Positions 1 through 64,000 of a stretch of DNA of 64,000 nt are shown here, one piece after another; the first letter of the stretch is position 1; each line of letters begins with the position of its first letter. The notes under the pieces were generated by a model. It was not told where the DNA came from, made no database searches, and saw nothing but the letters and a program-made list of their open reading frames with translations. The translations under genes were made by a program, and so were the position numbers. Origin of the DNA: a virus. The stretch is taken from the IMG/VR virus record IMGVR_UViG_3300043425_000861; one strand, 5' to 3'.

Positions 1-1634
1 CTTGTCATAATACCCTTGATTGGGGTCATATTGAACGGATTATACATTGTTGGAGTTAATTGTAAAGGAACATATGGTGCGTAGATGTAACCAGCGTCTA
101 ACAATGACTTACCTTTGTGTCCAATCAAAATTTTGTTTGCTGGGAAGTAAGGGTCACGATATACTTGGTAACGACCTGCTAATGTACCTACTTTCTCAAT
201 ACCCATATTGTATTGGTCTTGCTCAGGATGAGCGTTTGATACGTGGAAATATTCTAAATCGTCGAATACTGCAGATACTTCTGAAGAAACAACAATCCAG
301 TTAGCACCACCTCTCAAAGTAGACTTATGGATTTGAGCTGATAATTGGTTAATCTTAGTGATTAACGTTTGGTTCCAGTCTTTTTGAGTGTAACCTGCGA
401 AAGCAACACCACCGTTACCATATCTCCATTCGTTGTAGTCCCACTTAGTTGTCCAAGCGGCACCTTTACGAAGGTCACGTAAGATTTCACGGTCAACTTC
501 TGCTGCGATTTGCTCAGATAACAATGCTGTTAACTCAGCTTCTGCGTCGATGTTGTGGAATGCACTTACGTCTTGAGCTAATTCAGGAGACCAGCTAGCT
601 CTTAATTTTCTTTCAGTTACAGAAACAGTTACTGATTCTAAATCGAAAGAAACTTCACCAATTGCATCTTCGAATTCTAAGTCAGAGTAAACTCTAAATT
701 GTAAAGTTACGTCTGAAGCTTGGAATGTGTTAGATAATTGTGCGTTACCGAAACCTGCTGTGTCAGAGTAAGTTTGTAAATCTACATTGATGTAGATAAC
801 ACCTTCCTCATCACAGATATCTTGGAATCTACCACCAGGGAATGCTGATGTAGCTCTAGAACCGTATTCAATAATACCTTTACCGTATTTCTGAGTTACA
901 ATGTTGAAGTTTTTAGAAGCACCACTTACGATAACTTCAGCTCCAGCTAAGAACTCTTCAGTATCCATTACAGAACCGTTAGGTCCGATTAACTTACCTT
1001 GACCATCTTTAGTGAAACCAGAGAATTTCAATACTAAGTTAGATTGAGTAGTACCTGTTAATGCTGCACGAGCAACATCACCTACAGAACCACCTGTGAA
1101 AGCCACAACTGCAGCCGCACTTAAAGTAACAGCAGAGTATGAACCTTTAGAGTAATCGAACAAACCTTCAGAAGGAGAGTTACCATCACCAGCCTCATAG
1201 AAGCTATCGTAAAGGTTTTTAGCATCTGTGTAACCTGCAGTTGCTGCGTCGTTATTACCTGGCATTCCATAAGGTTGACGGTGGTTAACACCATCTCTTC
1301 CTTGAATTTTAGGAATGAAGTAGAATAATTTACCGATTGGTAAGTTCATAGCTTGTACAGACACGATGTCGTTAGCTAATAATTTAGAGAATACACGACG
1401 AATGATAGGGAATACCACAGTCTCGAAAGAACCAGAAGCATCAGATACTGCTGCTTCGTTGATTAAATAAGACGCTTGGTTTTCATATAATTGCGCGATG
1501 TTATCTTTTTGGTGACCTCCAAGACCTTCTAAAAAGCCTAAGTCATCCCATTTTTTGATGGTATCTTCTTTGATAACACGAAGGTGCTTAAGACCGATGT
1601 TACCAACCATACCTGATTCTAATAATGCTCCCAT
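1..1634 (-). CDS. Major capsid protein, T4 gp23-like (3' end runs off the window)
   Basis: Absent from the ORF track because its stop lies outside the window. Manual translation from ATG 1634 gives MGALLESGMVGNIGLKHLRVIKEDTIKKW...FPIIRRVFSKLLANDIVSVQAMNLPIGKLFYF...KLRASWSPELAQDVSAFHNIDAEAELTALLSEQIAAEVDREIL...YNPFNMTPIKGIMT, which are gp23-family motifs. It lies downstream of the scaffold and protease genes. Confidence 0.95.
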   Translation of the reverse strand, partial: MGALLESGMVGNIGLKHLRVIKEDTIKKWDDLGFLEGLGGHQKDNIAQLYENQASYLINEAAVSDASGSFETVVFPIIRRVFSKLLANDIVSVQAMNLPIGKLFYFIPKIQGRDGVNHRQPYGMPGNNDAATAGYTDAKNLYDSFYEAGDGNSPSEGLFDYSKGSYSAVTLSAAAVVAFTGGSVGDVARAALTGTTQSNLVLKFSGFTKDGQGKLIGPNGSVMDTEEFLAGAEVIVSGASKNFNIVTQKYGKGIIEYGSRATSAFPGGRFQDICDEEGVIYINVDLQTYSDTAGFGNAQLSNTFQASDVTLQFRVYSDLEFEDAIGEVSFDLESVTVSVTERKLRASWSPELAQDVSAFHNIDAEAELTALLSEQIAAEVDREILRDLRKGAAWTTKWDYNEWRYGNGGVAFAGYTQKDWNQTLITKINQLSAQIHKSTLRGGANWIVVSSEVSAVFDDLEYFHVSNAHPEQDQYNMGIEKVGTLAGRYQVYRDPYFPANKILIGHKGKSLLDAGYIYAPYVPLQLTPTMYNPFNMTPIKGIMT

Positions 1635-1663
1635 TTTAAAATTGTATTTTTTTGTTTTTTTTA

Positions 1664-2842
1664 TTATTTTATTTTACTCATTAAATCTTTCATTCTTCTG
1701 AATTGAGGGTTCTCATATGCTTTTGATTCAGATAATACCTCAGTTGAAGAAGTTTGTGGAGTTAATGAAATTTTCTCAACTACCGACTCAGTCATTGGTT
1801 TTTTAGTGTCTAACTCGGTTTTGATTGATTTGTAAAGATTTTTTGCTTCGTTTATAGAAGAAATCGAATCAAATCTTTTTAAAATATTCAATTTTTCTTG
1901 TTTTGTTGTTGAATGTTCAGTAAACAATCTTGTAGCGTAAGCTAAGTTTGCGTTGAATACTGCGACTTCGTTAAGTTTTTCCTTGAAAAGAACTAAAGCT
2001 TTCTTGTATTCAGAATTTTGTTTTTTCAATGTTTCAACTTCTTCATTTAATTCAGGTCTTCCAGCTTTGAACTTTTTACCTTGACGTGGACCTACGCCTC
2101 TTACGTCATTACCTTGAGTTCTTGCAGCTTCTGTAGCTTCAACTTTTTTAGGTTCTTCAACTCCTTCTTTGTCTAACGCAATTTCGTCTTCATCAAGAGT
2201 GACTTCGTAAACTGTACCGTCTTCGTCATCTTCTTCCCCTAATGCATTTAATTGAGCGTCGTCTTCAGGACTTGAAAAGCTTTCATCATAAGATTCTTCT
2301 TCTGAAAGTCCCATTTCAGTTCCACTATCTTCACCATCTAACTTAATGATATACTCTTGGTCATCAACACTAAGTGATAATTTATCACCTTCTTTTTTAA
2401 CTACAATACCGTCTTCTGGTTTCATAGCTTTGAAAACTTTAAGTACTTCATCATCAGACGCAGATGTCATATCGACAACGTCATCATCAGATTCGTCAGA
2501 CATTTCATCTGTTCCGAATTCATCATCTTCCATTTCACCTTCTTCATCAGCTTCAGGTTCATCGGCGATTTCATCTTCTTCATCAGATGGTTCATCGTTT
2601 ATTGAAGTTTCTTCATCTTCAGGTTCGTCACCTGTTACATCTTCTTCTTCGTCAGGTATTGGTTGCTCAGACATTTCAGCGTCTTTTACTTCCTCTTCCT
2701 CTTCTTCTACTTGTTCTCTAAGCAAATCGTTTAGTTCTTGTTTCATTGTTGAAGCAAGTATACCTTTTGCATTTTGCTTTACTGCCTCTTCAAGTGTTTG
2801 TACTTGAAGTAACGCTTGTTCTAAAATAGATTTTTGACTCAT
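1664..2842 (-). CDS. Prohead core/scaffold protein (gp22-like)
   Basis: Very acidic, coiled-coil protein located between the prohead protease and capsid genes. Confidence 0.75.
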   Translation of the reverse strand: MSQKSILEQALLQVQTLEEAVKQNAKGILASTMKQELNDLLREQVEEEEEEVKDAEMSEQPIPDEEEDVTGDEPEDEETSINDEPSDEEDEIADEPEADEEGEMEDDEFGTDEMSDESDDDVVDMTSASDDEVLKVFKAMKPEDGIVVKKEGDKLSLSVDDQEYIIKLDGEDSGTEMGLSEEESYDESFSSPEDDAQLNALGEEDDEDGTVYEVTLDEDEIALDKEGVEEPKKVEATEAARTQGNDVRGVGPRQGKKFKAGRPELNEEVETLKKQNSEYKKALVLFKEKLNEVAVFNANLAYATRLFTEHSTTKQEKLNILKRFDSISSINEAKNLYKSIKTELDTKKPMTESVVEKISLTPQTSSTEVLSESKAYENPQFRRMKDLMSKIK

Positions 2843-2928
2843 CTTAATTTATTTGTTTTATTATCTTATAAATACTACGTTTTTATGAAAAATTTACTTT
2901 TTCAGTATTGGTAACCCTATAAAATTTA

Positions 2929-3612
2929 TTATTTGGATAAAAAGTTATCTAATTTTCCCATTAATGACTTCATCTTATCAAATCCTTCACCTTTTTCTTC
3001 GATTGATTCTTGATACTTGTCTCTATCCGATAATTCAGGGAAAACATATGCACCTGGTGTAGATGGAGATGATACTAAATCAAAACAAACAAGTTCAAAA
3101 TCCTCTTGTACAATGTTTTGACCTTTAATGTTTTTAAGAGACCCCACTCCACGAGAAGAAATACCCAAAGTGGCTCCGTTCATAATTAACATAGCCGCTT
3201 GGTCTCCTTTAGTGGATACAATACCCATTTTCTTCCAACCTGGTGAAGTGAATAATTTTATCTTACCCATTAACATTTTACCATCCCACCAAGTCTCAAT
3301 AATAGAGTGAGATACTCTATCTAAATCAATAAGTGAAGATGATGGGTGATTTAATTCATTTAAAGCACCACCTTTCTTAATAAGGGTTTGATATTTTTCG
3401 TTCTCTCTTTTAAGTAGAACTTCGGGATAGATTCTCCCGTTTTTGTTAGGTGTGTCGTATTTTTGTAAAACAGCATAAAGGATAAGGTCTTCTGAGAAGT
3501 CCATACCCTTCATTTCTGATATAATTTTTTTGTTGTCGTCAGGTGAAACGTGTCCTGCGTCGTATTCGATTAAGATTCCCTTACCCGTCTCGTTTGGACC
3601 TAATATCTTCAT
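2929..3612 (-). CDS. Prohead protease (T4 gp21-like)
   Basis: Motifs NKNGRIYP, ELNHP, VSH, LGISSRGVGS and FDLVSSPSTPGAY. Confidence 0.93.
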   Translation of the reverse strand: MKILGPNETGKGILIEYDAGHVSPDDNKKIISEMKGMDFSEDLILYAVLQKYDTPNKNGRIYPEVLLKRENEKYQTLIKKGGALNELNHPSSSLIDLDRVSHSIIETWWDGKMLMGKIKLFTSPGWKKMGIVSTKGDQAAMLIMNGATLGISSRGVGSLKNIKGQNIVQEDFELVCFDLVSSPSTPGAYVFPELSDRDKYQESIEEKGEGFDKMKSLMGKLDNFLSK

Positions 3613-3650
3613 TTACAGTTTTTATACTATAAATACATCGATATCCCAAC

Positions 3651-4076
3651 TTATTTCTTGTTCTTATAGAAATTAAACAGATTTTTGTCTTTTAAATTCC
3701 CATTAATAATGTTTTCCGATATAGATTTAATAGTTTTTTTAACTTCTTTATCTCTGATATCAAATTGATTTTTAACGAATAATGTAATTTCTAAATTCAT
3801 AAAGGACTTTTTTTCTAATTTGATTCCTTTAGTCCTGACATCTAAATCGACAATATTTTCTTTTTTGAAAAATTCATTTTCCAAATAATACAAGTACGTT
3901 TTTATTTCACGTCTCGTTCTTGATAGTATCAACTCGAAATTATCGGTGTCATTCTCAGGTAATAACCAAGAATTTAGTTTTATGTATACGGTTTTTAAAT
4001 TTTTAAAGTCCACAGTTCCGTAACCAATCTTTACATTTTCATAGTATCCGAGGGGTATAAATTTCCCAGTTTTCAT
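3651..4076 (-). CDS. Hypothetical protein in head module
   Basis: 141-aa ORF co-oriented with the head genes. Confidence 0.7.
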   Translation of the reverse strand: MKTGKFIPLGYYENVKIGYGTVDFKNLKTVYIKLNSWLLPENDTDNFELILSRTRREIKTYLYYLENEFFKKENIVDLDVRTKGIKLEKKSFMNLEITLFVKNQFDIRDKEVKKTIKSISENIINGNLKDKNLFNFYKNKK

Positions 4077-4175
4077 TAATTTTGTTCATATTATTTTAAT
4101 TTATGGTGTTAATTAAAATATAAAGAAAAATTCTTGTATTTCCAAAATATATTTATATAATACTAAAACCAAATT

Positions 4176-4367
4176 ATGTTAATAATAGAAATTAAAAATG
4201 AAAAGAGTCTTGAATCTGCTCTTAGGACCTACAAACAAAAGGTTCAAAAAACAAAACAGATACAAAAACTCAGAGAAAGAGAAGAGTTCGTAAAACCTTC
4301 AGTTAAGAAAAGAACTCAAAAGTTAAAGGCGATTTACATAGAGTCAAAAAAAAATGGTCTTAATTAA
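4176..4367 (+). CDS. rpsU: Ribosomal protein bS21 (phage-encoded)
   Basis: 63-aa basic protein with SLESALRTYKQKV...LREREEFVKPSVKKR, typical of S21. Its position among head genes matches described bS21-carrying phages. Confidence 0.88.
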   Translation: MLIIEIKNEKSLESALRTYKQKVQKTKQIQKLREREEFVKPSVKKRTQKLKAIYIESKKNGLN

Positions 4368-5097
4368 GACCATTTTTTAATTCTTTAAGTTTATAAAGAT
4401 TAAACTTATTAAAATTCATTTCGTTTACCTCTTTTTGGACTTGAGTTAATTTTGTTGTTAATTCATCATCTTTATTTTCAGATAATATAGTTCCCACTTG
4501 GGTTAAAACAGATTCTTTTAATTCGGTGATGTTTTTCTCTAAGTCTTCTTGTGACATTGAAAGAATTGTTTTCAATTCCTCCTGTTGTTCTTCATTTAAA
4601 CTATTTGTATATAAAACGTTGAAATTGTTTGCCAATACGGCGTGTAATAAACTTTCGTTAGGTACAATACCTTCCACCTTAGATTCGTTTACTTCTTTTT
4701 TGGTTGTTAAATGATTTACTAATTTTTTCTTCGCAATAACCTTCTTATCGATATTGTTTAAACTATCCTCTTCCAATAATTGGTCAAGAGTAGAATAAAT
4801 CTCATTCTCATTGATTTCTAATTCACCTAATTTTTGATTTAATGAACTACAAAATTCAACAAGACTTTTAGACTTACTTCTCAAAATTGTATTAAGTTCT
4901 TCAACATACAATTTAGCAACCTCTTTATCTTCAAAATATTTGTTTTCTATTTCTTCATAAAAAATATATAATTCTTTAAAGTCTTTATTCTCTTTTATAG
5001 TTTTTAAAATATCCTTCATTTCAGATTTATTCTGACTTGAGTAAGATTCTGTAAGTTTTTTTAAGATTTTGGTTTTTAATACCCCTATTTTGTTCAT
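4360..5097 (-). CDS. Hypothetical protein (head module)
   Basis: 245-aa helical ORF immediately downstream of the portal gene. Confidence 0.75.
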   Translation of the reverse strand: MNKIGVLKTKILKKLTESYSSQNKSEMKDILKTIKENKDFKELYIFYEEIENKYFEDKEVAKLYVEELNTILRSKSKSLVEFCSSLNQKLGELEINENEIYSTLDQLLEEDSLNNIDKKVIAKKKLVNHLTTKKEVNESKVEGIVPNESLLHAVLANNFNVLYTNSLNEEQQEELKTILSMSQEDLEKNITELKESVLTQVGTILSENKDDELTTKLTQVQKEVNEMNFNKFNLYKLKELKNGLN

Positions 5098-5099
5098 TT

Positions 5100-6932
5100 T
5101 TAGTCGTTTAATATATCCTTCAATTTATTCTCTATCTCATAAATATTCTGTTGTGCTTTATTAATATCAAATAAATCGTCTAATTTTTCTGAATCGTCAC
5201 CTAACATAGATAAAATCTTGTCTTTTCTCGATTCACTTAATGGTGCAGCACCTCCCGCAGGTGCTTCTGCAGGTGCACCCATATCAGTAGGTGCTCCACC
5301 CATATCCATTCCACCACCCGCAGCTGCCGCATCACCCGTCGCACCACCGGCAGCTTCTAATTTTTCTCTTTCTTCTTCAGGTATACCATATTTTGCGTCG
5401 ACGTCATCGAACACACCTGAACGTTTAATAATTTGTGCAGTTGCAGCTAACTCACCACCAATAGCTCTTTCAAGTCTTTGTTGTTGTAAATCAAGTATAA
5501 CCTCATTATCACTAAATCCAAGAATATTCTTTTTAGCCCAAGTATGTGAAACAGGTAATATACCAAGTTGTGAGTTGTCAGATGTTGCGTCTTTATATAA
5601 CGTAACCTTTTCTTTCCATTGTTCAATCTTAAGTAAATCTGATTGAGATGATGGATTTGTTAATGATAAACTAAAGTTGTGTAATTCATCTTCTAAACCT
5701 AAAAGATATAAATGAATTAATGCAATTTTATTTAATTCTTGTATTAAAGATTTTTGAATTCTATTAATTGTTCTCGCAAAACGAATATCCATCAATGCAA
5801 GGTTCTTACCATCACCAACCACTTCTTCAAATCCTAAAAATGCTTTAGGTATACGAAGAGCCGCTAACATTTTCTTTTGGATGTATTCAATATCGGCAAT
5901 CTCACCTAAATTAGCAGCACCCGGTAATGTCTCAATCGGGTTAGTTTGTGCCGGGTCACGTACAGGTATGAAATAATCTTGGTCAACAGCCATTTGATTA
6001 TATCTCATATCAACGTTACCATTCTTTTGGTCAACAACTGTATCTCTTTTGAATTTGTTTGCAACACGTTGTACATATGGTTCAATATCTTTGTCGTCCA
6101 TATTACCAACGAATACTTTGAATACACGTCTTTCAGGTGCTCTTGATGTTCTATAAATCAACATAGCATCTTCTGCAAGTAAAAGTTGTTTCCAAATTCT
6201 TCTAATCTTATCTAACATAGATGTACCATATGGTAACTTTCTATCATCACCTAAAATTCTAAAGTGAGCAATTTCCCAAGCTTGGAATTCAATGTCTTTA
6301 TTCTTCCAATTAAATCTTAATTCTCTTGTTGGTATTTTTGAATCTTTAGGTGCTGCCGCTAAGTTCTTAAGTGCTGCTCCCTCAACTCTTTCAATTTCAA
6401 TGTTTGGTAATTGTTGACAACCGATGATTCCTTTTTCAGGGTCTACTTTAAGGAATACAAAATCATCTCCGTATTTACACATACCTCTAGCCCACATTTG
6501 TAGGTTAGTATTGATGTCTAATTTTTCTTTAAATAAATCCTCAAGAATACCTTTGATTCTTTTTGATTCAGAATATATTGTTAGAATTTCACCTTTCTCA
6601 GACATTGTTGTTGATTCCTCAGCATATATGTCTAACGCTGCAGATATTTCAGGAGTAAACTCCATAGACTCATAATCATAATACGCTGACAATCTATTTG
6701 GTTCATAATAAACCGATTGATTATATAAGGACTGGTCTAATTTAGTCCATTTGTCTGCAATGTATTGTGACTGTTGTGCTTGTAATAACGCTTTTTCAAA
6801 GTCTTCTTTACTATCAGTTTTTAATATTTCTTCTCTATCTAAATTGAAAGATGGTGATACCTCTTTCCCTTTTCCTTGAAAACCGAAAACCTTAGTAAGT
6901 TTCTGAAATACCGTTAAATTATTTTCTGCCAT
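5100..6932 (-). CDS. Portal protein (T4 gp20-like)
   Basis: Motifs PEISAALDIY, EDAMLIYRTSRAPERRVFKVFVGNM, DYFIPVR and IETLPG. Confidence 0.95.
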   Translation of the reverse strand: MAENNLTVFQKLTKVFGFQGKGKEVSPSFNLDREEILKTDSKEDFEKALLQAQQSQYIADKWTKLDQSLYNQSVYYEPNRLSAYYDYESMEFTPEISAALDIYAEESTTMSEKGEILTIYSESKRIKGILEDLFKEKLDINTNLQMWARGMCKYGDDFVFLKVDPEKGIIGCQQLPNIEIERVEGAALKNLAAAPKDSKIPTRELRFNWKNKDIEFQAWEIAHFRILGDDRKLPYGTSMLDKIRRIWKQLLLAEDAMLIYRTSRAPERRVFKVFVGNMDDKDIEPYVQRVANKFKRDTVVDQKNGNVDMRYNQMAVDQDYFIPVRDPAQTNPIETLPGAANLGEIADIEYIQKKMLAALRIPKAFLGFEEVVGDGKNLALMDIRFARTINRIQKSLIQELNKIALIHLYLLGLEDELHNFSLSLTNPSSQSDLLKIEQWKEKVTLYKDATSDNSQLGILPVSHTWAKKNILGFSDNEVILDLQQQRLERAIGGELAATAQIIKRSGVFDDVDAKYGIPEEEREKLEAAGGATGDAAAAGGGMDMGGAPTDMGAPAEAPAGGAAPLSESRKDKILSMLGDDSEKLDDLFDINKAQQNIYEIENKLKDILND

Positions 6933-6987
6933 AACTATAAATACTATTTGTTAAAAATCTATCCTATTTTATTCAAAAAATAAAGGT

Positions 6988-8745
6988 TTATTTGGGTTTA
7001 CCAAATAACCAAGAGTATTCACCATAGGATTGTTTTGATGGTGTTTGAGGTTGATTATTACCATCCATCGACATTAAACCTATTGGGTCGAATGTGGTTC
7101 CATAGGAATAAAAAGACTTATTTGCTTCGTATGTTCTTTCCGATAATACCCAAGAATCTAACATTGCTTTGTTTTGTGCATCAGTTCTTTGTAGTTGGTT
7201 AAAACATATGTCGCCAGCATATAACGCCATTGACATACTCATAATAGCATCATCGTGAGCACCCTTCATATGGTCAGGTCTACCGTTCATATAAACAAAC
7301 GTATTAAGTTCATTCAATAATCTTGATGACCTCACGATAAATCCTTTTCTAAGTTGTTCTTCAAATGCTGCAACAATTTGGGTTCTTTTATTATTAAAAT
7401 TTAAACCCGGTATTTTATCCATTGCTTTTCTATTATATTCCCAAATATTTTGAGTATTAATACCATCAATGTATAAATTTTTATAATTTAATTCTTGTAA
7501 TTTTCGTGATGTGGCAACACCCATACCTCCTGTTATGTCAACAACAATGAATGCGTTGTAAAGTACACCCCATTTGTATGCGATTGCCGCTAAATCATCG
7601 GGTGGTATCTTACCAATATATTCCGCAACCTGTTCTCTATCATCAAAATCAATAATATTGATTGAAGAAAAGTCTTCACTATCACCTCTACTAACATCCA
7701 CACCCATAATGTAACGATGGTCTTGTATTGGTTCCTTCCAATGCCAAAAAGTTCCTTGCATATATTTTTCAAAAGGAACTCTAATCATATTTTTGGCTAT
7801 ATTTTCTTGAATATCACCAGGAATTACACCATCACCCGAACCTAAAAAGTCACACTCCAATTCCTGTGCGATTTTACGTCTATCGTACTTGAATTTTTTA
7901 GACATAGATTCAAACCAAGACGAAAAAGGTTTGTAACCATCCTCTTCTAATTTTTTGTAATTAGACATATCGAATTCACGAAGAACTACTTCATCATCAT
8001 TATATTGTTCTCTATTCAACATATAATGACATATGTCTTGACATTTAACCCAAACTAAGTCTTTAGTATAACGAGGGTCCTTAAACCATCTTAAATCCGT
8101 TATATGAAAATCGTTCATACCACGTAGTGATTGGTCATAAACCCCATAGTAAATTGGGTCGTAACCATTCGGTGTAGATATAAGAATAATTTTACCTCCC
8201 GTAGATAGTGATGCCATTGAAGCGGCCCAAAAGTCCTCACCTGCTTCGATATATGCAGCTTCGTCAAATACAAGTACTGTTGGTGTATAACCACGTAACG
8301 CATCTGCAGATGTTGCAACCGCTTTTACTTCGCAACCATTGTTTAATCTAAATCTACTTTCGGAGTTTTTATCGGGAGAGAACCCAACATTTAACCAATC
8401 AGGCCATTGTTCTAAAAAATTACGAACCTTGTTTGCCATTTCAATGGCGGTATCTCTCTTATTTGCAATAATAAGAACTCTTTCGGGGTTCTCGGGTTTT
8501 GCTAATTGTAGTTTTTTAGATAACCAAGCAGCGGTTACTGTTGTAACACCCGCTTGACGATATTTTTTAGTGATATTTTCATTGTAGTCTTCGTAGTCCT
8601 GAATCAATTGTAATTGGTCAGGGAACAAATCCATAGGAACATATTTCTTTTGTGTATTATCATACGTTTGTAGATATGTTCTTAAAGCATATGGTGTATC
8701 TTTAATGATTCTAGCATATTCTTTTAATTGCTCAATTTTACTCAT
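6988..8745 (-). CDS. Terminase large subunit (gp17-like)
   Basis: KYRQAGVTT Walker A-like, VFDEAA Walker B, ISTPNG coupling motif, and nuclease motifs GVDVSRG and HDDAIM. Confidence 0.95.
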   Translation of the reverse strand: MSKIEQLKEYARIIKDTPYALRTYLQTYDNTQKKYVPMDLFPDQLQLIQDYEDYNENITKKYRQAGVTTVTAAWLSKKLQLAKPENPERVLIIANKRDTAIEMANKVRNFLEQWPDWLNVGFSPDKNSESRFRLNNGCEVKAVATSADALRGYTPTVLVFDEAAYIEAGEDFWAASMASLSTGGKIILISTPNGYDPIYYGVYDQSLRGMNDFHITDLRWFKDPRYTKDLVWVKCQDICHYMLNREQYNDDEVVLREFDMSNYKKLEEDGYKPFSSWFESMSKKFKYDRRKIAQELECDFLGSGDGVIPGDIQENIAKNMIRVPFEKYMQGTFWHWKEPIQDHRYIMGVDVSRGDSEDFSSINIIDFDDREQVAEYIGKIPPDDLAAIAYKWGVLYNAFIVVDITGGMGVATSRKLQELNYKNLYIDGINTQNIWEYNRKAMDKIPGLNFNNKRTQIVAAFEEQLRKGFIVRSSRLLNELNTFVYMNGRPDHMKGAHDDAIMSMSMALYAGDICFNQLQRTDAQNKAMLDSWVLSERTYEANKSFYSYGTTFDPIGLMSMDGNNQPQTPSKQSYGEYSWLFGKPK

Positions 8746-8758
8746 ATATATAAATACA

Positions 8759-8786
8759 AAAAAAGACGGTTAAAAACCGTCTTTGT
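8759..8786. terminator. Intrinsic terminator hairpin
   Basis: AAAGACGGTT-AAA-AACCGTCTTT with an A/T run, just downstream of the 8788..10029 ORF. Confidence 0.7.
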
Positions 8787-8787
8787 A

Positions 8788-10029
8788 TTATTGTCCTGAT
8801 AATGAGATTCCTAAACCCGATAACATATCTTGTAAACTTTCACCCGATACTTTAGGTGCGAGCTCCTCAATTAATTTTCTGAACTCGGATGTTGATTGTG
8901 TAACTTCTTCACTATCTACCTTTCTTGTTAAATCATAGTACATAGCACCAATCAACTTTTTACCCATTTCTGTGTTACCAATAACTTCCTTCATTAAAAC
9001 TAAAAATTCTTTTACAGGTAAATTGGCAACATTTGAATAAATGAAATATTGTAATTTTTTCTTGTCTTCTTCATTTTTAATTGATTCAGGATATAGAGCA
9101 TATAATCTTCTCCAAATAGCAGGACCTAATCTAATGTCCCAAATTTCGTGAAGTACGGTATCTTCTAAATCCATAGCTTTTTGAACTCTTTCAGGGTCTT
9201 CAGGATTTCTTTGTTTTGATAAGAACTCCATTACACCTTTAATCGTTTCGTGAATTAAGAAAGGAAATATAACTGCTCTTGCAATAACTGTTGGAGGATT
9301 TGTTGTTGAATCAAGTCTTGTTTTACCTGCACCTTGAGCTTCAGCGATTGTTGATTCCATCATTTCTTCAGGAAACTGCCAATAACCTAACATCATAGTT
9401 GAAACGAAAATTGCATATTTGTCTGTTAAATTCTGAACTCCCGTAATTCTTTGAATTTCAGGAATAACATCTTCAAACATCCAAGTACCATCAACTGCGT
9501 GACCTTGGGTCATTGCATTTAATAGTCTTCTTTTTGCTCTTTCTAAATTTAAAACCTCATCAACTAATTCTTCTTCTTGTTCTTGAACTTCCTCTTCTTC
9601 AGCATCTTGATTTACTTGAATGCTTTCAGATTGTAATTTAATATCGAATTGTAATCTATTTTCAGGAATCTTAAAATGTTCTCTGATTAATCTCTCACAT
9701 AGTTCTTCTAATTCGGCTTCGTGATTTCTTTCAGCATTTTGTATTTCAGATAATATTCTACTAGCTTGAATTGATAATTGATAATATCTACCTTGTATAC
9801 CGGTACCAATATTACTAACACCCGTATAACGTGATAATCTACCTAATGCGGTCGAATATTCATCACTGGCTAATAATTCTTCGTAGTTGTTATATCCTTC
9901 TTCGTTTGGTTCAGGAAAATCAACTTTTTTAAATGGGGTTTCTCTATCGACTAATTTATTAGTTACACCTGAATCAGGTCTACTATTATCATCAAATCTC
10001 ATATCCTCATTAAATTCTTTATTTGCCAT
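8788..10029 (-). CDS. Hypothetical protein (probable virion/morphogenesis)
   Basis: 413-aa ORF upstream of terL. Confidence 0.75.
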   Translation of the reverse strand: MANKEFNEDMRFDDNSRPDSGVTNKLVDRETPFKKVDFPEPNEEGYNNYEELLASDEYSTALGRLSRYTGVSNIGTGIQGRYYQLSIQASRILSEIQNAERNHEAELEELCERLIREHFKIPENRLQFDIKLQSESIQVNQDAEEEEVQEQEEELVDEVLNLERAKRRLLNAMTQGHAVDGTWMFEDVIPEIQRITGVQNLTDKYAIFVSTMMLGYWQFPEEMMESTIAEAQGAGKTRLDSTTNPPTVIARAVIFPFLIHETIKGVMEFLSKQRNPEDPERVQKAMDLEDTVLHEIWDIRLGPAIWRRLYALYPESIKNEEDKKKLQYFIYSNVANLPVKEFLVLMKEVIGNTEMGKKLIGAMYYDLTRKVDSEEVTQSTSEFRKLIEELAPKVSGESLQDMLSGLGISLSGQ

Positions 10030-10813
10030 TTTTTAAAACGTTTCTGATTTTTTTCATAATTGACTCTGAAATAGAATCAGCACCTTTTGGTTGATTCATT
10101 GACCTCAAAATATTTTTAAATTCCATAAAAGCCGGCATACTTCCACCATTTCCTTTTTCGAACTTAGGTCTTGGGTCAGGTCCTTCACCAGGATTTTGCC
10201 AAGGGTCAATGAAAGGGTCTTTATCAGGTGATGGTGGTGCATCAATATCAGGGTCAATATCAATATCAGGTTCTACATCGATATCTGGTTCCATTACATC
10301 TGGCTGTTCGTGTAGTTTCATTTTGATAAGTTCCATAATTTCATCTTTAGTTGTTAATGAATGATAATCATTTTCTACCAAAGAATCAACCCACTCTTTA
10401 ATTTCTTTTTTATCAATATCCTCTAATTTCTTTTTATCCAACTTCTTCTTGTCACCACATTTACAACCAACTACTCCACATTTTGGACAACACTCTTCTT
10501 TAACTTCTTTCTTCTGACCTTTTAATATTTTGAAATCTTGACCATCAATCTTACCATTGTGGTTTTTATCTAATTTCTTTTGTTTACCAACTAATTTTTC
10601 AGTTAACTCAACGTCAATCCCACCATCAGTAACTTGTTTAATTTTATCAGGAGGTGTATTTGCAGGCATTTTAACCTTACCTTTACCACTCACGGCTTGT
10701 TCACCAAGTATTCTTTCAGATAACATTTCCAATTGTTTATCTGACATAACAACTAAAGTTGATTGTGAAAATCCTTCTTTAACTAATAAACCAACAATTT
10801 GATTGCGTTTCAT
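10019..10813 (-). CDS. Hypothetical protein with EF-hand-like loop and PDID repeats
   Basis: DKNHNGKIDGQD loop and EPDIDV/DPDID repeats. Start placed at MKRNQ to avoid overlapping the upstream ORF. Confidence 0.7.
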   Translation of the reverse strand: MKRNQIVGLLVKEGFSQSTLVVMSDKQLEMLSERILGEQAVSGKGKVKMPANTPPDKIKQVTDGGIDVELTEKLVGKQKKLDKNHNGKIDGQDFKILKGQKKEVKEECCPKCGVVGCKCGDKKKLDKKKLEDIDKKEIKEWVDSLVENDYHSLTTKDEIMELIKMKLHEQPDVMEPDIDVEPDIDIDPDIDAPPSPDKDPFIDPWQNPGEGPDPRPKFEKGNGGSMPAFMEFKNILRSMNQPKGADSISESIMKKIRNVLKNGK

Positions 10814-10814
10814 T

Positions 10815-11213
10815 TTAAAATTTGTATTTAATTTCTTCATTTATTAATCTTAAACCCTTCGACTCCAACTTCTCAGTGATACTATCAATGTCCTCACCGA
10901 AATGAAAAGAAACTCTTTCAGGTCTTTCTTCTGAATGTATATCAAAAGGTTCCCATCCTAAAGCAACAATTCCATCTACGGCATCTATCATTCCAAAGTA
11001 ATCTGAATTTTGAACCAAATCTAATTCTAATTCTGAGTTTTTTAATAAACCCACTAAATTAATTTGTTCTAATTCAGGTGGAATTGCTCTACCCGAAGAT
11101 GGAATTATAAACCATTCATCCATTAATACATCAATATCGTTACCGAATATAAATTCGTATTGTCGTTGACCTTTATAGTCTCGTCCTAACTCATTGATGT
11201 ATAAAAGAAACAT
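10815..11213 (-). CDS. Hypothetical protein
   Basis: 132-aa ORF abutting both neighbours. Confidence 0.75.
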   Translation of the reverse strand: MFLLYINELGRDYKGQRQYEFIFGNDIDVLMDEWFIIPSSGRAIPPELEQINLVGLLKNSELELDLVQNSDYFGMIDAVDGIVALGWEPFDIHSEERPERVSFHFGEDIDSITEKLESKGLRLINEEIKYKF

Positions 11214-12598
11214 TATTGTTCAAAGTGTTTTCTTAATGTTTCTTTAACACTATTATTAATCATATCGGTTAACTCATTGATATCGACTTCTTTAGTTACT
11301 ACTTCATCCATATCTCCATATTGTTGTCTATCAAAGTGAGCCAAATGTGCGTCATTATCAAAACCGCCCTCTGGTTCATTTTCCATTGATTTAGCCATTT
11401 CCAATTCTTTGTTGAATAAGTTTTCCAACTCTGACTCATCTCCCATTGGGTCTTCTTCTTTTAAATCAAAATTGAACATATCACCATATTCGTCATCACC
11501 AAAGATATCAGCATCACTATCGTAATTATCTGAATCCATTGAAGCTTGTCTAAAATACAAATCTTCTTCACTATCAGGTTCAACAAAATGTTTTGTTTTC
11601 TTTCTTACCTTTTCTTTTTCTAAATCAATATTTGAATCCAACGCATCGTGACGACCAACAGGACCCTCATCTTCAAACTCATCCTCATCATCAAATCCCA
11701 TTTCTTCAGGTTGTATTTGAGTGTCGAAATCATCGAAACCTTCGTCAAAACTCATATTAACTAAATTTTCTAACGCATCAATTCCATCCATTTCACCCAA
11801 TTCAGATTCATAACCTGCTTCAGGTGTCGGCATTTCAGAAGGTAATTCTTCACCACCTAATCCATCTTCACCTTCGAAATCTTCCTCATCTTCAAATTTA
11901 CTTAGAATTTCTTCTTTATCGTCCATTTCTAATTTATCTAAATTAACAGCAGATAAAACAGAATTGATAATGTACTTAATGTCATCACTTTCCAAATCAT
12001 CTTGGATATCTCTAATTTTTTGACCTAATTTACCTGTTAGCTTTTGAACGACTTTTAATTTATCGTCACCACCTTCTTCATCACCCATTTCAGGTTCTGC
12101 ACCCATTTCAGGTTCTGTACCCATTTCAGGTTCTGTACCCATTTCAGGAGCTGCACCCATATCAGGAGATGCTGGTGGTAATGCAGGAGGCATTTCGGCA
12201 GCAACCTCAGCAGGTGCTGGTGGTGCAACCTCAGCAGGTGCAGATTTACCAGTTTTTAAAACATATTTTGTTTCTTCTTGTAAATTATCTTGTCCTTTTA
12301 AAAGTTCTAATCTTTTAAGAGCTTCAGCGTATGAGGAGAATCTATTCTTATTCTTCATAAACATACCACCGATATAGTCTAACGAATTTTCGTTCAAACC
12401 TCTTTTTACGTAGTACCCATCTTTTTCTTTGACTACACCATATAAACCTGACTTTGTTGATTCAGATAGATATTCTGCAGATTTAGATGTTGCAACATTC
12501 TTATTATTGTTGTTGTTATAGTAGGTAAGCTCGAGAATTCTCTTTAATTTCTCATCTCCGCTTAATTTTTCACTACCGAGTGGTTTTATATCTCCCAT
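11213..12598 (-). CDS. Acidic hypothetical protein (probable virion protein)
   Basis: 461 aa, D/E-rich, with PEMG(T/A)E repeats; preceded by TATTTATA. Confidence 0.75.
   Translation of the reverse strand: MGDIKPLGSEKLSGDEKLKRILELTYYNNNNNKNVATSKSAEYLSESTKSGLYGVVKEKDGYYVKRGLNENSLDYIGGMFMKNKNRFSSYAEALKRLELLKGQDNLQEETKYVLKTGKSAPAEVAPPAPAEVAAEMPPALPPASPDMGAAPEMGTEPEMGTEPEMGAEPEMGDEEGGDDKLKVVQKLTGKLGQKIRDIQDDLESDDIKYIINSVLSAVNLDKLEMDDKEEILSKFEDEEDFEGEDGLGGEELPSEMPTPEAGYESELGEMDGIDALENLVNMSFDEGFDDFDTQIQPEEMGFDDEDEFEDEGPVGRHDALDSNIDLEKEKVRKKTKHFVEPDSEEDLYFRQASMDSDNYDSDADIFGDDEYGDMFNFDLKEEDPMGDESELENLFNKELEMAKSMENEPEGGFDNDAHLAHFDRQQYGDMDEVVTKEVDINELTDMINNSVKETLRKHFEQ
12083..12166 (-). repeat. 18-bp coding tandem repeat (PEMGTE/PEMGAE)
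   Basis: About 4.5 copies of acccatttcaggttctg(t/c). Confidence 0.85.
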
Positions 12599-12668
12599 TT
12601 TTAATATTATTAAATGAAATTATTCTTATCATATAAATACATAGATATATGAAAAAAAATATGGTTTA

Positions 12669-13460
12669 TTATTGTGCTACGGATAATTTCTTATTTTGAA
12701 TCCCCTTTTTGATACCCATTAATTTCTCAATGTATCCATTTCTCCTAAGTAATTTGAAGGTTAAATTTTCATAAGAATACTCCCCGCCCTTCTCGAGACC
12801 TGATTGTCTAAATTGTTTTAATTTGGTTTTTACATCATCAACGTCCTTTGAAACGTCTTTTCCTGATTCTGAGGATTTAACCAATGAATCTATTAATTCG
12901 GCATATTCTTGACCCTTTTCCATAATGGTGCGGTCATCAATGAACTCCTTACCCTTTTTAGGCTCAATTATCCATTTGTTATTTAATATTGAATAGACTC
13001 CCGTCGAGAGGTGTTTTTCATTTGAATCTTGAACATAAAGTTCAACATCATATCCTTTTATTTTTATATCGTGTTCCGAGTTCCAATTGTTTTTCTTTGA
13101 ATCAAAGAATTGTTTAATTATTTTCTTCATTGACGTCGAATCTTTTTTATTCGAGTCATTAAAATCATTGAAATCTACTAATACGTGTAAATCAACATCC
13201 GAATATTCAGACCAATTAAAATTTGATAATGAGCCTGTTAAATGAATATCATCAATAAAAAAATCAATACCGATGAATTCCACAAACTTATCCGCAATTT
13301 CTAATAATTTAGTTCTAATGTTATCCTTCATAATAAAAGAACCATTATCCTCCTCAAATATATCAGGGGATAACGATTCTTTAGAATAAAAAGACTTAAC
13401 TATCTTTTGGTCTAATTCACTATCTTCAAAAAGTTCATCAACCAAAGACTTATTTGTCAT
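12669..13460 (-). CDS. Pol-beta-superfamily nucleotidyltransferase
   Basis: hGS...DxD signature (LTGSLSNFNWSEYSDVDLH) plus a third acidic strand, VELYVQD. Confidence 0.75.
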   Translation of the reverse strand: MTNKSLVDELFEDSELDQKIVKSFYSKESLSPDIFEEDNGSFIMKDNIRTKLLEIADKFVEFIGIDFFIDDIHLTGSLSNFNWSEYSDVDLHVLVDFNDFNDSNKKDSTSMKKIIKQFFDSKKNNWNSEHDIKIKGYDVELYVQDSNEKHLSTGVYSILNNKWIIEPKKGKEFIDDRTIMEKGQEYAELIDSLVKSSESGKDVSKDVDDVKTKLKQFRQSGLEKGGEYSYENLTFKLLRRNGYIEKLMGIKKGIQNKKLSVAQ

Positions 13461-13702
13461 ACTAACCTCTTAAATTTATATTTGCCGTTTATGTTACTAT
13501 TCAAAAATTTACCTTGAGATTCAGACATTCTAAACTTAGTGAACTTGTCCCAAGGGAATTCATAGTATTCATAAATAGAACCATTATTAAATGTAATCGT
13601 TAAAGTTTCGGTTTCTGTATTAAAACCCGCACTTTTAAGATTACTTGAGTTGATTTCAACTAAGATGGTTTTACCATCAATTTTTTCACTTATAATACCC
13701 AT
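13457..13702 (-). CDS. KTSC-domain protein
   Basis: SSNLKSAGFN...LTITFNNGSIYEY...SESQGKFLN pattern. Confidence 0.85.
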   Translation of the reverse strand: MGIISEKIDGKTILVEINSSNLKSAGFNTETETLTITFNNGSIYEYYEFPWDKFTKFRMSESQGKFLNSNINGKYKFKRLV

Positions 13703-13778
13703 ATCTTATATTTTTTAGTATTATTAATATACGAAATTTTTAGTTAATAATCAAATACTATAATATAAATATCAAATA

Positions 13779-13803
13779 AAAAACCCCGATTACTCGGGGT
13801 TTC
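13779..13803 (-). terminator. Intrinsic terminator after hsp20
   Basis: AAAACCCCGA-TTAC-TCGGGGTTTT. Confidence 0.75.
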
Positions 13804-13806
13804 ATT

Positions 13807-14175
13807 TTAATTGAGGGAGATTAGACGTTCTATCGATTTTTTCTTATCTATCGGTAGGTTTAATTCGAGAATACCATTCTCAACTTTACCCACAATATCC
13901 TTCTCTTTTACATCGTCAGGGATATTATATGATTTGACGAAACTACTAGTGAAGTAGACACTATCGTCACTCTCCTCTTTCTCGAAGGAAATTTTAAGTA
14001 TTCCTTCCTTTGTAGAAATTTTTAAATCTTCCTTTGTTAAGCCAGGAACACTCATTAAAACTACGTATTCGGTTTCAGTTTTTCGAACGCGAGTTTCAGG
14101 ACTTTTTAGGTACTTTGATGTTTCGAATACACTTTCGAAACCTTGGAAAAACGGGTCTTTAAATAATGTTATCAT
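13807..14175 (-). CDS. Small heat-shock protein (Hsp20/alpha-crystallin)
   Basis: VPGLTKEDLKI...F.KSYNIPDDV...GKVENGILELNLP. Confidence 0.92.
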   Translation of the reverse strand: MITLFKDPFFQGFESVFETSKYLKSPETRVRKTETEYVVLMSVPGLTKEDLKISTKEGILKISFEKEESDDSVYFTSSFVKSYNIPDDVKEKDIVGKVENGILELNLPIDKKKSIERLISLN

Positions 14176-14217
14176 AGTATATTAAATTTTATTATACTAT
14201 AATCAATTTTTTTGCCA

Positions 14218-14267
14218 AATGTCTAAAACTGACATTTAGACATTAGTTAGACATTTTTTTAGACATT
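14218..14267. promoter_or_regulatory. TAGACATT repeat array (candidate operator) between divergent hsp20 and clpC
   Basis: TAGACATT at 14237, 14248 and 14260; CTGACATT at 14229; inverted copy AATGTCTA at 14218. Confidence 0.6.
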
Positions 14268-14301
14268 TTGTCCGCGATTTGTTTTTTTGAATGAAAAATG
14301 T

Positions 14302-14309
14302 TAAGTTTG
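14302..14309 (+). promoter_or_regulatory. Bacteroidota-type -7 promoter element for clpC
   Basis: TAAGTTTG (TAnnTTTG) with TTTG at 14278-14281, 20 bp upstream. Confidence 0.6.
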
Positions 14310-14332
14310 TATAAATACTAAATCATACACAT

Positions 14333-16354
14333 ATGTCGGTAGACTTTTTAGAAGACGGAGGTGCTAAACCTAATCAAAAAAATAGAAGAGGAACTTCTAC
14401 AACACCAATACTTGATAATTTTTCAAGAGACTTAATTAAACTCGCCGAAGAAGGAAAGATTGACCCTGTTGTAGGAAGAGATAACGAAGTAAAAAGAATT
14501 TCACAAATTCTTTCTCGTAAAAAAAAGAATAACGTAGTAATTGTGGGTGATGCGGGTGTTGGTAAATCTGCACTCGTTGAAAAACTTGCAATACAAATTC
14601 ACAAAGGTAATTGTCCTAGTAATTTGTTAGATAAAAGATTAGTCTCTTTAGATTTAACTTCACTCGTTGCCGGTACAAAATACAGAGGTCAATTTGAAGA
14701 AAGAATTAAAGCAATTTTGAATGAACTTCAAGAAAACCCTAACGTAATTGTATTCATTGATGAATTACATACAATGGTAGGTGCGGGTAACGCTAGCGGT
14801 GCTATGGATGCCGCCAATATCTTAAAACCGGCATTGGCTCGAGGTGAAATGCAATGTATCGGTGCAACAACATTTGATGAATTTAAAAAACATATTGAAA
14901 AAGATTCTGCGTTGGTTAGAAGATTTCAAAAAATTATCTTGAAAGAACCAACACAATCTGAAACGATTGAAATATTGAAGAACTTAAAGTCTTCATATGA
15001 AGAATTTCATAAAGTTGAATATCAAGATAATGTTGTTGAAACAATAACAACTTTAGCATTAAGATATATTACTGATAGACAATTTCCTGATAAGGCGATT
15101 GATATTTTAGATGAGTTAGGTTCAGACAAAAAAATCTCAGGTAAAATTCCTGAAATAATTGAAACCCTTAAGAAAGACGCCGAAGAGATAAAAGAAAAAA
15201 AGGTTCAAGTAGTTAAAAATCAAAATTACGAGCAAGCTGCTAAATTGAGAGATGAGGAAAGAAAGATATTAAAGAAGCTTGACGACGAAAAAGAAAAATG
15301 GACCTTAAAACAAAAAGAAAATAAAACTCCCGTAACCGTTGAGGATGTTTATGAAATTGTATCTAATATGACGGGAGTACCAATTAGTAAATTGGATTCC
15401 AAAGAAACTGAAAAGTTATTAAAATTAGAAAATATATTATCATCTAAAGTTATTGGTCAAGATGATGCTATTAGAACAATCTCAAAAGCAATAAGAAGAA
15501 ACCGTGTTGGTATTAAAGATACTAATAAACCGATTGGTTCATTTATTTTCTTAGGTTCTACAGGTGTTGGTAAAACATTTTTAGCAAAGTCATTGGCTGA
15601 AACATTATTCGGTGACCCTAATAAAATAATTAGGGTTGATATGAGTGAATTTATGGAGAAACACAATGTTTCAAGATTAATTGGTTCTCCTCCGGGTTAT
15701 GTTGGTTATGATGAAGGAGGTCAACTAACAGAAAAAGTAAAAAACAATCCGTTCTCTGTAATATTATTTGATGAGATTGAGAAAGCACATAAAGATGTAT
15801 TCAATATCTTATTACAAATACTTGACGAAGGTCACTTGACAGATTCCTTCGGAAGAAAGGTAAACTTCACCAATACGTTGATTATTATGACATCAAACGT
15901 AGGTGCTAAAAAGGTTATGGATTTTGGTGATGGTATGGGTTTTGCAACTAACAGTAAAGAAATTCAAAAGGAGGAGGTTAAAAAATCAATAATCCAAAAA
16001 GCATTAAAACAACAATTCAATCCTGAGTTTTTAAATCGTATTGATGATGTCATCACATTCAATCCACTAAATGATGATACACTGAAGAAAATCATTGATA
16101 TCGAATTGACAAGATTAAATGACCGATTGAAGGAGAAGAACTTTAAGATTACTTTTGATAAATCAGTAATTGCAAAAATTCACGAATTAAATTCTGAAGA
16201 AGAATATGGTGCAAGACCAATTAAAAGAATAATTCAAAATCTATGTGAAGATTTTTTAAGTGAGGAGATATTAAAAGGTAATATTGTTGAAAATATTGCT
16301 GTTACACTTAAATTTAAAGACGAAAAATTAACATTTACAAAAAAAATATTGTAA
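14333..16354 (+). CDS. clpC: ClpC-like Hsp100 AAA+ unfoldase lacking the N-terminal Clp-repeat domain
   Basis: Two AAA modules (GDAGVGKS/IDELH and GSTGVGKT/FDEIEKAH), a UVR-type M-domain (NQNYEQAAKLRD) and a ClpP-docking-type MGF loop. The first AAA module begins about 25 residues after the start. Confidence 0.92.
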   Translation: MSVDFLEDGGAKPNQKNRRGTSTTPILDNFSRDLIKLAEEGKIDPVVGRDNEVKRISQILSRKKKNNVVIVGDAGVGKSALVEKLAIQIHKGNCPSNLLDKRLVSLDLTSLVAGTKYRGQFEERIKAILNELQENPNVIVFIDELHTMVGAGNASGAMDAANILKPALARGEMQCIGATTFDEFKKHIEKDSALVRRFQKIILKEPTQSETIEILKNLKSSYEEFHKVEYQDNVVETITTLALRYITDRQFPDKAIDILDELGSDKKISGKIPEIIETLKKDAEEIKEKKVQVVKNQNYEQAAKLRDEERKILKKLDDEKEKWTLKQKENKTPVTVEDVYEIVSNMTGVPISKLDSKETEKLLKLENILSSKVIGQDDAIRTISKAIRRNRVGIKDTNKPIGSFIFLGSTGVGKTFLAKSLAETLFGDPNKIIRVDMSEFMEKHNVSRLIGSPPGYVGYDEGGQLTEKVKNNPFSVILFDEIEKAHKDVFNILLQILDEGHLTDSFGRKVNFTNTLIIMTSNVGAKKVMDFGDGMGFATNSKEIQKEEVKKSIIQKALKQQFNPEFLNRIDDVITFNPLNDDTLKKIIDIELTRLNDRLKEKNFKITFDKSVIAKIHELNSEEEYGARPIKRIIQNLCEDFLSEEILKGNIVENIAVTLKFKDEKLTFTKKIL

Positions 16355-16390
16355 ATAGTTGACTTTTTATGAGAATCATATATATTTATA

Positions 16391-16497
16391 TTCTCAAAGG
16401 TTCTCTTTGTCGATTACCTTTTCGTTTTTTTTCATAAGTAAGTGGGGTTGAACCCACCGAAAGACCTTAAAACCCCGACAGACTGTTGGGGTTTTTT
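16391..16497 (+). ncRNA. Candidate small RNA (or structured clpC 3' UTR) ending in an intrinsic terminator
   Basis: TATTTATA at 16383, outer AAGGT/ACCTT pairing, GTGGG-GTTGAA-CCCAC hairpin, and terminator AAAACCCCGAC-AGACT-GTTGGGGTTTTTT. Confidence 0.4.
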
Positions 16498-16547
16498 ATT
16501 TCCAAATATTTTGTTTTATTGATTAAATTATGTATATTTACAATAGT

Positions 16548-16733
16548 ATGAAAAAATATATATTAATCTTCGGTATTTTTGCCTCTTTGGCATTAACTGC
16601 CTGTGGTAGCGGGTCAACCACAAATGAAACAACTGACTCAACTGCGACTCAAGTTGATACAACTGCAGTAACTGCAACTGACTCAACAACAAGTCAGATT
16701 CCAACTGACAGCACTTCAACTGAAGTAAAATAA
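16548..16733 (+). CDS. Small Thr/Ser-rich lipoprotein
   Basis: Signal peptide with lipobox LTAC, a TDST-rich tail, and a terminator at about 16738-16770. Confidence 0.75.
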   Translation: MKKYILIFGIFASLALTACGSGSTTNETTDSTATQVDTTAVTATDSTTSQIPTDSTSTEVK

Positions 16734-16791
16734 GTTTGGAGAGGAGGGGATTCCCTCCTCCCTTCTTTTTAATCGTAACCTAATTTATTTT

Positions 16792-16944
16792 ATGAATCAG
16801 AAACGAAACAACACAATACTATTTGTAATAAATTTATTGATGCTTATTTCTCTTTTTTTCGTTGTAGAACATTATAGAAAAGAGGTTTATTCTTTAAAAC
16901 AACAAATAGATTATTTGGAGAAAATAGTTATTAACAAAAGATAA
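16792..16944 (+). CDS. Small membrane protein (50 aa, not in ORF track)
   Basis: MNQKRNNTILFVINLLMLISLFFVVEHYRKEVYSLKQQIDYLEKIVINKR: one TM segment followed by a coiled coil. Confidence 0.55.
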   Translation: MNQKRNNTILFVINLLMLISLFFVVEHYRKEVYSLKQQIDYLEKIVINKR

Positions 16945-17005
16945 AAATATTTTTTTTTGTTAAAGGTTTTTACTTATTTTGTACTTCTAACCAAACACTA
17001 TTTAA

Positions 17006-17353
17006 ATGTCAAACTACACACCTAAACCTCCGAGAAAAAGAAGTTCCCAACCCGATATTGTATTAAACATAGAGGGTAGTTTTAACGATTTTACCGATTT
17101 TTACGACGGTAATAAAGAAGTCATTTACAAAAACATTTTAGATTTATTTGAGGCGTTAAAAACCACCAAAAAGAAAAAACTAACTTTATCCGTGGTTGCT
17201 AAAATTAGGGGATTAGAGTGGGATACAGATTTCACCTTTTCCAAAGATGATAAAGAAACCCTACTTAGAGATGTGATGCCGTATTTTGAACAGGTTGAGG
17301 ATTATGAAGTCTGTTCAAAAATAATAAAGTTACACAAGGACTTGACTATTTGA
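17006..17353 (+). CDS. Hypothetical protein with C-terminal UVR-like motif
   Basis: C-terminal FEQVEDYEVCSKIIKL. Confidence 0.7.
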   Translation: MSNYTPKPPRKRSSQPDIVLNIEGSFNDFTDFYDGNKEVIYKNILDLFEALKTTKKKKLTLSVVAKIRGLEWDTDFTFSKDDKETLLRDVMPYFEQVEDYEVCSKIIKLHKDLTI

Positions 17354-17695
17354 AAATAATGGTTTAAATTTTATTAGTATCGTTAAGAGATACGTTTAGT
17401 TTTTTTGTCAATGAACCCCTGATGTTTCTACATTGGGGGTTTTTTATTTTTAAAAAATTTAATTGTATTTTATAAAGAACTTCTTGTTATAATCCTATTA
17501 TTCTCGGTATTCTAATATTTTTGTTGTATTTTTCTCATACTTATATTAAAAAAATACAATATGTTAAACTTAATTATCGGAATCTTTGTCTTATGTTCCT
17601 CTTTTGGAATCACTCTATCAAAAATAACATCGGATTATGGTGTCAAAAAAAATAGACAACATATAAAACCTTTAACTATAGACAAAGAAATAGTG

Positions 17696-19105
17696 TTATA
17701 ATATCATTCTACTACCAATCAAGAAATTACTCAAAAATGGTGAGCCCGGTGCAGTGTTACCACTTAATTTATAATTCACACTAAGGCCAAATCTTTTACT
17801 TATTTTATAATCAAAAGAAGAACCTAATAGGAATCCCATATGTCTATTTACAGTTGTTGTTTGAGCATCACTATTATATGATATAGGTGCAAACATAGTG
17901 AATATCTGTGGTGATATTGATAATTTTCTACTATATTGAAATGGTTTAGTCCAAAACGCAACAACTGATGTTGACATATTATGGTTAAACCTGTTATTTT
18001 CCTCACCCTTCAATAATAAATTAATAAGACCTAAATTGTAACCAAATACTCCTTTCTTTTGTGTTGGTTTAATCCACGTATATCCTAATAAGTTCATATA
18101 GTTACCATTCAAATACGCAAATGCACTTGAGTAAGAATGTATCGCATTTAATTTACCATTTGAAAAATCCATCTTAGTATATCCACCACTAACTATAAAT
18201 GTTTTTAAATCACTCATAATCACCGTATTTGCTGAATAACTTTTATCACCCATTAACGAAGATTTGGACACACCTATCGTCATAGATTGTAACCATCTAC
18301 CATCAGGTGATTCTATCGTTGATAAATCTGAAGAAAGTAACATTGGATTAGATACTGCAGCTTTTTCTTTTTTCTTTTCTTCCTTCTTCTCCTCTTTCTT
18401 TTCTTCTTTTTTCTCTTCCGATTTACTTTCTTCTTTTTTCTCTTCTTTCGATTCTGATTTAGTTTCTTCTTTCTTTTCTTCACTCTTACTTTCGGATTTT
18501 GATTCACTCTTTGTTTCGGATTTAGTTTCGGTTTTTGTTTCCGTCTTACTTTCAGATGAACTACTCGAACTTTGTGATGAAGATGATGAAGAACTACCCC
18601 CACTTTGTGATGAACTACCACTAGCAGGTGGTGGAGTTGAACTACTTTGTGTTGGTGGAGGTGTTGTTGGTGGAGGTGTCGATGCCGCAGAACTTGCAGC
18701 GGCAGAACTCGCGGAACTACTTGCTGCTGAACTTGCAGATGACGATGCTGCAGAACTTGCCGCTGATGAAGCCGCGGACGATGCCGCTGCGGTTGCGGTG
18801 GCGGCTGCAGCATTTGTAACAGCCTGTTGTACTACAGGATTATTTATAACAGGACAAGTTAATGATTCATATGTGGTTTTTGTTGATAACAACCAACTCT
18901 GTACAACCCCCGTTTGAACTTCTAAAGGTGTAAACGTTCTTACTTGACTATAGAAAGATACAGTTGCATACCCATTAATCATAGTTGTGGTTGCTATCTT
19001 TTTTTCGCCAGTACATTTATCAACAAAACTCTGAGTATAGGTTTGACCAAAGAGTTTAATTGATGTTAGTGTCACAAATAAAATTAATAGGGTTATCTTT
19101 TTCAA
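17696..19105 (-). CDS. Secreted protein with Ser/Ala- and Glu/Lys-rich linker and probable C-terminal beta-barrel
   Basis: Signal peptide, SSAA and EEKK low-complexity repeats, and amphipathic strands in the C-terminal half. Confidence 0.7.
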   Translation of the reverse strand: MKKITLLILFVTLTSIKLFGQTYTQSFVDKCTGEKKIATTTMINGYATVSFYSQVRTFTPLEVQTGVVQSWLLSTKTTYESLTCPVINNPVVQQAVTNAAAATATAAASSAASSAASSAASSSASSAASSSASSAAASSAASTPPPTTPPPTQSSSTPPPASGSSSQSGGSSSSSSSQSSSSSSESKTETKTETKSETKSESKSESKSEEKKEETKSESKEEKKEESKSEEKKEEKKEEKKEEKKKEKAAVSNPMLLSSDLSTIESPDGRWLQSMTIGVSKSSLMGDKSYSANTVIMSDLKTFIVSGGYTKMDFSNGKLNAIHSYSSAFAYLNGNYMNLLGYTWIKPTQKKGVFGYNLGLINLLLKGEENNRFNHNMSTSVVAFWTKPFQYSRKLSISPQIFTMFAPISYNSDAQTTTVNRHMGFLLGSSFDYKISKRFGLSVNYKLSGNTAPGSPFLSNFLIGSRMIL

Positions 19106-19111
19106 CTATTT

Positions 19112-19864
19112 CTATTCTTGTTGTAATCGATTATTATAGTCATCAATACTAAATGGTGTGTACAATGAATATCTAACATTATCAGAATTATTTTTAGTTA
19201 CTTCGTGATAATAATTGTATTTCATATGGTCTAATAAAATAATTTTATTAAAATCAGGAACAAACTCTATAGTTTCATTTTCCTTATGCACTTTTAATAT
19301 TGAACCATCTTCATATGTTCTACCTTTATTTAAAAAAAATAAAATTGTAAAATATCTATTATTTGCCGTAGGACCATCGGTATGGTTCACAATAAATGAA
19401 TCTTTAGGATACACATTAAAATGACCAAATAAAACATCTTTGAATGTCACTTCTTTTTTAAATAAATCAGTTAATATAAATCTAAATGCTTTATCATATA
19501 ATTTAATAATTCTACTATTCATTAATTCATCATCTCTATGTGTTAATAAGAAATTAAAATAATCATAGTCAGTATGAAATAGATTTTTATCATTTACATT
19601 TAAACCAACCTCATCATTTATCTTTGCCAATAATTTAAAATCCTCATAATTTAAAGAATTACTTGTAACCATTTTCTCAAATTCTTCGGGATGTTTATTT
19701 TTCATAGCATCTTGTATTTTTTTAGACCATTGTAAAAATCCCAAAGATGAATTTATTTTACTCAAATCAATTTTAAAATCGGCAACCAATTCTGACAATT
19801 CATTGTATTCGTCAATTGTTAGAACGTCCTTCATTTCATATATTTTCAAATCAAAATCTAACAT
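19112..19864 (-). CDS. 2OG-Fe(II) oxygenase (prolyl-hydroxylase-like)
   Basis: HxD (HTD), distal His (YHEV) and the RxS 2OG-binding motif (RYS). Confidence 0.75.
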   Translation of the reverse strand: MLDFDLKIYEMKDVLTIDEYNELSELVADFKIDLSKINSSLGFLQWSKKIQDAMKNKHPEEFEKMVTSNSLNYEDFKLLAKINDEVGLNVNDKNLFHTDYDYFNFLLTHRDDELMNSRIIKLYDKAFRFILTDLFKKEVTFKDVLFGHFNVYPKDSFIVNHTDGPTANNRYFTILFFLNKGRTYEDGSILKVHKENETIEFVPDFNKIILLDHMKYNYYHEVTKNNSDNVRYSLYTPFSIDDYNNRLQQE

Positions 19865-19877
19865 AAAGTGTTTTTAT

Positions 19878-20699
19878 TTACTTGTTATTTAAACCAATTG
19901 ATATTTGATTAAAATTTCTTATCGGGTCCCTATCAACTCTCAACGTAAAAAATTTAAAATCTCTTATAATTCCAAATTTAAATGTTGTGAAATTTGAATT
20001 GGACTTAGGAAACGATATACCACCAAGAGCATCTCTTCCTTGATATCTAATCACTTCATTACCAAATCCAATCATTCCGTGAACACCCATTTTACGAAAC
20101 CTTTTACCTCCACCTAAATAAAATGTACCCTGTTTAATAAAATCATTATTACTTAGTGGAAAATCTACTTCATTAATTCTACCGTATGGGTAATATTGGT
20201 TTTGGTCAATATCATATGACATTGTATAATCTAATATCAAATAACCTTTCTTTTTTCCTGCAATACCCCAAAATGACACTTGTTTATTATTTGTATAACC
20301 AACACCAAATGAAGTATAAACCGATTCACGTCTAATAGTATCTCTTTTACCATTTTCATATACGTGAATTACACTTCTTTGTCTCCACCCAAAGTCATCG
20401 TACCAAATGTAAGGAAATGGTTGATACCAACCCCAATTTCCCCAATAGTACCCAAATTGGTTAGGTCTTCCCCAATTTTGAATTCTAACTCTACCACGAG
20501 GGTCTGGTTGTGATGGTCGCGGTGATTCATTTCTCCATCTACTAACATCATTTCTTTGAGGAACTGATGGTTGTACTCTTGGTGTCTCAACTCTTTGTTG
20601 AGGGGGATTATTTCTCCAAGAACTAACTTGTGAAAATGATAATGTTGTTACAGATAATAATAGGATTACTAAACCTGTGATTAATGAATTTTTTCTCAT
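19878..20699 (-). CDS. Secreted protein, probable outer-membrane beta-barrel
   Basis: Signal peptide, P/R-rich then W/Y/G-rich segment, and beta-strand-patterned C-terminus. Confidence 0.65.
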   Translation of the reverse strand: MRKNSLITGLVILLLSVTTLSFSQVSSWRNNPPQQRVETPRVQPSVPQRNDVSRWRNESPRPSQPDPRGRVRIQNWGRPNQFGYYWGNWGWYQPFPYIWYDDFGWRQRSVIHVYENGKRDTIRRESVYTSFGVGYTNNKQVSFWGIAGKKKGYLILDYTMSYDIDQNQYYPYGRINEVDFPLSNNDFIKQGTFYLGGGKRFRKMGVHGMIGFGNEVIRYQGRDALGGISFPKSNSNFTTFKFGIIRDFKFFTLRVDRDPIRNFNQISIGLNNK

Positions 20700-20875
20700 A
20701 TACTTTTAGTTAAAATTGTGGTTAATAAATAACCTGTTATTATTGGTGCTGGAGTGAAAATTAAAAAGAAGAATAAAAGTCTCCAAATTAACGGGTCAAT
20801 GTTAGTATGATGACCTAATCCCTCACAAACTCCAAAAAACACTTTATTGTCTCTAACTCTATAAAACTTTTTCAT
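20696..20875 (-). CDS. PspC-domain membrane protein (59 aa, not in ORF track)
   Basis: Manual translation MKKFYRVRDNKVFFGVCEGLGHHTNIDPLIWRLLFFFLIFTPAPIITGYLL fits the PspC consensus; TATTTATA lies 4 nt upstream. Confidence 0.85.
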   Translation of the reverse strand: MKKFYRVRDNKVFFGVCEGLGHHTNIDPLIWRLLFFFLIFTPAPIITGYLLTTILTKSI

Positions 20876-20939
20876 ATCTTATAAATATAAAAAAAGGGGT
20901 CTTTAAACCCCTTCATTTTAAAATATGTCTTTTTTTGTG

Positions 20940-21662
20940 TTATTTTTGAAAAATACCCTTTTTAACCATTCTATCTAAAATTCTAGCACAAGCAATATCT
21001 AATGCTTTTTTAGTTGCTATGGATATTGTGGATTGATTGAATTTTACAGGGTCAACAGTAGCGTCCGATAGAAGAGTTAATTCTCTTGTTGTTTTAGCCT
21101 CACCTAATCCTGAAGCTCCGAAAACTACACCGGTTTCTGCGTTTGTAAAACGAACTTGTAGACCGATACGAGTAACCATTAAGTTTTTTACCCCATCTTT
21201 TAAATTAACAGTTTCATCTTCTGATACTGAATAATCGTAACATTCAACGGTCACAAAATATTCTGCCAAATTAATTTTACCCCTACCATCCAATTTGTTT
21301 TCAGAAATGCCAGCTTGAGATGCTTGGAATTGTTTTACCATTCTGTTTTTTATCTCCGTCTTGTCTTCAGTAAATTTGAAACGATTAAGATTTTCCAAAT
21401 ATTCCATAGTGATATTTGCAACACCTAATCCCACTCTTTTCTCCTTTAACTCAGGATACATTTCATACATCTCGTCTGATATACCCGCCTTTAGAATTTG
21501 AATAGGAATTTGTTTTCCGTCATAATCCAAGAATTGTGAGATGTCAATTGCAGTCTCAAAAGATGCTTTATATTGCTCCGTTTGGGTTTTACCAACTGTT
21601 TGTCCAAATGAGGTTATACTAACAAGTATAATACCTAAAAGTAAAAATATTTTTTTCATCAT
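20940..21662 (-). CDS. CsgG/HfaB-like envelope protein
   Basis: Signal peptide plus GLGVANITMEYLENLNRFKFTE...RIGLQVRFTNAETGVVF, resembling the CsgG-type fold. Confidence 0.6.
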   Translation of the reverse strand: MMKKIFLLLGIILVSITSFGQTVGKTQTEQYKASFETAIDISQFLDYDGKQIPIQILKAGISDEMYEMYPELKEKRVGLGVANITMEYLENLNRFKFTEDKTEIKNRMVKQFQASQAGISENKLDGRGKINLAEYFVTVECYDYSVSEDETVNLKDGVKNLMVTRIGLQVRFTNAETGVVFGASGLGEAKTTRELTLLSDATVDPVKFNQSTISIATKKALDIACARILDRMVKKGIFQK

Positions 21663-21665
21663 TTT

Positions 21666-21890
21666 TTATTTTGGTCCTTCATACCATATGTTATCGGGGT
21701 CGTTTTTAAAATTACCATCAATTTTCCAACTTACTTTTCTTGATATTTCACCCGCTCTTTCTTCTTGACCAGAAAATTGTAAGTAAACAAAGAATACTTG
21801 TACTGTTAATGCTAATGTAACCCAAATGAGGCCAAGTGCTAAGAAACCTTGCACCATTTTTTCCTCAATTTTTTTTAAAATTGTTGTCAT
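21666..21890 (-). CDS. Small membrane protein
   Basis: One TM helix; lies within the operon. Confidence 0.6.
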   Translation of the reverse strand: MTTILKKIEEKMVQGFLALGLIWVTLALTVQVFFVYLQFSGQEERAGEISRKVSWKIDGNFKNDPDNIWYEGPK

Positions 21891-21917
21891 AAATTTAGTT
21901 TTTTTGTCAATGCCCTA

Positions 21918-22193
21918 TTATCCTTCAGATTCTGTTTCAGAATCTAATTTATTTTTGTCGTGTTCAGCTTTTCTATTGATATATTTGTCAACCGATGCAA
22001 TACCAAATGAACCTAAAGTAATCACTAAAAATCCGTTGAAAATATATTCATTGATTAATAATTCCTTACCCATCCAACCTGTTACCAAGTCTACGAATAA
22101 TGCAATTACCATCATTGTGAATGATAAGAATCCAACCACCGATTTTTCGTTAATATCGTTATTGTCTTTAAAAAGTTCTTTAAGAAATCCCAT
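21918..22193 (-). CDS. Two-TM membrane protein (holin-like size)
   Basis: Two hydrophobic helices and a charged C-terminus. Confidence 0.65.
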   Translation of the reverse strand: MGFLKELFKDNNDINEKSVVGFLSFTMMVIALFVDLVTGWMGKELLINEYIFNGFLVITLGSFGIASVDKYINRKAEHDKNKLDSETESEG

Positions 22194-22223
22194 AGTTTTG
22201 TTTTTTTGTTGTTTTATTTATTA

Positions 22224-22853
22224 TTAACCTTCCATTTCTTCAGGTTCAGGGTCCTTAATTTTTCCACACTTAAGACATTCCTCATCTCCATCCCCGTCCA
22301 AATCACCCCAAACGTGCTCACATTGTCTATGTGCGAAGTATTCGTCAATCTTACCATCACCATCAAAATCTAAACCATCCATAACACCGTCACCGTCCTC
22401 ATCAACTTCAACACCAACTTTGGTTTCAGGTTTGAAAGGACTTTCGATATGTTGTGGATTATTTGGTTCTGACTGTACATCTACTTGTGATGTTGACTCA
22501 GATAATACCAATGGAGTGGTTGACATAGGTACAATTGGGTTGTTTGGCATATCTGCAGTATTTGATAGTGAAGTACCATCTTCTTCGTCCATTTTTTGAA
22601 CTAACATCTTATCCTTATCAGTATCACTGAACCAATAGTCAATGATTTTACCATAAGAACCAATGAAAGCACCCAACAATAAAAGAAGAAGTTCCTTCCA
22701 CTCACCCTCAATTGCGGATTTATTTAGAATTGCTCCAAATATCCCCATTATGATTATCATAAATCCTCCTAATACGATGGCTGTGATGAACCATCTACGT
22801 TTCATCATATTAGCTAATAATTCTTTAAATCCACCTGATTGTTCTTCTTTCAT
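22224..22853 (-). CDS. Two-TM membrane protein with DxDxDG Ca-binding-like repeats
   Basis: DEDGDG, DFDGDG and DLDGDG repeats; CEH...CLKC at the C-terminus. Confidence 0.7.
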   Translation of the reverse strand: MKEEQSGGFKELLANMMKRRWFITAIVLGGFMIIIMGIFGAILNKSAIEGEWKELLLLLLGAFIGSYGKIIDYWFSDTDKDKMLVQKMDEEDGTSLSNTADMPNNPIVPMSTTPLVLSESTSQVDVQSEPNNPQHIESPFKPETKVGVEVDEDGDGVMDGLDFDGDGKIDEYFAHRQCEHVWGDLDGDGDEECLKCGKIKDPEPEEMEG

Positions 22854-22859
22854 ATTAAA

Positions 22860-23180
22860 TTACCATTTTGGGGCTTCCTCTTTAAATTCATCACCTTCTT
22901 TTTTCTTAACCGGTTTTGCAGGTTCTTTAACGGTTTCTTTTTCTTTAATAATAACAGTTTTACCTCCACCACCTGAAGCCTGTTGAGCTTGTTGGTTTGA
23001 GTTTGTAATGTTAATTACAGGTGCTGCTTGTTGTACAGGTGCAGGCTCGTCCCCACCTCCTGTTATTTGAGTTACACCCCAAGTTCCTAAACCCATAACT
23101 GCGGTTGTTGCAACACCGATAATAGTCTTTTTTAAACCCGACCAAGTACCATCATTGTTTTGTTCTAATTCTTCTGACAT
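22860..23180 (-). CDS. Single-TM hypothetical protein
   Basis: N-terminal TM segment and low-complexity tail. Confidence 0.7.
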   Translation of the reverse strand: MSEELEQNNDGTWSGLKKTIIGVATTAVMGLGTWGVTQITGGGDEPAPVQQAAPVINITNSNQQAQQASGGGGKTVIIKEKETVKEPAKPVKKKEGDEFKEEAPKW

Positions 23181-23198
23181 TGTATTATATTTAATTTT

Positions 23199-23573
23199 TT
23201 AGTTTATTTTATTAAAATCTGTTATACCCATTTCCTTACCATTCATATCATAAAACCCAATTCTATAGGCTGATGATGGTAAAGCTGATGTATATACTTT
23301 AAGTACGTTATCTCCCACTTTTAAAGTGACATTTTCTTTCGAAACCACTTTATTTGAAATATCAAATATTTTGATTGTTACTGAACCCCCAACCTCACTT
23401 TTAACGTTCATTGCAACTTCAGAAGTTACAAACGCTGATTGTAATTTAATACCTACTGAACTAGCAATTTTTAATTCAGGAGTAACTTCTTGTGCGTTAA
23501 TTGGTAAAATGTCATCTTTATAACACCCCGTAAGGGTAAATAGTACAAATACCGTTAAGATTAGTTTTTTCAT
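23199..23573 (-). CDS. Lipoprotein with Ig-like, T9SS-CTD-like domain
   Basis: Lipobox LTGC; TIKIFDISNKVV...ALPSSAYRI resembles a Por-secretion tail. Confidence 0.6.
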   Translation of the reverse strand: MKKLILTVFVLFTLTGCYKDDILPINAQEVTPELKIASSVGIKLQSAFVTSEVAMNVKSEVGGSVTIKIFDISNKVVSKENVTLKVGDNVLKVYTSALPSSAYRIGFYDMNGKEMGITDFNKIN

Positions 23574-23574
23574 T

Positions 23575-23919
23575 TTAGTTTAGTGTTAGTTTTGTCTTAC
23601 TTATTTGGGTTTTGTCTTCCGAAGCAAGTATCAAATATAAATACTTCGACATTATGGATTTGGTATATATTTTCTTCACATTTTCGCCGGATTGGCCCCT
23701 AAATTTTTCCCGACTAATAACTTGTCCTGTCTGAACGTCAACAAACGTTAGGGTATAAATTCCCGAGGACGGTAGGTCAAAATATATGGACTGACCGTTA
23801 ATAACAGTACTCTCACCCACAGTAAATATTTTCTCAACAGGAGGTGGGGTAGGTTCTATCTCCATTTTTGTACAGCCCCATAGTAAAATCACAAATATTA
23901 ATATTATTAGTTTTTTCAT
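23575..23919 (-). CDS. Lipoprotein
   Basis: Lipobox LWGC; beta-rich sequence. Confidence 0.65.
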   Translation of the reverse strand: MKKLIILIFVILLWGCTKMEIEPTPPPVEKIFTVGESTVINGQSIYFDLPSSGIYTLTFVDVQTGQVISREKFRGQSGENVKKIYTKSIMSKYLYLILASEDKTQISKTKLTLN

Positions 23920-26210
23920 TATTGTATATTAATTTTTAATGTGGTTCCATTCTTATTTACTGCGTCAGTTGTTGATATTGATGTTAGACCCAAAATACCA
24001 TTAATTCCAATTAATGGAACGAATGTAATTTTATATTCGGTTGTTTTATCCAACGTAGTTGAACCGTCTGTTATCAATGAACCTAATGTTACATATGAAC
24101 CCCTGTCAGTCCCAAAATTGGTCGGATTTCCTTTTGTTAGAAATTCTACTTTTTCAAATCCTAACGCGGTTTTATCATAATTTAATTGAAATTGAGTTCC
24201 AACCACTTCTTGTTGTAATGGGTCCAATGATATTGTTACAACCACCTTACCACCTATATTTTCACTCATTAGATAAGCGTTTATTTGATTAGAAACTGAT
24301 GAACTCATAGTTGATAAACTCATAGTTCTAATTGAATTGATTGCAACACCACTTGTTGTTTGTCGTGCTGAGTGAGATAAGTTTACATCACCTACCCAAG
24401 TCACATTTACGTTGTAAGTGTTATTCAACGTACCACTATTCAAATTAAATGGGTACAAACTTCTTGTTGAGTTAAATTGATTACTCCAATTGGATTTAGT
24501 TATTGCATCATATTCAGTTTTACCATATAATTTCAACAAATAAGTCAAAGTAGAATATTGTGTTAGCGGTGCAACCCCTGTTAAATGTTGTAATAATTTG
24601 TAAGTATCTGCTTCATTAAAAATACCATTACCATCTACATCTGCGTTCATAAATTGAATACCCGATGTAAATTCTAATCCGCTTTGGTCTCCAAATATCC
24701 CACCATTTGATAATTCCTTAAATGCTATAAACACATCCGATACAGTTACAATACTATTATATAAAGTGTTTAATTCGGTTTGATTGGTATATGATAAATC
24801 AATCCCGTGTTGTTTAAATACCATATTTGGTGTGAATGTAAATTCCGCACTTAATCCCCAAAAAAATCCTGCTCGTCTTATGTTTGACGTAAATGATGAA
24901 CCCGCGAAATTAAGTTCTGTTGGTGTATAAATCCAATATGCCGCCCAAGTCCCATCATCCCATTGATATGTTACAGGTCCATTCCATAAATCAAATAATT
25001 GTAAATTTGTGACACCACTTGCTGAAGTACCTTGTGGAAACTCTCTTTTATCAATTAAAATTTGATATCTTTGATTTTGAGATTCGTAATCATATACGAC
25101 ACACCATTCTACTTGCCCACCTGTTGTTGTTGCTTTAACACCACCACCATTTATTTTTGTGGTATCTAAATCGTTTGTTAAATCAACTTTACCTAATCCA
25201 CTTATCGCTCTTGATGTATTAGTTGTTGTTCCCCACACATTGTTTACAAAAGTATTTGCCTTTGCTGTAAATTTTGTTTCATCCACATTACCACCAAAGT
25301 CAAAATTAAATCGTGCAGTTAAAACTTCTCCGTTTGAATGTGTTACTGAATTTGTATAGAATTCTGTAAATGTTGCGTTATCAGGATTAGTCCAAGTTCC
25401 AAATTCAACCACATATGGATTTACAAAATTTGGTGGTAAGTCATTCCATTGAGAACCATTCCATTTGGTTACCGCATAATCTTCATTTCCACTATTATTT
25501 GGTTCACCCCCTGCCCAGTTGTTGTATTGTCCAACTATGTTTCCAGCGGTTTGGCCGTTTGATGTTTTTATTAGCGTACCGTTTTCAGGGCCAGCATCGA
25601 TTCTCCATTGTCCTTCAACTACTTCATCAGTTAAAGCAAACCATATTTGATTTTGTGGAACGTTGTTGTAAATAAACGCGTCTTCATCAGCAGATGTGAT
25701 TGTCACCAAATATCCAGTCTGTCCTTTAAATGTTTGTTGTGATGAAAGTGTTTTAGCATTAGGGTACGTTGCGCCGGTAGATACTGGCCTATAAAAGTGT
25801 CCGTTTACACCATTATAGAAATATCCTGTTGGGTTTACGGTTGTCGCCACCGATAATGTAACATTACCCTTTACTGACCCGGTATTTACTTTTAAAGATG
25901 CTAATGCTGTATTGATATTAGCCATAGTCCCCGTTACAACTAAACGAGTTTTATTACCTGACAATGTGAATCCACTAGCTGCGGTTAAAGCTGTTGTTGT
26001 GTTTAATACGAATGTCGTACCTGACGGCGGATTTACTAAACTGATAGATGCTAATAGTGTTGCAGTGGAACTAAATCCGTTTAGAACAAATCCACTGGCG
26101 TCTTGTCCTGCTGTGGATTGTAAAAAAGATTTAGAGTCCGGAGCAGATACACTCTGTCCGAACCCTAAAAATGAAATTAGTAAAAAACATATTACTAATA
26201 GTTTCTTCAT
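23919..26210 (-). CDS. Large secreted protein: C-type lectin domain, dockerin-like and cohesin-like domains
   Basis: GYLVTITSADEDAF...WFALTD...EGQWR...YNNWAGGEPNN...WNDL (CTL with EPN motif); NADVDGNGIFNEAD and GDVNLSHS (dockerin-like); VVGTQFQLNYD (cohesin-like). Confidence 0.75.
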   Translation of the reverse strand: MKKLLVICFLLISFLGFGQSVSAPDSKSFLQSTAGQDASGFVLNGFSSTATLLASISLVNPPSGTTFVLNTTTALTAASGFTLSGNKTRLVVTGTMANINTALASLKVNTGSVKGNVTLSVATTVNPTGYFYNGVNGHFYRPVSTGATYPNAKTLSSQQTFKGQTGYLVTITSADEDAFIYNNVPQNQIWFALTDEVVEGQWRIDAGPENGTLIKTSNGQTAGNIVGQYNNWAGGEPNNSGNEDYAVTKWNGSQWNDLPPNFVNPYVVEFGTWTNPDNATFTEFYTNSVTHSNGEVLTARFNFDFGGNVDETKFTAKANTFVNNVWGTTTNTSRAISGLGKVDLTNDLDTTKINGGGVKATTTGGQVEWCVVYDYESQNQRYQILIDKREFPQGTSASGVTNLQLFDLWNGPVTYQWDDGTWAAYWIYTPTELNFAGSSFTSNIRRAGFFWGLSAEFTFTPNMVFKQHGIDLSYTNQTELNTLYNSIVTVSDVFIAFKELSNGGIFGDQSGLEFTSGIQFMNADVDGNGIFNEADTYKLLQHLTGVAPLTQYSTLTYLLKLYGKTEYDAITKSNWSNQFNSTRSLYPFNLNSGTLNNTYNVNVTWVGDVNLSHSARQTTSGVAINSIRTMSLSTMSSSVSNQINAYLMSENIGGKVVVTISLDPLQQEVVGTQFQLNYDKTALGFEKVEFLTKGNPTNFGTDRGSYVTLGSLITDGSTTLDKTTEYKITFVPLIGINGILGLTSISTTDAVNKNGTTLKINIQ

Positions 26211-26211
26211 A

Positions 26212-27861
26212 TTACTCGACGATTAAATCAACTTTATTTCCTTTCGCATCAACAGCATCAGATAAAACAAAGTAGAATAAACCGGCGGTATTTGTTAAAG
26301 TTGTTTTTGGTGTGAATACCAACTTATACGGAGTTCCTGTTTTAATTCTCGCAGTTTTCAATTGGTCAATAGAACCGAAAGTTAATCTACCGTCTTTATG
26401 TGTTGAAAAGTTTGTTATTGTTGAACCCGCGTCAAATATCACATTATCCAATGTTAATTTTGATTCGTCATAACTCATAATAACTTCCAATCCTGCCAAT
26501 CCTTCTTTTGTTAAATTTGTGGTTAATACAACTTTGCCATTTTCCAAAGTAGATGTTACACTCAACTTAGCAGTTTCTACCGCTTCAGTTTTATATGACA
26601 TTGATTGTGTTGATATAGTCGACATAGTACCAATTGAATTTACTGAGTTTGTGTATTGTCCGGCACTTATTCTACTAGCAATTACTGCTGGGTCTGATGA
26701 ATGTGACCAGTTTAAGTCACCACCCCACGCGTACACCGCATACACTTCTTTAACAGGAGTATCAATTGTAACTTTATTTTTAATGTTACCATCTAACCAA
26801 TCTTGATTTAATAAACCACTATGCCATCTCCAAGAAGTTGATGTTTGTGTTGGTATAAATGCATTTGTGGAAACATCTTGACCCATAACATATGCGAATG
26901 AATAATATGAATCCGATTCATTAAATACGTTATCGTTTTTAGTGATATTACCAACCTTCTTCTCTAAATTTGGATAAGTGAAGAAGTTCGCAGTTCCTGA
27001 TATATCTGTTTGTGAATGTCCTAAAAACGCTTTGTATGCGTCTGAAACAGTAATGACATTATTCATCCAAGCTTTTTGTGAGGCTGGACTAACAAACACA
27101 CCCAAACTATCACCAACCTTTACTTGTGTTGTAAATAACGCTTCACCTGTTGCATCTAAAGGTAATTGAGCAATCGGTTGTTGTGACCAATCAATAGTAC
27201 CACTACCATCCGTTTTTAATCTCATTAATTGAACATTATGGTCGGTAATTGTATATCCTTGTGGGAATAGAACCTTTACTTTAAATTGTGACGTATTACC
27301 AAGAACACCACTTAATGATATATTTGTTGAACTTCTTGTTATTGGTGATATATTAACAGACGAATCGTTAATTGCATATGACAAATCCAATTTATGAATA
27401 TCATTATATGTGTTTTGGTCTTTTAATATAAATTTTTGAGTTGCAATATCACCATTAATTGATGCGTCAGTTCTTTGAACAGTTAATTGCCCGACATTCC
27501 AATCATTATTTACTGAATATCCCCAAGGAGTTGTGGTGTATTGTGCATATAATTGTGTTTCAGCAACATTTGGTGCCGGTGTAAACTTATAGTTATTCCA
27601 ACCTGTATAGAATGTTTGTGTTGAACTACCTTGAGTGAATACAGTACTGTTCGGTACCATAGACAACGCCTTATTATTAAAAGAATATCTCAACCAAAAA
27701 TATCTTGGTGTTGTTGTTCCTCTAGTTACAGTGTACTTAACTGTTAATGTATCACCAACCTTTAATCCCGTTGTTGGGGTGATAGTTTGATTAACCGTTA
27801 ATTGTGCAAATGATGAAATGGTGGATAATAAAAATACACCGATAATTAATAATTTTTTCAT
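26212..27861 (-). CDS. Secreted protein with cohesin-like domains, paralogous C-terminal half to 23919..26210
   Basis: Signal peptide; LKVGDTLTV; shared segments TVSDAYKAF / TVSDVFIAF and GDLNWSHS / GDVNLSHS; LAGLEVIMSYD. Confidence 0.7.
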   Translation of the reverse strand: MKKLLIIGVFLLSTISSFAQLTVNQTITPTTGLKVGDTLTVKYTVTRGTTTPRYFWLRYSFNNKALSMVPNSTVFTQGSSTQTFYTGWNNYKFTPAPNVAETQLYAQYTTTPWGYSVNNDWNVGQLTVQRTDASINGDIATQKFILKDQNTYNDIHKLDLSYAINDSSVNISPITRSSTNISLSGVLGNTSQFKVKVLFPQGYTITDHNVQLMRLKTDGSGTIDWSQQPIAQLPLDATGEALFTTQVKVGDSLGVFVSPASQKAWMNNVITVSDAYKAFLGHSQTDISGTANFFTYPNLEKKVGNITKNDNVFNESDSYYSFAYVMGQDVSTNAFIPTQTSTSWRWHSGLLNQDWLDGNIKNKVTIDTPVKEVYAVYAWGGDLNWSHSSDPAVIASRISAGQYTNSVNSIGTMSTISTQSMSYKTEAVETAKLSVTSTLENGKVVLTTNLTKEGLAGLEVIMSYDESKLTLDNVIFDAGSTITNFSTHKDGRLTFGSIDQLKTARIKTGTPYKLVFTPKTTLTNTAGLFYFVLSDAVDAKGNKVDLIVE

Positions 27862-27863
27862 TT

Positions 27864-28397
27864 TTACTTTTTAATTGAAAACACTTTATTTATTAAAGAT
27901 TCACACGTCTTTTTAATCGCGGATGAAAGAGCTTGTTGATTTATTTTATCACTACCTTCATCGGTTATTAATGTTGATGTCGAGATTTCTGAGCTTGATT
28001 CTTCAGCAACAGCCTCTTTGATTTTCTTACCTTCTTTAGTTGTTAATTTACCTCTCATTACCACCAAAGTTTCTTCTTTGTCTGAATGAAATACTGAGAT
28101 ATTAGTCTTGGTTTTATTAACATCAAAAAATAAGATTTCAGCACTAAAAATCAAATCAGCCTTAGTGATGTCTTCGACAATTAGATAATCCTTATCTTGT
28201 AATATTTCTTGGAAAATGTTTTTAGCACCAAAAGCTAAATTTCGATTATTAGCCATTTTACCAACAATCACTTTGTTCTCTACTTTATCCACGTAGACGG
28301 ATTTTGGGTCCTCAATCGGTTGAAAAATCCTTACCAATAAGCCCACGAATAGGATGTACAGTATCGGTAAGAGCGATACGTTTAGTCTGTTTGTCAT
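27864..28397 (-). CDS. Membrane-anchored envelope protein (first gene of the surface operon)
   Basis: N-terminal TM segment; C-terminal INQQALSSAIKKTC echoes FNQSTISIATKKAL of the CsgG-like ORF. Start placed 3 nt after a TATTTATT box. Confidence 0.65.
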   Translation of the reverse strand: MTNRLNVSLLPILYILFVGLLVRIFQPIEDPKSVYVDKVENKVIVGKMANNRNLAFGAKNIFQEILQDKDYLIVEDITKADLIFSAEILFFDVNKTKTNISVFHSDKEETLVVMRGKLTTKEGKKIKEAVAEESSSEISTSTLITDEGSDKINQQALSSAIKKTCESLINKVFSIKK

Positions 28398-28525
28398 ACT
28401 AATAAATATGACAATTGTCACTATTAGTATAAACTTTATATTATTTTAATTTGGCAATATTGCCGTGTTTTTAGATGTTAAAAAAATATTTTTAAACTTT
28501 TATTGATTATATACATATTTATTAG

Positions 28526-28533
28526 TATCTTTG
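28526..28533 (+). promoter_or_regulatory. Promoter for leader 1 / tRNA array 1
   Basis: TATCTTTG (TAnnTTTG), with a TATTTATT box at 28516-28523 just upstream. Confidence 0.65.
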
Positions 28534-28562
28534 TAAAAAGAAAAAACATTAAATAAAATTCA

Positions 28563-28661
28563 ATGAGACAATTTACACATATTATGTCGTTTACAATCTG
28601 TTCAAAATGGGCGGATGAGCGTTCTATGTCTATATGTCTCGATGATACTGATGTTGGTTAA
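28563..28661 (+). CDS. Leader peptide 1 (32 aa, MRQFTHIMSFTICSKWADERSMSICLDDTDVG), candidate attenuator sensor for tRNA array 1
   Basis: Lies between a promoter and a terminator; codons 6-20 include a codon for every elongator tRNA of array 1. Confidence 0.8.
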   Translation: MRQFTHIMSFTICSKWADERSMSICLDDTDVG

Positions 28662-28684
28662 ATTAGTTTAACTTAAAATATTAG

Positions 28685-28718
28685 AAAACCTCGGGACTTT
28701 AAAATCTCGAGGTTTTTT
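28685..28718 (+). terminator. Attenuator terminator 1
   Basis: AAAACCTCGGGA-CTTTAAAA-TCTCGAGGTTTTTT, 6 nt before tRNA-Ala. Confidence 0.85.
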
Positions 28719-28724
28719 GTTTAT

Positions 28725-28797
28725 GGGCCGGATGTCAATGGCAGACCACCTGATTTGCAATCAGAGTGAAAGGGTTCGATTCCCTACGTGTCCACCA
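28725..28797 (+). tRNA. tRNA-Ala(TGC)
   Basis: Anticodon loop TTTGCAA, G3-U70 pair, encoded CCA. Confidence 0.85.
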
Positions 28798-28803
28798 CCC
28801 CCG

Positions 28804-28854
28804 AGTTTTGGAGCTGGTACCTCCTTTTACCCGAATTGAAATTAAAAACTACCA
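28804..28854 (+). pseudogene. Minimal tRNA-like element / tRNA-Thr(GGT) remnant
   Basis: AGTTTT/AAAACT stem followed by ACCA; GGAG-CTGGTAC-CTCC anticodon-like arm; no D-arm or canonical T-arm. Confidence 0.35.
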
Positions 28855-28859
28855 CAAAT

Positions 28860-28932
28860 TCTTAGGTAACTCAATGGTGAGAGTACCTCGCTGATACCGA
28901 GGAGGTTGGTAGTTCGAATCTACCCCTAAGAA
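28860..28932 (+). tRNA. tRNA-Ile(GAT)
   Basis: CCTCG-CTGATAC-CGAGG; TTCGAAT T-loop. Confidence 0.9.
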
Positions 28933-28937
28933 CATAA

Positions 28938-29010
28938 GGAGATGAAGCTAACTTAGTAGAAGCATCGGACTGAAAATCCGAAGGAGTTGGAGCGTAACCA
29001 ACTATCTCCA
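28938..29010 (+). tRNA. tRNA-Phe(GAA), atypical T-loop
   Basis: TCGGA-CTGAAAA-TCCGA; T-loop AGCGTAA. Confidence 0.85.
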
Positions 29011-29072
29011 CAATAAAGTAAAAAATGCTTAATAAAGTGAACAACTTTATTATACAAAAACAACTTTATTAT

Positions 29073-29146
29073 GACCTCTTAGCTCAGTTGGTTAGAGCAC
29101 CTCACTTTTAATGAGGGAGTCCCGCGTTCGAGTCGCGGAGGGGTCA
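29073..29146 (+). tRNA. tRNA-Lys(TTT)
   Basis: CCTCA-CTTTTAA-TGAGG. Confidence 0.93.
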
Positions 29147-29224
29147 CAATACGAATCAACCGGGTGGCTGAAACCTAACTAGTAGTGGAGAATACCCACA
29201 ACCCGGTCAATGTTCGTATTAACT

Positions 29225-29295
29225 ACGGGTGTAGTTCAATGGTAGAATTATGGTCTCCAAAACCATCGATGGGAGTTCGAATCTCTCCACCCGTG
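29225..29295 (+). tRNA. tRNA-Trp(CCA)
   Basis: ATGGT-CTCCAAA-ACCAT. Confidence 0.93.
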
Positions 29296-29363
29296 CAAAT
29301 TATATCTAAAAACATATAAAAATGAAAAAACAATTTGACAAGCATTAGTTAAACTAATGCAAA

Positions 29364-29561
29364 ATGAAAAACAAAGAAGAACGAGTAAAACAAATGAATT
29401 CAATTTACAATTATTGTTTCATTTGTAATAAAAGAAATGGTAGTTGGTATTATGATTGTCACCCATCAAGTTGGTATGTAAAACGACACGGAAATGGAAA
29501 AATCGTAAGACAAAGAGAGTGTAGAAGTTGGAAACACAACAGAAAAACCCAATGGAAATAA
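29364..29561 (+). CDS. Small basic Cys/Trp-containing protein within tRNA array 1
   Basis: 65 aa with CxxC and a C-terminal WKHNRKTQWK. Confidence 0.6.
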   Translation: MKNKEERVKQMNSIYNYCFICNKRNGSWYYDCHPSSWYVKRHGNGKIVRQRECRSWKHNRKTQWK

Positions 29562-29564
29562 TTT

Positions 29565-29636
29565 GGTCTCTTGGTGTAACGGATAGCACGGAACACTACG
29601 AATGTTTTAGTAAAGGTTCGAGTCCTTTAGAGACCT
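29565..29636 (+). tRNA. tRNA-Arg(ACG)
   Basis: GAACA-CTACGAA-TGTTT. Confidence 0.9.
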
Positions 29637-29695
29637 CTGTTCACAAAATATCGTTGTTCACGGTTCGTGAACAGAGAACAAACGTGAACAAATAA

Positions 29696-29768
29696 GTCAG
29701 GTTGGCCGAGTTGGTTTAGGTGACGGTCTGCAAAACCGTTTACATTGGTTCGAATCCAATACTTGACT
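29696..29768 (+). tRNA. tRNA-Cys(GCA)
   Basis: ACGGT-CTGCAAA-ACCGT; U73 discriminator. Confidence 0.92.
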
Positions 29769-29770
29769 CT

Positions 29771-29846
29771 GTGATAGATGTTCGTATGGTAGGACCTAAG
29801 ATTGTGGCTCTTAGATTAGCGGGTTCGAATCCCGTCTATCACCCCA
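29771..29846 (+). tRNA. tRNA-His(GTG)
   Basis: TAAGA-TTGTGGC-TCTTA; G-1:C73 pair; encoded CCA. Confidence 0.9.
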
Positions 29847-29849
29847 TAT

Positions 29850-29919
29850 TGCGGGAAGGTTAGGTAACCCGCCAGGTCTCATAAGCCTGTGCATCCGAGT
29901 TCGATTCTCGGTCCCGCAA
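29850..29919 (+). tRNA. tRNA-Met(CAT), probably elongator; short D-arm
   Basis: CAGGT-CTCATAA-GCCTG; positions 1 and 72 pair (T-A). Confidence 0.75.
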
Positions 29920-29961
29920 CAAAAAAGATTAAAAATATTTTGTGATTTCACAATTTATTAT

Positions 29962-29969
29962 TATCTTTG
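29962..29969 (+). promoter_or_regulatory. Internal TAnnTTTG promoter before tRNA-fMet
   Basis: TATCTTTG with TTTG at 29939-29942, 19 bp upstream. Confidence 0.55.
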
Positions 29970-29979
29970 TAAAACAAAT

Positions 29980-30051
29980 CGCGAGATAGAGCAGCGGTAG
30001 CTCGGAAGGCTCATAACCTTTAGGTCGGGGGTTCGATTCCCTCTCTCGCAA
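29980..30051 (+). tRNA. Initiator tRNA-fMet(CAT)
   Basis: C1:A72 mismatch; GAAGG-CTCATAA-CCTTT. Confidence 0.88.
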
Positions 30052-30053
30052 CA

Positions 30054-30315
30054 ATAGGTGAAGACTGTGGTGGAAGCCCACGGTATATGAATCCCTAAAA
30101 GCTGTCTTGATTCGCGGTATCAAAGCGGTGCGGGTAGAGTTACATATAAGTCGGGAGTAATTAACCAATTGACGAAAATGTATCCACAGATATGGAGATA
30201 TATCTGTTATGATGTTCAAATGCGAACGAAAAACCTATAACTTATTGAGACTAACTCAACGAGGACTTTGTCAACCAGAGCAATGACTTGGATGGTGCAA
30301 CTTAAGGTGAGTTAG
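30054..30315 (+). ncRNA. Unidentified structured RNA(s) between tRNA-fMet and tRNA-Asp
   Basis: Two modules closed by ATAGGT/ACCTAT (30054-30238) and CTAACTCA/TGAGTTAG (30251-30315), with internal hairpins and raised GC. Confidence 0.5.
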
Positions 30316-30325
30316 AATCAAAATT

Positions 30326-30399
30326 GGAGCGGTAGTTCAGTTGGTTAGAATGCCTGCCTGTCACGCAGGAGGTCGCGGGTTCGAGTCCCGTCCGTTCCG
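30326..30399 (+). tRNA. tRNA-Asp(GTC)
   Basis: CCTGC-CTGTCAC-GCAGG. Confidence 0.95.
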
Positions 30400-30406
30400 C
30401 AAATTT

Positions 30407-30492
30407 GGAGAGATGGCAGAGTTGGTCTATCGCGTCGGTCTTGAAAACCGAAGTTCTGAAAGGGACCGTGGGTTCGAATCCTACTCTCTCCG
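30407..30492 (+). tRNA. tRNA-Ser(TGA)
   Basis: TCGGT-CTTGAAA-ACCGA; long variable arm. Confidence 0.93.
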
Positions 30493-30497
30493 CACTT

Positions 30498-30569
30498 GCT
30501 CGGTTCGACTAGTGGTTAGGTCGCATCCCTTTCACGGATGTAGCACGGGTTCGAATCCCGTACCGAGTA
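30498..30569 (+). tRNA. tRNA-Glu(TTC)
   Basis: CATCC-CTTTCAC-GGATG. Confidence 0.93.
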
Positions 30570-30626
30570 CAAAATAATTTTTAACTATTTACACTTTTTT
30601 ATAATTTGTGTATACTTATTAAAACG

Positions 30627-30734
30627 ATGAAGAATATAAATAACATATTGACGAGTACAAGACCACTTACAAATGGTAATGGGTATGGTGTGCAACCGTT
30701 ATGTTACTTATGTTCGGATATCAATAAAGGATAA
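30627..30734 (+). CDS. Leader peptide 2 (35 aa, MKNINNILTSTRPLTNGNGYGVQPLCYLCSDINKG), candidate attenuator sensor for tRNA array 2
   Basis: Codons 3-25 all fall in codon boxes served by array-2 tRNAs; a terminator follows. Confidence 0.8.
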   Translation: MKNINNILTSTRPLTNGNGYGVQPLCYLCSDINKG

Positions 30735-30761
30735 TAGAAAATTATTAAAACTTATATCGAG

Positions 30762-30791
30762 ACCCGAACACAAAAAATGTTCGGGTTTTTT
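30762..30791 (+). terminator. Attenuator terminator 2
   Basis: ACCCGAACA-CAAAAAA-TGTTCGGGT followed by a T run. Confidence 0.85.
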
Positions 30792-30852
30792 GTTTTGTAA
30801 TTTTTTATCTCTATATTTGAAATAGGTTCTTTGACATATTGGAATAACGAAT

Positions 30853-30936
30853 GCCGGAGTGTTGGAATGGTAGACAAGACAGACTTAAAATCTGTTGAGC
30901 TGAAAGCTCGTGTGGGTTCGAGTCCCATCTCCGGTA
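30853..30936 (+). tRNA. tRNA-Leu(TAA)
   Basis: ACAGA-CTTAAAA-TCTGT; variable arm. Confidence 0.93.
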
Positions 30937-30976
30937 CAAACACTATCGTTCTTTGAAGATAAAGGAGAAACATAAT

Positions 30977-31225
30977 ATGGATATATTATCATTTATTTTA
31001 GGAATGTCTATAGTTGTGGTTATTGCGGTTGCAGTAGTTGCGGTTATAGCCTTTGTTAAGGTGAACAGACTAAACAAAGAGATTGAATCGATTCACACAA
31101 TTTATTCGGGTGAATTTGAAAGGGTTAATAGAGATAGAACAGATTCGGAAAGACAGATTTATTCTGTGTTAGATTCTCGACTTGATAAACTTGAAAGTAA
31201 AATAACAAATAGCCGTAAGGCATAA
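30977..31225 (+). CDS. Single-TM coiled-coil protein inside tRNA array 2
   Basis: MDILSFILGMSIVVVIAVAVVAVIAF...; flanked by an inverted repeat. Confidence 0.7.
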   Translation: MDILSFILGMSIVVVIAVAVVAVIAFVKVNRLNKEIESIHTIYSGEFERVNRDRTDSERQIYSVLDSRLDKLESKITNSRKA

Positions 31226-31263
31226 AAATTAAATAAAACTTTCAAAGACGATAGTGTTAATTT

Positions 31264-31335
31264 GGGCCCATAGTTAAAGGGATATAACTTCTCACTTCTA
31301 ATGAGATGTTCGTGGTTCGAGTCCACGTGGGCCTA
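31264..31335 (+). tRNA. tRNA-Arg(TCT)
   Basis: TCTCA-CTTCTAA-TGAGA. Confidence 0.92.
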
Positions 31336-31336
31336 C

Positions 31337-31476
31337 AAAGATAATGGTCTGATGTTATAATTGTTGTCGACTAACATTATAACTACTTAAACAGACAGCA
31401 CCCTCTGCCGATGCATCGTAAAACTATTACTAAGCAGTTAAGATTGGAACGAAACGGGTATTCCAACATTATCTTT
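31337..31476 (+). ncRNA. Unidentified structured RNA between tRNA-Arg and tRNA-Pro
   Basis: 10-bp closing stem AAAGATAATG/CATTATCTTT; internal GTCTG/CAGAC, GTTATAAT/ATTATAAC and TTGGAA/TTCCAA stems. Confidence 0.5.
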
Positions 31477-31480
31477 ATTT

Positions 31481-31554
31481 TGGGAATTAGCGTAGTCCGG
31501 TATCGCGCTTGGTTTGGGACCAAGAGGTCGTCAGTTCGAATCTGGCATTCCCAA
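31481..31554 (+). tRNA. tRNA-Pro(TGG)
   Basis: CTTGG-TTTGGGA-CCAAG. Confidence 0.92.
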
Positions 31555-31561
31555 CAAAAAT

Positions 31562-31633
31562 GCTGATGTAGCTCAACGGCAGAGCAATTGACTGTTAATC
31601 AATAGGTTGAGATATCGTAATTCTCCATCAGCG
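31562..31633 (+). tRNA. tRNA-Asn(GTT), atypical T-loop
   Basis: ATTGA-CTGTTAA-TCAAT; T-loop ATCGTAA. Confidence 0.87.
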
Positions 31634-31638
31634 CAAAT

Positions 31639-31720
31639 GGCCAAGTGGTGGAACGGTATACACGTATGTTTTAGAAACATATGTCAGAACGGCGTGAGAG
31701 TTCGAATCTCTCCTTGGTCA
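31639..31720 (+). tRNA. tRNA-Leu(TAG)
   Basis: TATGT-TTTAGAA-ACATA; variable arm. Confidence 0.9.
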
Positions 31721-31766
31721 CGGAAAACGGTTTGTATGTATACGTTAGGTTAGGAATGTACAGAAT

Positions 31767-31847
31767 GGGAGTATCGCATAGCGGCAATTGCAGAAGACTG
31801 TAAATCTTCCCTCATCGAGTTCAGTGGTTCGAGTCCACTTACTCCCA
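31767..31847 (+). tRNA. tRNA-Tyr(GTA)
   Basis: GAAGA-CTGTAAA-TCTTC; variable arm. Confidence 0.93.
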
Positions 31848-31858
31848 CAAAATAAAAT

Positions 31859-32395
31859 ATGATGAGAACACTAAAAGAACTTATAAAGGAGATTAAATCT
31901 CCCGAATACAAACAAAAACAAATTGAAGAACATCAAAAGTATCTTGATGAGATATCGATGGATTATCAACTAGGTTACTACGTTGGTGAATATATTGTTA
32001 ATCGTTATCTCCCAACGTTATCGACAGATATGATTCAATCAAGAAATGTTATTGAAGTATCTGAAGAGGATTCTATTGAAAATAATAGGTTAGATAGAGA
32101 ATGGTATTTAACAACGAAGTATCAGAATGATTGGAATGGAGAAGAAGATGGTAATAAAGAAAAGTGGGATTTATACCACCAGCATAATAAAATGTTGGAA
32201 CAAAAATACCTCCCTCAAAAATTAGAATGTCATTTAGGTTTAATTAAGTTTAATGACGAAAAAGAATTTAAAGAAGGGTTACGTTCATCGTTATGGGATT
32301 GTGATATGTGTTCTTATAACATTGATGTTGAAAATATAAAAATTGTAAATGATATGGAAATTGGTTTCACCATCATAACATTTCAATTAGTTTAA
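31859..32395 (+). CDS. Hypothetical protein inside tRNA array 2
   Basis: 178-aa ORF between tRNA-Tyr and tRNA-Ile2. Confidence 0.75.
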   Translation: MMRTLKELIKEIKSPEYKQKQIEEHQKYLDEISMDYQLGYYVGEYIVNRYLPTLSTDMIQSRNVIEVSEEDSIENNRLDREWYLTTKYQNDWNGEEDGNKEKWDLYHQHNKMLEQKYLPQKLECHLGLIKFNDEKEFKEGLRSSLWDCDMCSYNIDVENIKIVNDMEIGFTIITFQLV

Positions 32396-32402
32396 AAAGT
32401 TT

Positions 32403-32476
32403 GGACTTGTAGCTCAGTTGGTTAGAGCACTTCACTCATAATGAATAGGTCCCTGGTTCGAGACCAGGCTGGTCCA
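32403..32476 (+). tRNA. tRNA-Ile2(CAT), lysidine type, reads ATA
   Basis: CTCATAA loop; the GGAC...GGTCCA acceptor and TAGCTCAGTTGGTTAGAGC D-arm resemble bacterial Ile2. Two other CAT tRNAs already cover Met and fMet. Confidence 0.78.
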
Positions 32477-32529
32477 CAACAGGTCGTTCCTCCCCAATAA
32501 AACGTTGGTTGCAACATAATAGCAAAAAC

Positions 32530-32603
32530 AGAAGATTAGCTCAGTTGGTTAGAGCATTTGGTTTACATCCAAAGGGTCATAGGTTCGAATCCTATATCTT
32601 CTA
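32530..32603 (+). tRNA. tRNA-Val(TAC)
   Basis: TTTGG-TTTACAT-CCAAA. Confidence 0.92.
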
Positions 32604-32608
32604 CAATA

Positions 32609-32680
32609 GCTCGGTTAGTTCAACCGGTAGAATAAATGATTTGTAATCATTAGACAACAGTTCGAATCTGTTACTGAGCT
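32609..32680 (+). tRNA. tRNA-Thr(TGT)
   Basis: AATGA-TTTGTAA-TCATT. Confidence 0.9.
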
Positions 32681-32687
32681 CAAACAA

Positions 32688-32760
32688 GCGGATATAGCTC
32701 AATTGGTAGAGTGCGTTCCTTCCAAGTACGAAGTTGCAGGTTCGAGCCCTGTTATCCGCT
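32688..32760 (+). tRNA. tRNA-Gly(TCC)
   Basis: GCGGATA acceptor, CTTCCAA loop, U73 discriminator. Confidence 0.92.
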
Positions 32761-32765
32761 CACAT

Positions 32766-32836
32766 TGTCCTTTAGTATAACGGCAGTACAGGTGGTTTTG
32801 GTCCATCTAGTTGGGGTTCGAATCCCTGAGGGACAA
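32766..32836 (+). tRNA. tRNA-Gln(TTG)
   Basis: GGTGG-TTTTGGT-CCATC; T1-A72 pair. Confidence 0.9.
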
Positions 32837-32843
32837 CAAAACA

Positions 32844-32929
32844 GGAGAGTTACCCAAGTTGGTGAAGGGGGCAGTTTGCTAAACTGTTAGGTCGTTCGCG
32901 GCGCAAGGGTTCGAGTCCCTTACTCTCCG
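32844..32929 (+). tRNA. tRNA-Ser(GCT)
   Basis: GCAGT-TTGCTAA-ACTGT; long variable arm; G73. Confidence 0.92.
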
Positions 32930-32970
32930 CTCAATGTATAAACCAATAATTATAATAAAATGAAAATGTA

Positions 32971-33432
32971 ATGAAAAAATTCAAAACTCTCCACGGAACT
33001 CCAATTCCAGATGTTGTAGAATACATCAGAGAGTACATCTCAACGAGAGAGAATGTAGAAATTCTCATAGGTTCCGACTCACAAAGTTATTCCAATAGAA
33101 AAACAATTTATGGTGTGGTTGTGGCATTATATACAAAAGGAAAGGGCGCTCACGTTTTATGTACACGTGAAACATTACCTATGGAATATAACACAGCATC
33201 AAGATTGTTGGGTGAAGTGTGGAAATCGTTAGAGGTGGCAGAATTTTTGAAAGATAATGGTTTACCAAAACCTACTTGGATTGATATTGATTTAAATCCT
33301 GACCCAAAATATAAATCAAATGCAACGCTTAGACAAGCTGTTGGTTTGGTTGAAGGTATGGGTTATAAAGTTAGATATAAACACGTAGGTGCGATGATGA
33401 CTTACGCAGCAAATCACTTAGTTAGAATCTGA
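32971..33432 (+). CDS. RNase H-like protein (YkuK/DUF458 type)
   Basis: ILIGSDSQ...RLLGEVWKSLEVA...IDIDLN...AANH pattern. Confidence 0.75.
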   Translation: MKKFKTLHGTPIPDVVEYIREYISTRENVEILIGSDSQSYSNRKTIYGVVVALYTKGKGAHVLCTRETLPMEYNTASRLLGEVWKSLEVAEFLKDNGLPKPTWIDIDLNPDPKYKSNATLRQAVGLVEGMGYKVRYKHVGAMMTYAANHLVRI

Positions 33433-33864
33433 CGATTCCTTAGGTCCGTATAAAATAAAATAACTTCCGGTTGGTACTTCAACAAGAGGACCAACCGGTA
33501 ATTCAATTGTTGATAGAATTCTTCTGTATTTTGCGGTTTTGTTTCTATTCATAGAACCAACTCTTAAATCACCATATTCAATTGACCATTGTCTTAGTTT
33601 ATTGGACAATCTTTTCCAATTACGAGCAATGTCAATCATTTGGTGTCCGATGGCCCTATCTCTTTGAGCGTGTGGAGTCGTGAAATCTTCTTCGTCAGAT
33701 GTTAAAGCAACATCATAAAGTGAATCATAGTGAAATGTTTGATTTTTTAGAAGAAACATTTTGTAAGGACCTGCATCTATTCTGTCGATATCTTCCATAC
33801 CCATTGAACGGAGTTTTCTCAACTCATCTTCAATCATTTCAAGAAGTATATCTGTAAAGTTCAT
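33418..33864 (-). CDS. Hypothetical protein
   Basis: 148-aa ORF with TATTTATA upstream. Confidence 0.7.
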   Translation of the reverse strand: MNFTDILLEMIEDELRKLRSMGMEDIDRIDAGPYKMFLLKNQTFHYDSLYDVALTSDEEDFTTPHAQRDRAIGHQMIDIARNWKRLSNKLRQWSIEYGDLRVGSMNRNKTAKYRRILSTIELPVGPLVEVPTGSYFILYGPKESSDSN

Positions 33865-33920
33865 TAAAGTATTTTTTTATAAATATTTGAAAATACCAAT
33901 TTATTGTTTTATATTATACT

Positions 33921-34277
33921 ATGTTAAAACAACAGATATTATATCTTACATATTCAATACTTTTGTTCCTATTAGGTTCATTTGGTCATTGGTATATAAT
34001 GTATTGGCAATTTAGGTTACCTAATTGGGTTAAAACTCCTTGGCCATATCTAATATCAATTGTTTGTACCTTCATTTGGATAACAGCATCTCATTATGGT
34101 GTGAAAGCATTTAATGGTGAAATGTGGAGTAATAGATTTTTGTTTTTTGTTACAGGTATCTTTGTGGCTGCGGTGTTATATCCATATCACTTCGGTCAAC
34201 CATTTACAATGAAAACTATGGTTCAGTTATTATTAGCAACTACCATTGTTTTAATATCACTTTTTTGGAAAAATTAA
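33921..34277 (+). CDS. Four-TM small membrane protein
   Basis: Four hydrophobic helices; SMR/DMT-like size. Confidence 0.7.
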   Translation: MLKQQILYLTYSILLFLLGSFGHWYIMYWQFRLPNWVKTPWPYLISIVCTFIWITASHYGVKAFNGEMWSNRFLFFVTGIFVAAVLYPYHFGQPFTMKTMVQLLLATTIVLISLFWKN

Positions 34278-34288
34278 ATTTAGATAAT

Positions 34289-34522
34289 ATGAAATGCATT
34301 CAAGCAATTAAAGAAACAAAATCCTATAAGTTAGGTGAAATTCGTAGAACTGATGATATCGATGCAGACCAAAAGGTTGCAAGTGGTGTATGGAAGTTTA
34401 TTCCTAAGTCAGAATGGAAGGGTGTTAAAAAAACACAATCGGTTGGTGTTCAACACGATATGGGAGGTTCTTACGAAGTTAAGACTGAAAATAAAAAAAA
34501 TTCAAAAAAAGTTTCAAAATAA
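34289..34522 (+). CDS. Small basic hypothetical protein
   Basis: MKCIQAIKETKSYKLGEIRR...WKFIPKSEWK; start moved to the ATG after the upstream stop. Confidence 0.65.
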   Translation: MKCIQAIKETKSYKLGEIRRTDDIDADQKVASGVWKFIPKSEWKGVKKTQSVGVQHDMGGSYEVKTENKKNSKKVSK

Positions 34523-34554
34523 TTTGACTTTTAAAAAAAGTCATTGTATATTTG
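34523..34554 (+). promoter_or_regulatory. Bacteroidota sigma-A-type promoter for the large ncRNA
   Basis: TTTG (34523-34526), 20-bp spacer, TATATTTG (34547-34554). Confidence 0.75.
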
Positions 34555-34561
34555 TAAAAGA

Positions 34562-35400
34562 AACAAGAAATAGTTCTTTGATTTAAAAATATTGGCCGCC
34601 TATGGTCGATTAAAATAAACCACGAAAGTGGGATAAAGTGACAAACCTTTGGTTGAGGTAAGTTGCGGTTTCAGTAATGGAACTCGAGTAGGCAAGTGGA
34701 ATATCATCGAACCTTAAGTACTGAGGGTGACACTTTAGGGAAAGTGGTTTGATGACCAAGCAATCCGAGTTGTTTGGTTGAGGTGGGAACACCAACAAGA
34801 ATAATCCATAGAGTTATTGTAAGAAATATAGTCATCCAACTATACAATTACGTGATTCAATATGATGGGAATCTTAAAACCGAAAGGTATGGTGAAGTAC
34901 GAGTGGTGTCGTTATCATCCTTTATCGGACTCTACCAAGAGTTTGATTTTGAAGGGGTCCAAAAATATGGTGGCAGGGATGTTACAGAGAGTAGTTTAGT
35001 ATCGAGTCGCTCAAAAGGTGGCTTGGCTAGGTGACGAACCACTACTTTCCAAATTCGGATAACTAAATTTTGTTAATTTTGGTTTAACAACTTAAAATCA
35101 TACAAGAAGAAGTGTTCGTCAGTCGTTGTAGACAGGTGGCTACATAGTCGTGAGGGGTTCACGGCCACAAAGGGTCTCAAGCCCGATGTGATTTTTAAGA
35201 AAGTTCTCTAAACCCGCAAGGTTGAATCAGGGAGGCATCTTTGATGAGTAATGAGTATTAAAAGAGTATATAACGACTCAAGGATTGGTTAATCTAATTG
35301 ACCGCCGCTGATTGGTACTACTCAAAAGGTAGTGGATACGGGAAGAATCAAATAATGTCCCCAAGTCAATCTCAAAATGGTGTAATCTCAGCCCTTTTTT
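34562..35400 (+). ncRNA. Giant structured ncRNA, GOLLD-like (~830 nt)
   Basis: GC-enriched with no credible ORF, has its own promoter, dense in hairpins (ACC-GAAA-GGT, CC-GCAA-GG, repeated CTCAAAAG-type loops), ends GTAATCTCAGCCC plus a T run, and lies near the tRNA arrays. Confidence 0.72.
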
Positions 35401-35535
35401 ATTTTCTTTGTTTATTAAAACAAAGTGGTGGAATTACCTTATTTTTTCTATGAAAACCGAAGGCCCCGAAAACTAAGTCAGATTTTTTCTGACTTTTTTT
35501 TTGCTTTATCAATAATTTTATTTATATTATCTATT

Positions 35536-36291
35536 ATGAGAATAGTTTGTATATCCGATACACATAGTCTTCATAAAAAAATGGAGGATTATGGAACATT
35601 ACCAAAAGGTGATGTACTAATTCACGCGGGTGATTGTACGAATGTTGGTAAACCTCACGAAGTAAAAGAGTTCGTTGAATGGTTTATGGGTATTGAAGGA
35701 TTTGATACTAAAATTTTCATTGCAGGTAATCACGATTTTGCGTTTGAACAACATAGATATCCTCATCATAAAGGTGAATATGATTGGTATTTCAATTTAA
35801 TAAATGAAGAGAATTTATCACAATCTAATGTTACCTATTTGGAGGATAGTCAGTTGATTATTGAATCACCGGAATTCTCAAGACCAATTAAATTTTGGGG
35901 TAGTCCTTGGCAACCTGAATTTTACAATTGGGCGTTCAACTTACCAAGACTTGGTGATGAATTAAAAAAATATTGGTCAATGATACCTGACGATACCGAT
36001 GTATTAATAACACACGGACCACCTAATGAAGCTAGAGATTTTGTTAGTAATTGGAGACAAGGTGATGTTAACGTTGGTTGTGAATTGTTAAGATATAGAG
36101 TCGATGAAATAAATCCTTTAGTTCACGTGTTTGGTCATATCCACGGAGCTTATGGTGCTGCACATATTAAAGATACTTTGTTTGTGAATGCATCAATTTG
36201 TAATGATAGATATGCACCATCAAATAAACCACTCGTAGTAGAATTGACAGAATACGATGGAGAAATAGTAGCAAATTATGTCGAAGAGTAA
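35536..36291 (+). CDS. Calcineurin-like metallophosphoesterase
   Basis: DTH, HAGD, GNHD, THGPP and GHIH motifs; start placed at MRIVCISDTH. Confidence 0.9.
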   Translation: MRIVCISDTHSLHKKMEDYGTLPKGDVLIHAGDCTNVGKPHEVKEFVEWFMGIEGFDTKIFIAGNHDFAFEQHRYPHHKGEYDWYFNLINEENLSQSNVTYLEDSQLIIESPEFSRPIKFWGSPWQPEFYNWAFNLPRLGDELKKYWSMIPDDTDVLITHGPPNEARDFVSNWRQGDVNVGCELLRYRVDEINPLVHVFGHIHGAYGAAHIKDTLFVNASICNDRYAPSNKPLVVELTEYDGEIVANYVEE

Positions 36292-37825
36292 CCAACCTGT
36301 AAGTGTTGTTATATCAACACGAAAAATCGATGATGAGTATTTGAAACACGTTGAGAAAATGTTTTCTCACCCAAAAACACAAATACTTGTTTATGAAAAT
36401 GATGGAGTTTCATCATTAGCTGAAATTTATAACGATGGATTGAAAGATTCAATCTACGACGTTGTAGTTTTTATGCACGATGATTTAATAATTGAAACCA
36501 AATGTATTGGTGAAAAAATTATTAAATTATTTGATAAAAATCCTGAGTTTGGTATTATTGGAATTGCAGGTACCACTGATTTGGTGACAGGTAGATGGTG
36601 GGAAATTAAGAAATCAATGGTAGGTGAAGTTTATCACGAAAATGGTGGTAAAAGATGGTTATCAAAGTATTCGAAAGAATCATATTCTGATATATTAAAA
36701 GATGTTGTCTGTGTTGATGGTTTATTCTTTATGGTTCATAAAAATAGAATTAAAGATACATTCGACCAAGATTTTAAAGGATTCCATTTTTATGAAATTC
36801 CATTCTGTTTATCAAATTACACAAAAGGTGTAAAAATTGGTGTTACAACTAAATTTAACATTGTACATAAATCTGTTGGTCAGACAAATGAACAATGGGA
36901 AGAAAATAAAAAACAATTTGAAGAGAAGTTCAAAGACGTATTACCAATACGTTTAACAAACAATAAAACGTTTGATGAAAAATTAAACTACGATAAAGAT
37001 AAAATCGGTGTCGGTATTGTGACATACGATGCTCAACATAGAATCGTACAATCTGCACCTACAGTACCTTCTTGGGTAAAACATTTTGTTATTGTTAACG
37101 ATGGTACACCGTATGATGAAAATTTATATCCAAAAAATGCACATATTATTCAACACGAAACTAATATGTCTGTTGGATATGCAAAAAATTCAGCAATTCA
37201 ATATCTAATGGACCAAGGATGTGAGCATATTTTCATTATGGAAGATGATATTCTAATTAAAGATGAAAATGTCTTTGACCAATACATTAAAACATCAGTT
37301 TTAACGGGAATTAAACATTTAAATTATGCATTACAAGGACCCGCAAATAAAAAGGGTTCCAAAGGATTTGATTCATTAGAGGAGAGAGCGAAATTAAATA
37401 ACTTAACCGAACCAAACCCAAGACAAATAGTAACATATCCCGATGGTGTGGAGGTTGCATTGTACCCTAATTCTGTTGGTTCGTTCTCTTATTACAATAG
37501 AGAAGTTATTGAAAAAATTGGGTTATTTGATAAGATTTATAAAAATGCTTGGGAACACGTTGACCACACGTTAGAAGCATATAAAAATGGATTTACAACA
37601 CCTTATTGGTGGTTTGCAGATATTAACAAATCTTGGGATTATATTGAGGATATTGAAAATAGTATTGAAAATTCAACAATTGCAAGGTCAGAAACTTGGA
37701 AACAAAATTATAAAAGAGGTTTAGAACATTTCACTAAGAAGCACAAATTTGCACCTACAATGATACCTGATTTAGAACCAACAAAAGTAAGTCAGGTCTT
37801 AAATACCCTTTACCAATTTAGATAA
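36278..37825 (+). CDS. Tandem two-domain GT-A glycosyltransferase (GT2-like)
   Basis: VVFMHDD and VDGLF in domain 1; IVNDGT, AKNSAI, FIMEDD and WEHVD in domain 2. Confidence 0.85.
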   Translation: MSKSNQPVSVVISTRKIDDEYLKHVEKMFSHPKTQILVYENDGVSSLAEIYNDGLKDSIYDVVVFMHDDLIIETKCIGEKIIKLFDKNPEFGIIGIAGTTDLVTGRWWEIKKSMVGEVYHENGGKRWLSKYSKESYSDILKDVVCVDGLFFMVHKNRIKDTFDQDFKGFHFYEIPFCLSNYTKGVKIGVTTKFNIVHKSVGQTNEQWEENKKQFEEKFKDVLPIRLTNNKTFDEKLNYDKDKIGVGIVTYDAQHRIVQSAPTVPSWVKHFVIVNDGTPYDENLYPKNAHIIQHETNMSVGYAKNSAIQYLMDQGCEHIFIMEDDILIKDENVFDQYIKTSVLTGIKHLNYALQGPANKKGSKGFDSLEERAKLNNLTEPNPRQIVTYPDGVEVALYPNSVGSFSYYNREVIEKIGLFDKIYKNAWEHVDHTLEAYKNGFTTPYWWFADINKSWDYIEDIENSIENSTIARSETWKQNYKRGLEHFTKKHKFAPTMIPDLEPTKVSQVLNTLYQFR

Positions 37826-37852
37826 TATTTATTTATATAAAAACACACACTT

Positions 37853-38155
37853 ATGATGACAGTTATTTTAGTTTTAGTGGCATTAGCAGTAGCAGCAGGT
37901 GCAACATTCTTCCTTATGAAAACGGGTAAAATCGAAGATAAGGACAATAACAATATCCCTGACGTAATCGAAGACAAAATCGAGGAAGCTAAGGAAGTTG
38001 TTAAAGAAGTAAAAGAAAAAACAAAAAGAGTAGTTGAAGAAACTAAGGACGTTGTTAAAGCTGCTAAAGAGGTTGTTAAACAAACAAAGGACGTAGTAAA
38101 CGCAGCAAAAGGTTCAGGTTCTCGTAAAGGTAGAAAACCGGCAGCAAAGAAATAA
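37853..38155 (+). CDS. Membrane-anchored protein with amphipathic K/E/V repeats
   Basis: N-terminal TM segment, DKDNNNIPD, and AKEVVKE repeats. Confidence 0.75.
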   Translation: MMTVILVLVALAVAAGATFFLMKTGKIEDKDNNNIPDVIEDKIEEAKEVVKEVKEKTKRVVEETKDVVKAAKEVVKQTKDVVNAAKGSGSRKGRKPAAKK

Positions 38156-38239
38156 TTGACCACCAAAATATAGAATTATGGGTTAAAATTAGTTTTTTAA
38201 CCCTTTTTTATCTATATTTGTATTAGTTCTTTTATTTAT

Positions 38240-38630
38240 GGGGGTGTCTGGTATTGATTTCAGGTATCAGGGATAAATGGCACGTAGTCAGAATTCATCT
38301 ATGACTTAAATCCACGGTGAAAAATTTTAAGCGGCAACGTTTACAACAATATGGAAGTAGCAGGTTTACTTGCAACTTCTAAAGTAGCAGCCTAACTAAG
38401 TTAGACTCCTATCTCGGGTCGGTCAGGACATATACCTAGGAACAGAAGTCCACTGAAACGGGTCACAGGTCAGAGCTCGTTTAAAATAACTCTGAGACCA
38501 GGTTGTTTGTTAGTTTCGTTCCCACTTATATGAAACAAACTATTTGTCGGTTGAGAACCAATTGAATAAACGTGTAGTCATTTATTGTTGAACAGGAAAG
38601 ACACGGGTTCGACTCCCGTCACCTCCACCA
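38240..38630 (+). ncRNA. ssrA: tmRNA
   Basis: GGGGGTG/CACCTCC-ACCA acceptor with G3-U70, T-arm GGGTTCGACTCCC, tag frame 38333-38395 reading GNVYNNMEVAGLLATSKVAA*, and a TATATTTG promoter element at 38213. Confidence 0.93.
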
Positions 38631-38644
38631 AAAATTAAACCCAT

Positions 38645-39589
38645 CTATATGATGGGTTTTTTTGTTTCAAGTAATTCTATAAATGTATTAGCTAATTCTT
38701 TATGTCCATTTCTACTATAATGAATATCGGGTATGTTACCGTTAGTTTCCTCATTAATAGTTTCGTAATTATAGTACGGTATAAACAATTTAAAACATTC
38801 TTTTTTATGATTGATTGAGTTATACTCAATACAATTAAAAGTTTGATAGAATGGTCCTAAAATGTCTAACGGTGCTAATTCAACATTAATACCAAATACT
38901 CTTTTACCACTATTCACTAATGACTTAATCTCATCCATATTAAATGGTTTAGCTAAATCAAGTAACAAATCACAACTCCTTCCAATCGCATTTTTAACAT
39001 CAATATCAATATTTTTCCAAGACCTTGCCATCATTACATTTTTATGTCTAAGATTATTTTCTGACCATATATTATCAACAATTGTACTTGACGGTAAACA
39101 CCAACTCCAATGATATACTATGTTATTTTTTAACAATTCATTTATAATTTTAACAAATTGTTCTAATTCTTTCCAATAGATATTGTATGAATCTCTATTA
39201 ATTGCAATTTCTTGTGTGGTTCTCAAATCAACATCGTCATTTTGTTTTGGGTGTGGGGTATTTGGTAAGATGTCAATGTACCTATTTTGATGATTAGCAA
39301 TTCTAAATCTATTTATCGCTGTCCAACCGAAAATTACAATATCACCCTGTGATATGTTTTTTTTATTATCAAAAAATGTATCAAATATTGTATAATTTGA
39401 ACATCCACCAATTGCGTGATTGTGTAAATCGTAATCGAAATGATTTGCAATTAATTCTGTGTAATTTTCAGGAACCTCACCAATATAGTCCATATACTTG
39501 TTTCCCCAAGCTGAACCGCCATTTCTATGTGATTTGAATGTTTGAGTAAAAGAATCACCAAACGTATGAAGTTTGACTTTATTTAACAT
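38645..39589 (-). CDS. SGNH/GDSL-like hydrolase-fold protein
   Basis: FGDSF, NHAIGGCSN and C-terminal DIHYSRNGH. Confidence 0.7.
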   Translation of the reverse strand: MLNKVKLHTFGDSFTQTFKSHRNGGSAWGNKYMDYIGEVPENYTELIANHFDYDLHNHAIGGCSNYTIFDTFFDNKKNISQGDIVIFGWTAINRFRIANHQNRYIDILPNTPHPKQNDDVDLRTTQEIAINRDSYNIYWKELEQFVKIINELLKNNIVYHWSWCLPSSTIVDNIWSENNLRHKNVMMARSWKNIDIDVKNAIGRSCDLLLDLAKPFNMDEIKSLVNSGKRVFGINVELAPLDILGPFYQTFNCIEYNSINHKKECFKLFIPYYNYETINEETNGNIPDIHYSRNGHKELANTFIELLETKKPII

Positions 39590-39614
39590 ACTGTTTTAAT
39601 CTAAATAGGTATAA

Positions 39615-39715
39615 ACGAACAAAAGGTCCGAAGACCCTTTGCCGAGATTTGAAATACCTCCTTTTCGTTTTATAATCGTTATCGTTTAACGGCGACCAAA
39701 CCAATTAAACTCTAA
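39615..39715 (-). ncRNA. Candidate small RNA containing AAAGGAGGU
   Basis: TATTTATT box upstream on the minus strand, hairpin AAAGGGTC-TTCG-GACCTTTT at the 3' end, and no ATG ORF. Confidence 0.4.
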
Positions 39716-39731
39716 TAATAAATATCACAAA

Positions 39732-40697
39732 TTAAACAAAACGAGCGAAAGATTTTAATAAACTTAAACCAACCATTCCTTTAAAACCGTCCATTGCGCT
39801 GTCAACAACACCAGGACTTTTTTCTGCACTATTATCTGCAGATGTTTCTAATGATGATTTTTCATCGTCCGAAAGTGAATTGTTATAAATTTTTGCAAAT
39901 TCAGGGTCTTTTAATAATTTTTCTGCTAATTCAGGATTATCACCTGGATTACGCATAAAATTTTCAAATGTTTGTATGTTTGGGAAACCAAATGTACCTA
40001 ATAAATTACTACCAAGTATTAATTTTCTAACAACGTTTTTTCTCATCATTCTTCCACCATAAACAACATTCCACCATCTTGAAATGAAATTACTAGGAGC
40101 TTTACCGCCAGTGTTTACTAAGAATCTTTGTAACGCTTGATTTTGAAAATTTTGTTTAACGGTTTTACCAACACCTCTTTCCAATGTTTTAGTTGCGGTA
40201 GTTGCCATACCTTGAACCTTACCCATTAAACCTTTTTGTAAATTTTGTGCATTTTTCAATATTGCAGCATTACCTGGTGAAACTTTATTTACTTGACCAA
40301 CTAATTTAGCAATTTGAGGGTTATCAAGTTGTTTACCAATTTTAGAATATGCCGCTTTTGCTGCGGGATTGTCCGATAAATATTTTAAAAATGTTGCAGA
40401 TGTTTTAAATGCACCTGCAGCCTTACCTAATCTTAAGAATGGTTTAACGATGAAATCACCGAAGGTTGGAATTAATGCAAATAACATTAAACCAGCTTCA
40501 ATTTTTCTATCTTGTCTATAATAATGTATAATTAATGCAATATCTGCAATCTCACCAATTACAGGTACGAATCCAACAAGTTGTAGTAAATTTTCACCCC
40601 AACCTTCGGACACTTCTTGATTTATTGGTTCGTAAGATTCCGATTTTGTGTATTTTTTTTCTTTAAAGTTTTCCATTATTTCCAAATTACTCCGCAA
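39732..40697 (-). CDS. Hypothetical, probable virion protein (pre-toxin-TG-like FVPVIGEIAD segment)
   Basis: 321 aa; last gene of a four-gene operon. Confidence 0.7.
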   Translation of the reverse strand: MRSNLEIMENFKEKKYTKSESYEPINQEVSEGWGENLLQLVGFVPVIGEIADIALIIHYYRQDRKIEAGLMLFALIPTFGDFIVKPFLRLGKAAGAFKTSATFLKYLSDNPAAKAAYSKIGKQLDNPQIAKLVGQVNKVSPGNAAILKNAQNLQKGLMGKVQGMATTATKTLERGVGKTVKQNFQNQALQRFLVNTGGKAPSNFISRWWNVVYGGRMMRKNVVRKLILGSNLLGTFGFPNIQTFENFMRNPGDNPELAEKLLKDPEFAKIYNNSLSDDEKSSLETSADNSAEKSPGVVDSAMDGFKGMVGLSLLKSFARFV

Positions 40698-41296
40698 AGT
40701 TTATTACCTGCCAATTCACCAATGTTTGATTGTTTTATCAATTCATCAATGATATTACCTAAACCCGATTTTGCTTGGTCCGCAACATTTAAACCTACCG
40801 ATTTTTCACCGAATTGCATATAACCTCTGATACCCGCCATAATTGCGTCTGAAATTTCTGGCATTTTTTGTCTACATAATTCAGGAGTTTTAAATACTCT
40901 TAATAAGTCTCTTGGGTCCATTTGTTCAAGTGCTGCTGCCATTGCATTTGCTGCACCTTGACCAACACCAAGTTGGACTAATATCCATCTAATAACTTGT
41001 TCTTTTATTGTACCTAAACCACCTCCAATTAGTGCATCAAAAACGTTGGTATTCTTCCATATATCACCAGCAACTGCACCGGCTCCTTGTTGTAGTTTAT
41101 CTAAAAATTGTTCAGAAACTAATTCAATTTCTTCAACAGTATAACCTTCATCAAGTAATTTACCAGTCTTAGATAGATATTGTGTAAATAAGAAATCCAC
41201 ATCTTCAATATCACTTAATTCATTGAGTGATTCTTGAATACGATTTCTTCTTATTTTAAGTAACTCCTCTTTTAATTTTTTATTTAAAGTATCCAT
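40676..41296 (-). CDS. Hypothetical protein
   Basis: 206 aa, within the operon. Confidence 0.7.
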   Translation of the reverse strand: MDTLNKKLKEELLKIRRNRIQESLNELSDIEDVDFLFTQYLSKTGKLLDEGYTVEEIELVSEQFLDKLQQGAGAVAGDIWKNTNVFDALIGGGLGTIKEQVIRWILVQLGVGQGAANAMAAALEQMDPRDLLRVFKTPELCRQKMPEISDAIMAGIRGYMQFGEKSVGLNVADQAKSGLGNIIDELIKQSNIGELAGNKLCGVIWK

Positions 41297-41305
41297 AAAT
41301 TTTAA

Positions 41306-43183
41306 TTATCTTTTTAACCAAACGTATTTGTCACCGTAACTTTTATCTAATTTTTGTTTGATTCTATCATAACCCAATCCTGATAAAGTAGTGTCTAATT
41401 TACCAACAGTTTCAGCATCTAAATCAGGACCTTTATATTTTACTCGATTTGTTGGTGGTAATACTGTACCATCTTCTAATCTTGTTTCATTTGCATCTCC
41501 TTTAAGATATCCAGCATCTTTAAGTGCGGTATATAAATCTACCGGTTGTTGATTAGACTGAATTATAGGAGCTATTTGAGGTAACTTCATATCAATAGCA
41601 GATGGTAATTTAATATCTCTTGTTGGTAATTTTATTGGTTCAGCATCTAATCTTTTTGTAGGTGCCGGATTAGAACCATTACAGTTACTTGTTATTTTCA
41701 AATAAACATCTTTTGTTAATTTTGAACCATCATATCCCGCATCACTCAATGCTTTAGTTGTTATAGGTCCAAAATTACCTGTTTGATATTTTTGAGGTAA
41801 GCCTAAACATAATTGTACTTCTCTTACATAATCACTCTTACAACCTGGTGTTAAATCAAAATCAGCGCAAGGCTTATATGTTGACCTTGTTTTGGCTGGA
41901 CCAGCATCATCTGTTTTTCTTGTATCGTCACCACCCGCAGCCTTTTCACCGTCCCAATCAATATGGATGTTAGAATATTTTTCATCTGTAGCCTGTTCGG
42001 CAATTGTAGCACTCACTTCTTCTGCACCACCACTAGTTCCTTTACAGTAGTAACTACCTCTTACTTGACCATCACCTGTAATTGCTCTATTATTTGGCCA
42101 AAAAGTTAATCCTTGGTGGTTTCTTGATTTTTCATCAACACCATCAGGTATTGTTGCAATTACAACATCACCTGTACCAATTCCGAATTCTACATCAGGT
42201 AAATTAGCAACACAAGAAGGTAAAACACCATCAGCATTTTTTCCATCTTTACCGAACAAACCTTTAACAAGTTCATACGCACCATAACCTGCAAGTCCAT
42301 ATAACAATGCCTGTTTAAGTGACATTCTACCTTTTAGACCTTTTATTTTATTCCATACGTTAGCACCATATTTTCCAATATTATAACCCGCCTTCTCAAC
42401 TGCAGTCATTGCTGCCGCTTCTCCTTTTACTACATCTTTTAATTTACCAACTTCTTTAAGTGGGGTATTAGTAGCAGCCGGAACACTTGTTCCTTTCATT
42501 TTTTTGTAATCTGCTAATCTTTGATTTAAATCTTTACCTGAGAAAGCACTGGTACCTGCATTTTTAGGAATACCCGGCATAGCTTTAGGAACACCTCCTG
42601 TTGGTATTTTATTACCTTTAACCGCACCTGCTGCAACATCATCCACGTTTTTCGATACACCAACGGCAATATCATCAGCCTGTTTAACAATTCTATTAAT
42701 TGTCGCTTCAGGATAACCCGCATTTTTTAATAACATCATACGGTCTGCTCTTGATGCTCCCTGAAATTGAGTAGCTAAACTACTTTTTGAACCCATTAAC
42801 TCTTTTGTATAATTTTTAATCGCGTCATCAAATAAACCTGGATTAGTTTTAACAAACTTGGTGTCTTTTAAAATACCTTTACTAAAGTTACCAAGTTCTC
42901 CTGACAACGCTTTTCCTTCTCTTGCTCTCTTTAAAAACGCTACAGCATCATCTGCAGAACCTTTAAACATTGGGAGTCCCTTAATTTCACCACCTAAAAG
43001 TTTTATTGCGTCATCACTAAAATTTCTCAATAAAGCTTTAAGTTGCTCATCTAACGATTCTTGGTTTTCATAAATCATACCATCATCAACTAAATCATTG
43101 TTCTCAACAATAACATTAGTATCTTTAATACCCATAAGGACTTTAACCCTATCTACTTGTTCATTAAGTTCTATCTTTTTCAT
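41306..43183 (-). CDS. Probable virion protein with peptidoglycan-binding-like segment
   Basis: LTPGCKSDYVREVQLCL...GNFGPITTKAL resembles PG_binding_1. Confidence 0.7.
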   Translation of the reverse strand: MKKIELNEQVDRVKVLMGIKDTNVIVENNDLVDDGMIYENQESLDEQLKALLRNFSDDAIKLLGGEIKGLPMFKGSADDAVAFLKRAREGKALSGELGNFSKGILKDTKFVKTNPGLFDDAIKNYTKELMGSKSSLATQFQGASRADRMMLLKNAGYPEATINRIVKQADDIAVGVSKNVDDVAAGAVKGNKIPTGGVPKAMPGIPKNAGTSAFSGKDLNQRLADYKKMKGTSVPAATNTPLKEVGKLKDVVKGEAAAMTAVEKAGYNIGKYGANVWNKIKGLKGRMSLKQALLYGLAGYGAYELVKGLFGKDGKNADGVLPSCVANLPDVEFGIGTGDVVIATIPDGVDEKSRNHQGLTFWPNNRAITGDGQVRGSYYCKGTSGGAEEVSATIAEQATDEKYSNIHIDWDGEKAAGGDDTRKTDDAGPAKTRSTYKPCADFDLTPGCKSDYVREVQLCLGLPQKYQTGNFGPITTKALSDAGYDGSKLTKDVYLKITSNCNGSNPAPTKRLDAEPIKLPTRDIKLPSAIDMKLPQIAPIIQSNQQPVDLYTALKDAGYLKGDANETRLEDGTVLPPTNRVKYKGPDLDAETVGKLDTTLSGLGYDRIKQKLDKSYGDKYVWLKR

Positions 43184-43194
43184 ATTTTTTTGTT

Positions 43195-44472
43195 TTATAA
43201 TGATGTTTCAAAATCATATGTCGCACCATCTAATTTAATATCATCTAACTTTTCTGCTGTGGGTGAACCGTTTCTTTCGCGATAAGCTTCGACACCTTTA
43301 TTTAAAAGTGCAGTTCCGCCAGCAAATGCCAATCCAGCAGTTGCTCCTTTTTTAGCTGCGGTGGCTATTGATACCGGACCTCTTCCTTTTATCGCCTTCA
43401 AACCGGGTACCACTATATCTCTTTTTATTTGTTGTTTAACTACTGAACCAACTGAAGGTGCTTTACTACCCGCGGCCTTTGTAATGGCTTCTGACATTCT
43501 AGTAAAAATCCCATCGATTCTACCTTTAAATGTTTGTATTAATTTTGTTGCACCTGGTCCTAATGCCTTTGCTAACCATTCTAATGGTTTTACCATCACT
43601 CCGATTAACCAACGAGCACCCTTACCAATAACGTTTAGAATTGGACCAAAGAATTTAGCTCCTAATTTTGCAACATTACTTCCTGCAGCTTTTAGAGTTA
43701 CTCTCGCAGCTTTAGCTGCTCCTGAAAAACCAACTCCAAGTACACAAACAGCAATGTCGAGATATGTGAAAATACTTGTGGCATCAGTTTGTCCCGATAC
43801 TAATTGATATATTTTCCAAACTAAAATCGCCCCCCATAAAACTCCTGTGGCAACTTTACCAACACCAATCGCGGTTAATGCAATATCTAAACCAATACCC
43901 ACTGGTGATATTAGAAAATCCTCTAATTTTTGAAAGAACCAAGGTAATCCCTTTTTTAAAATCCAAGCACCTGCGTCTTTAATACCTTCCCAAGCTTTTC
44001 CTGCAACTTCTTTTGTTTTATCCCAAGCCTTTCCTGCAACTTCTTTCGTTTTATTCCAAGTATTCCCAACATCGGATTTAAACTCATCCCAAGAATACTC
44101 CTGAATAATCATTGGACATTGTTCGTACAATTTGTTCTTTACAAAATCCCAAGACTCAAGAATTATTTGTTCAGTTCTGTACTTATCTTCAGATTCGAAG
44201 ATTAAGTTGTTACCATATCTAACCTCATATTCCATAATGTAACCACTATTATTACCCATCATCGGGTAGATAAGTTGTTTCATTTTTTTAAATAAATCGG
44301 TCGATTCAAAAAGATTTTCTTTGTAAGCAAATGCAAATTGGTTTTTATACATTTCACAAACAAATATTGGATTCGGAGAATCGATATCGGTTGAAATGTC
44401 GGTGTGTAAATCAACGATTCTACCCAACATTTGTACATATCTACCGTCACCAGTTATGTTAAAATTTTCCAT
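43195..44472 (-). CDS. Probable virion/membrane protein with 11-residue W-repeats
   Basis: W(N/D)KTKEVAGKA repeats and hydrophobic helices; TATTTATA upstream. Confidence 0.7.
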   Translation of the reverse strand: MENFNITGDGRYVQMLGRIVDLHTDISTDIDSPNPIFVCEMYKNQFAFAYKENLFESTDLFKKMKQLIYPMMGNNSGYIMEYEVRYGNNLIFESEDKYRTEQIILESWDFVKNKLYEQCPMIIQEYSWDEFKSDVGNTWNKTKEVAGKAWDKTKEVAGKAWEGIKDAGAWILKKGLPWFFQKLEDFLISPVGIGLDIALTAIGVGKVATGVLWGAILVWKIYQLVSGQTDATSIFTYLDIAVCVLGVGFSGAAKAARVTLKAAGSNVAKLGAKFFGPILNVIGKGARWLIGVMVKPLEWLAKALGPGATKLIQTFKGRIDGIFTRMSEAITKAAGSKAPSVGSVVKQQIKRDIVVPGLKAIKGRGPVSIATAAKKGATAGLAFAGGTALLNKGVEAYRERNGSPTAEKLDDIKLDGATYDFETSL

Positions 44473-44512
44473 TTATCTTTTGATTACTATATAAATATCC
44501 TATAAAAGTTAT

Positions 44513-44768
44513 TTATTTCAATTTATTTGCCTTTCCTCTTTCCTTAATTCTGTCCTCCATTGGTGTATTGTCAATCTTGTTTGCAGGTCCTCGAGTAACT
44601 CCACTTTCCCAAACACCTACCTCAGGGTATCCTTGACCACCACTTTGTGTGGATGAAGTACCTGATTCAGGTTGTGCTGCTGCTGGGTCATCCTGTTCGT
44701 CAATCTCTTGATTATCAGTACTTTTAAACAACCCTTTTAGTTGTTTTTCACTTATTAATATCTTCATA
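44513..44768 (-). CDS. Small hypothetical protein
   Basis: MKILISEKQLK N-terminus; WESGVTRGPAN. Confidence 0.65.
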
Positions 44769-44848
44769 TATGATAAATAGTAAAAAAAATATTTGAAATA
44801 TTCTTGTATATTCAAAAAAATACATATTTTTGTTCAAATTTTGAAGTT

Positions 44849-45469
44849 ATGAGAGCAATATTAAGTTTACTATTAGTGGTAATTCTTACAGGATGTGAGA
44901 AATACGAGCAACCATCAAGTATCTTACAACAGTTATCAGGACCCACTCCATTTTATTTGAAATCTTATAGAATTCAAATTCAAACTACTAATGAAAAAGA
45001 CGATATTGGTATGTTTGTTGATGTAGGAAGTCCAAACACAACAAACTACATTGGTTTGGGTGATTGGTACGTAATCAATAGAATTGGTGATAGATATATT
45101 ATAAGATGTGATACCACTTCATTAATTGCACAAAGAAAATACGTAATAGGAGACCAATGGAATTTTGGTAACCCTGACATATACGGTTTAAAAATATTTG
45201 ATAACCTTAGAAGTCGAATTAATGGAGTTTGTGAAGTATATGAGGGAGGAAGTAGTAGTACTTTCGTTTATCCTAATTTATTAAAGATTATAGATAGTAA
45301 GTCTGGTATGACGGACTATGGATTTTCTGCATCTACTAATTCAAGAGGTGTATCTTACGCCACTGAATTATATTTAACCACACCAAAAAAATGGTTTTAT
45401 GTTAAAGAAGGTCAAAGAGTGATAGGTAGATTCAATTATTCGATAGAATTATTATTTAATAGAAATTAA
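44849..45469 (+). CDS. Lipoprotein
   Basis: MRAILSLLLVVILTGC lipobox. Confidence 0.7.
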   Translation: MRAILSLLLVVILTGCEKYEQPSSILQQLSGPTPFYLKSYRIQIQTTNEKDDIGMFVDVGSPNTTNYIGLGDWYVINRIGDRYIIRCDTTSLIAQRKYVIGDQWNFGNPDIYGLKIFDNLRSRINGVCEVYEGGSSSTFVYPNLLKIIDSKSGMTDYGFSASTNSRGVSYATELYLTTPKKWFYVKEGQRVIGRFNYSIELLFNRN

Positions 45470-45834
45470 CTATCGTAAATTGTTGGGTCGATTTTTGAAT
45501 ACATTTTAATGTATTGACCGGCTTTTGCATTTGCCTCATCCTCAATTTCACCACCGATATCAGGTGGTCTAACTTCGAGACGACCTTGTTCGAATTGTTT
45601 GTGATGAACCATTTCGTGTGCCACACTTCTCATAACATCAACTAACATACGACCTTTACCGAAAACCTTAATTATCTTGTTTTCTTTGGTGTAATCGTAA
45701 TTAGCGGTAGTTTTAAGACCATCTCTGTTCCCTTTAATTACAATTGTAGGAACGGTTTCAAGTTCAAGTTCTTTTTTAACGAACTTAACAAACTCATTTA
45801 GCCTTTCTTTATTTTCATCACTTAGGAATCCCAT
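45466..45834 (-). CDS. HEXXH zincin-like protein
   Basis: AHEMVH followed by EDEANAKAG. Confidence 0.7.
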   Translation of the reverse strand: MGFLSDENKERLNEFVKFVKKELELETVPTIVIKGNRDGLKTTANYDYTKENKIIKVFGKGRMLVDVMRSVAHEMVHHKQFEQGRLEVRPPDIGGEIEDEANAKAGQYIKMYSKIDPTIYDS

Positions 45835-45846
45835 ACTATATAAATA

Positions 45847-46095
45847 TCATAAAATAATTTCATCAGGTAAATCATTTTCAGTTAGATATTGATTTACCAA
45901 ATCAATTATGAAATCTTCTTCTATTTCGTTTAAATCATATTCATCAATAATTTCAGGAGAATACAATTCAATATCACCAAAATCAAGTTCTAAGATTCTA
46001 TAAAACTTGTCAAGGTCTTCTTTTGTGGAAAATTCAACGTATAACCTTCTGGTATCCTCGTTGTAGTAATATTCGTGTATAATCATTGTAAACAA
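45847..46095 (-). CDS. Small acidic hypothetical protein
   Basis: 82-aa ORF. Confidence 0.6.
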   Translation of the reverse strand: MFTMIIHEYYYNEDTRRLYVEFSTKEDLDKFYRILELDFGDIELYSPEIIDEYDLNEIEEDFIIDLVNQYLTENDLPDEIIL

Positions 46096-46123
46096 TGATA
46101 AGTATAACGAACTTTTTAAAAAG

Positions 46124-46864
46124 TTATGCCATATTTGAATGGACTTTTGTTGGATTCATAGCCAAACCACCAGTATTCAATACTTCATAATGTAAATGTG
46201 GTCCTGTAGAATTACCAGCATATTTCGCACCTGCTTGACCACCTGAATAACCAATTAATTGACCTTTCTTAACCTCATCTCCTTTTTTAACTACCCATTG
46301 AGTTAAATGACAGAACTTTGTCATCAATCCTACATTCGTATGATTTAATTTAACAAATCCACCACAACCATTTGGAGTAGTATCGCCAGCAAACATCACC
46401 ACCGCATCTTGAGGTGCATATACTGCAGTACCAACAGGTGCTCCAATATCCACACCTTTATGATTTTTGGATGTATTACCCCCAATATTTCTCATACCAA
46501 AACTACTGGTCACTTTGTATGAAGGTCCCAATGGGTGCATAAGTTCTAAACCTGGAGGTATATTTGCGGCAAATTCTCCCGCACCACCTCTATTGGTTTC
46601 GGTACCACCTGACACACTATTTTGAGTATTACCTGACGTTTTTGAAAATAAAGACGTTGCCAAATCTACCATCATATTAGTGTAACTATCAACAGTACCC
46701 TGTAAACCACTTCCCGAACTTTTTGACGTTTCAGTACTGCCGGTTGTTGATGTTTGAGTATTACCGGTTGTTGATGTTTGAGTACTACCTGTTTTTGGAG
46801 TTTCTTGTTCCTCTAATCTCCACATTAGATTTTTAACTTGGTTTTCTGTTAATTGAAGTTTCAT
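46124..46864 (-). CDS. M23 family peptidase
   Basis: HKGVD, FCHL and STGPHLHYE motifs; T/S-rich linker. Confidence 0.9.
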   Translation of the reverse strand: MKLQLTENQVKNLMWRLEEQETPKTGSTQTSTTGNTQTSTTGSTETSKSSGSGLQGTVDSYTNMMVDLATSLFSKTSGNTQNSVSGGTETNRGGAGEFAANIPPGLELMHPLGPSYKVTSSFGMRNIGGNTSKNHKGVDIGAPVGTAVYAPQDAVVMFAGDTTPNGCGGFVKLNHTNVGLMTKFCHLTQWVVKKGDEVKKGQLIGYSGGQAGAKYAGNSTGPHLHYEVLNTGGLAMNPTKVHSNMA

Positions 46865-46911
46865 ACAAATATAAATATACAATTTACTCTAAATTTACAA
46901 TACTTAATAAT

Positions 46912-47235
46912 ATGGATTGGTATAGTATCAAATATTTGTACCCTGAATCTTTCGAAAGATTTAGTTCGGTTATGTTCCCAAATACGGGAATCGTGAGTTT
47001 ATCTACATTGTCTTATTATGACAATAAGAAACTATATTATTTTTTCGATAAGGAGGGTATTTTTTTGATGATTGAAAGATTTAATATCGATGTATGGAAT
47101 TACACCATAAGTTTACATAATGGTGTTTGTTTTGGTCCTGGTGACCTATCTAAAAAAACAAGAGAAGAAGCTGAGAGTGAGGGATTTGCTGAATGTTTCA
47201 AAATATTATACAAATGTATTAGAGATTGTAAATGA
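46912..47235 (+). CDS. Hypothetical protein
   Basis: 107-aa ORF. Confidence 0.65.
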   Translation: MDWYSIKYLYPESFERFSSVMFPNTGIVSLSTLSYYDNKKLYYFFDKEGIFLMIERFNIDVWNYTISLHNGVCFGPGDLSKKTREEAESEGFAECFKILYKCIRDCK

Positions 47236-47248
47236 CTATTTATCTAAT

Positions 47249-47536
47249 ATGTCCACAATTACGTTTTTATTACAAGCCACAAGAATTCTTCACGTTGGTA
47301 ACTATGATGAAGATGAGTTACGTATGATTTACGATTTTACAACTCAACTTGACAATGTTGTATTAAATGAGTATCTTAATAACACAACCATCTTATCTTA
47401 TAATAATGATTTAGAATTGTATGTTGAAATTTTACAATCACTAATCGTTATATTTGAGGAAAGAGAAGAATATGAAAAATGTAATTTATTAAAAATAAAA
47501 ATTGACGAATCAATAAAATTAATTAAAACCAAATAA
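47249..47536 (+). CDS. Hypothetical protein with C-terminal UVR-like motif
   Basis: FEEREEYEKCNLLK; start placed at MSTIT. Confidence 0.65.
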   Translation: MSTITFLLQATRILHVGNYDEDELRMIYDFTTQLDNVVLNEYLNNTTILSYNNDLELYVEILQSLIVIFEEREEYEKCNLLKIKIDESIKLIKTK

Positions 47537-47685
47537 TATGTGTATATTCAATATGAAAGAAGACGAAAGAAAAAAAATTTCGGAACAACACAAAAAGTTA
47601 GAAAAGGAAGCTAAAGAAAGAAAAGAAGAACTTAAAAAAGGATTGAAAGCTCCTGAAAAAAAAGAAGATAAAAAAACCTCCTAAT

Positions 47686-47925
47686 TTAGGAGGTTTCTTT
47701 TTTATTTAAGTATTTGGTAAGTAATATATACGATAACCAAAAACACCCTGAAATTGAGTAGAAGATAACGTCTGCTCCCCAATACGAACCTGTCACTTCC
47801 ATCATTAGTTTGAATAGTGCATCGTAACCCAGAGGTAGAAAGAACATCGCTAACATTAGTGACGTATCTTTGTAAAACAGAAGTCTTTTGTTTTTGTCTT
47901 TTAATTTTTTTAATTTGTTCACCAT
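47686..47925 (-). CDS. Small two-TM membrane protein
   Basis: Two hydrophobic segments. Confidence 0.6.
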   Translation of the reverse strand: MVNKLKKLKDKNKRLLFYKDTSLMLAMFFLPLGYDALFKLMMEVTGSYWGADVIFYSISGCFWLSYILLTKYLNKKETS

Positions 47926-47980
47926 CAGGGTCCATCTATAAGGGGTTTATAACATTATGGATTTAGATAATCCTTTTATA

Positions 47981-49084
47981 TTAAATACTCTCAATTTCTA
48001 CTTTGGACCTTTTCAACGCAGATGCAAAAACTTGGTGCATATCGTAGTATTTGTAATCGGCCAATCTACCACCAAATAGGTATTTGGTTTCTTTCGACAT
48101 TAATTCCTTATACTGACCATATCTAATATTATTGATATTATCGTTCATTGGATAATAAGGTTCTCCTTCTGTTTTTGGGTATTCTTTTGTTATCACAGTC
48201 GTTGGTTGTTCGCCAAATTCAAAATGTTTGTGTTCAATGATTCTTGTGTATGGAACATCAACATCACCATAATTCATACCGGCAATTCCTTGATAATCTG
48301 GTATGTCTAATATTTCTGTTTCAAACTTTAAACTACGATATTCTAATTTACCGAACTGATAGTTGTAAAATTCATCCACCGCACCCGTATAAACAACTTT
48401 AGTTGCTTTAGAATCCCAATTCTCTTTATCCTTCAAGTAATCAACATTTAATTCAACATCAATTCCTTCTAATAATTTTTCAAAAATTTTAGTATAACCC
48501 CCAATAGGAATTCCTTGATAATTGTCAAAGTAATAATTGTCATCAAACGTCAATCTAATTGGTAAACGTTTGATGATGAATGATGGTAATAACTTAGGTT
48601 CTCTACCCCATTGTTTAGTGGTATATCCCTTTATGAAGATTTCATAAAGTTCAGGACCCACTTCTGATAATATCCACTCCTCCAAATTAATTACTCTACC
48701 TAACGGATTTTTATCAAACGGTATTTTAACTTCCTCAAGTTTTTTTCTTGCTTCCTCAGGTGTTTTAACACCATATACTTGATATAAAGACATTAAATTA
48801 ATTGGTAGTGAATATATCTTGTCTTTATATTTTATTTTAGGTCTATAACTAAAATGATTAAATGGGACTAAATTATTTACATAATCCCATACTCGTTTAT
48901 CTGATGTGTGGAATATATGAGGACCGTATTTGTGAACATTAATACCGTCAATCTTTTCGGTATAACAATTACCACCAATATGATATCGTTTGTCTATTAC
49001 TAATACCTTTTTACCAGCATTTGTTAATTCTCTTGCAAATACCGCACCATATATTCCCGCACCAACTATTAAGTAATCGTACAT
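47981..49084 (-). CDS. glf: UDP-galactopyranose mutase
   Basis: IVGAGIYG, IGGNCY, HKYGPHIFHT, YTRIIEHKHF, EPYYP and GRLADYKYYDM motifs. Confidence 0.96.
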   Translation of the reverse strand: MYDYLIVGAGIYGAVFARELTNAGKKVLVIDKRYHIGGNCYTEKIDGINVHKYGPHIFHTSDKRVWDYVNNLVPFNHFSYRPKIKYKDKIYSLPINLMSLYQVYGVKTPEEARKKLEEVKIPFDKNPLGRVINLEEWILSEVGPELYEIFIKGYTTKQWGREPKLLPSFIIKRLPIRLTFDDNYYFDNYQGIPIGGYTKIFEKLLEGIDVELNVDYLKDKENWDSKATKVVYTGAVDEFYNYQFGKLEYRSLKFETEILDIPDYQGIAGMNYGDVDVPYTRIIEHKHFEFGEQPTTVITKEYPKTEGEPYYPMNDNINNIRYGQYKELMSKETKYLFGGRLADYKYYDMHQVFASALKRSKVEIESI

Positions 49085-49085
49085 A

Positions 49086-49763
49086 TTAAATGTCTAAGTT
49101 TTGTATTGGTTTTAAATAACTGTTGATGAACCCTGATGGACCAAATGAATGGTGTCCACCAATATCACTAACATCACCGCCTCTTTGAGTTACTGCAACA
49201 GGATATACTGAATATTTTTTTGATAGGTTCGCAGACAATAAAATATCCATCGGATACGCATAATGATAATGATTGATTAATGTGTCGTAAGCGGTGTGAT
49301 TTAAAATAAACGCGTGTGAAGTATTCATTCCACCAACTTTAATTAAATGTCTACCTGCCTGTGTAACGTATTGGTCAAGTAACGAACCGCCCAAATACAA
49401 TATTTCCCAATCCTTATCCTTTACTTCATCAATTGCGGATTCAATAATATCCATTGAATGGGTAAAACCACCATTATAAAAATAAATGTCATCTTCGAAT
49501 ACCAATATTCTTTCGTAGTTATTTTCTTTAGCGTCATTAATAATTTTTAAGTGTGATTGAGTACAACCATCAACACATTTTTTCCAATCATCGGAACCAT
49601 AATCACATTTAACCGTTTCGTTAAATGCCGCCACCGCAGATACTCTTTCCACTAAGTCTTGGAGGTTATATTTTTCCAATTCTTGTTTTGTCTTTTCATT
49701 TCTTTCGGTTTTATAATCTAAATTGATATAATACCCTTTGTTTACAAAATCTTTTAGTTTCAT
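49086..49763 (-). CDS. GT25-like glycosyltransferase
   Basis: YYINLD...ER, GCTQSH, ILVFEDD and WEILYLG. Confidence 0.85.
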   Translation of the reverse strand: MKLKDFVNKGYYINLDYKTERNEKTKQELEKYNLQDLVERVSAVAAFNETVKCDYGSDDWKKCVDGCTQSHLKIINDAKENNYERILVFEDDIYFYNGGFTHSMDIIESAIDEVKDKDWEILYLGGSLLDQYVTQAGRHLIKVGGMNTSHAFILNHTAYDTLINHYHYAYPMDILLSANLSKKYSVYPVAVTQRGGDVSDIGGHHSFGPSGFINSYLKPIQNLDI

Positions 49764-50413
49764 AATTCTAATACTTTATTCGCGTTTTTTATATAGATGT
49801 CAATATTCCCACCCGAAGCCGAATGGAAATTATGAAATATTAAATCTTCGTACACACTCCCATTACCAAACATAACACCTGGTTTTAGTTCCCACCTTTC
49901 AATTTCACACTTGTCAAATTTTAAATATGAAATTTGATAATTCTTTTCTCTACATATATGGGACAATTCTTCCCCAACATCACCTCTACCGGTTGCGTTA
50001 TATTTTGGTCTATCTAATAAATCATAAAAACTTTTAGATATACAAAAACAAGCAGGACCGGCATATACATCGTTATTTAAATGACTGGTTTTTTGTTCAA
50101 TACCTAATATTGTATTTTTATCATAAACTCTGTCAATTATAATATCAAGAAAATTTGATTTAGTTGGGAATGCGTCGATGTCAAAAAATAAAAGGTAATC
50201 AACGTCTTCGTTGTTTGATATGTCGTTCATAAAATTTGGGTGTCCATCATAATCCATCGGACCTTCCCATAAAATTTGATTTATACTAACCTTAAATTTT
50301 TCAAAAATTTGTTTTTGTAAATCTCTATATCTCAAATCATTATTTGGGAAATAAACACTATAAATCCCAATCTTTATTGTTTCACTATTTTTAGTTATGT
50401 AATTATATTTCAC
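49760..50413 (-). CDS. GT-A-fold glycosyltransferase-like protein
   Basis: LFFDIDAFP DxD motif; lies within the glycosylation operon. Confidence 0.65.
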   Translation of the reverse strand: MKYNYITKNSETIKIGIYSVYFPNNDLRYRDLQKQIFEKFKVSINQILWEGPMDYDGHPNFMNDISNNEDVDYLLFFDIDAFPTKSNFLDIIIDRVYDKNTILGIEQKTSHLNNDVYAGPACFCISKSFYDLLDRPKYNATGRGDVGEELSHICREKNYQISYLKFDKCEIERWELKPGVMFGNGSVYEDLIFHNFHSASGGNIDIYIKNANKVLEL

Positions 50414-51613
50414 TTACACCAAATCATTAATGAAGTCAACCCACATTGAGCCGATTTTATTAACATTGAATTTACTTAAAATATAATCTTTACCGCGTCT
50501 TCTAATGTCTTCTTTAATTTCAGGATTTTCTTCTAAGAATTTAATTTTTTCAACAATATTATCGGTGATTGTAAATTTACCATCTAAATCTTTTGTTAAT
50601 GCCTCACTCTGCATTTTATCAACATCAACACCTTCAGGAAAATCTAACCATTGACAAAATCCTTCAAAGTTTTCAGGTAATGCACCTAATGGATATGTAA
50701 CAACAATCGCACCTAATGCAATTGCTTCCGCAACTACACAAGAAAATGTGTCTTTGTGTACATCTTGATATGGTGTATACAATGGATAGATGAAATACTC
50801 ACTTTCCGCAATGTTTGTAAATAATGTTTTCTTATCCACTCCATTATGTAAATTAAAAAATGAGTCTTGGTGGTGATGTGTTGCTAAAAGATAATCAAAT
50901 GCGTGAAATTCGGAATCTTCGAAATTTAATCTTCTAACAGCTTCAACGGCAACATTACCTCCCCTTGCCCAAGCTGCGTGGAAAACAAATTTATGTGGTT
51001 TTCTTGTTGGATATGAATACGTGACTTCATTAATCATATCATCTAATACCGGATTAGGAATTAAAGTAGATTTAATTTTAGTCGGGGAGTCTTCATTTGA
51101 AAATTGAGGTCTATTTTTAACTGATTCAATAATATTTTTAGTCATACTTTTCTCCCACTCTGAAATATGGATAAAACCTAATGATAAATTATTATCCTTA
51201 ACATAATTTACCAGTTCTTCAATTCCATAAACCCATTGCATATGTGACCAATAAATTACACTTTTAGTTACTGTTATAGGTAACGATTTATAATCGTGAA
51301 ACCATAGCATACTAACTAAAATATCAAACTCCCTATTCTCAATGCCTTCGAAATCAATATTGGTGTATTTCACTCCATAGAATTCTCGACCTGGTACATA
51401 TGTAATACCTCTGGATTTATATTCTTCTTCTAATCTTGGTTCCAATCTGTCTGCAACAAATACGACTTCGTGTCCTTGTTTTGCAAGATACTCAGCCATT
51501 AATATTGAACTTCCGTCAGTACCTGACCCACCTCCATTTCCATATCTTAAAGTGTGACCATTCAGGTAATTACTTCTTCTACTATTACCAATAACAACAA
51601 AGGCAATTCTCAT
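50414..51613 (-). CDS. GT-B (GT4-like) glycosyltransferase
   Basis: AEYLAKQGHEV; DTFSCVVAEAIALGAIVVT...GALPE. Confidence 0.8.
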   Translation of the reverse strand: MRIAFVVIGNSRRSNYLNGHTLRYGNGGGSGTDGSSILMAEYLAKQGHEVVFVADRLEPRLEEEYKSRGITYVPGREFYGVKYTNIDFEGIENREFDILVSMLWFHDYKSLPITVTKSVIYWSHMQWVYGIEELVNYVKDNNLSLGFIHISEWEKSMTKNIIESVKNRPQFSNEDSPTKIKSTLIPNPVLDDMINEVTYSYPTRKPHKFVFHAAWARGGNVAVEAVRRLNFEDSEFHAFDYLLATHHHQDSFFNLHNGVDKKTLFTNIAESEYFIYPLYTPYQDVHKDTFSCVVAEAIALGAIVVTYPLGALPENFEGFCQWLDFPEGVDVDKMQSEALTKDLDGKFTITDNIVEKIKFLEENPEIKEDIRRRGKDYILSKFNVNKIGSMWVDFINDLV

Positions 51614-52866
51614 TATAATGTTTTTTCATATCGACCACTCCATTGTTTTTCCTCGTCAAACAAGTACATAACAATTTTGGTTGGTTTATCAAAAGAATCT
51701 AAAGTCACGCTGTAAACGTTATTTTCCAAGTTCACATATTGAGGGTCGGTATCAACTGTAAAATCTTTTCTTAATATCTCTTCTCCTTTATTATTAAGTA
51801 CACCTAAAGTCATAAATTTAGGTTTTTTGAACTCAAAATTTTTGAAAAATTCTAAATCCCATTCACAGGTAATTCTGTGAGTGTTTTTAATGAATTGTTC
51901 TTCCCAATCTGACGGATTTGGTGGTTCTTTTACTTTAAGTGTATAATCTTGAATTAAACATTTCTTAAAATCAAATCCACCATATACTTCGTAGTCGTGT
52001 AATGTTCTTTCAGTACCTAAACCATACTCACCTAAATCAATTCCATACTCATCAGTACCAAACATTTGTCTAGTTTTATTTCTTGCGTGAATATCACGTT
52101 CGCCACTTGTTTTTTGTGTTTCACTTTGTGTTCCGTGGTCATCCCAATGTTTAGGTCTATAACTTCTTGTATATTCGTGCCACATCACCATTTGATACGG
52201 ACTAAAGAAATCATATCCATTGGTGAATGCTCTTAAACTAAGTGTTGTTTCTTCTGTATACCCACCGAAATAGATTTCAGGGTCATAAGGTACCTCTTTA
52301 ACAAAATCACCACTCGTGAAATAGAAGTGACCACTAATTGTACGAGCCTTAATAACTCTTTTTCTTTGTTTATAATCTTGTATAAACCAAGGCATACTCA
52401 TTAATAATCTATCACTACTAAATTCATATTGAGACATTAGACACGGAGTAGGATTCCAAGTTGATTCATCCTTTGTGGGGTCAAACGGAGTACAATATGT
52501 TGTGATAACAGGTTTATCAGAAACCATTAACGCTTGATTATAGTCTCTTAATACAATCTCATCCCAATTCTCAACAAATCTATGATGGGAATCAATTTGT
52601 AATGTGTATTTCTCACCACCATATAACGTATTGGTTATGTTTCTGGCCCAACCAAGTCCTTGGCTTTCACTATAATGATGTTTACTAACTCTAAATTGTG
52701 GATTATTATCATATCTATCCACATCTTCAGTATCATCATATTGCCAACAAATACCAAACACCAAATTCCAAGGTTCTTTAGCCTTATGAATCATATCTTC
52801 AATGGTTGGGATTAATTGTGGGTCTCTATACGACGCGATTTGAACGAAAATTTTATCACTATTCAT
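51613..52866 (-). CDS. GT60-like GlcNAc transferase (Skp1 Gnt1 family)
   Basis: IFVQIASYRDP, GLGWAR, LQIDSHHRF, EVPYDP and EE..LSLRAFTNGYD motifs. Confidence 0.85.
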   Translation of the reverse strand: MNSDKIFVQIASYRDPQLIPTIEDMIHKAKEPWNLVFGICWQYDDTEDVDRYDNNPQFRVSKHHYSESQGLGWARNITNTLYGGEKYTLQIDSHHRFVENWDEIVLRDYNQALMVSDKPVITTYCTPFDPTKDESTWNPTPCLMSQYEFSSDRLLMSMPWFIQDYKQRKRVIKARTISGHFYFTSGDFVKEVPYDPEIYFGGYTEETTLSLRAFTNGYDFFSPYQMVMWHEYTRSYRPKHWDDHGTQSETQKTSGERDIHARNKTRQMFGTDEYGIDLGEYGLGTERTLHDYEVYGGFDFKKCLIQDYTLKVKEPPNPSDWEEQFIKNTHRITCEWDLEFFKNFEFKKPKFMTLGVLNNKGEEILRKDFTVDTDPQYVNLENNVYSVTLDSFDKPTKIVMYLFDEEKQWSGRYEKTL

Positions 52867-52971
52867 TTTATCTTTTTTTTAAAATATAGTATTATTTTAT
52901 TTAATAATCAAATGTTGTCTACCCATTTTTTATTCTGAAAAATTTTATTTATACTTTAAAAAAAGACTCAT

Positions 52972-53322
52972 ATGAAAACTACATACCAACCTGCAGTAAT
53001 TCAACAAACTGAAAATGTTATTAATGGATTAATCGACGCAGAATTTTTTGATGATTACGAAATAACTGATTTAACATACGCAAGACAATACCTAAATGAG
53101 TTTTTTACACGAAAATTCATTGAAGGTAAAATAGAAGATGATATTGAGGAGATATTCTCAGAACAAGAATTTGAAGTTATTCTAAGAGAGATTGCAGCAG
53201 GTACCGTACTTCACGAATTGAAAGAAAAGGGACTTGTTGATTCGTATGAAGATGAGAATACTGAAGAAATGTTTTTTTTGACCGAAGAAGGTAAAAAATT
53301 CGTTAAAAAGACTGACGATTAG
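52972..53322 (+). CDS. Hypothetical protein (winged-helix-like C-terminus)
   Basis: LKEKGLVD...FFLTEEGK. Confidence 0.65.
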   Translation: MKTTYQPAVIQQTENVINGLIDAEFFDDYEITDLTYARQYLNEFFTRKFIEGKIEDDIEEIFSEQEFEVILREIAAGTVLHELKEKGLVDSYEDENTEEMFFLTEEGKKFVKKTDD

Positions 53323-53648
53323 GATTTTTTCTCCTCAATAGATTGAGAATAAACACTTTTTTTGTGTGATTTAACTTTTTCCTTTAATTGAGATAATAAT
53401 TTTTGAGCTTCTGTCAATTTTGATGAGATTCCTGAAACTCTACTATTACAAATAGGTTTTAAACCACCAGGAACACAATCATCCAACTTTCTCAACTCTT
53501 TAAATGTTTCATTTAATGAGTTTTGTAACTCTTCTATTTTAAATTGTACTCTGGCGAAATCCTCACGTTTCACTTTTGATGCCTGCTCGTTTAAAATTTG
53601 ATGCAGAACACTTTTTACCACCTCTTCTGAAATTATATTGTTTCCCAT
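53319..53648 (-). CDS. Coiled-coil hypothetical protein
   Basis: Start placed at MGNNIISEE, 5 nt after TATTTATA. Confidence 0.65.
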   Translation of the reverse strand: MGNNIISEEVVKSVLHQILNEQASKVKREDFARVQFKIEELQNSLNETFKELRKLDDCVPGGLKPICNSRVSGISSKLTEAQKLLSQLKEKVKSHKKSVYSQSIEEKKS

Positions 53649-53719
53649 AATAGTATAAATACTTTTCATTTTTTAATTTGATTTTTTTTTCTTATATTTT
53701 CAATAGATAACATAACACA

Positions 53720-54769
53720 ATGAAGGATATATTTGAAACACTTTACGATTTTGATGATTTTCTGATTGAACCTGCGATTTTATCATCAATCAGAAGTCGA
53801 AGAGTTATTAATACAAGAAACATTTGGGGTGAGTTACCTCTTATGACCGCTCCAATGGATACTGTCGTATCTGAAAACAACTTTCATCTATATAAAAACA
53901 ATGGTATCCTACCCGTTTTACCAAGAATTGCAAATCCGACCGATGATTGGGTTGATACCAACATATTTTTATCATATAGTTTACAAGATTTTGAGAGAAT
54001 TTTCCTTTTAAAGAGAAAAAAGGTTAATGGGGGGACAAGATTACAAGTTTTAATTGATGTTGCTAATGGTCATATGTCAGATTTATATGATTTAGCGAAA
54101 GAAGCTAAATTAACTTACGGTGATGATATGTGTTTGATGGTGGGTAATGTGGCAAATCCTAAAACTTTCCAAGAATATTGTAAAATTGGGGTTGATATTG
54201 TTAGAATTGGTATCGGAAACGGTGGAGGATGTCTAACAACAGTCCAAACAGGTGTGGGATACCCAATGGCATCCCTAATTCAAGAATGTTACAAAATTAA
54301 AAAGCTGTCAAACTACACAACTGAGATAGTTGCGGACGGTGGTTTCAAGAAATATTCCGATATTATCAAAGGTTTGGCGTTAGGGGCGGATTATATAATG
54401 TTAGGTTCTATTTTGAATCAGTGTTTGGAGAGTTCGGGTGAAACAACAAAGGAAAATTATGAAGTTGTTAACCAATTTTCGTCAGAAATTAAAGAAGCGT
54501 TCCACGGGGAACTCCCACTTTACAAAACATTTAGAGGAATGAGTACAAAAGAGGTCCAAAAATCGTGGGGAAAGGAAAAACTAACCACTTCTGAAGGAAT
54601 TGTACGTAGAAACCCCGTAAAATATACAATTGAGGGGTGGGTGTCTAATTTTGAGGATTATTTACGCTCCGCAATGAGTTATACCGGAAAAAAAGAACTC
54701 CACCAATTTATAGGTGGAGTCAATTTAAATTTAATTAGTGGTAATTCCTTTAAGAGATTCAATAAATAG
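53720..54769 (+). CDS. GMP reductase / IMPDH-family enzyme
   Basis: APMDTV, IDVANGH, GNVA, IGIGNGGGCLT, ADGG, FRGMS, SEG and LRSAMSY motifs; no CBS domains. Confidence 0.88.
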   Translation: MKDIFETLYDFDDFLIEPAILSSIRSRRVINTRNIWGELPLMTAPMDTVVSENNFHLYKNNGILPVLPRIANPTDDWVDTNIFLSYSLQDFERIFLLKRKKVNGGTRLQVLIDVANGHMSDLYDLAKEAKLTYGDDMCLMVGNVANPKTFQEYCKIGVDIVRIGIGNGGGCLTTVQTGVGYPMASLIQECYKIKKLSNYTTEIVADGGFKKYSDIIKGLALGADYIMLGSILNQCLESSGETTKENYEVVNQFSSEIKEAFHGELPLYKTFRGMSTKEVQKSWGKEKLTTSEGIVRRNPVKYTIEGWVSNFEDYLRSAMSYTGKKELHQFIGGVNLNLISGNSFKRFNK

Positions 54770-54772
54770 GTA

Positions 54773-55021
54773 TTATTTGAGACCAAACTCTTTTTCTTCA
54801 GAATCTGTGAGTTCTCCGTCTCTTTTCATACCTTCCTTTATATAATTTCTGATTAATTTTGAAACTGTTGTCTTTTGATTATCTGCAACTTTCTCAATTT
54901 CTTTATAATACGCAGGAACAACTCTAAATGATAACATTTGTATCAATTTTTTATGTTTAGGTCTATCATCCGAACTATCGGGACTCATATTTTTCATTTG
55001 TTTTGATGCTTCTGACGCCAT
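54773..55021 (-). CDS. Ribbon-helix-helix-like DNA-binding protein
   Basis: LSFRV...IEKVA...TVSKLIRNYI. Confidence 0.65.
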   Translation of the reverse strand: MASEASKQMKNMSPDSSDDRPKHKKLIQMLSFRVVPAYYKEIEKVADNQKTTVSKLIRNYIKEGMKRDGELTDSEEKEFGLK

Positions 55022-55095
55022 ATCTTAATATTTCTTTATAAATATTTGGTTAATAGGTTTAAATTTCTTATATTATAAATATAAACAAAAATTTT

Positions 55096-55455
55096 ATGTC
55101 AGAAGATAAACAACAACCAAATCCAGTCATTAAACAGATAGAAGAACAATATCCTGAAATGACTAAAGAGTTCAAAAGAATTTTAAAAGACCAATACGAA
55201 ACTTTTTGTAGAAAACAGTCGAATTATGGTCCTGATAACATCTCATTGGGAAGAGATTTAGTTAAAGAAGAAGACCGAAAATTGTCACAAATGGGTCTAT
55301 TTTTTCGTATGAATGATAAAATACAAAGAATTAAACAATTGGTGGTCCTTGGGGCTCAGGACAATGTTGGTGAGGCCGTTGATGATACATACCAAGACTT
55401 ATCTGTCTACGCCGTTATTGCTCAATTAGTAAAAAACGGTAAATGGGGTAAATAA
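55096..55455 (+). CDS. DUF1599 / nucleotide-modification-associated domain protein
   Basis: KQSNYG, RMNDKIQR and DTYQDLSVYAVI. Confidence 0.75.
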   Translation: MSEDKQQPNPVIKQIEEQYPEMTKEFKRILKDQYETFCRKQSNYGPDNISLGRDLVKEEDRKLSQMGLFFRMNDKIQRIKQLVVLGAQDNVGEAVDDTYQDLSVYAVIAQLVKNGKWGK

Positions 55456-55549
55456 AACTCCATAAAAATTAGTAGAGGGATAAATAAAAAAATTTATCCC
55501 TTTTTTATTGTTAAACAACCACCCAAACTATTTATAAAAAAACGAAAAT

Positions 55550-55909
55550 ATGAAGGTAAACGTAAATCATCCAAGTTTCATTTCATTCTTAGATAATGTA
55601 ACAACTAATATACTTTCACACATTACAATTGAGAATTATTTCACCATTAATTCGGATAAAAAATTGGCGGTTCAGTATATGGTGTACAAATTGATGAAAA
55701 ATTCAGTTCAAAATAGAACTAAATTAACTGATGACGAAATGAAGAGTTTTCTTACCGTTTTATGGAAGAAAAATGAAGAATCTGAAAATTATGAATTGGC
55801 ATCAATTTTAAAGGATATTTTAAACAATTTTGAGACGGTGAATGAGTTCACAAAAACACCTAAAAGACAACCAAAAACGGTAAAAACGGACAAAAAACCA
55901 AATGGCTAG
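55550..55909 (+). CDS. Hypothetical protein with UVR-like motif
   Basis: NEESENYELASILKD. Confidence 0.7.
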   Translation: MKVNVNHPSFISFLDNVTTNILSHITIENYFTINSDKKLAVQYMVYKLMKNSVQNRTKLTDDEMKSFLTVLWKKNEESENYELASILKDILNNFETVNEFTKTPKRQPKTVKTDKKPNG

Positions 55910-56297
55910 AACTATTAACACAGAAACCAAAAAACGATATGCTACATTAGCAATAAGGTGGTGTGAGAGTTATTTTGGTCTGTGTGATAGAAAAAAACGT
56001 AGATTAATTTTTAGATTTAGTGAAAGAAAACGTACAATGGACGGTTGTGACGTTTTTGGTAACTATTGTTTTTATAGGAATGAAATTATCATATATCTAC
56101 CTAACAACAACACAATTTACGATGTAGTTGCAACCGTTATTCACGAATATACCCATTATTTACAAGTTCGTAGAAAATATCGAGAGTACGAACTCTCAAG
56201 ATATTACTCACAAAATCCTATGGAGAGACAAGCTAAAAGAAATGAAGACAGATATACAAAAATATGTCTTAAAGAAATTAAAAAATTAATCGACTAA
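55902..56297 (+). CDS. HEXXH zincin-like protein
   Basis: IHEYTH followed by NPMERQA. Confidence 0.7.
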   Translation: MARTINTETKKRYATLAIRWCESYFGLCDRKKRRLIFRFSERKRTMDGCDVFGNYCFYRNEIIIYLPNNNTIYDVVATVIHEYTHYLQVRRKYREYELSRYYSQNPMERQAKRNEDRYTKICLKEIKKLID

Positions 56298-56486
56298 AAC
56301 CGCTTCAGGAATTTCCCTTAGAAATAGGATAATGTCATCATTTTGATTTCTATTTCTAACCGCAACATCACAATTCCAAAACTCTTTCAAATCGTTTACG
56401 TGACCCTCTTTAATTAACGATGCTTTTACCTTTCTATAAACCCAATATAATTTGTCTTGATATTTTACTAATTCCTTACTTAACAT
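56286..56486 (-). CDS. Small hypothetical protein
   Basis: 66 aa, within the operon. Confidence 0.6.
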   Translation of the reverse strand: MLSKELVKYQDKLYWVYRKVKASLIKEGHVNDLKEFWNCDVAVRNRNQNDDIILFLREIPEAVLVD

Positions 56487-56489
56487 AAT

Positions 56490-57092
56490 TTATTTGTGTT
56501 CTGACGATTCACACAACATCTCTAATTCATTCCATTTAAACTTTGGTTTTTCGTTTAAAAACACAAAACATTTCCATTTTTTTGATTTCTCAAAATAGAT
56601 ATGTTTCTGCATATGTGAAGGTATTGCTGCGTTAGTAGGTACTCTTTTAGGAACCTTATCAAAAAATACTTTTATTATAACTGTTAAATTTTCATCATCA
56701 TCCCACTTTCTTTCTTGTTCTTCCAAAAGTCTCCATTCACCTCTGTTCTGATACTGGTCTTGCATCATACAATTCAAATATGAGAAGGTTTGTTTAAGGT
56801 TTTCCATATTATCGGAAAAAGACGCAGCAGGTGCTAAATGACCTTTATCGTAGATATTTTTAACATAATCATTAGCGTCCGATGTTTTTATATTCTTTTC
56901 AGTATAAAAATCCATAGTACCTCTATTAACGTTTGTTGGTCTGTTAGTTGAACGATACTTCAACCATAAAGGGGATTCTAAATTTTGTGAGTAAAGTACT
57001 TCAAATACTTGATTTTTAACTCTGATTGTATCTTGTGAAAACGAACTTAAACTAATTAGAATAAGTCCAAATAAAAATAATGTTTTTTTCAT
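56490..57092 (-). CDS. Secreted DNA/RNA non-specific endonuclease (NucA-like)
   Basis: Signal peptide; YDKGHLAPA...N...Q...NRGEWRLLE. Confidence 0.9.
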   Translation of the reverse strand: MKKTLFLFGLILISLSSFSQDTIRVKNQVFEVLYSQNLESPLWLKYRSTNRPTNVNRGTMDFYTEKNIKTSDANDYVKNIYDKGHLAPAASFSDNMENLKQTFSYLNCMMQDQYQNRGEWRLLEEQERKWDDDENLTVIIKVFFDKVPKRVPTNAAIPSHMQKHIYFEKSKKWKCFVFLNEKPKFKWNELEMLCESSEHK

Positions 57093-57093
57093 A

Positions 57094-57642
57094 TTATAGA
57101 TGTGTTATATACTTAAATATGTCCACAGCAGTATTACTACCAACAGGAAATTCAACAAAAGGTATAGAGTTAATGAGTAGTGTTTGTTTAATGTCCTCAT
57201 CAATTTCCTGAGCCTCCTGTAAATCCTGTAATCTACCATTTGGGTCATATGTTTCATTGTTTCTGGTTAATAAAATGTTTATGTTATCATATTGACTAAA
57301 TAAGTTCCATAAAAATTTACTTAATCCCGACATACCATAGAATGACGCTGGATAACCCTCACCATATCTCTGTTCATAGAAACAACCCAAAACTATTGGT
57401 GAATCGACAATTATGTAATCTACTTTTCCGTACAACCTACTGATATTTCTATGCTGATTTGCAGTTATGAAAAATTGGTCACTTAGTTGGGAAACGTTTC
57501 CTTCCCACGCAACTTCTTTCGGGAATTCGTATGTATATTCAACACTCATATGGTGTTTTTTCATTTCGGTAAACAACCCCGATGCTTGTGTTGATTTCCC
57601 AATTCCTGGTCCTCCAAACAGATTAATTATTTTACTTTTCAT
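57094..57642 (-). CDS. P-loop nucleotide kinase-like ATPase
   Basis: GGPGIGKS Walker A and IIVDSP; start placed at MKSKIIN. Confidence 0.8.
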   Translation of the reverse strand: MKSKIINLFGGPGIGKSTQASGLFTEMKKHHMSVEYTYEFPKEVAWEGNVSQLSDQFFITANQHRNISRLYGKVDYIIVDSPIVLGCFYEQRYGEGYPASFYGMSGLSKFLWNLFSQYDNINILLTRNNETYDPNGRLQDLQEAQEIDEDIKQTLLINSIPFVEFPVGSNTAVDIFKYITHL

Positions 57643-57865
57643 ATTGTATAATATACACAAAAAAAGGGAGTTTGTGAAATCCTCCCATATAATAATTTTA
57701 ATCTGTTTATTTTGTCCCCCGACAACAAAAATAAATAAGTTATAGGACCAAAAAATACCCATAAATCCACTGACTATTTGTCCTGTTAAAAATAATCTTA
57801 GTTCATAATACTCAGAAGTCGAACTTTTTATAAATTTTATTTTGTATGACACTATTTATAACAAT

Positions 57866-58168
57866 ATGGAAAACATTTACTCAGTTTTGATAACCGCAAT
57901 TACAGTACTTGGAGGTACTGGTGCTTGGAGGTATTATGAAAAAAGAGCCTTAAATAAAGAACGAGACGAAGATTTTATTCGTCACGACTGTAAGGATAGA
58001 ATCACCAAATTAGAGGCGTTATTAGAAGCGTCATCTAAAGAGAAGGATGATTTAAGAAATATGGTTTTAACATTAACTAAAGAAGTTGCTGCATTATCTG
58101 TTAAAGTTGAATTTTTAACAAAAGAAAATGAAACTTTAAATAAAAGAAACACATCAAGAGTAAAATAG
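57866..58168 (+). CDS. TM plus coiled-coil protein
   Basis: N-terminal TM segment and long coiled coil; TATTTATA 5 nt upstream. Confidence 0.7.
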   Translation: MENIYSVLITAITVLGGTGAWRYYEKRALNKERDEDFIRHDCKDRITKLEALLEASSKEKDDLRNMVLTLTKEVAALSVKVEFLTKENETLNKRNTSRVK

Positions 58169-58169
58169 T

Positions 58170-58397
58170 ATGAAAAAATACGTATTCACAGAATCACAAC
58201 TCAAAAAAATAATCGATAATCAAGTATCTGAATCTGAAGAAAAAAAAGAATTTCGTCCAGGTGTTAATTTAGGAAAATACAACCTTAAATCATTTTTAAA
58301 GGATAAGGACGACGATGGTGATGACGAAAAAGATAAAGACGAAAAGAAACCATTCTCAACAAACCGGTTGAAGTCTGAGAAGAAAAAAGAAGACTAA
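58170..58397 (+). CDS. Small charged hypothetical protein
   Basis: MKKYVFTESQLKKII N-terminus. Confidence 0.65.
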   Translation: MKKYVFTESQLKKIIDNQVSESEEKKEFRPGVNLGKYNLKSFLKDKDDDGDDEKDKDEKKPFSTNRLKSEKKKED

Positions 58398-58960
58398 GAT
58401 TTATTAACACAAGTATCAAATATTTTAATAATATCATCTAACCCCAAAATATTAAAACATTCGGAATAACCTGAAAAAGATTCCAACAAAGGTCTGTATT
58501 TTTTTACCGACCTTTTTTTATTTAATTTATCTTTAATTTCTTCCTCTAACTTTTCGGCGTCAGGTGTATCAATTCTTCTTAAAATAGAATCCACCACATA
58601 TCCCTCATAACCGTACGCTTTACTAAACCTACGCATTATAAATTTTTTAGATGTTATACCAACTTTCACAAACGTCTTACCCGAACTTTCCTCTTTAATT
58701 AAAACCAAGTATAATGATTTTGGTAACTTTGCTATTTTCTTTTTCTTCTCTTGTGATTTCTTAACCAATTTTAAACCAACATATTCTTTGGCTTTTTCCA
58801 ATGATGTAAATTCTTTAACATCTCGATATGGATTAACTACATACTTTTTAAATCGAGCAATGTATAGTGTTTTACCACTATCAACCTTATATTTGATTTT
58901 ATCTTTGGTAACTATTTGGTATATTGTATAATAACCCATTTTCATTAACTCTTTTTCCAT
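58394..58960 (-). CDS. GIY-YIG/T5orf172-like nuclease-domain protein
   Basis: LYLVLI...VKVGIT...RRF...LEEEI...GYSECF. Confidence 0.65.
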   Translation of the reverse strand: MEKELMKMGYYTIYQIVTKDKIKYKVDSGKTLYIARFKKYVVNPYRDVKEFTSLEKAKEYVGLKLVKKSQEKKKKIAKLPKSLYLVLIKEESSGKTFVKVGITSKKFIMRRFSKAYGYEGYVVDSILRRIDTPDAEKLEEEIKDKLNKKRSVKKYRPLLESFSGYSECFNILGLDDIIKIFDTCVNKS

Positions 58961-59042
58961 TATAACAATAATACTTTTTTATTTTTAATTATTTGTATAT
59001 TCTAACATTAATACATATCTTTGTGTTCAAATAATTCAAATT

Positions 59043-59393
59043 ATGGTTTTAAAAAAGAAGTGTACTAAGTGTAAAGAAGAGTTGCCGATTGATAAGTTTT
59101 ATAAAAATAAACTAACTCAAGACGGCCACAGTATCTATTGTGTTGATTGTACCAAAGTAAACTCAAAAAAATATTTTGAAAAGAAAAAGGTAAAAACCAG
59201 CAAGATAGAGAATGAAAATTTAATGAAGTCAGTACTTTTAAACAAATTCAACGGTAAACTAAACGAGGAGGAGATAAATCAGTTGATGAGGATTATGTTA
59301 ATCGAAAAAATGGTTAATACCATTGTAGAAGAATTGGTACCATTAAAACAACATTACGTAAAAAGTAATAATTTAATTGAGACGGGGTTATAA
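59043..59393 (+). CDS. Zinc-ribbon protein
   Basis: KKCTKCKEELPIDKFYKN...DG...YCVDC; TATCTTTG promoter element at 59016. Confidence 0.7.
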   Translation: MVLKKKCTKCKEELPIDKFYKNKLTQDGHSIYCVDCTKVNSKKYFEKKKVKTSKIENENLMKSVLLNKFNGKLNEEEINQLMRIMLIEKMVNTIVEELVPLKQHYVKSNNLIETGL

Positions 59394-59445
59394 AAACCCC
59401 GTTTTTTATGCTCGTAAAAAGATATTTATTAGATATTTATAAATT

Positions 59446-61146
59446 ATGAAATTAAAAGACATCATTTTAGAATATCTAATGGAACAACCGGACCCTAATC
59501 CTGAACAAGAATTAGACCCGAATGCACCGGTACCAGGTCCTGAAGATAACGAAGAACCTGATAGTGAAGAAGAGCCAACTGACGAGCCAGAAGGTGACCC
59601 CACACAAGAACCTGAAGGAACTTCACAAGTTAAACAAAAAGTGAAAAAACAATCACCTTTTGATATTGCAAAAGAAAGGTGGCAACAAGAAGTACCAGGT
59701 ATTGAGTCAAACGCCCTTGAAGGTGGTATAACATTTTTTAATAATATTAAAACCAATTTACAACCACTACCAACAAGTCCTGACCAAAGAGCACAACCTG
59801 ATGTCTATGCAATGTCTCAACGTTTCGCTAATGCCGAATATCCTGAATATTTTGGTAAATTGGCAGGTAACAGAATTTCAGACACATTCAAAGACGTAAG
59901 TAAGTTAAGAGATATTGGTCATTATACTTGGGCTATGATTGAATTCTTAGTTGATAGGGCAAGTGAGGCGGATGCAAGAGAATCTTATGATTTCTCAATA
60001 GAAGGTGACACACCTGAGATTAGAAAACAATCTGCAATGGCTAAGTGGGAAAAATCAGGAAACAAAATTATTGATGAAAATGGTTTAGTGGTTTTTAGAG
60101 TTCAATCAAAAGATGAGTCAAAAATGTTGGGATTATTACAACATATTTTGGTTGGTCAGTATGGTGGTATGAAATGGTGTATCACTTATTTAGATTCGTC
60201 AAATTATTATAACAATTACAGACCTTATAGGTCCTACTACTTTGTTATGGATAAAAATAAATCTGAAAATGACCCTAACTACATATCAGTATTACAACCA
60301 ATAGACACAAGATACCAATACTATTCTGATTACGGTCCTTATGTTATCACCCCAAGACCAAATGGTGACCAAACGAAAAAAACTTGGGAAGATGTTGTTG
60401 CAATATGGCCGGAATTAAGGGGTAAAGAAAATCTCATCAAGTTTTTCGGTGAAACAAATCGAGAAAGGGCTGAAAAAGAATTAAAACATATCAATTTTAA
60501 TAAAAATGACCAAAGAAATTATTTTGGTTACCAGAGTCCAAATTTACAATTTAATTGGATTGACAATAACAATCTAATTAATGACCCTGAAGCGTTTTTA
60601 ATGATGAGAAAAGAACTTCAAACAGAATATGTTAGAAGAGTAACTTTAGACAACTACAAAACAAGATTTACCTGTTCAAACACAAATAAACCTTTTGGTA
60701 TGTTGGATGCATTAAGTAAAAATGATAAGAGATTATTGGATGTACGTTTAAAAGAAAATGGGATAAAGGCTGGCATAAATGCTGTAAAGGCATCAATTCT
60801 AAAGGTAAATTTAAATCAATCATTTAAAGATATTAATAATCCGAATATTATGTTATTTGAAGACAGATATAGCAATGGTAAATTTGGTGTTATCGACTTA
60901 TCCACAATGGATTGGCTTAAAGAATTAAATTACACAAAAGGTAGAGCAATCACTATGTTCGACCCAGAAAAAAGAACAATATTTGTTGTTAGAAGTTATG
61001 TTAGTTTAAATGGTGATGACTATTTTTATTTAATATTACCTAAAGAAAATTTAGTCTCTAAAGACAAGGAAAAATTAAGTGGAATTTATCTTGATGGGCC
61101 TGAAGGTGATGAATACATTAAAAAATACAAAAGGTTAGGTGAATAA
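59446..61146 (+). CDS. Hypothetical protein (acidic N-terminal linker, KWCIT motif)
   Basis: 566 aa; TATTTATA 4 nt upstream. Confidence 0.75.
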   Translation: MKLKDIILEYLMEQPDPNPEQELDPNAPVPGPEDNEEPDSEEEPTDEPEGDPTQEPEGTSQVKQKVKKQSPFDIAKERWQQEVPGIESNALEGGITFFNNIKTNLQPLPTSPDQRAQPDVYAMSQRFANAEYPEYFGKLAGNRISDTFKDVSKLRDIGHYTWAMIEFLVDRASEADARESYDFSIEGDTPEIRKQSAMAKWEKSGNKIIDENGLVVFRVQSKDESKMLGLLQHILVGQYGGMKWCITYLDSSNYYNNYRPYRSYYFVMDKNKSENDPNYISVLQPIDTRYQYYSDYGPYVITPRPNGDQTKKTWEDVVAIWPELRGKENLIKFFGETNRERAEKELKHINFNKNDQRNYFGYQSPNLQFNWIDNNNLINDPEAFLMMRKELQTEYVRRVTLDNYKTRFTCSNTNKPFGMLDALSKNDKRLLDVRLKENGIKAGINAVKASILKVNLNQSFKDINNPNIMLFEDRYSNGKFGVIDLSTMDWLKELNYTKGRAITMFDPEKRTIFVVRSYVSLNGDDYFYLILPKENLVSKDKEKLSGIYLDGPEGDEYIKKYKRLGE

Positions 61147-61174
61147 AAAAAGGGAGTTTTTAACTCCCTTTTTT
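61146..61174. terminator. Bidirectional intrinsic terminator
   Basis: AAAAAAGGGAGTT-TTT-AACTCCCTTTTTT between convergent genes. Confidence 0.8.
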
Positions 61175-61175
61175 G

Positions 61176-62018
61176 TTATGATAATAATGAATAATACTCT
61201 TTAAAGTGTTTGATACGGTCCGCCAATCCAATCGTACCACCGTTAACACGTTTAGTAATTTTAGTTACAACAGTGTCAGTTGCTCCCTCATCGGCCATTT
61301 TGTGTAAACCGTTTTTATTGAAAAACCAAGCGGCGGATAATAATGCATAATTAGCGGCTACTTTATCTGGATTCGAACAAATATCTTCATTTATTGCTTT
61401 ACCAAATGCAGTATAATTTTCTTTTCCGGTCAATTGAATATATCCTCTACCACGGAATTTGTATCCCTCTTGAGTTGATTCAGGACCATTACCCATTCTT
61501 CCACCATATACCTTAGAAGCAATTTTAATTGGTTGTCTGGCGTAAGGCGCAGCTGAGGCTTCAGTTGGAAAGTATTTTTTAAAGATACCATTCAAACCCT
61601 TTGCTGAATAGTTTAAGTTTTCTTGTGTTGCTCTAAATCCACCACTTTCGTGTCCACATTGTGCTAAGAAGTGAGCTAATCTTAGTGGAGTGTTAATTTG
61701 AAATTTAGAAGCAGTATCAGGGATTTGAGCAATAACTGCGTCAGGTATGTGTCCCTTTAATTTCTCCAATTTTAACCCACCAACTGATGGTGCAGGTGCC
61801 GGTTCGGTAATTACTGTCGGAGCACTTGTAACTTCTTCACTAAACATTTTAGACCAAGTACCATCCCCAACAATACCATCTGCGGTTAATCCATTGGACG
61901 CTTGCCAAGTTCTTACTGCGGCATCTGTTTTTGGTCCGAATTTACCTATTGGGTCAACTCCTAATTTTATCTGTAATTTTTTTACGTCTTCTCCTTCAGA
62001 ACCTAATTTAAGTAGCAT
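61176..62018 (-). CDS. Endolysin: peptidoglycan-binding domain plus GH19 lysozyme
   Basis: LKLGSEGEDVKKLQ...ADGIVGDGT; HFLAQCGHESG, ENLNYS, FRGRGYIQLTGK and TKRVNGG. Confidence 0.92.
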   Translation of the reverse strand: MLLKLGSEGEDVKKLQIKLGVDPIGKFGPKTDAAVRTWQASNGLTADGIVGDGTWSKMFSEEVTSAPTVITEPAPAPSVGGLKLEKLKGHIPDAVIAQIPDTASKFQINTPLRLAHFLAQCGHESGGFRATQENLNYSAKGLNGIFKKYFPTEASAAPYARQPIKIASKVYGGRMGNGPESTQEGYKFRGRGYIQLTGKENYTAFGKAINEDICSNPDKVAANYALLSAAWFFNKNGLHKMADEGATDTVVTKITKRVNGGTIGLADRIKHFKEYYSLLS

Positions 62019-62124
62019 AATATCAATTTGTATTTGTAAGTTTATTACTTATAAATACCCAAAAAATATCAAATAAAATTTGGTAGATTTCAAAAAATAC
62101 TAGATTTTTGTAAAAATGTGATTT

Positions 62125-62640
62125 ATGAGAAGATTATACTTTTTAGTCTGTATCCCGTTATTTTTTGGGTTTATAGAACCAAAATATAAAGATAATTCTG
62201 TTTTATTCAACTTTGAAAGGATATTAAATCAGTATCGCATTGAGAATGGTAAGTCTCCTCTTGTTGTTGATACGATTCTTAAAAAATTTACTGAAGAACG
62301 ATGTAAGTATATCTCGGAAGTTGAGTATAGTCATAATGGGTTTGAAAAGATAAAACATCTCCCTTTCGGATTTACTATTGCGGGTGAAAATATTACGGAA
62401 GCCGTCATACCTTTAGATAAGAAACCTTATTATTCTTCTAACATTAAAGAACTTGCGGATATAATGAATAAAATGGCAATGAGTACATCGAATTACGATA
62501 TTGCAATGTATTGTTTTTTGAAGTGGAAATATTCACCTTCACACAATAATTTACTACTCAATCCACAAACTAAAAGGTTCTACTTATCATATGATAAAAG
62601 TAGAACCCGTTATTATTTTAATTATGTTTCTTTAGATTAA
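62125..62640 (+). CDS. CAP (SCP) domain secreted protein
   Basis: LNQYR...YSH...GENI...WKYSPSHNNLLL. Confidence 0.8.
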   Translation: MRRLYFLVCIPLFFGFIEPKYKDNSVLFNFERILNQYRIENGKSPLVVDTILKKFTEERCKYISEVEYSHNGFEKIKHLPFGFTIAGENITEAVIPLDKKPYYSSNIKELADIMNKMAMSTSNYDIAMYCFLKWKYSPSHNNLLLNPQTKRFYLSYDKSRTRYYFNYVSLD

Positions 62641-63854
62641 GGTTTTCTTGGACAAGGAACACCCTTACCTCTTTTACCAAATAACCCAAGTCTTAAATTC
62701 GGTAATGTAATTCTGATATTAAGATTTGGTCTAAATTTAAAAATGTTTCTACCTGTTGCGGTAAATCTAACAATAAAGTCAGTCCTTTCAACAGGTGCAA
62801 ATTGAGGTGGAATCGGGTCAATTTTAACGGTTTGTGATTGTGGCGGAGTTTTACCCTTAACAGCAAATTCAACCACAAATTCAACTCTCTGATTTTTAAT
62901 TAAATCTTCTTTATTCTGTCCCACATATGCAGGTCCGCTAGTCCCTGTAGCATCAAGTTCAACCATCTTATCACCATTTTTTAGTGTCATTGTTTGTCCT
63001 GCGTTGGTTCCATCGCTATTAATTACAACACCACTTGGATTAATTTCAGCCTTTCTTTTTGCAAGTTCTTTTGTTATATAATCATAAACAACTCTTGCTC
63101 TTGCCTCTGACAATTCTTTAAATGTTGGTACTTTACCGGGGAATGTTCTCTTACTAACACCATTTGGTATTGTGGAAGATGAAGAAGTTATTTGTAATTT
63201 ATTGATATATAAATTTGCTGCGGTTCTACCCTTTTTCTCTAAATTTGATGTCATATTTTGAATACCTTCATCAATCGCTGCCAATAAATTTTCATTAATA
63301 TAGTTCACAAAATCAGGAGTCATAATTGCCTCATTATATGCAAACTGCATTGGTTGTTGTACTTTTGGGGGTGAAAATATTTCGTACCCTTCCTCAACAA
63401 CAGGAACCTCAATCTCACCACCAGGTTTACCTGGGTCAATCATTTCTTGTTTAATTGTTACCTGATTATCTACAACGATTTTCTTATTTTTTACTTGACC
63501 ACCCAAAGTTCCTCTCTGATATGATGAAACAATATAATAATAAAAATTAGGGTTTAATTGTTTCATAGTATCAAATATCTGAGCAGAAGATTCATCCATC
63601 AAACCTTTCATTTGTGATATGGTTTTATCTAATTCAGGGTTAGGTAATGGTTGTTTGGTCTTCGGGTCCCAAGCAAGACCTACCGCAGTAAACATAGACT
63701 GTAATGTTCTATTTGCGAAGTTTTTAGCAATTTTAGGGTCTTTAGTTGAAAGAACGACATTAACATCGTCTTGTTTCTCAAACCCAACTTGCTCCTCAAT
63801 CATCTTGTCAACCACAAATTTGACTTGTTCTTCAGTTATAATAATTCTTCTCAT
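62637..63854 (-). CDS. Hypothetical protein (OmpA-C-like segment possible)
   Basis: 405 aa with LSEARARVVYDYI...NQRVEF; TATTTATA upstream. Confidence 0.7.
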   Translation of the reverse strand: MRRIIITEEQVKFVVDKMIEEQVGFEKQDDVNVVLSTKDPKIAKNFANRTLQSMFTAVGLAWDPKTKQPLPNPELDKTISQMKGLMDESSAQIFDTMKQLNPNFYYYIVSSYQRGTLGGQVKNKKIVVDNQVTIKQEMIDPGKPGGEIEVPVVEEGYEIFSPPKVQQPMQFAYNEAIMTPDFVNYINENLLAAIDEGIQNMTSNLEKKGRTAANLYINKLQITSSSSTIPNGVSKRTFPGKVPTFKELSEARARVVYDYITKELAKRKAEINPSGVVINSDGTNAGQTMTLKNGDKMVELDATGTSGPAYVGQNKEDLIKNQRVEFVVEFAVKGKTPPQSQTVKIDPIPPQFAPVERTDFIVRFTATGRNIFKFRPNLNIRITLPNLRLGLFGKRGKGVPCPRKP

Positions 63855-64000
63855 TAATTTTATATTATAATATAAATATCCGAAAAAATACTTACATTTG
63901 TAACCATAATATTTATTATTATGGGAAAAATAGTAATTTCAGAAAATCAATACAAAAATCTACAGAAAATGATAACTGAAGATGTTAATAACAGATACGA

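Follow-up and report, generated by a model that had tools for sequence, protein, structure and literature searches.

The leader-peptide attenuators of the Escherichia coli and Salmonella amino acid operons (trpL, hisL, leuL and pheL, and the multivalent thrL and ilvL), like that of the synthetase genes in pheM-pheST, use runs of control codons. The two phage cassettes described here resemble them in having a short upstream ORF with control codons and a mutually exclusive 2:3 antiterminator and 3:4 intrinsic terminator, an arrangement in which ribosome position would be the switch and the supply of charged tRNA the signal. Unlike these attenuators, which govern amino acid synthesis, transport or synthetase genes, the phage cassettes would regulate tRNAs, so that the output would be the sensed molecule itself. 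They also sample 12, and up to about 24, specificities instead of one to three, mostly by single codons and not runs; they are phage-borne, match their arrays at the isoacceptor level and are rewritten as the arrays rearrange. In bacilli, His leaders of the attenuator kind precede the synthetase genes hisZ/hisS* (PMC2965389). Our literature search, which covered few subscription journals and so does not prove absence, turned up no account of tRNA genes controlled by leader-peptide attenuation.

T-box riboswitches likewise make a tRNA-responsive choice between terminator and antiterminator in a 5' leader, but a T-box binds one uncharged tRNA directly through its specifier loop, without translation. 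A long tRNA array is also found in Anabaena, whose trn operon (L-arrays) is silent until induced by translational stress; its control is exerted at initiation by TrcR, a ribbon-helix-helix DNA-binding repressor, and the abstracts of the two reports mention no codon-matched leader (PMC8421152, PMC10272220). That operon is cyanobacterial, whereas the phage host here looks to belong to the Bacteroidota. Why phages carry tRNAs has been an open question for >50 years, and evasion of anticodon nucleases is one hypothesis (PMC10264068). In T5-like phages, tRNA-Tyr counters retron-Eco7 and tRNA-Lys counters PrrC (PMC11555353). The parallel with the present arrays would be that host tRNAs destroyed by defence nucleases are replaced and that expression level matters; T5-like phages have a strong promoter, whereas here supply looks demand-driven.

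The window, a 64,000-nt stretch from a freshwater giant phage, carries 25 tRNAs, 24 found by ARAGORN and a divergent Ala-TGC at 28725-28794 by Rfam, with its G3:U70 pair and TGC loop read from the sequence. All features given below lie on the plus strand. Array 1 (28725..30570; ARAGORN, Rfam) reads Ala-TGC, Ile-GAT, Phe, Lys-TTT, Trp, Arg-ACG, Cys, His, Met, fMet, Asp, Ser-TGA, Glu, and array 2 (30853..32930; ARAGORN, Rfam and sequence features) reads Leu-TAA, Arg-TCT, Pro, Asn, Leu-TAG, Tyr, Ile2-CAT, Val, Thr, Gly-TCC, Gln, Ser-GCT. The CAT tRNA at 29980 is probably fMet (C1:A72 mismatch), that at 29850 is taken as elongator Met, and that at 32403 appears Ile2-like, with a GGAC start and, in relatives, an Ile-TAT that adjoins or replaces it. 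Each block appears to stand behind a tiny predicted leader ORF and a switchable transcription stop. An initial annotation had claimed this tRNA order and a short ORF with an intrinsic terminator before each array, all of which was borne out.

Leader ORF 1 (28563..28661, 32 codons) has its sensor at about codons 2-21 and samples there Ala, Ile-ATY, Phe, Lys, Trp, Arg-CGN, Cys, His, Met, Asp, Ser-TCN and Glu; leader ORF 2 (30627..30734, 35 codons), with its sensor at about codons 3-25, samples Leu-TTR, Arg-AGR, Pro, Asn, Leu-CTN, Tyr, Ile-ATA, Val, Thr, Gly, Gln and Ser-AGY. Thus, within the first 20-25 codons, every tRNA specificity of the block behind is represented by one codon or more, and the two leaders together cover all codon boxes. 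Most specificities have a single codon, unlike in classical attenuators, where control codons typically stand in tandem runs. The initial annotation had listed the codons correctly, and its windows do match at 17 of 18 codons (leader 1) and 23 of 23 (leader 2) with 12 specificities each, the Ser, Arg and Ile isoacceptor split holding within them; to this we add that leader 1 has two Thr codons though Thr belongs to array 2. Since those windows (40/41 codons, exact permutation P=3.7e-7) had been chosen after the fact, we retested the match on whole leaders. An exact permutation test over all 2,704,156 12/12 splits then gave P=5.7e-5 for the 49 of 65 codons that match the array behind them and P=2.9e-4 for coverage of 24/24 specificities by the own leader. 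Against the window's codon usage the match has P=3.5e-5 for leader 1 and 7.7e-5 for leader 2, and real in-frame stretches matched as well in 0/13,491 and 3/13,347 cases, respectively.

Stem-loops at 28689-28712 and 30763-30785, with U tracts, form intrinsic terminators 1 (28689..28718, -18.1 kcal/mol) and 2 (30763..30791, -16.2 kcal/mol), each beginning 28-29 nt past the leader stop. The stem of terminator 1 ends 12 nt upstream of tRNA-Ala, which leaves no space for another promoter, so that array 1 needs readthrough. Near the end of each leader lies an antiterminator strand (region 2), at 28636..28642 in leader 1 (codons 25-27) and at 30711..30717 in leader 2 (codons 29-31), complementary to the 5' arm of its terminator (28691-28697 and 30764-30770); prediction and covariation both indicate that the antiterminator excludes the terminator. 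With a masking ribosome up to codon 20 (leader 1) or 24 (leader 2) the predicted P(2:3) is 0.91-0.99, and past codon 22 or 26 it is about 0. The functional end of the sensor lies near codon 20-21 in leader 1 and 24-25 in leader 2. A putative protector strand (region 1) of leader 1 at 28565..28570 is predicted to pair with region 2 when the leader is untranslated, P(2:3) in untranslated leaders being 0.2-0.33; this 1:2 helix, predicted in the window, covaries in several lineages and is weak or absent in others. When a lone stalled ribosome with free upstream RNA is modelled, 1:2 re-forms for stalls at leader 1 codons 14-15 and leader 2 codons 15-20 (P(2:3) 0.2-0.4), so a trailing ribosome or a steric block would be needed. 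When the full leader is folded at equilibrium, almost every state contains the terminator; the switch must therefore be kinetic, which such folding cannot decide.

The strongest evidence comes from covariation in related jumbo phages. Automatically called units that proved to be ordinary genes or truncated or merged arrays were removed before statistics (e.g. the second unit of L043, as well as L064, L067, L070, L029 and L191). Among 61 distinct related leaders, 679 of 703 array specificities are present in the sensor; counted from the antiterminator strand, codons -17 to -4 match at 0.89-1.00 and those after them at 0.25-0.52, so that matching ends 4 codons short of the strand. The annotation had suggested asking whether leader codons follow tRNAs that move between arrays, and they do: in each family, leader content tracks array content through 8 architectures (exact P=6/40320 and 4/40320), a specificity gained by an array has its leader codon in 23/25 cases, and for one lost the codon is absent in 26/36 and retained in 10/36. 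These rearrangements fall on separate branches of the neighbour-gene tree. The idea that "moved" Thr-TGT genes are mutated fMet genes was checked and is not so. Merged arrays have one long leader, and 15 of 16 such leaders hold 18-20 amino acids. At the isoacceptor level, with sequences that are not independent, family 1 has Arg CGN 21 vs AGR 0 and Ile ATY 44 vs ATA 1, and family 2 has Arg AGR 32 vs CGN 0 and Ile ATA 58 vs ATY 3 (backgrounds: 17% CGN, 28% ATA). The short ORF keeps its start, frame and stop, and its codons reflect what the downstream genes do. Length differences between aligned leaders are whole codons, the gap from stop to stem is 25-33 nt, and codons can exchange places within an unchanged set. 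The sensor has a pN/pS of 0.33-0.34, against 0.66-1.19 in the leader tail. The antiterminator strand starts within the last 12 codons in 94/96 units and, over 17 stem variants, fits its own terminator (-12.5 vs -6.7 kcal/mol, 0/100,000 permutations). At the level of sequence, then, the short ORF, 7-nt antiterminator strand and intrinsic terminator evolve jointly with array content. The tracking is imperfect, as the codons retained for lost specificities show, and one clade (L020) has kept a full leader although most of its tRNAs are lost. No cultured close relative was found, blastn matches being to individual tRNAs only. The neighbouring RNase H-like gene has homologues in bacteria (MAGs of Chitinophagaceae and other Bacteroidota), and these come without tRNA arrays.

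Bacteroidota promoters have a -7 box with the consensus TAnnTTTG (PMC6847099). A putative leader 1 promoter carries this box at 28526..28533, with a TTG 20 nt upstream and a ATATTTAT motif nearby (28515-28522), and the box precedes 29 of 31 family-1 leaders. The window's leader 2 is without a perfect box, one being present in 30/37 relatives; a ATACTTAT motif at 30612..30619 may be a phage promoter for it. A TTG-N19-TAnnTTTG box at 29962..29969, seen in 12 of 27 distinct fMet upstream regions, is a probable internal promoter before tRNA-fMet that would probably bypass attenuator 1 for fMet, Asp, Ser-TGA and Glu. Between terminator 2 and Leu-TAA (30812..30836) lie another such probable promoter box (30812-30819, in 21/37 family-2 relatives) and, from 30826, a boxA-like motif with a counterpart in 31/37; this site is kept in relatives that lost leader 2. 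With these probable internal promoters, part of the arrays would be boosted, not gated. The claim that the leaders control the arrays needs softening, since Asp/Ser/Glu and array 2 probably also have attenuator-independent promoters.

We propose, with a probability of about 0.85, that both cassettes are ribosome-stalling attenuation of the trp/his type applied to tRNA genes, a negative feedback on tRNA supply: each leader is written in its block's codons, and slow decoding would probably lead to more of that tRNA set. Host RNA polymerase would transcribe the leader and a ribosome would come behind it. Were every sampled codon read fast, the ribosome would reach codon 22-26 and beyond and hide the antiterminator, the terminator would fold and transcription would stop; if a sampled charged tRNA were scarce, the ribosome would lag, 2:3 would form and polymerase would enter the tRNA block. 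With no ribosome on the leader, the weak 1:2 helix would favour termination. The new tRNAs would relieve the decoding delay and close the loop. The trigger may be an anticodon nuclease, general decay of tRNA or under-charging. The Ala-to-Met part of array 1 should be gated completely, while for Asp/Ser/Glu and array 2 the attenuator would add inducible output to a probable basal promoter. The likely purpose is to replace tRNAs lost in infection, through host anticodon nucleases or general tRNA decay, because extra tRNA does not cure amino acid starvation and because the match is at isoacceptor level. We also lean towards the wider view that these are undescribed, widespread phage regulators, programmable multi-input attenuators that audit the entire charged-tRNA pool one codon at a time, induce the block replacing a defence-destroyed tRNA and are re-encoded upon rearrangement.

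The attenuator reading of the initial annotation is thus upheld by the covariation and by a covarying antiterminator with the right ribosome geometry; its strict OR gate is not, since most tRNAs are sampled once, and the leader may integrate decoding delay instead of answering the loss of any single tRNA. A variant of attenuation, and not exclusive of it, takes this further: single codons would be too weak for the loss of one tRNA, and the leader would be a general gauge of elongation speed or amino acid starvation, with readthrough needing broad slowing (ppGpp, antibiotics, ribosome shortage). The joint coverage of all codon boxes, the near-complete amino acid samplers before merged arrays and the induction of the Anabaena array by general translational stress (PMC8421152) speak for this; such a gauge would have no need of array- and isoacceptor-specific codons that change when a single tRNA moves, or of a W/S/Y/C/F leader ahead of an array of five tRNAs, and we consider it the lesser prospect. 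It is unlikely that the attenuators are real in the family and attenuator 2 is largely bypassed here by the promoter after terminator 2. The promoter box and boxA-like motif past that terminator, the imperfect box of leader 2 and four relatives (L018, L058, L019, L083) in which a leaderless Leu-TAA/Arg-TCT block would be transcribed from such a candidate site point that way, but leader 2 is intact, under purifying selection and 12/12 matched, its antiterminator is kept, and the downstream box is missing in 16/37 relatives.

That the ORFs encode functional small peptides whose mRNA the terminator merely ends is very improbable: a pN/pS of 0.33 does indicate constraint at the amino acid level, and ORF and terminator are conserved, but composition is rewritten with array content, residues swap order, synonymous choice follows the anticodons, the antiterminator covaries, and the position of terminator 1 demands readthrough. 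Scarcely credible is a leader RNA that, with no translation, senses tRNAs directly by pairing through a T-box-like specifier or serves as a tRNA decoy. The matched feature is indeed codon-anticodon complementarity, and T-boxes regulate by binding tRNA (PMC2879506); yet a search of 27500-39500 against Rfam at E<=1 gave no T-box (stem I with specifier loop, T-box bulge) or other cis-regulator or riboswitch, the AUG, the frame and the gap between stop and stem are conserved, and the match ends at ribosome-footprint distance from region 2. A chance pattern from post hoc window choice could be imagined, as either array by itself accounts for about half of the codons (0.49/0.51) and the earlier windows were hand-picked; the whole-leader tests (P<1e-4), the covariation and the independent phage families have already refuted it.

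A sensor wired to tRNA availability argues for demand-driven replacement of lost or limiting tRNAs, and not only a codon-usage supplement, and makes the question testable, as readthrough of each leader would report which tRNAs fail in infection. Leader sequence would also be an independent readout of what each phage tRNA decodes (e.g. Ile2 vs Met). Classical attenuation would be extended to non-coding RNA genes and to 12-24 inputs, and the design is a compact one on which reporters of tRNA depletion could be modelled. For such work there are cultured phage-host pairs in Cellulophaga baltica (phi17:2, phi4:1, phi10:1). Our detector of leader-terminator cassettes found none in the T5 tRNA region or in Rhodobacter phage RcXuper, and it needs a U-rich terminator, so GC-rich cassettes can be missed. 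The same logic with unrelated leader sequences is present in the cultured Cellulophaga phages phi17:2 and phi10:1, and the cultured phage Calle_1 shows it as well: the leaders of phi17:2 match at 7/7, 9/9 and 7/7 (0/200,000 permutations), and that of phi10:1 at 5/5.

Both leaders of the window were re-read and their codons proved identical to those listed in the initial annotation. Leader 1 (28563-28661, +) and leader 2 (30627-30734, +) are short ORFs preceding arrays 1 and 2, which together comprise 25 tRNA genes (28725-32930, +), and a G+C stem followed by a U tract lies 28-29 nt past each of them. Counted over both leaders in full, 49/65 codons belong to boxes of the leader's own array and 24/24 boxes are sampled by the correct leader. 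In an exact test of all 2,704,156 splits of the 24 boxes into 12/12, P was 5.7e-5 for the codon match and 2.9e-4 for box coverage. Random codons drawn at the window's usage match as well with P=3.5e-5 (leader 1) and 7.7e-5 (leader 2), and real in-frame stretches of the window do so in 0/13,491 and 3/13,347 cases, respectively. The proposed correspondence of leader codons with array membership was thus borne out on whole leaders by both permutation and codon usage (P<1e-4 for codon match). We consider it about 85% probable that such leaders govern tRNA arrays by ribosome-stalling attenuation.

When the relatives (contigs from IMG/VR and metagenomes, up to 334 kb long) were scanned with a generic detector for a hairpin and U run with an ORF end 12-50 nt upstream, the same cassette turned up ahead of nearly every full array. 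In 61 distinct leaders of complete arrays (families 1 and 2, akin to leaders 1 and 2), 679/703 array specificities are represented in the stretch that runs from codon 2 to four codons short of the antiterminator strand in the ORF tail. The codon match rate is 0.89-1.00 at positions -17 to -4 relative to that strand and drops to 0.25-0.52 from position 0 onward, an edge at which a stalled ribosome would start to cover the strand. Among window-type leaders, pN/pS is 0.33-0.34 in this sensor stretch versus 0.66-1.19 in the tail, and length differences between aligned leaders are whole codons. Neighbouring codons trade places while the set is kept (Ser-Thr for Thr-Ser; Glu-Arg with Ala, Thr or Lys inserted). 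Isoacceptor choice also follows the array: in counts drawn from related, non-independent sequences, Arg is CGN over AGR 21:0 and Ile is ATY over ATA 44:1 in family 1, versus AGR 32:0 and ATA 58:3 in family 2. In family 1, Ser is TCN over AGY 58:2, with the two AGY codons from a phage in which Ser-GCT has moved into array 1; in family 2 it is AGY over TCN 27:13.

Natural array rearrangements among the relatives provide a test of covariation, and leader codons were found to change when tRNAs switch arrays, a codon being present for 23 of 25 gained specificities and absent for 26 of 36 lost ones. In the L024/L030 clade, where Val and Thr have joined array 1, GTG and extra Thr codons appear in leader 1, and the leader 2 sensor is without Val and Thr codons. 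In L071, Asp and Ser-TGA now lie in array 2; leader 1 is devoid of GAT and of any TCN, and both have appeared in leader 2. Asp and Glu, with their codons, have moved between arrays in L082 and L083, possibly in one common event; in L083 Gln and Ser-GCT went the opposite way, with CAG and two AGT appearing in leader 1. In both contigs Leu-TAA and Arg-TCT have gone to a leaderless block, and TTR and AGR are gone from leader 2. Gln is absent from both array 2 and leader 2 in L015, and a rebuilt array in L065 has a rebuilt sensor. Over eight architectures, leader-to-array assignment gave exact P=6/40320 and 4/40320 for the two leader families. On a tree of the gene neighbouring the array the rearrangements fall on separate branches; recombination is evident, for instance from L117, where the neighbour protein of the window goes with a different leader 2. 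Phages with merged arrays carry a single leader of 31-53 codons, and 15/16 of these leaders hold 18-20 amino acids. Tracking is imperfect: Thr codons often remain in both leaders, many merged leaders lack Arg-CGN, and the L020 clade has a full leader ahead of only four tRNAs.

A strand of 6-11 nt in the last 12 ORF codons pairs with the terminator 5' arm in 94/96 units. Across 17 different stems, leader tails pair with their own arm at an average of -12.5 kcal/mol versus -6.7 with foreign arms, a fit equalled by 0/100,000 permutations. In many lineages ORF nt 2-17 repeat the terminator arm and are predicted to pair with the antiterminator strand when ribosome-free. When nascent RNA was folded with the ribosome footprint masked, the antiterminator was predicted to form for stalls up to codon 20 (leader 1) or 24 (leader 2) and not past 22 or 26, with a probability of 0.2-0.33 without a ribosome; the last specificity to be newly sampled is Arg in leader 1 (codon 20) and Gln in leader 2 (codon 23). 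With a lone ribosome at codons 14-15 of leader 1 or 15-20 of leader 2, the protecting pairing re-forms behind it in the folding model, which only a second ribosome or sterics would prevent. Since the finished terminator wins at equilibrium, control must be kinetic.

Portal phrog_213 and terminase phrog_2 mark the window (33% G+C) as phage DNA. Shine-Dalgarno motifs precede 1/48 genes, A stands at -3 in 29/48 and TAnnTTTG promoter boxes are present; near-absent Shine-Dalgarno motifs, A at -3 and such boxes are traits of Bacteroidota (PMC6847099). The array-adjacent gene has bacterial homologues from Chitinophagaceae and other Bacteroidota, and we infer a host of this phylum.

One TAnnTTTG box lies before leader 1 (28526, +), as before 29/31 family-1 leaders. 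Between terminator 1 and tRNA-Ala lie 12 nt, and therefore Ala to Met need readthrough. A second box before fMet (29962, +; 12/27 relatives) makes sense because an elongation sensor is blind to fMet loss; it would drive Asp, Ser-TGA and Glu as well. Directly after terminator 2 comes a third box (30812, +; 21/37 relatives), with a motif that we liken to boxA (30826-30836, +; 31/37) and that is often also found ahead of fMet genes; the motif may serve to bring in rrn-type antitermination or to mark a processing site. Relatives with shrunken arrays have deleted leader 2 and retained the post-terminator site before Leu-TAA, Arg-TCT and Ile2, which suggests a real basal promoter; array 2 is therefore probably boosted, not strictly gated. 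The claim that each leader controls its matching array would hold fully for Ala to Met and is softened for Asp, Ser-TGA and Glu and for array 2. The reduced arrays of L018, L058, L019, L020 and L032 retain Leu-TAA, Arg-TCT and mostly Ile2, are usually leaderless, and may represent a constitutively expressed core (TTA/AGA/ATA), as opposed to the full set, which would be inducible. Another possible phage promoter, ATA(T/C)TTAT, occurs at 28515, 30612 and before 6/48 genes, 8-40 nt ahead of starts, and is rare within ORFs (4 in 45 kb).

In Cellulophaga phage phi17:2, the leaders of three cassettes sample 7/7, 9/9 and 7/7 specificities (0/200,000 permutations as good). A Trp/Ser/Tyr/Cys/Phe leader stands ahead of Tyr, Trp, Phe, Ser and Cys tRNAs in phi10:1, and a single matching cassette occurs in Calle_1. 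The generic hairpin and U-run detector found none in T5 or RcXuper. A candidate in a proteobacterial phage, Pseudomonas phage Milchi (L223:18365-18543), is a 44-codon ORF with a terminator 10 nt from tRNA-Arg. Contigs L095-L097 each have at least three cassettes, with tRNAs duplicated, and one leader among them matches a Leu-TTR/Arg-AGR/Cys/Ile-ATA block.

Such leaders of tRNA arrays probably work like trp/his/thr attenuators and share with them the short ORF, the codons tied to the downstream genes, the intrinsic terminator and the predicted antiterminator; they are set apart from these classical operon leaders because they lack codon runs and the regulated genes are tRNAs. A literature search found no description of leader-peptide attenuation of tRNA genes. 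Comparable in function are the trn array repressed by TrcR (PMC8421152, PMC10272220) and phage tRNA counter-defence, there promoter-driven (PMC11555353). The further proposal of the initial annotation, an OR gate in which loss of any single listed tRNA would induce the array with its replacement, we consider, when read as directed at host defence, somewhat more probable than not, with distinctly less confidence than attenuation itself.

Several other features lie within or near the arrays. The tRNA-Ala (28725-28794) is divergent, missed by ARAGORN and irregular in its acceptor stem, and is conserved in relatives; the short elongator tRNA-Met (29850-29920) has a reduced D arm. Spacers at 30053-30325, 29148-29224 and 31337-31480 are non-coding, without Rfam match and higher in G+C than the A+T-rich intergenic DNA near the leaders, and are possibly structured RNAs of a new kind. 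Small in-array ORFs (29364-29561, 30977-31225, 31859-32395, +) without Pfam match would be co-regulated by readthrough. Directly 3' of array 2, an RNase H-like PF04308 gene (32971-33432, +) goes with tRNA arrays in the majority of phage relatives and in Rhodobacter phage RcXuper, not in bacterial homologues; a tRNA-processing role is possible. A phage-encoded tmRNA (38240-38630, +) fits a translation-rescue module along with the tRNAs. A GOLLD RNA (34987-35394, +; 311 bits, Rfam model) lies 2 kb past the arrays, and its transcript may be longer, since a TAnnTTTG box and boxA-like motif occur some 400 nt ahead of the model start, near 34547-34582. Amber suppressor-like tRNA calls (CTA anticodon) were noted near the GOLLD region in related contigs (L029:12000-12137, L030, L035, L080, L096).

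Follow-up and report, generated by a model that had tools for sequence, protein, structure and literature searches.

Does the element GTCTCGA, which lies inside a short leader ORF in front of a phage tRNA array, act as the antiterminator strand of an attenuator that opens the array when tRNAs are short? Phage tRNA genes are usually treated as constitutive codon-usage helpers or as spares against tRNA-cleaving defences, and to our knowledge the control of their expression is essentially unknown.

The leader cassette and the tRNA locus

The stretch of DNA analyzed here (64,000 nt, hereafter the window) is part of a large tailed uncultured phage and encodes a portal protein and a large terminase. 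It carries 25 tRNA genes on the + strand (28725-32930). The gene upstream of the tRNAs (27864-28421) lies on the opposite strand and is therefore divergent, and the 300-nt gap holds, in order, a promoter, a 32-codon ORF and an intrinsic terminator, with tRNA-Ala(TGC) following 6 nt on. The features of this cassette were as follows.

28503..28533, + strand: leader promoter, TTG, 20-nt spacer and TATCTTTG, Bacteroidota-type -33/-7 boxes, found by motif scan
28559..28570, + strand: region 1, TTCAATGAGACA, which includes the start codon and can pair with 28635-28645 (MFE fold and RNAalifold consensus of class B, the window's class of relatives)
28563..28661, + strand: leader ORF, ATG at 28563, TAA stop at 28659-28661, 32 codons plus stop
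28588..28621, + strand: sensor-region hairpin around the Lys-Trp codons (MFE fold)
28636..28642, + strand: region 2, the putative antiterminator strand GTCTCGA, leader codons 25-27
28656..28673, + strand: GGTTAA, last sense codon and stop, which pairs with TTAACT (28668-28673, spacer hairpin) or, via GGTT, with AACC
28685..28697, + strand: region 3, terminator 5' arm AAAACCTCGGGA plus the first loop base C; target of the putative antiterminator at 28691-28697
28705..28718, + strand: region 4, terminator 3' arm TCTCGAGG, then six T (28713-28718)
28725..28794, + strand: tRNA-Ala(TGC), the first gene proposed to be gated; Rfam tRNA model, 29.7 bits (cut-off 29)

The boxes of the leader promoter were conserved before every related leader, and transcription probably starts near 28540. 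A motif scan of the + strand from 28534 to 29939 found no promoter motif. Because the upstream gene is divergent and no promoter motif precedes 29940, the first nine tRNAs can come only from transcripts that cross terminator 1, and the start of tRNA-Ala, 6 nt past the T run, leaves no room for a separate promoter. Two structural criteria for an attenuator were thus met: a short ORF lies directly 3' of the promoter and 5' of the regulated genes, and an intrinsic terminator stands between the ORF and the tRNAs, with a promoter-free 3' side up to 29940.

At 29940-29969 there is a second promoter of the leader 1 type (TTG, 19 nt, TATCTTTG), which ends 10 nt before a tRNA-Met. This tRNA has a C1:A72 mismatch, the mark of an initiator tRNA. 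The initiator tRNA-Met has its own promoter, and stalling during elongation cannot sense an initiator. The Asp, Ser and Glu tRNAs also sit behind the 29940-29969 promoter and can possibly be expressed independently of the leader, which counts against control by an attenuator. The stretch of about 270 nt between the initiator tRNA and tRNA-Asp (30054-30325) showed no notable ORF and no Rfam match at E <= 1. A phage-encoded tmRNA gene was called by ARAGORN at 38240-38630, about 5 kb past the tRNA arrays. The tRNA-Ala(TGC) was atypical, as ARAGORN missed it at default thresholds and found it only at 90% thresholds, and KVP40-like Vibrio phages carry an unannotated stretch 75-77% identical to it.

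Megablast and blastn searches of the region against 50,697 phage records gave no relative of the leader; the matches were tRNAs and the tRNA-Ala-like gene of the KVP40-like phages. The terminase had no close relative among isolates (<30% identity), and the host could therefore not be named. The host probably belongs to the Bacteroidota, an assignment that rests only on the promoter boxes and on the Flavobacterium phages among the distant matches.

The leader ORF begins 30 nt after the -7 box. Among its codons 4-20, every one of the 12 elongator tRNA species in array 1 is represented at least once, and codon 20 is CGT (28620-28622). Relatives were screened with a DNA pattern blind to the presence of an ORF, and of its 101 unique matches 85-86 kept the ORF intact, "intact" meaning that the Trp codon was in frame and that the ORF, 24-39 codons long, closed before the terminator. 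The gaps within the ORF alignment spanned 3 or 6 columns, and the entropy of codon positions 1, 2 and 3 was 0.19, 0.37 and 0.61, respectively, the third position being the most variable. Judged by its conserved frame, in-frame indels and third-position variation, the leader ORF looks translated; translation itself is inferred. The hairpin at 28588-28621 may make RNA polymerase pause and so keep it in step with the ribosome, again an inference. For the equivalent helix in the other class of relatives, class A, three sequences had changes on both sides at three pairs.

Pairing of the leader element with the terminator

Terminator 1 was missed by a simple terminator scan, but direct folding revealed it clearly as a strong structure at 28685-28718 (-18.7 kcal/mol, z = -5.9). 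The first four T of its run pair with AAAA extending the 5' arm. The terminator was kept in the relatives, with compensatory changes.

The first-pass annotation had placed GTCTCGA at 28636-28642 in codons 25-27, and these coordinates were exact. It had also called the element a mimic of TCTCGA, the start of the terminator 3' arm (28705), and the near-copy was borne out. The proposed pairing with TCGGGAC (28691-28697), the loop-side half of the terminator 5' arm, was confirmed as 7 bp with one G-U (G-C, U-A, C-G, U-G, C-G, G-C and A-U), and the spacing of the element, 13 nt after the CGT at codon 20 and 16 nt before the stop, was also correct. In the window, GGTT (28656-28659, the codon GGT and the first T of the stop) can pair with AACC (28687-28690) as well, and with this addition to the 7-bp helix the whole terminator 5' arm can be sequestered. 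A ribosome at the stop codon melts both the spacer hairpin and GGTT:AACC.

Pairing of region 1 with region 2 is a possible anti-antiterminator, which in the predicted fold would hide the AUG as well. In about 55 of 95 cassettes, no other upstream segment paired better with the element than region 1. The 1:2 pairing was invariant in class B, so that it showed no covariation, and a search for a universal 1:2 anti-antiterminator found it in class B only, with no class A equivalent.

In the window alone, the 7-bp match is weak and near chance level (P about 0.03-0.14). Dinucleotide shuffles formed a helix of 7 bp or more with the arm core in 14% of cases when any position in the leader was allowed, and in 3% when the helix had to fall in the 39-nt zone following codon 20. 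For the best leader:arm duplex, the energy was -11.3 kcal/mol, versus -7.3 +/- 1.8 kcal/mol in the shuffles (P = 0.03).

Relatives of the cassette were collected in two ways. Thirty syntenic loci were retrieved from viral contigs using two neighbouring proteins, and further loci were found with two DNA patterns run on viral and metagenome contigs. This gave 31 distinct cassettes from viral contigs and 100 when metagenome contigs were included. The 83 distinct leader peptides among them show that the relatives are not assembly copies of one sequence. The order of promoter, ORF, terminator and tRNA was invariant.

In 95 of 99 cassettes, the segment of the entire leader that gave the best duplex with the 5' arm had its start within codons 23-26. 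When all 31 cassettes were aligned together with MAFFT, the elements of the two classes fell in different columns; therefore, the classes were aligned and counted separately, and an alignment-free arm test was added. Covariation in homologues, which had been named as a check on the pairing, was found in both classes. In the class A alignment, four pairs were changed on both sides, a number reached by 2 of 500 shuffles, while slid controls gave 0-1. For class B, to which the window belongs, the alignment had 98.9% of its cells paired and five cells changed on both sides, which none of 500 shuffles equalled.

The arm test gave a similar picture. The terminator 5' arm occurred as 15 sequence types, and the leader element changed along with the arm. 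Each leader was compared with all 15 types: its own arm was the best in 52 of 99 cassettes and among the top three in 88, and the mean duplex energy was -10.9 kcal/mol with the own arm versus -7.0 kcal/mol with the other arm types. Between L025 (GTCTCAGGGTT with AACCCTGAGAC) and its sister L028 (GTCTCGAGGTT with AACCTCGGGAC), two pairs were changed on both sides. Compensatory changes were also seen between L003 (TCCCGAGG with CCTCGGGA) and L007 (TCTCGAGG with CCTCGAGA), and further examples were L224 (TCCGAGGTCT with AGACCTCGGA) and L159 (GAGGCTT with AAGCCTC).

The peptide encoded over the element was variable (CLDD, SLGD, MSRG, MFRV, IRGL), but the complementarity was retained, which indicates that selection acts on the RNA. 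In many relatives, the antiterminator (-17 to -22 kcal/mol) was equal to or stronger than the terminator (-14 to -17 kcal/mol); the window antiterminator was among the weakest versions. We have little doubt that the pairing between the leader element and the 5' arm is a real, selected interaction. The criterion that the antiterminator pairing and the terminator be mutually exclusive was met by the covariation, the position of the duplex in 95 of 99 cassettes and the compensatory cases.

Several relatives (L001 near 9616, L012 near 10360, L013 near 9492, and L024) carry a tRNA with a CTA anticodon, which ARAGORN called Pyl. It is possibly an amber suppressor and a hint of stop-codon recoding in part of the phage group. 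No tRNA with a CTA anticodon was present in the window.

Ribosome position, leader codons and rival readings

The effect of a ribosome on the choice of structure was modelled by folding with footprint constraints. With the full terminator present, the terminator always won at equilibrium in the window (-15.6 to -18.7 versus -11.3 kcal/mol). The antiterminator can therefore prevail only kinetically, by pairing before the terminator does, and equilibrium folding of the full leader cannot discriminate between the two states. Therefore, the transcript was folded as it is before the 3' arm exists, with a ribosome mask from -15 to +12 around the first base of the A site.

In the window, the modelled antiterminator probability was about 1 with the A site at codons 2-22, apart from a dip at codons 14-15. 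It fell to 0 at codons 23-32 and was 0.04 at the stop codon, the low value at the stop being due to the masking of GGTT and the spacer hairpin. Without a ribosome it was 0.33, because the start-codon segment TTCAATGAGACA competes for the element. The switch between codons 22 and 23 was sharp, and in ten relatives it lay at the equivalent place. The constrained folding that the first-pass annotation had named as a check thus agreed with its claim that a ribosome stalled at or before codon 20 leaves the element exposed. Its other claim, that a ribosome nearing the stop masks the element, agreed with the model in the window but not in four relatives with long peptide tails (L025, L028, L097 and L063), where the modelled antiterminator probability returned to 0.7-1.0 at the last two or three codons and the stop. 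When the ribosome has reached the stop in the window, the -15/+12 footprint falls 2 nt short of the element. The late re-exposure and this 2-nt gap mean that termination under plenty depends on timing or on steric hindrance, both outside the model.

Next to the position of the switch, the codon content of the leader was compared with the tRNAs behind it. The sensor zone held a codon for 93% of the tRNA boxes of the downstream array. The concordance of boxes between leader and array was 0.88 versus 0.68 in permuted arrays, and 0.84 versus 0.70 in a second test; none of 20000 permutations attained the observed concordance in either test. The P values from the permutations overstate independence, since the sequences are related, but several separate rewritings of the leader are visible despite this kinship. 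Arrays of Pro, Trp, Gln, Asn, Thr and Leu tRNAs had leaders written in those amino acids. In phages without Asp and Glu tRNAs, or without Asp and Ser tRNAs, those codons were absent from the sensor zone; L097, which lacks Asp and Glu tRNAs, has ASQR where the window reads ADER. The criterion that the regulatory codons be cognate to the regulated tRNAs and be placed so that a stalled ribosome frees the antiterminator strand was met, all 12 codon boxes of array 1 occurring by codon 20. Two findings count against this reading: each sensor codon is present only once or twice in the leader, and the window leader also has AGA, CAA and ACA codons, whose tRNAs belong to array 2.

The layout of attenuator 2 (30627-30790) matched that of attenuator 1, with an element, GTTCGG at codons 27-29, of unrelated sequence; the position was counted in the 13 relatives that keep the leader 2 ORF. 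A promoter-like motif (TTG, 19 nt, TATATTTG) lies at 30790-30819, right after terminator 2 and before tRNA-Leu(TAA) at 30853. Its -7 box and the following GTTCTTTGACAT were conserved in relatives, and transcription of array 2 may therefore start in a way that bypasses attenuator 2.

Two IMG/VR contigs, L015 and L016, were compared with 28442-29957 of the window. The product of their flanking gene was 99% identical, and they lacked leader 1, terminator 1 and the nine tRNAs from Ala to the elongator Met; about 115 nt of unrelated sequence was followed by the promoter of the initiator tRNA. This joint absence indicates that the attenuator and its tRNAs behave as one module.

On this evidence, we consider it likely that GTCTCGA is the region 2 strand of a ribosome-mediated leader-peptide attenuator that gates tRNA array 1, with shortage leading to read-through. 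This is the polarity that had been proposed from the window alone, and it is now supported by the covariation, the footprint folding and the match of sensor codons to tRNAs. Computation established the anatomy shared by the cassettes, the covarying pairing, the codons at which the switch lies and the codon-tRNA match. Translation of the ORF, stalling of the ribosome, coupling of transcription and translation in the host and the actual change in read-through are inferred, without expression data.

The proposed mechanism would run as follows. Transcription would begin at the host-type promoter (28503-33), and a ribosome would start on the 32-codon leader as RNA polymerase moves ahead. If an aminoacyl-tRNA is scarce at any of codons 2-22, the ribosome would lag, and region 2 would be naked when region 3 (28685-97) leaves the polymerase, so that the 7-bp helix and GGTT:AACC could form. 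With the loop-side part of the 5' arm occupied, the 3' arm could not nucleate the terminator in time, and tRNA-Ala and the following tRNAs would be transcribed. Under fast decoding, the ribosome would stand over codons 23-33, covering region 2 and melting the stop-codon hairpin; the terminator would form, and transcription would end at about 28716-28720. In the absence of a ribosome, region 1 would partly capture region 2, which would also favour termination.

Other explanations were weighed against this one. The leader could be an unrelated small gene with its own terminator, matched to the arm by chance, the tRNAs being made by leak-through. The window alone would allow this, given the 14% of shuffled leaders with a helix of at least 7 bp, but the position of the duplex in 95 of 99 cassettes, the independent compensatory changes and the 15 arm types with matching elements contradict it, as does the parallel design of attenuator 2, and we regard it as scarcely credible. 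A different possibility is that the pairing is selected and not gated by a ribosome, serving a fixed, leaky read-through or the binding of a phage or host factor to the leader RNA. Covariation proves only that the strands pair and not what gates them, the terminator wins at equilibrium in the window, and in some relatives the element becomes accessible once more at the stop codon, all of which would agree with such a role. However, it leaves unexplained why the ORF stays open, with indels that preserve the frame and variation at third codon positions; moreover, the element always lies inside the conserved ORF just past the sensor codons, and the leader codons follow the tRNA content of the array. 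We therefore judge it unlikely, though it cannot be dismissed on covariation.

The late re-exposure of the element in L025, L028, L097 and L063 bears also on the polarity. A fast ribosome might leave the stop early and free region 2, so that plentiful tRNA would give read-through and a positive feedback; in the trp leader, basal read-through is known to arise from release at the stop codon (PMC1183508). In class A, however, the element ends 1-6 nt before the stop and a terminating ribosome would cover it, and in the window the probability at the stop is only 0.04. Furthermore, region 1 can recapture region 2 after release, and the ribosome cannot overtake the polymerase, which after transcribing the stop codon has only some 55 nt to go. 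The opposite polarity is thus very unlikely in our view, and read-through on shortage remains the preferred reading.

Comparison with known systems and implications

Leader-peptide attenuators are known from enterobacteria, in trpL, hisL, leuL, thrL and pheL and in the multivalent ilvGMEDA and ilvBN leaders. The phage cassette resembles them in its promoter-proximal short ORF with regulatory codons, its alternative pairings 2:3 and 3:4 (and 1:2, found in class B only), its intrinsic terminator with a U run, and in that a lagging ribosome would favour 2:3 and read-through. In trp, the decision for antitermination is a race of polymerase and ribosome, and the sensitivity of classical attenuators comes from runs of regulatory codons (PMC1183508). 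As in trp, the phage antiterminator has at most about the strength of the terminator and would win because it forms earlier. Unlike the enterobacterial systems, the phage cassette would regulate tRNAs and not biosynthetic enzymes, and its sensor consists of about 12 codon boxes, each present once or twice, instead of a run for one amino acid. It also differs in being phage-encoded, in having region 2 inside the ORF, and in its Bacteroidota-type promoter boxes, and it shares no sequence similarity with them, judged by the lack of any Rfam leader family match at E <= 1.

Other systems share single traits with the phage leader. The pheST attenuator of E. coli, with its pheM leader, places a synthetase under leader-peptide control and senses one amino acid. 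Like the proposed phage attenuator, it is a leader-peptide attenuator over a component of the translation apparatus for what it senses, but the products behind the phage leader are the tRNAs themselves, and a dozen species would be sensed together. T-box riboswitches bind uncharged tRNA directly and have no ORF. They also read the state of the tRNA pool through a choice of antiterminator or terminator, whereas the phage leader has a conserved reading frame and matched no T-box model. The Bacteroid-trp leader motif of Rfam, which occurs in Bacteroidota, is rich in Trp codons and lies upstream of trp genes. It would show leader-peptide attenuation in the likely host phylum; the window had no match to it.

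An Rfam cmscan of 28000-33500 at E <= 1 gave only tRNAs as matches at or above the gathering score of a family, and nothing overlapping 28541-28722. Among the Rfam leader and T-box families (Trp_leader, His_leader, Leu_leader, Thr_leader, T-box and others), the leader matched none. We conclude that the phage leader would work like the classical attenuators, whose structural criteria it meets, and that it is in no curated RNA family. A literature search found no report of leader-peptide control of tRNA genes. Amino-acid and synthetase genes are known to be under control of this kind. Without the antiterminator, the codon match would be a mere curiosity; with it, the match gains a mechanism.

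It is probable, on balance, that large phages regulate tRNA arrays on demand through such leaders of about 30 codons, in which a panel with one or more codons per tRNA species of the array converts decoding speed into read-through by way of the antiterminator. If this is true, depletion of any of about 12 tRNAs would switch the array on and the products of the array would switch it off; the triggers would be host anticodon nucleases, tRNA turnover in infection or codon mismatch. The design would also be modular, coming and going with its tRNAs, rewritten as the array content changes, and widespread, with at least 100 variants. The covariation over about 100 natural variants provides a ready mutational series, and the leader offers a compact natural sensor design, usable as a decoding-speed reporter for a chosen set of codons. 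For the phages themselves, such a leader, with sensor codons read by the very tRNAs under its control, would serve as a direct, homeostatic monitor of the tRNA pool.

Follow-up and report, generated by a model that had tools for sequence, protein, structure and literature searches.

Multivalent leader-peptide attenuators are known from enterobacterial amino-acid operons, among them the ilvGMEDA and ilvBN leaders, which carry codons for Ile, Leu and Val, and the thr leader, which carries codons for Thr and Ile; the trpL leader reports one signal through two Trp codons. It has long been asked why phages carry tRNA genes and what controls them, and in the full-text literature we found no published account of leader-peptide attenuation of tRNA genes or of phage tRNA arrays. 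Phage tRNA arrays have been discussed as a counter to host defences that target tRNAs (PMC10264068, PMC11555353), and in that work, as with the arrays considered here, a large phage tRNA set could replace the tRNAs of the host. Judged from their abstracts, these papers address tRNA function and do not describe a leader-peptide switch acting on tRNA transcription.

Here we analysed a viral DNA of 64,000 nucleotides (IMG/VR record IMGVR_UViG_3300043425_000861; this whole stretch is referred to below as the window), in which a short leader ORF and a terminator precede a block of tRNA genes. Sequence comparison indicates that the strand at 30711-30717 is probably the region-2 core of a ribosome-dependent (leader-peptide) transcription attenuator situated before tRNA array 2; it is the position and conservation of this antiterminator strand that would turn a small ORF and a terminator into a switch. 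When cultured phages were searched by megablast with the array region, the matches were to single tRNAs only, and a tblastn search of cultured phages with a neighbouring 549-aa protein returned zero matches. Because cultured phages share only single tRNAs with the window, its source is taken to be an uncultured phage. The same 549-aa protein led to 80 related viral contigs, many of which carry both tRNA arrays in the same order.

Layout of the tRNA arrays and their promoter-like sites

ARAGORN, applied to the whole window, predicted 24 + strand tRNA genes in the interval 28860-32930, in addition to a tmRNA gene. The tRNA-Glu gene (ending at 30570) and the tRNA-Leu(taa) gene (starting at 30853) are separated by a gap of 282 nt that contains the putative attenuator 2. 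Within this gap a promoter-like site, an A/T-rich 5′ UTR, a 35-codon ORF (leader 2), an intrinsic terminator (terminator 2) and a second promoter-like site follow one another in this order. The features of attenuator 2 and of the array behind it are as follows.

30588-30621, + strand: promoter-like region and conserved 5′ UTR of leader 2 (ATACTTATTA at 30612-30621), with a sigma-70-like match at 30588-30616
30627-30734, + strand: leader 2 ORF, 35 codons and a stop codon (ATG at 30627, TAA at 30732-30734)
30632-30646, + strand: region 1, spanning codons 2-7 and forming the 5′ side of the anti-antiterminator helix 1:2
30633-30701, + strand: putative sensor formed by codons 3-25, each of which is read by an array-2 tRNA, with all 12 tRNAs represented
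30701-30717, + strand: region 2, in which 30701-30715 pairs with region 1 and the core TGTTCGG (30711-30717) pairs with region 3
30718-30758, + strand: spacer with the stop codon and a small local hairpin, conserved in length and not in sequence
30759-30770, + strand: region 3, the terminator 5′ arm, with the core CCGAACA at 30764-30770
30778-30797, + strand: region 4, the terminator 3′ arm (30778-30789) followed by a T-run
30790-30819, + strand: promoter-like TTG-N19-TAtaTTTG directly 3′ of terminator 2, a possible competing entry into array 2
30853-32930, + strand: array 2, tRNAs Leu(taa), Arg(tct), Pro, Asn, Leu(tag), Tyr, CAT (Ile2-like), Val, Thr, Gly, Gln and Ser(gct), with two ORFs interspersed

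Terminator 2 consists of CCCGAACA (30763-30770), a 7-nt loop, TGTTCGGG (30778-30785) and a T-run, and forms 12 pairs in the consensus scan. Its stem (30759-30789) has a predicted energy of -15.7 kcal/mol, lies between the leader ORF and array 2 and is conserved in all homologues. Leader 2 lacks a Shine-Dalgarno sequence; its 5′ UTR is conserved and A/T-rich, and most relatives have a TAnnTTTG box about 17 nt upstream of the leader-2 ATG. Promoter-like sites of the form TTG-N18-20-TAnnTTTG occur 13 times in the window, 12 times on the + strand, compared with 4.7 +/- 2.0 times in shuffled sequence. The site at 30790-30819 agrees with the Bacteroidota -33/-7 promoter consensus, and these promoter motifs suggest a Bacteroidota host for the phage. 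Further sites of this form were seen, for example, at 29940-29969, directly before the initiator-like tRNA at 29980, and at 34524-34554.

Relatives also keep the promoter-like site at 30790-30819, among them L001, L002, L034 and L038, which possess the terminator and a reduced array 2 without leader 2. Since the site is kept after terminator 2 even where leader 2 is missing, array 2 probably has its own promoter and, judged from this conservation, may be independent of read-through past terminator 2. If array 2 does have its own promoter, attenuator 2 would be an added regulated input, fed by the leader-2 promoter and by transcription reading in from array 1, and not the sole gate.

The CAT tRNA gene at 32403-32477 has genes annotated as tRNA-Ile as its best E. 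coli matches. An unusually short CAT tRNA gene (29850-29920; 71 nt, with a low Rfam score of 32.9 bits) adjoins the initiator-like CAT tRNA gene at 29980-30052, which has a C1 × A72 mismatch, and the identities of the three CAT tRNAs (Met, fMet and Ile2) are assigned from similarity alone. Between the initiator-like tRNA and tRNA-Asp lie 273 nt (30053-30325) that contain no long ORF and are partly kept in L002; this stretch had no Rfam match and a fold z-score of just -1.9. Protein genes also lie inside the arrays: a Cys/His-rich ORF of 65 aa (29364-29561), an ORF of 82 aa with a hydrophobic N-terminus (30977-31225) and an ORF of 178 aa (31859-32395). In L057/L058 protein-coding sequence also lies between terminator 2 and tRNA-Leu, and the ORF that L057 carries as an insert behind terminator 2 is endonuclease-like. 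No confident Pfam family was assigned to any of the ORFs interspersed in the arrays, the L057 insert included.

A motif, GTTCTTTGA(CAT), recurs on the + strand at 30826-30837, 30948-30956 and 34573-34581, that is, just before and just after tRNA-Leu(taa) and downstream of another TAnnTTTG site, and a variant at 38226-38234 stands just before the tmRNA gene. The copy before tRNA-Leu is strongly conserved among relatives, and the motif may act as a signal for processing or as an element close to a promoter. The phage-encoded tmRNA gene itself (38240-38630) lies 5 kb from the arrays, and the C-terminus of its tag peptide reads ..SKVAA; the ribosomes whose stalling the leaders would sense could also be acted on by this tmRNA.

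Pairing and conservation of the proposed antiterminator strand

The first-pass annotation of this DNA had drawn attention to TGTTCGG at 30711-30717 (codons 29-31, TGT TCG GAT), which is identical to the terminator 3′ arm and complementary to 30764-30770; all of these coordinates proved correct. As it had also noted, the strand lies 15 nt past the single Gln codon (30693-30695) and 14 nt ahead of the stop codon, as read directly from the sequence, and the matching of codons to the array worsens around it: codons 26-35 are mixed, with 5 of the 10 read by array 1. An extension of the pairing through ATATCAATA and TATCGAGAC had been proposed as well. It is present, but comprises merely 3 scattered pairs, which are kept in 41-78% of the homologues. 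Similarly, the strand does encode Cys-x-Asp in both leaders of the window (28635-28643 in leader 1), but this peptide motif is not conserved among relatives and is therefore not taken as meaningful. Among dinucleotide shuffles of the leader-2 ORF, a perfect complement of at least 7 nt to the 12-nt 5′ arm occurred in 0.66%, and such a complement placed 8-20 nt before the stop codon in 0.085%.

Homologues of leader 2 were sought in viral and metagenome contigs using a pattern built from the conserved 5′ UTR plus codons 1-3, which is blind to region 2 and to the terminator. Alignment A1 comprises 32 distinct leader-2 regions with a complete terminator. L153 is included, and L177, a true homologue whose terminator is incomplete on its contig, was left out. 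The register was set by anchors instead of MAFFT columns for L180 in A1, and for L057, L069 and L096 in A2. Most pattern matches with other short peptides were unrelated; the dozen inspected were located in other genes with no tRNAs nearby, and these matches were discarded.

GTTCGG, in frame, together with CCGAAC in the terminator 5′ arm, was present in all 32 homologues. In every one of them, 8, 11 or 14 nt lie between the end of the strand and the stop codon, and the strand is separated from the CCGAAC arm by 38-45 nt of poorly conserved spacer sequence. For all 32, the MFE structure computed for the region 2-to-3 segment contained the 2:3 pairing, and the RNAalifold consensus of this segment was exactly the 6-bp GTTCGG:CCGAAC helix. 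The Ser codon TCG within the strand is invariant (32/32); TCG accounts for 6.8% of Ser codons in the ORFs of this phage and 10% of those in the leader sensors. The codons on either side vary, with TGT, AGT or GGT (Cys, Ser or Gly) before TCG and GAT, GAC or GAA after it. That the synonymous G of TCG is fixed while the neighbouring amino acids change argues for a constraint on the RNA, not on the peptide. Leader 2 is found directly before tRNA-Leu(taa) in every locus.

Among 27 distinct rows, the single variable pair of 2:3 was U-A in 14, A-U in 2, U-G in 2 and G-C in 1, and was unpaired in 8; a covariation score as high as the observed one arose in just 2 of 500 shuffles. The C that forms a pair with the leader G has no partner within the terminator of L180, indicating a change specific to 2:3. 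In the 1:2 helix, position 30711 (T or A) has 30636 as its main covarying partner (A-U 20, U-A 10), which accounts for the mismatches of 2:3 at 30711. Direct covariation for 2:3 is real but thin. The 6-nt core does not vary and is therefore uninformative about covariation either way, and part of its conservation has other causes, because GTTC is also required by 1:2 and region 3 by the terminator. As far as the alignment indicates, the evidence specific to 2:3 in attenuator 2 is limited to the invariance, the two G's outside 1:2 and one covarying pair.

The free RNA was predicted to fold into a long hairpin joining 30632-30646 with 30701-30715, together with the terminator (z = -4.9). This 1:2 hairpin is a 15-bp helix in which six pairs show compensatory double changes across the alignment, and none of 500 shuffles reached the observed values. 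It is paired in 84% of cells, compared with 24-45% when the partner was slid, and unguided RNAalifold recovered its outer part together with the terminator. TGTTC is common to 1:2 and 2:3, and CCGAACA to 2:3 and 3:4, which amounts to the four-region logic of classical attenuators.

Predicted energies in the window are -24.5 kcal/mol for 1:2, -13.0 for 2:3 and -15.7 for 3:4, and by these estimates they resemble those of classical attenuators. The barrier of the direct path from 2:3 to 3:4 was estimated at 9.1 kcal/mol. The 2:3 helix is weaker than 3:4 in all lineages (median -10.5 vs -15.7 kcal/mol), reaching only -6.9 to -8.8 kcal/mol in the L057 group. Equilibrium folding of the full transcript was dropped as a means of deciding the switch, as the terminator was favoured with a probability of 1.0 at every ribosome position; because the terminator always wins at equilibrium, the proposed switch must be kinetic.

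The ribosome was represented by a footprint model in which RNA was masked from -15 to +12 around the first base of the A-site codon (an assumed footprint) and the RNA ended just before region 4. In this model 2:3 had a probability of 0.75-1.0 when the A site was at any of codons 1-25 and of 0 when it was at codons 26-36, and with the ribosome at the stop codon region 1 recaptured region 2. Codon 25 is thereby both the final position at which a stalled ribosome keeps the antiterminator accessible and the last codon of the array-2 run, with the limit shifting by one codon if the footprint is longer by 2-3 nt.

Putative sensor codons and the rewritten leader 1

Array-2 tRNAs read 51.8% of the codons in the ORFs of this phage, which gives a probability of 2.7e-7 that 23 of 23 consecutive codons are read by them, times 0.034 for covering all 12 tRNAs, with ATA counted to array 2 on the assumption that the CAT tRNA at 32403-32477 is tRNA-Ile2. 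None of 13,079 ORF windows of 23 codons matched the sensor in this respect. Each specificity is usually used one to three times, Asn being the most frequent with five. The reading frame is kept in all 32 homologues, with distances from the ATG to GTTCGG of 82, 85, 88 or 94 nt, all of them 1 mod 3. The untranslated spacer past the stop codon takes all residues mod 3, and within the ORF third codon positions are the most variable. These patterns indicate that the leader-2 ORF is under coding constraint.

In relatives with a complete downstream array, all 11-13 tRNAs were represented by a sensor codon in every case. Diverged leaders have 84-100% of their sensor codons within their own downstream set, except L085, in which tRNA-Asn was not found by ARAGORN. 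Thr codons are absent from the sensors of L083, which has tRNA-Thr in array 1, and of L170, in which tRNA-Thr lies upstream and the downstream array continues past the contig end. However, L048 has one Thr codon, the L057/L110 lineage has two or three despite a tRNA-Thr in array 1, and TCA codons are present in several leader-2 sensors. Codon tracking in leader 2 is therefore imperfect.

Array 1 is preceded by a corresponding set of features.

28503-28533, + strand: promoter-like TTG-N20-TAtcTTTG upstream of leader 1
28563-28661, + strand: leader 1 ORF, 32 codons, with region 2 (GTCTCGA, 28636-28642) 16 nt before the stop codon
28689-28718, + strand: terminator 1, then about 6 nt to a tRNA-Ala(tgc)-like gene at 28725-28794

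Attenuator 1 has the four-region plan of attenuator 2 with an unrelated sequence. GTCTCGA follows the last sensor codon after 13 nt, about 48 nt separate it from the terminator arm with which it pairs, and its partner in the 1:2 helix of leader 1 is GAGAC at the start of the ORF. Here 2:3 (-15 to -16 kcal/mol) and 3:4 (-14 to -16 kcal/mol) are equally strong. Two types of terminator 1 occur in the relatives; the last two bases of region 2 are ..GA or ..GG with one type and ..AG, ..GG, ..AA or ..GA with the other, and position 6 of region 2 is A only with the terminator type that offers U. As a tRNA begins about 6 nt past terminator 1 and no room for a promoter is left, array 1 can be reached by read-through only. 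The tRNA-Ala(tgc)-like gene at this place, about 6 nt past the terminator-1 T-run, was missed by ARAGORN and has an Rfam tRNA score of 29.7 bits; it is kept in relatives, in which an insertion sometimes parts it from terminator 1.

Array 1 differs among the relatives. In L038, L043, L046 and L033 it comprises Pro, Asn, Trp, Leu, Gln, Thr, +/- Asp, Ser, Glu; L061 resembles this group and has Arg(acg) and Met in addition, and in L057 Thr is included and Asp and Ser are missing. Relatives with a different array 1 keep the start and the tail of leader 1 and its terminator, but the central part of the peptide has been rewritten and carries the amino acids of the array present in each relative. The codon match of leader 1 is 0.65-0.90 for its own array vs 0.20-0.52 for arrays of the other type, and among the 24 possible assignments of leaders to arrays the true one had the top score. 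In our reading of these alignments, the rewritten leader-1 sensors provide the strongest evidence for the system. In L038, L043, L046, L033 and L061, where leader 1 lies upstream of tRNA-Pro, leader 2 is absent and array 2 is reduced to Leu(taa), Arg(tct) and a CAT tRNA.

Proposed mechanism, alternatives and known attenuators

The anatomy of the leaders, their conservation, the covariation of 1:2, and the match between codons and tRNAs together with its co-evolution are features observed in these loci. They can be connected as follows. The leader transcript could adopt three mutually exclusive helices, 1:2 (30632-30646 with 30701-30715), 2:3 (30711-30717 with 30764-30770) and 3:4 (the terminator). 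A ribosome that translates through all 35 codons would cover region 2 or, while at the stop codon, would allow region 1 to recapture it; 3:4 would then form, and transcription would stop ahead of tRNA-Leu. A stall at any of codons 3-25, when one of the 12 tRNA species is scarce or uncharged, would instead hold region 1 and leave region 2 free to pair with the emerging terminator 5′ arm, so that RNA polymerase would enter the array. The net effect would be a feedback in which a tRNA block is made when its codons are decoded slowly, and attenuator 1 (28563-28718) would apply the same scheme to array 1. Ribosome stalling, coupling and read-through are the steps that we infer from the observed arrangement.

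Several other explanations were weighed against this scheme. Leader 2 could be a small gene that stands by itself, encodes either a peptide or a structured small RNA, and is served by a promoter of its own and a plain terminator; transcription of array 2 would then start from the site at 30790-30819, and the GTTCGG match would be a by-product of the 1:2 hairpin and a peptide motif. The promoter-like site after the terminator fits such a gene, as do the modules of terminator and promoter that stand without a leader in L001, L002, L034 and L038, the conserved peptide core (Gly/Asn-rich and ending in Val-Gln-Pro) and the fact that the 1:2 hairpin alone accounts for GTTC. We nevertheless regard this explanation as unlikely, because it leaves unexplained that 23 consecutive codons match exactly the 12 tRNAs that follow, that substitutions in diverged leaders stay mostly within the same codon set, and that leader 2 occurs only directly before the Leu(taa) gene of full arrays. 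Nor does it account for the invariant G of TCG and the G next to it, both of which lie outside 1:2, or for the rewriting of the sister leader 1 with its array.

Alternatively, the leader could sense stalling and have an output other than antitermination through 30711-30717, such as altered processing or stability of the precursor, or a steric block of the terminator hairpin. The steric variant is contradicted by distance, since stalling in codons 3-25 leaves more than 50 nt between the edge of the ribosome and the terminator, too far for a steric block. Outputs of this kind would be compatible with a strong codon/tRNA match alongside thin direct evidence for 2:3, and with the weakness of 2:3 in some lineages, but not with the strict complementarity and conserved spacing, nor with attenuator 1, in which 2:3 is as strong as the terminator and changes with the terminator type; we judge them very improbable. 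It is hardly credible that the 7-nt complement arose by chance upstream of a plain terminator that ends array-1 transcription. It is true that array 1 is followed by terminator 2 without another terminator between them, but the complement has a probability of about 0.007 in the sequence and about 0.0009 at its position, and it is kept in 32 of 32 homologues. The first-pass annotation had favoured selection on the mechanism over chance, a view now supported by the comparative data (conservation in 32/32, constraint at the RNA level, spacing, covariation of 1:2 and the plan of attenuator 1).

If attenuation by the leader peptide operates before both arrays, a sensor that spells the tRNAs it gates implies tRNA synthesis on demand when decoding slows, which is directly testable. 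Tentatively, the two leaders together might let the phage monitor nearly all of the infected cell's decoding capacity, with depletion of any of 12 tRNA species per leader switching on the matching block, for example under attack by host anticodon nucleases or other tRNA-targeting defences. Should this more speculative reading be true, phage tRNA arrays would represent an inducible counter-defence or a homeostat, and not a constitutive codon supplement.

By its sequence, the candidate attenuator 2 has the structural elements of leader-peptide attenuators, namely a sensor ORF, a terminator, the 2:3 and 1:2 helices and a suitably placed stop codon. Searches of 28400-31300 with the Rfam leader families (Trp, His, Leu, Thr and others) and the T-box gave no match at E up to 1, and the only non-tRNA Rfam match over the leader was the trpB-motif at chance level (26.7 bits vs a gathering score of 59). 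T-box riboswitches are similar in that a tRNA-related signal chooses between terminator and antiterminator ahead of translation-related genes. However, a T-box binds one uncharged tRNA directly and does not need translation, whereas the ORF of attenuator 2 appears to be under coding constraint, and attenuator 2 has neither a specifier loop nor a T-box motif.

The resemblance to trpL of E. coli, as that leader is generally described, extends to regulatory codons located in or before region 1, a 2:3 helix weaker than 3:4, and control that is kinetic. The two differ in the stop codon, which lies between regions 1 and 2 in trpL and 8-14 nt past region 2 in attenuator 2, and in the sensor, which has 23 codons for 12 tRNAs in place of two Trp codons. 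Closest are the ilv and thr leaders, which likewise have a short translated ORF with codons for several amino acids and four RNA regions forming exclusive 1:2, 2:3 and 3:4 helices, with a terminator before the regulated genes and stalling that favours the antiterminator. Unlike these leaders, which carry a run of one to three amino acids and regulate biosynthetic enzymes, attenuator 2 would regulate tRNA genes and has a near-pangram of 12 decoding specificities; it is also phage-encoded, with Bacteroidota-type promoters and no Shine-Dalgarno sequence. The proposed switch would extend attenuation to tRNAs as the regulated genes, to 12 specificities per sensor and to phages whose hosts start translation independently of Shine-Dalgarno sequences.
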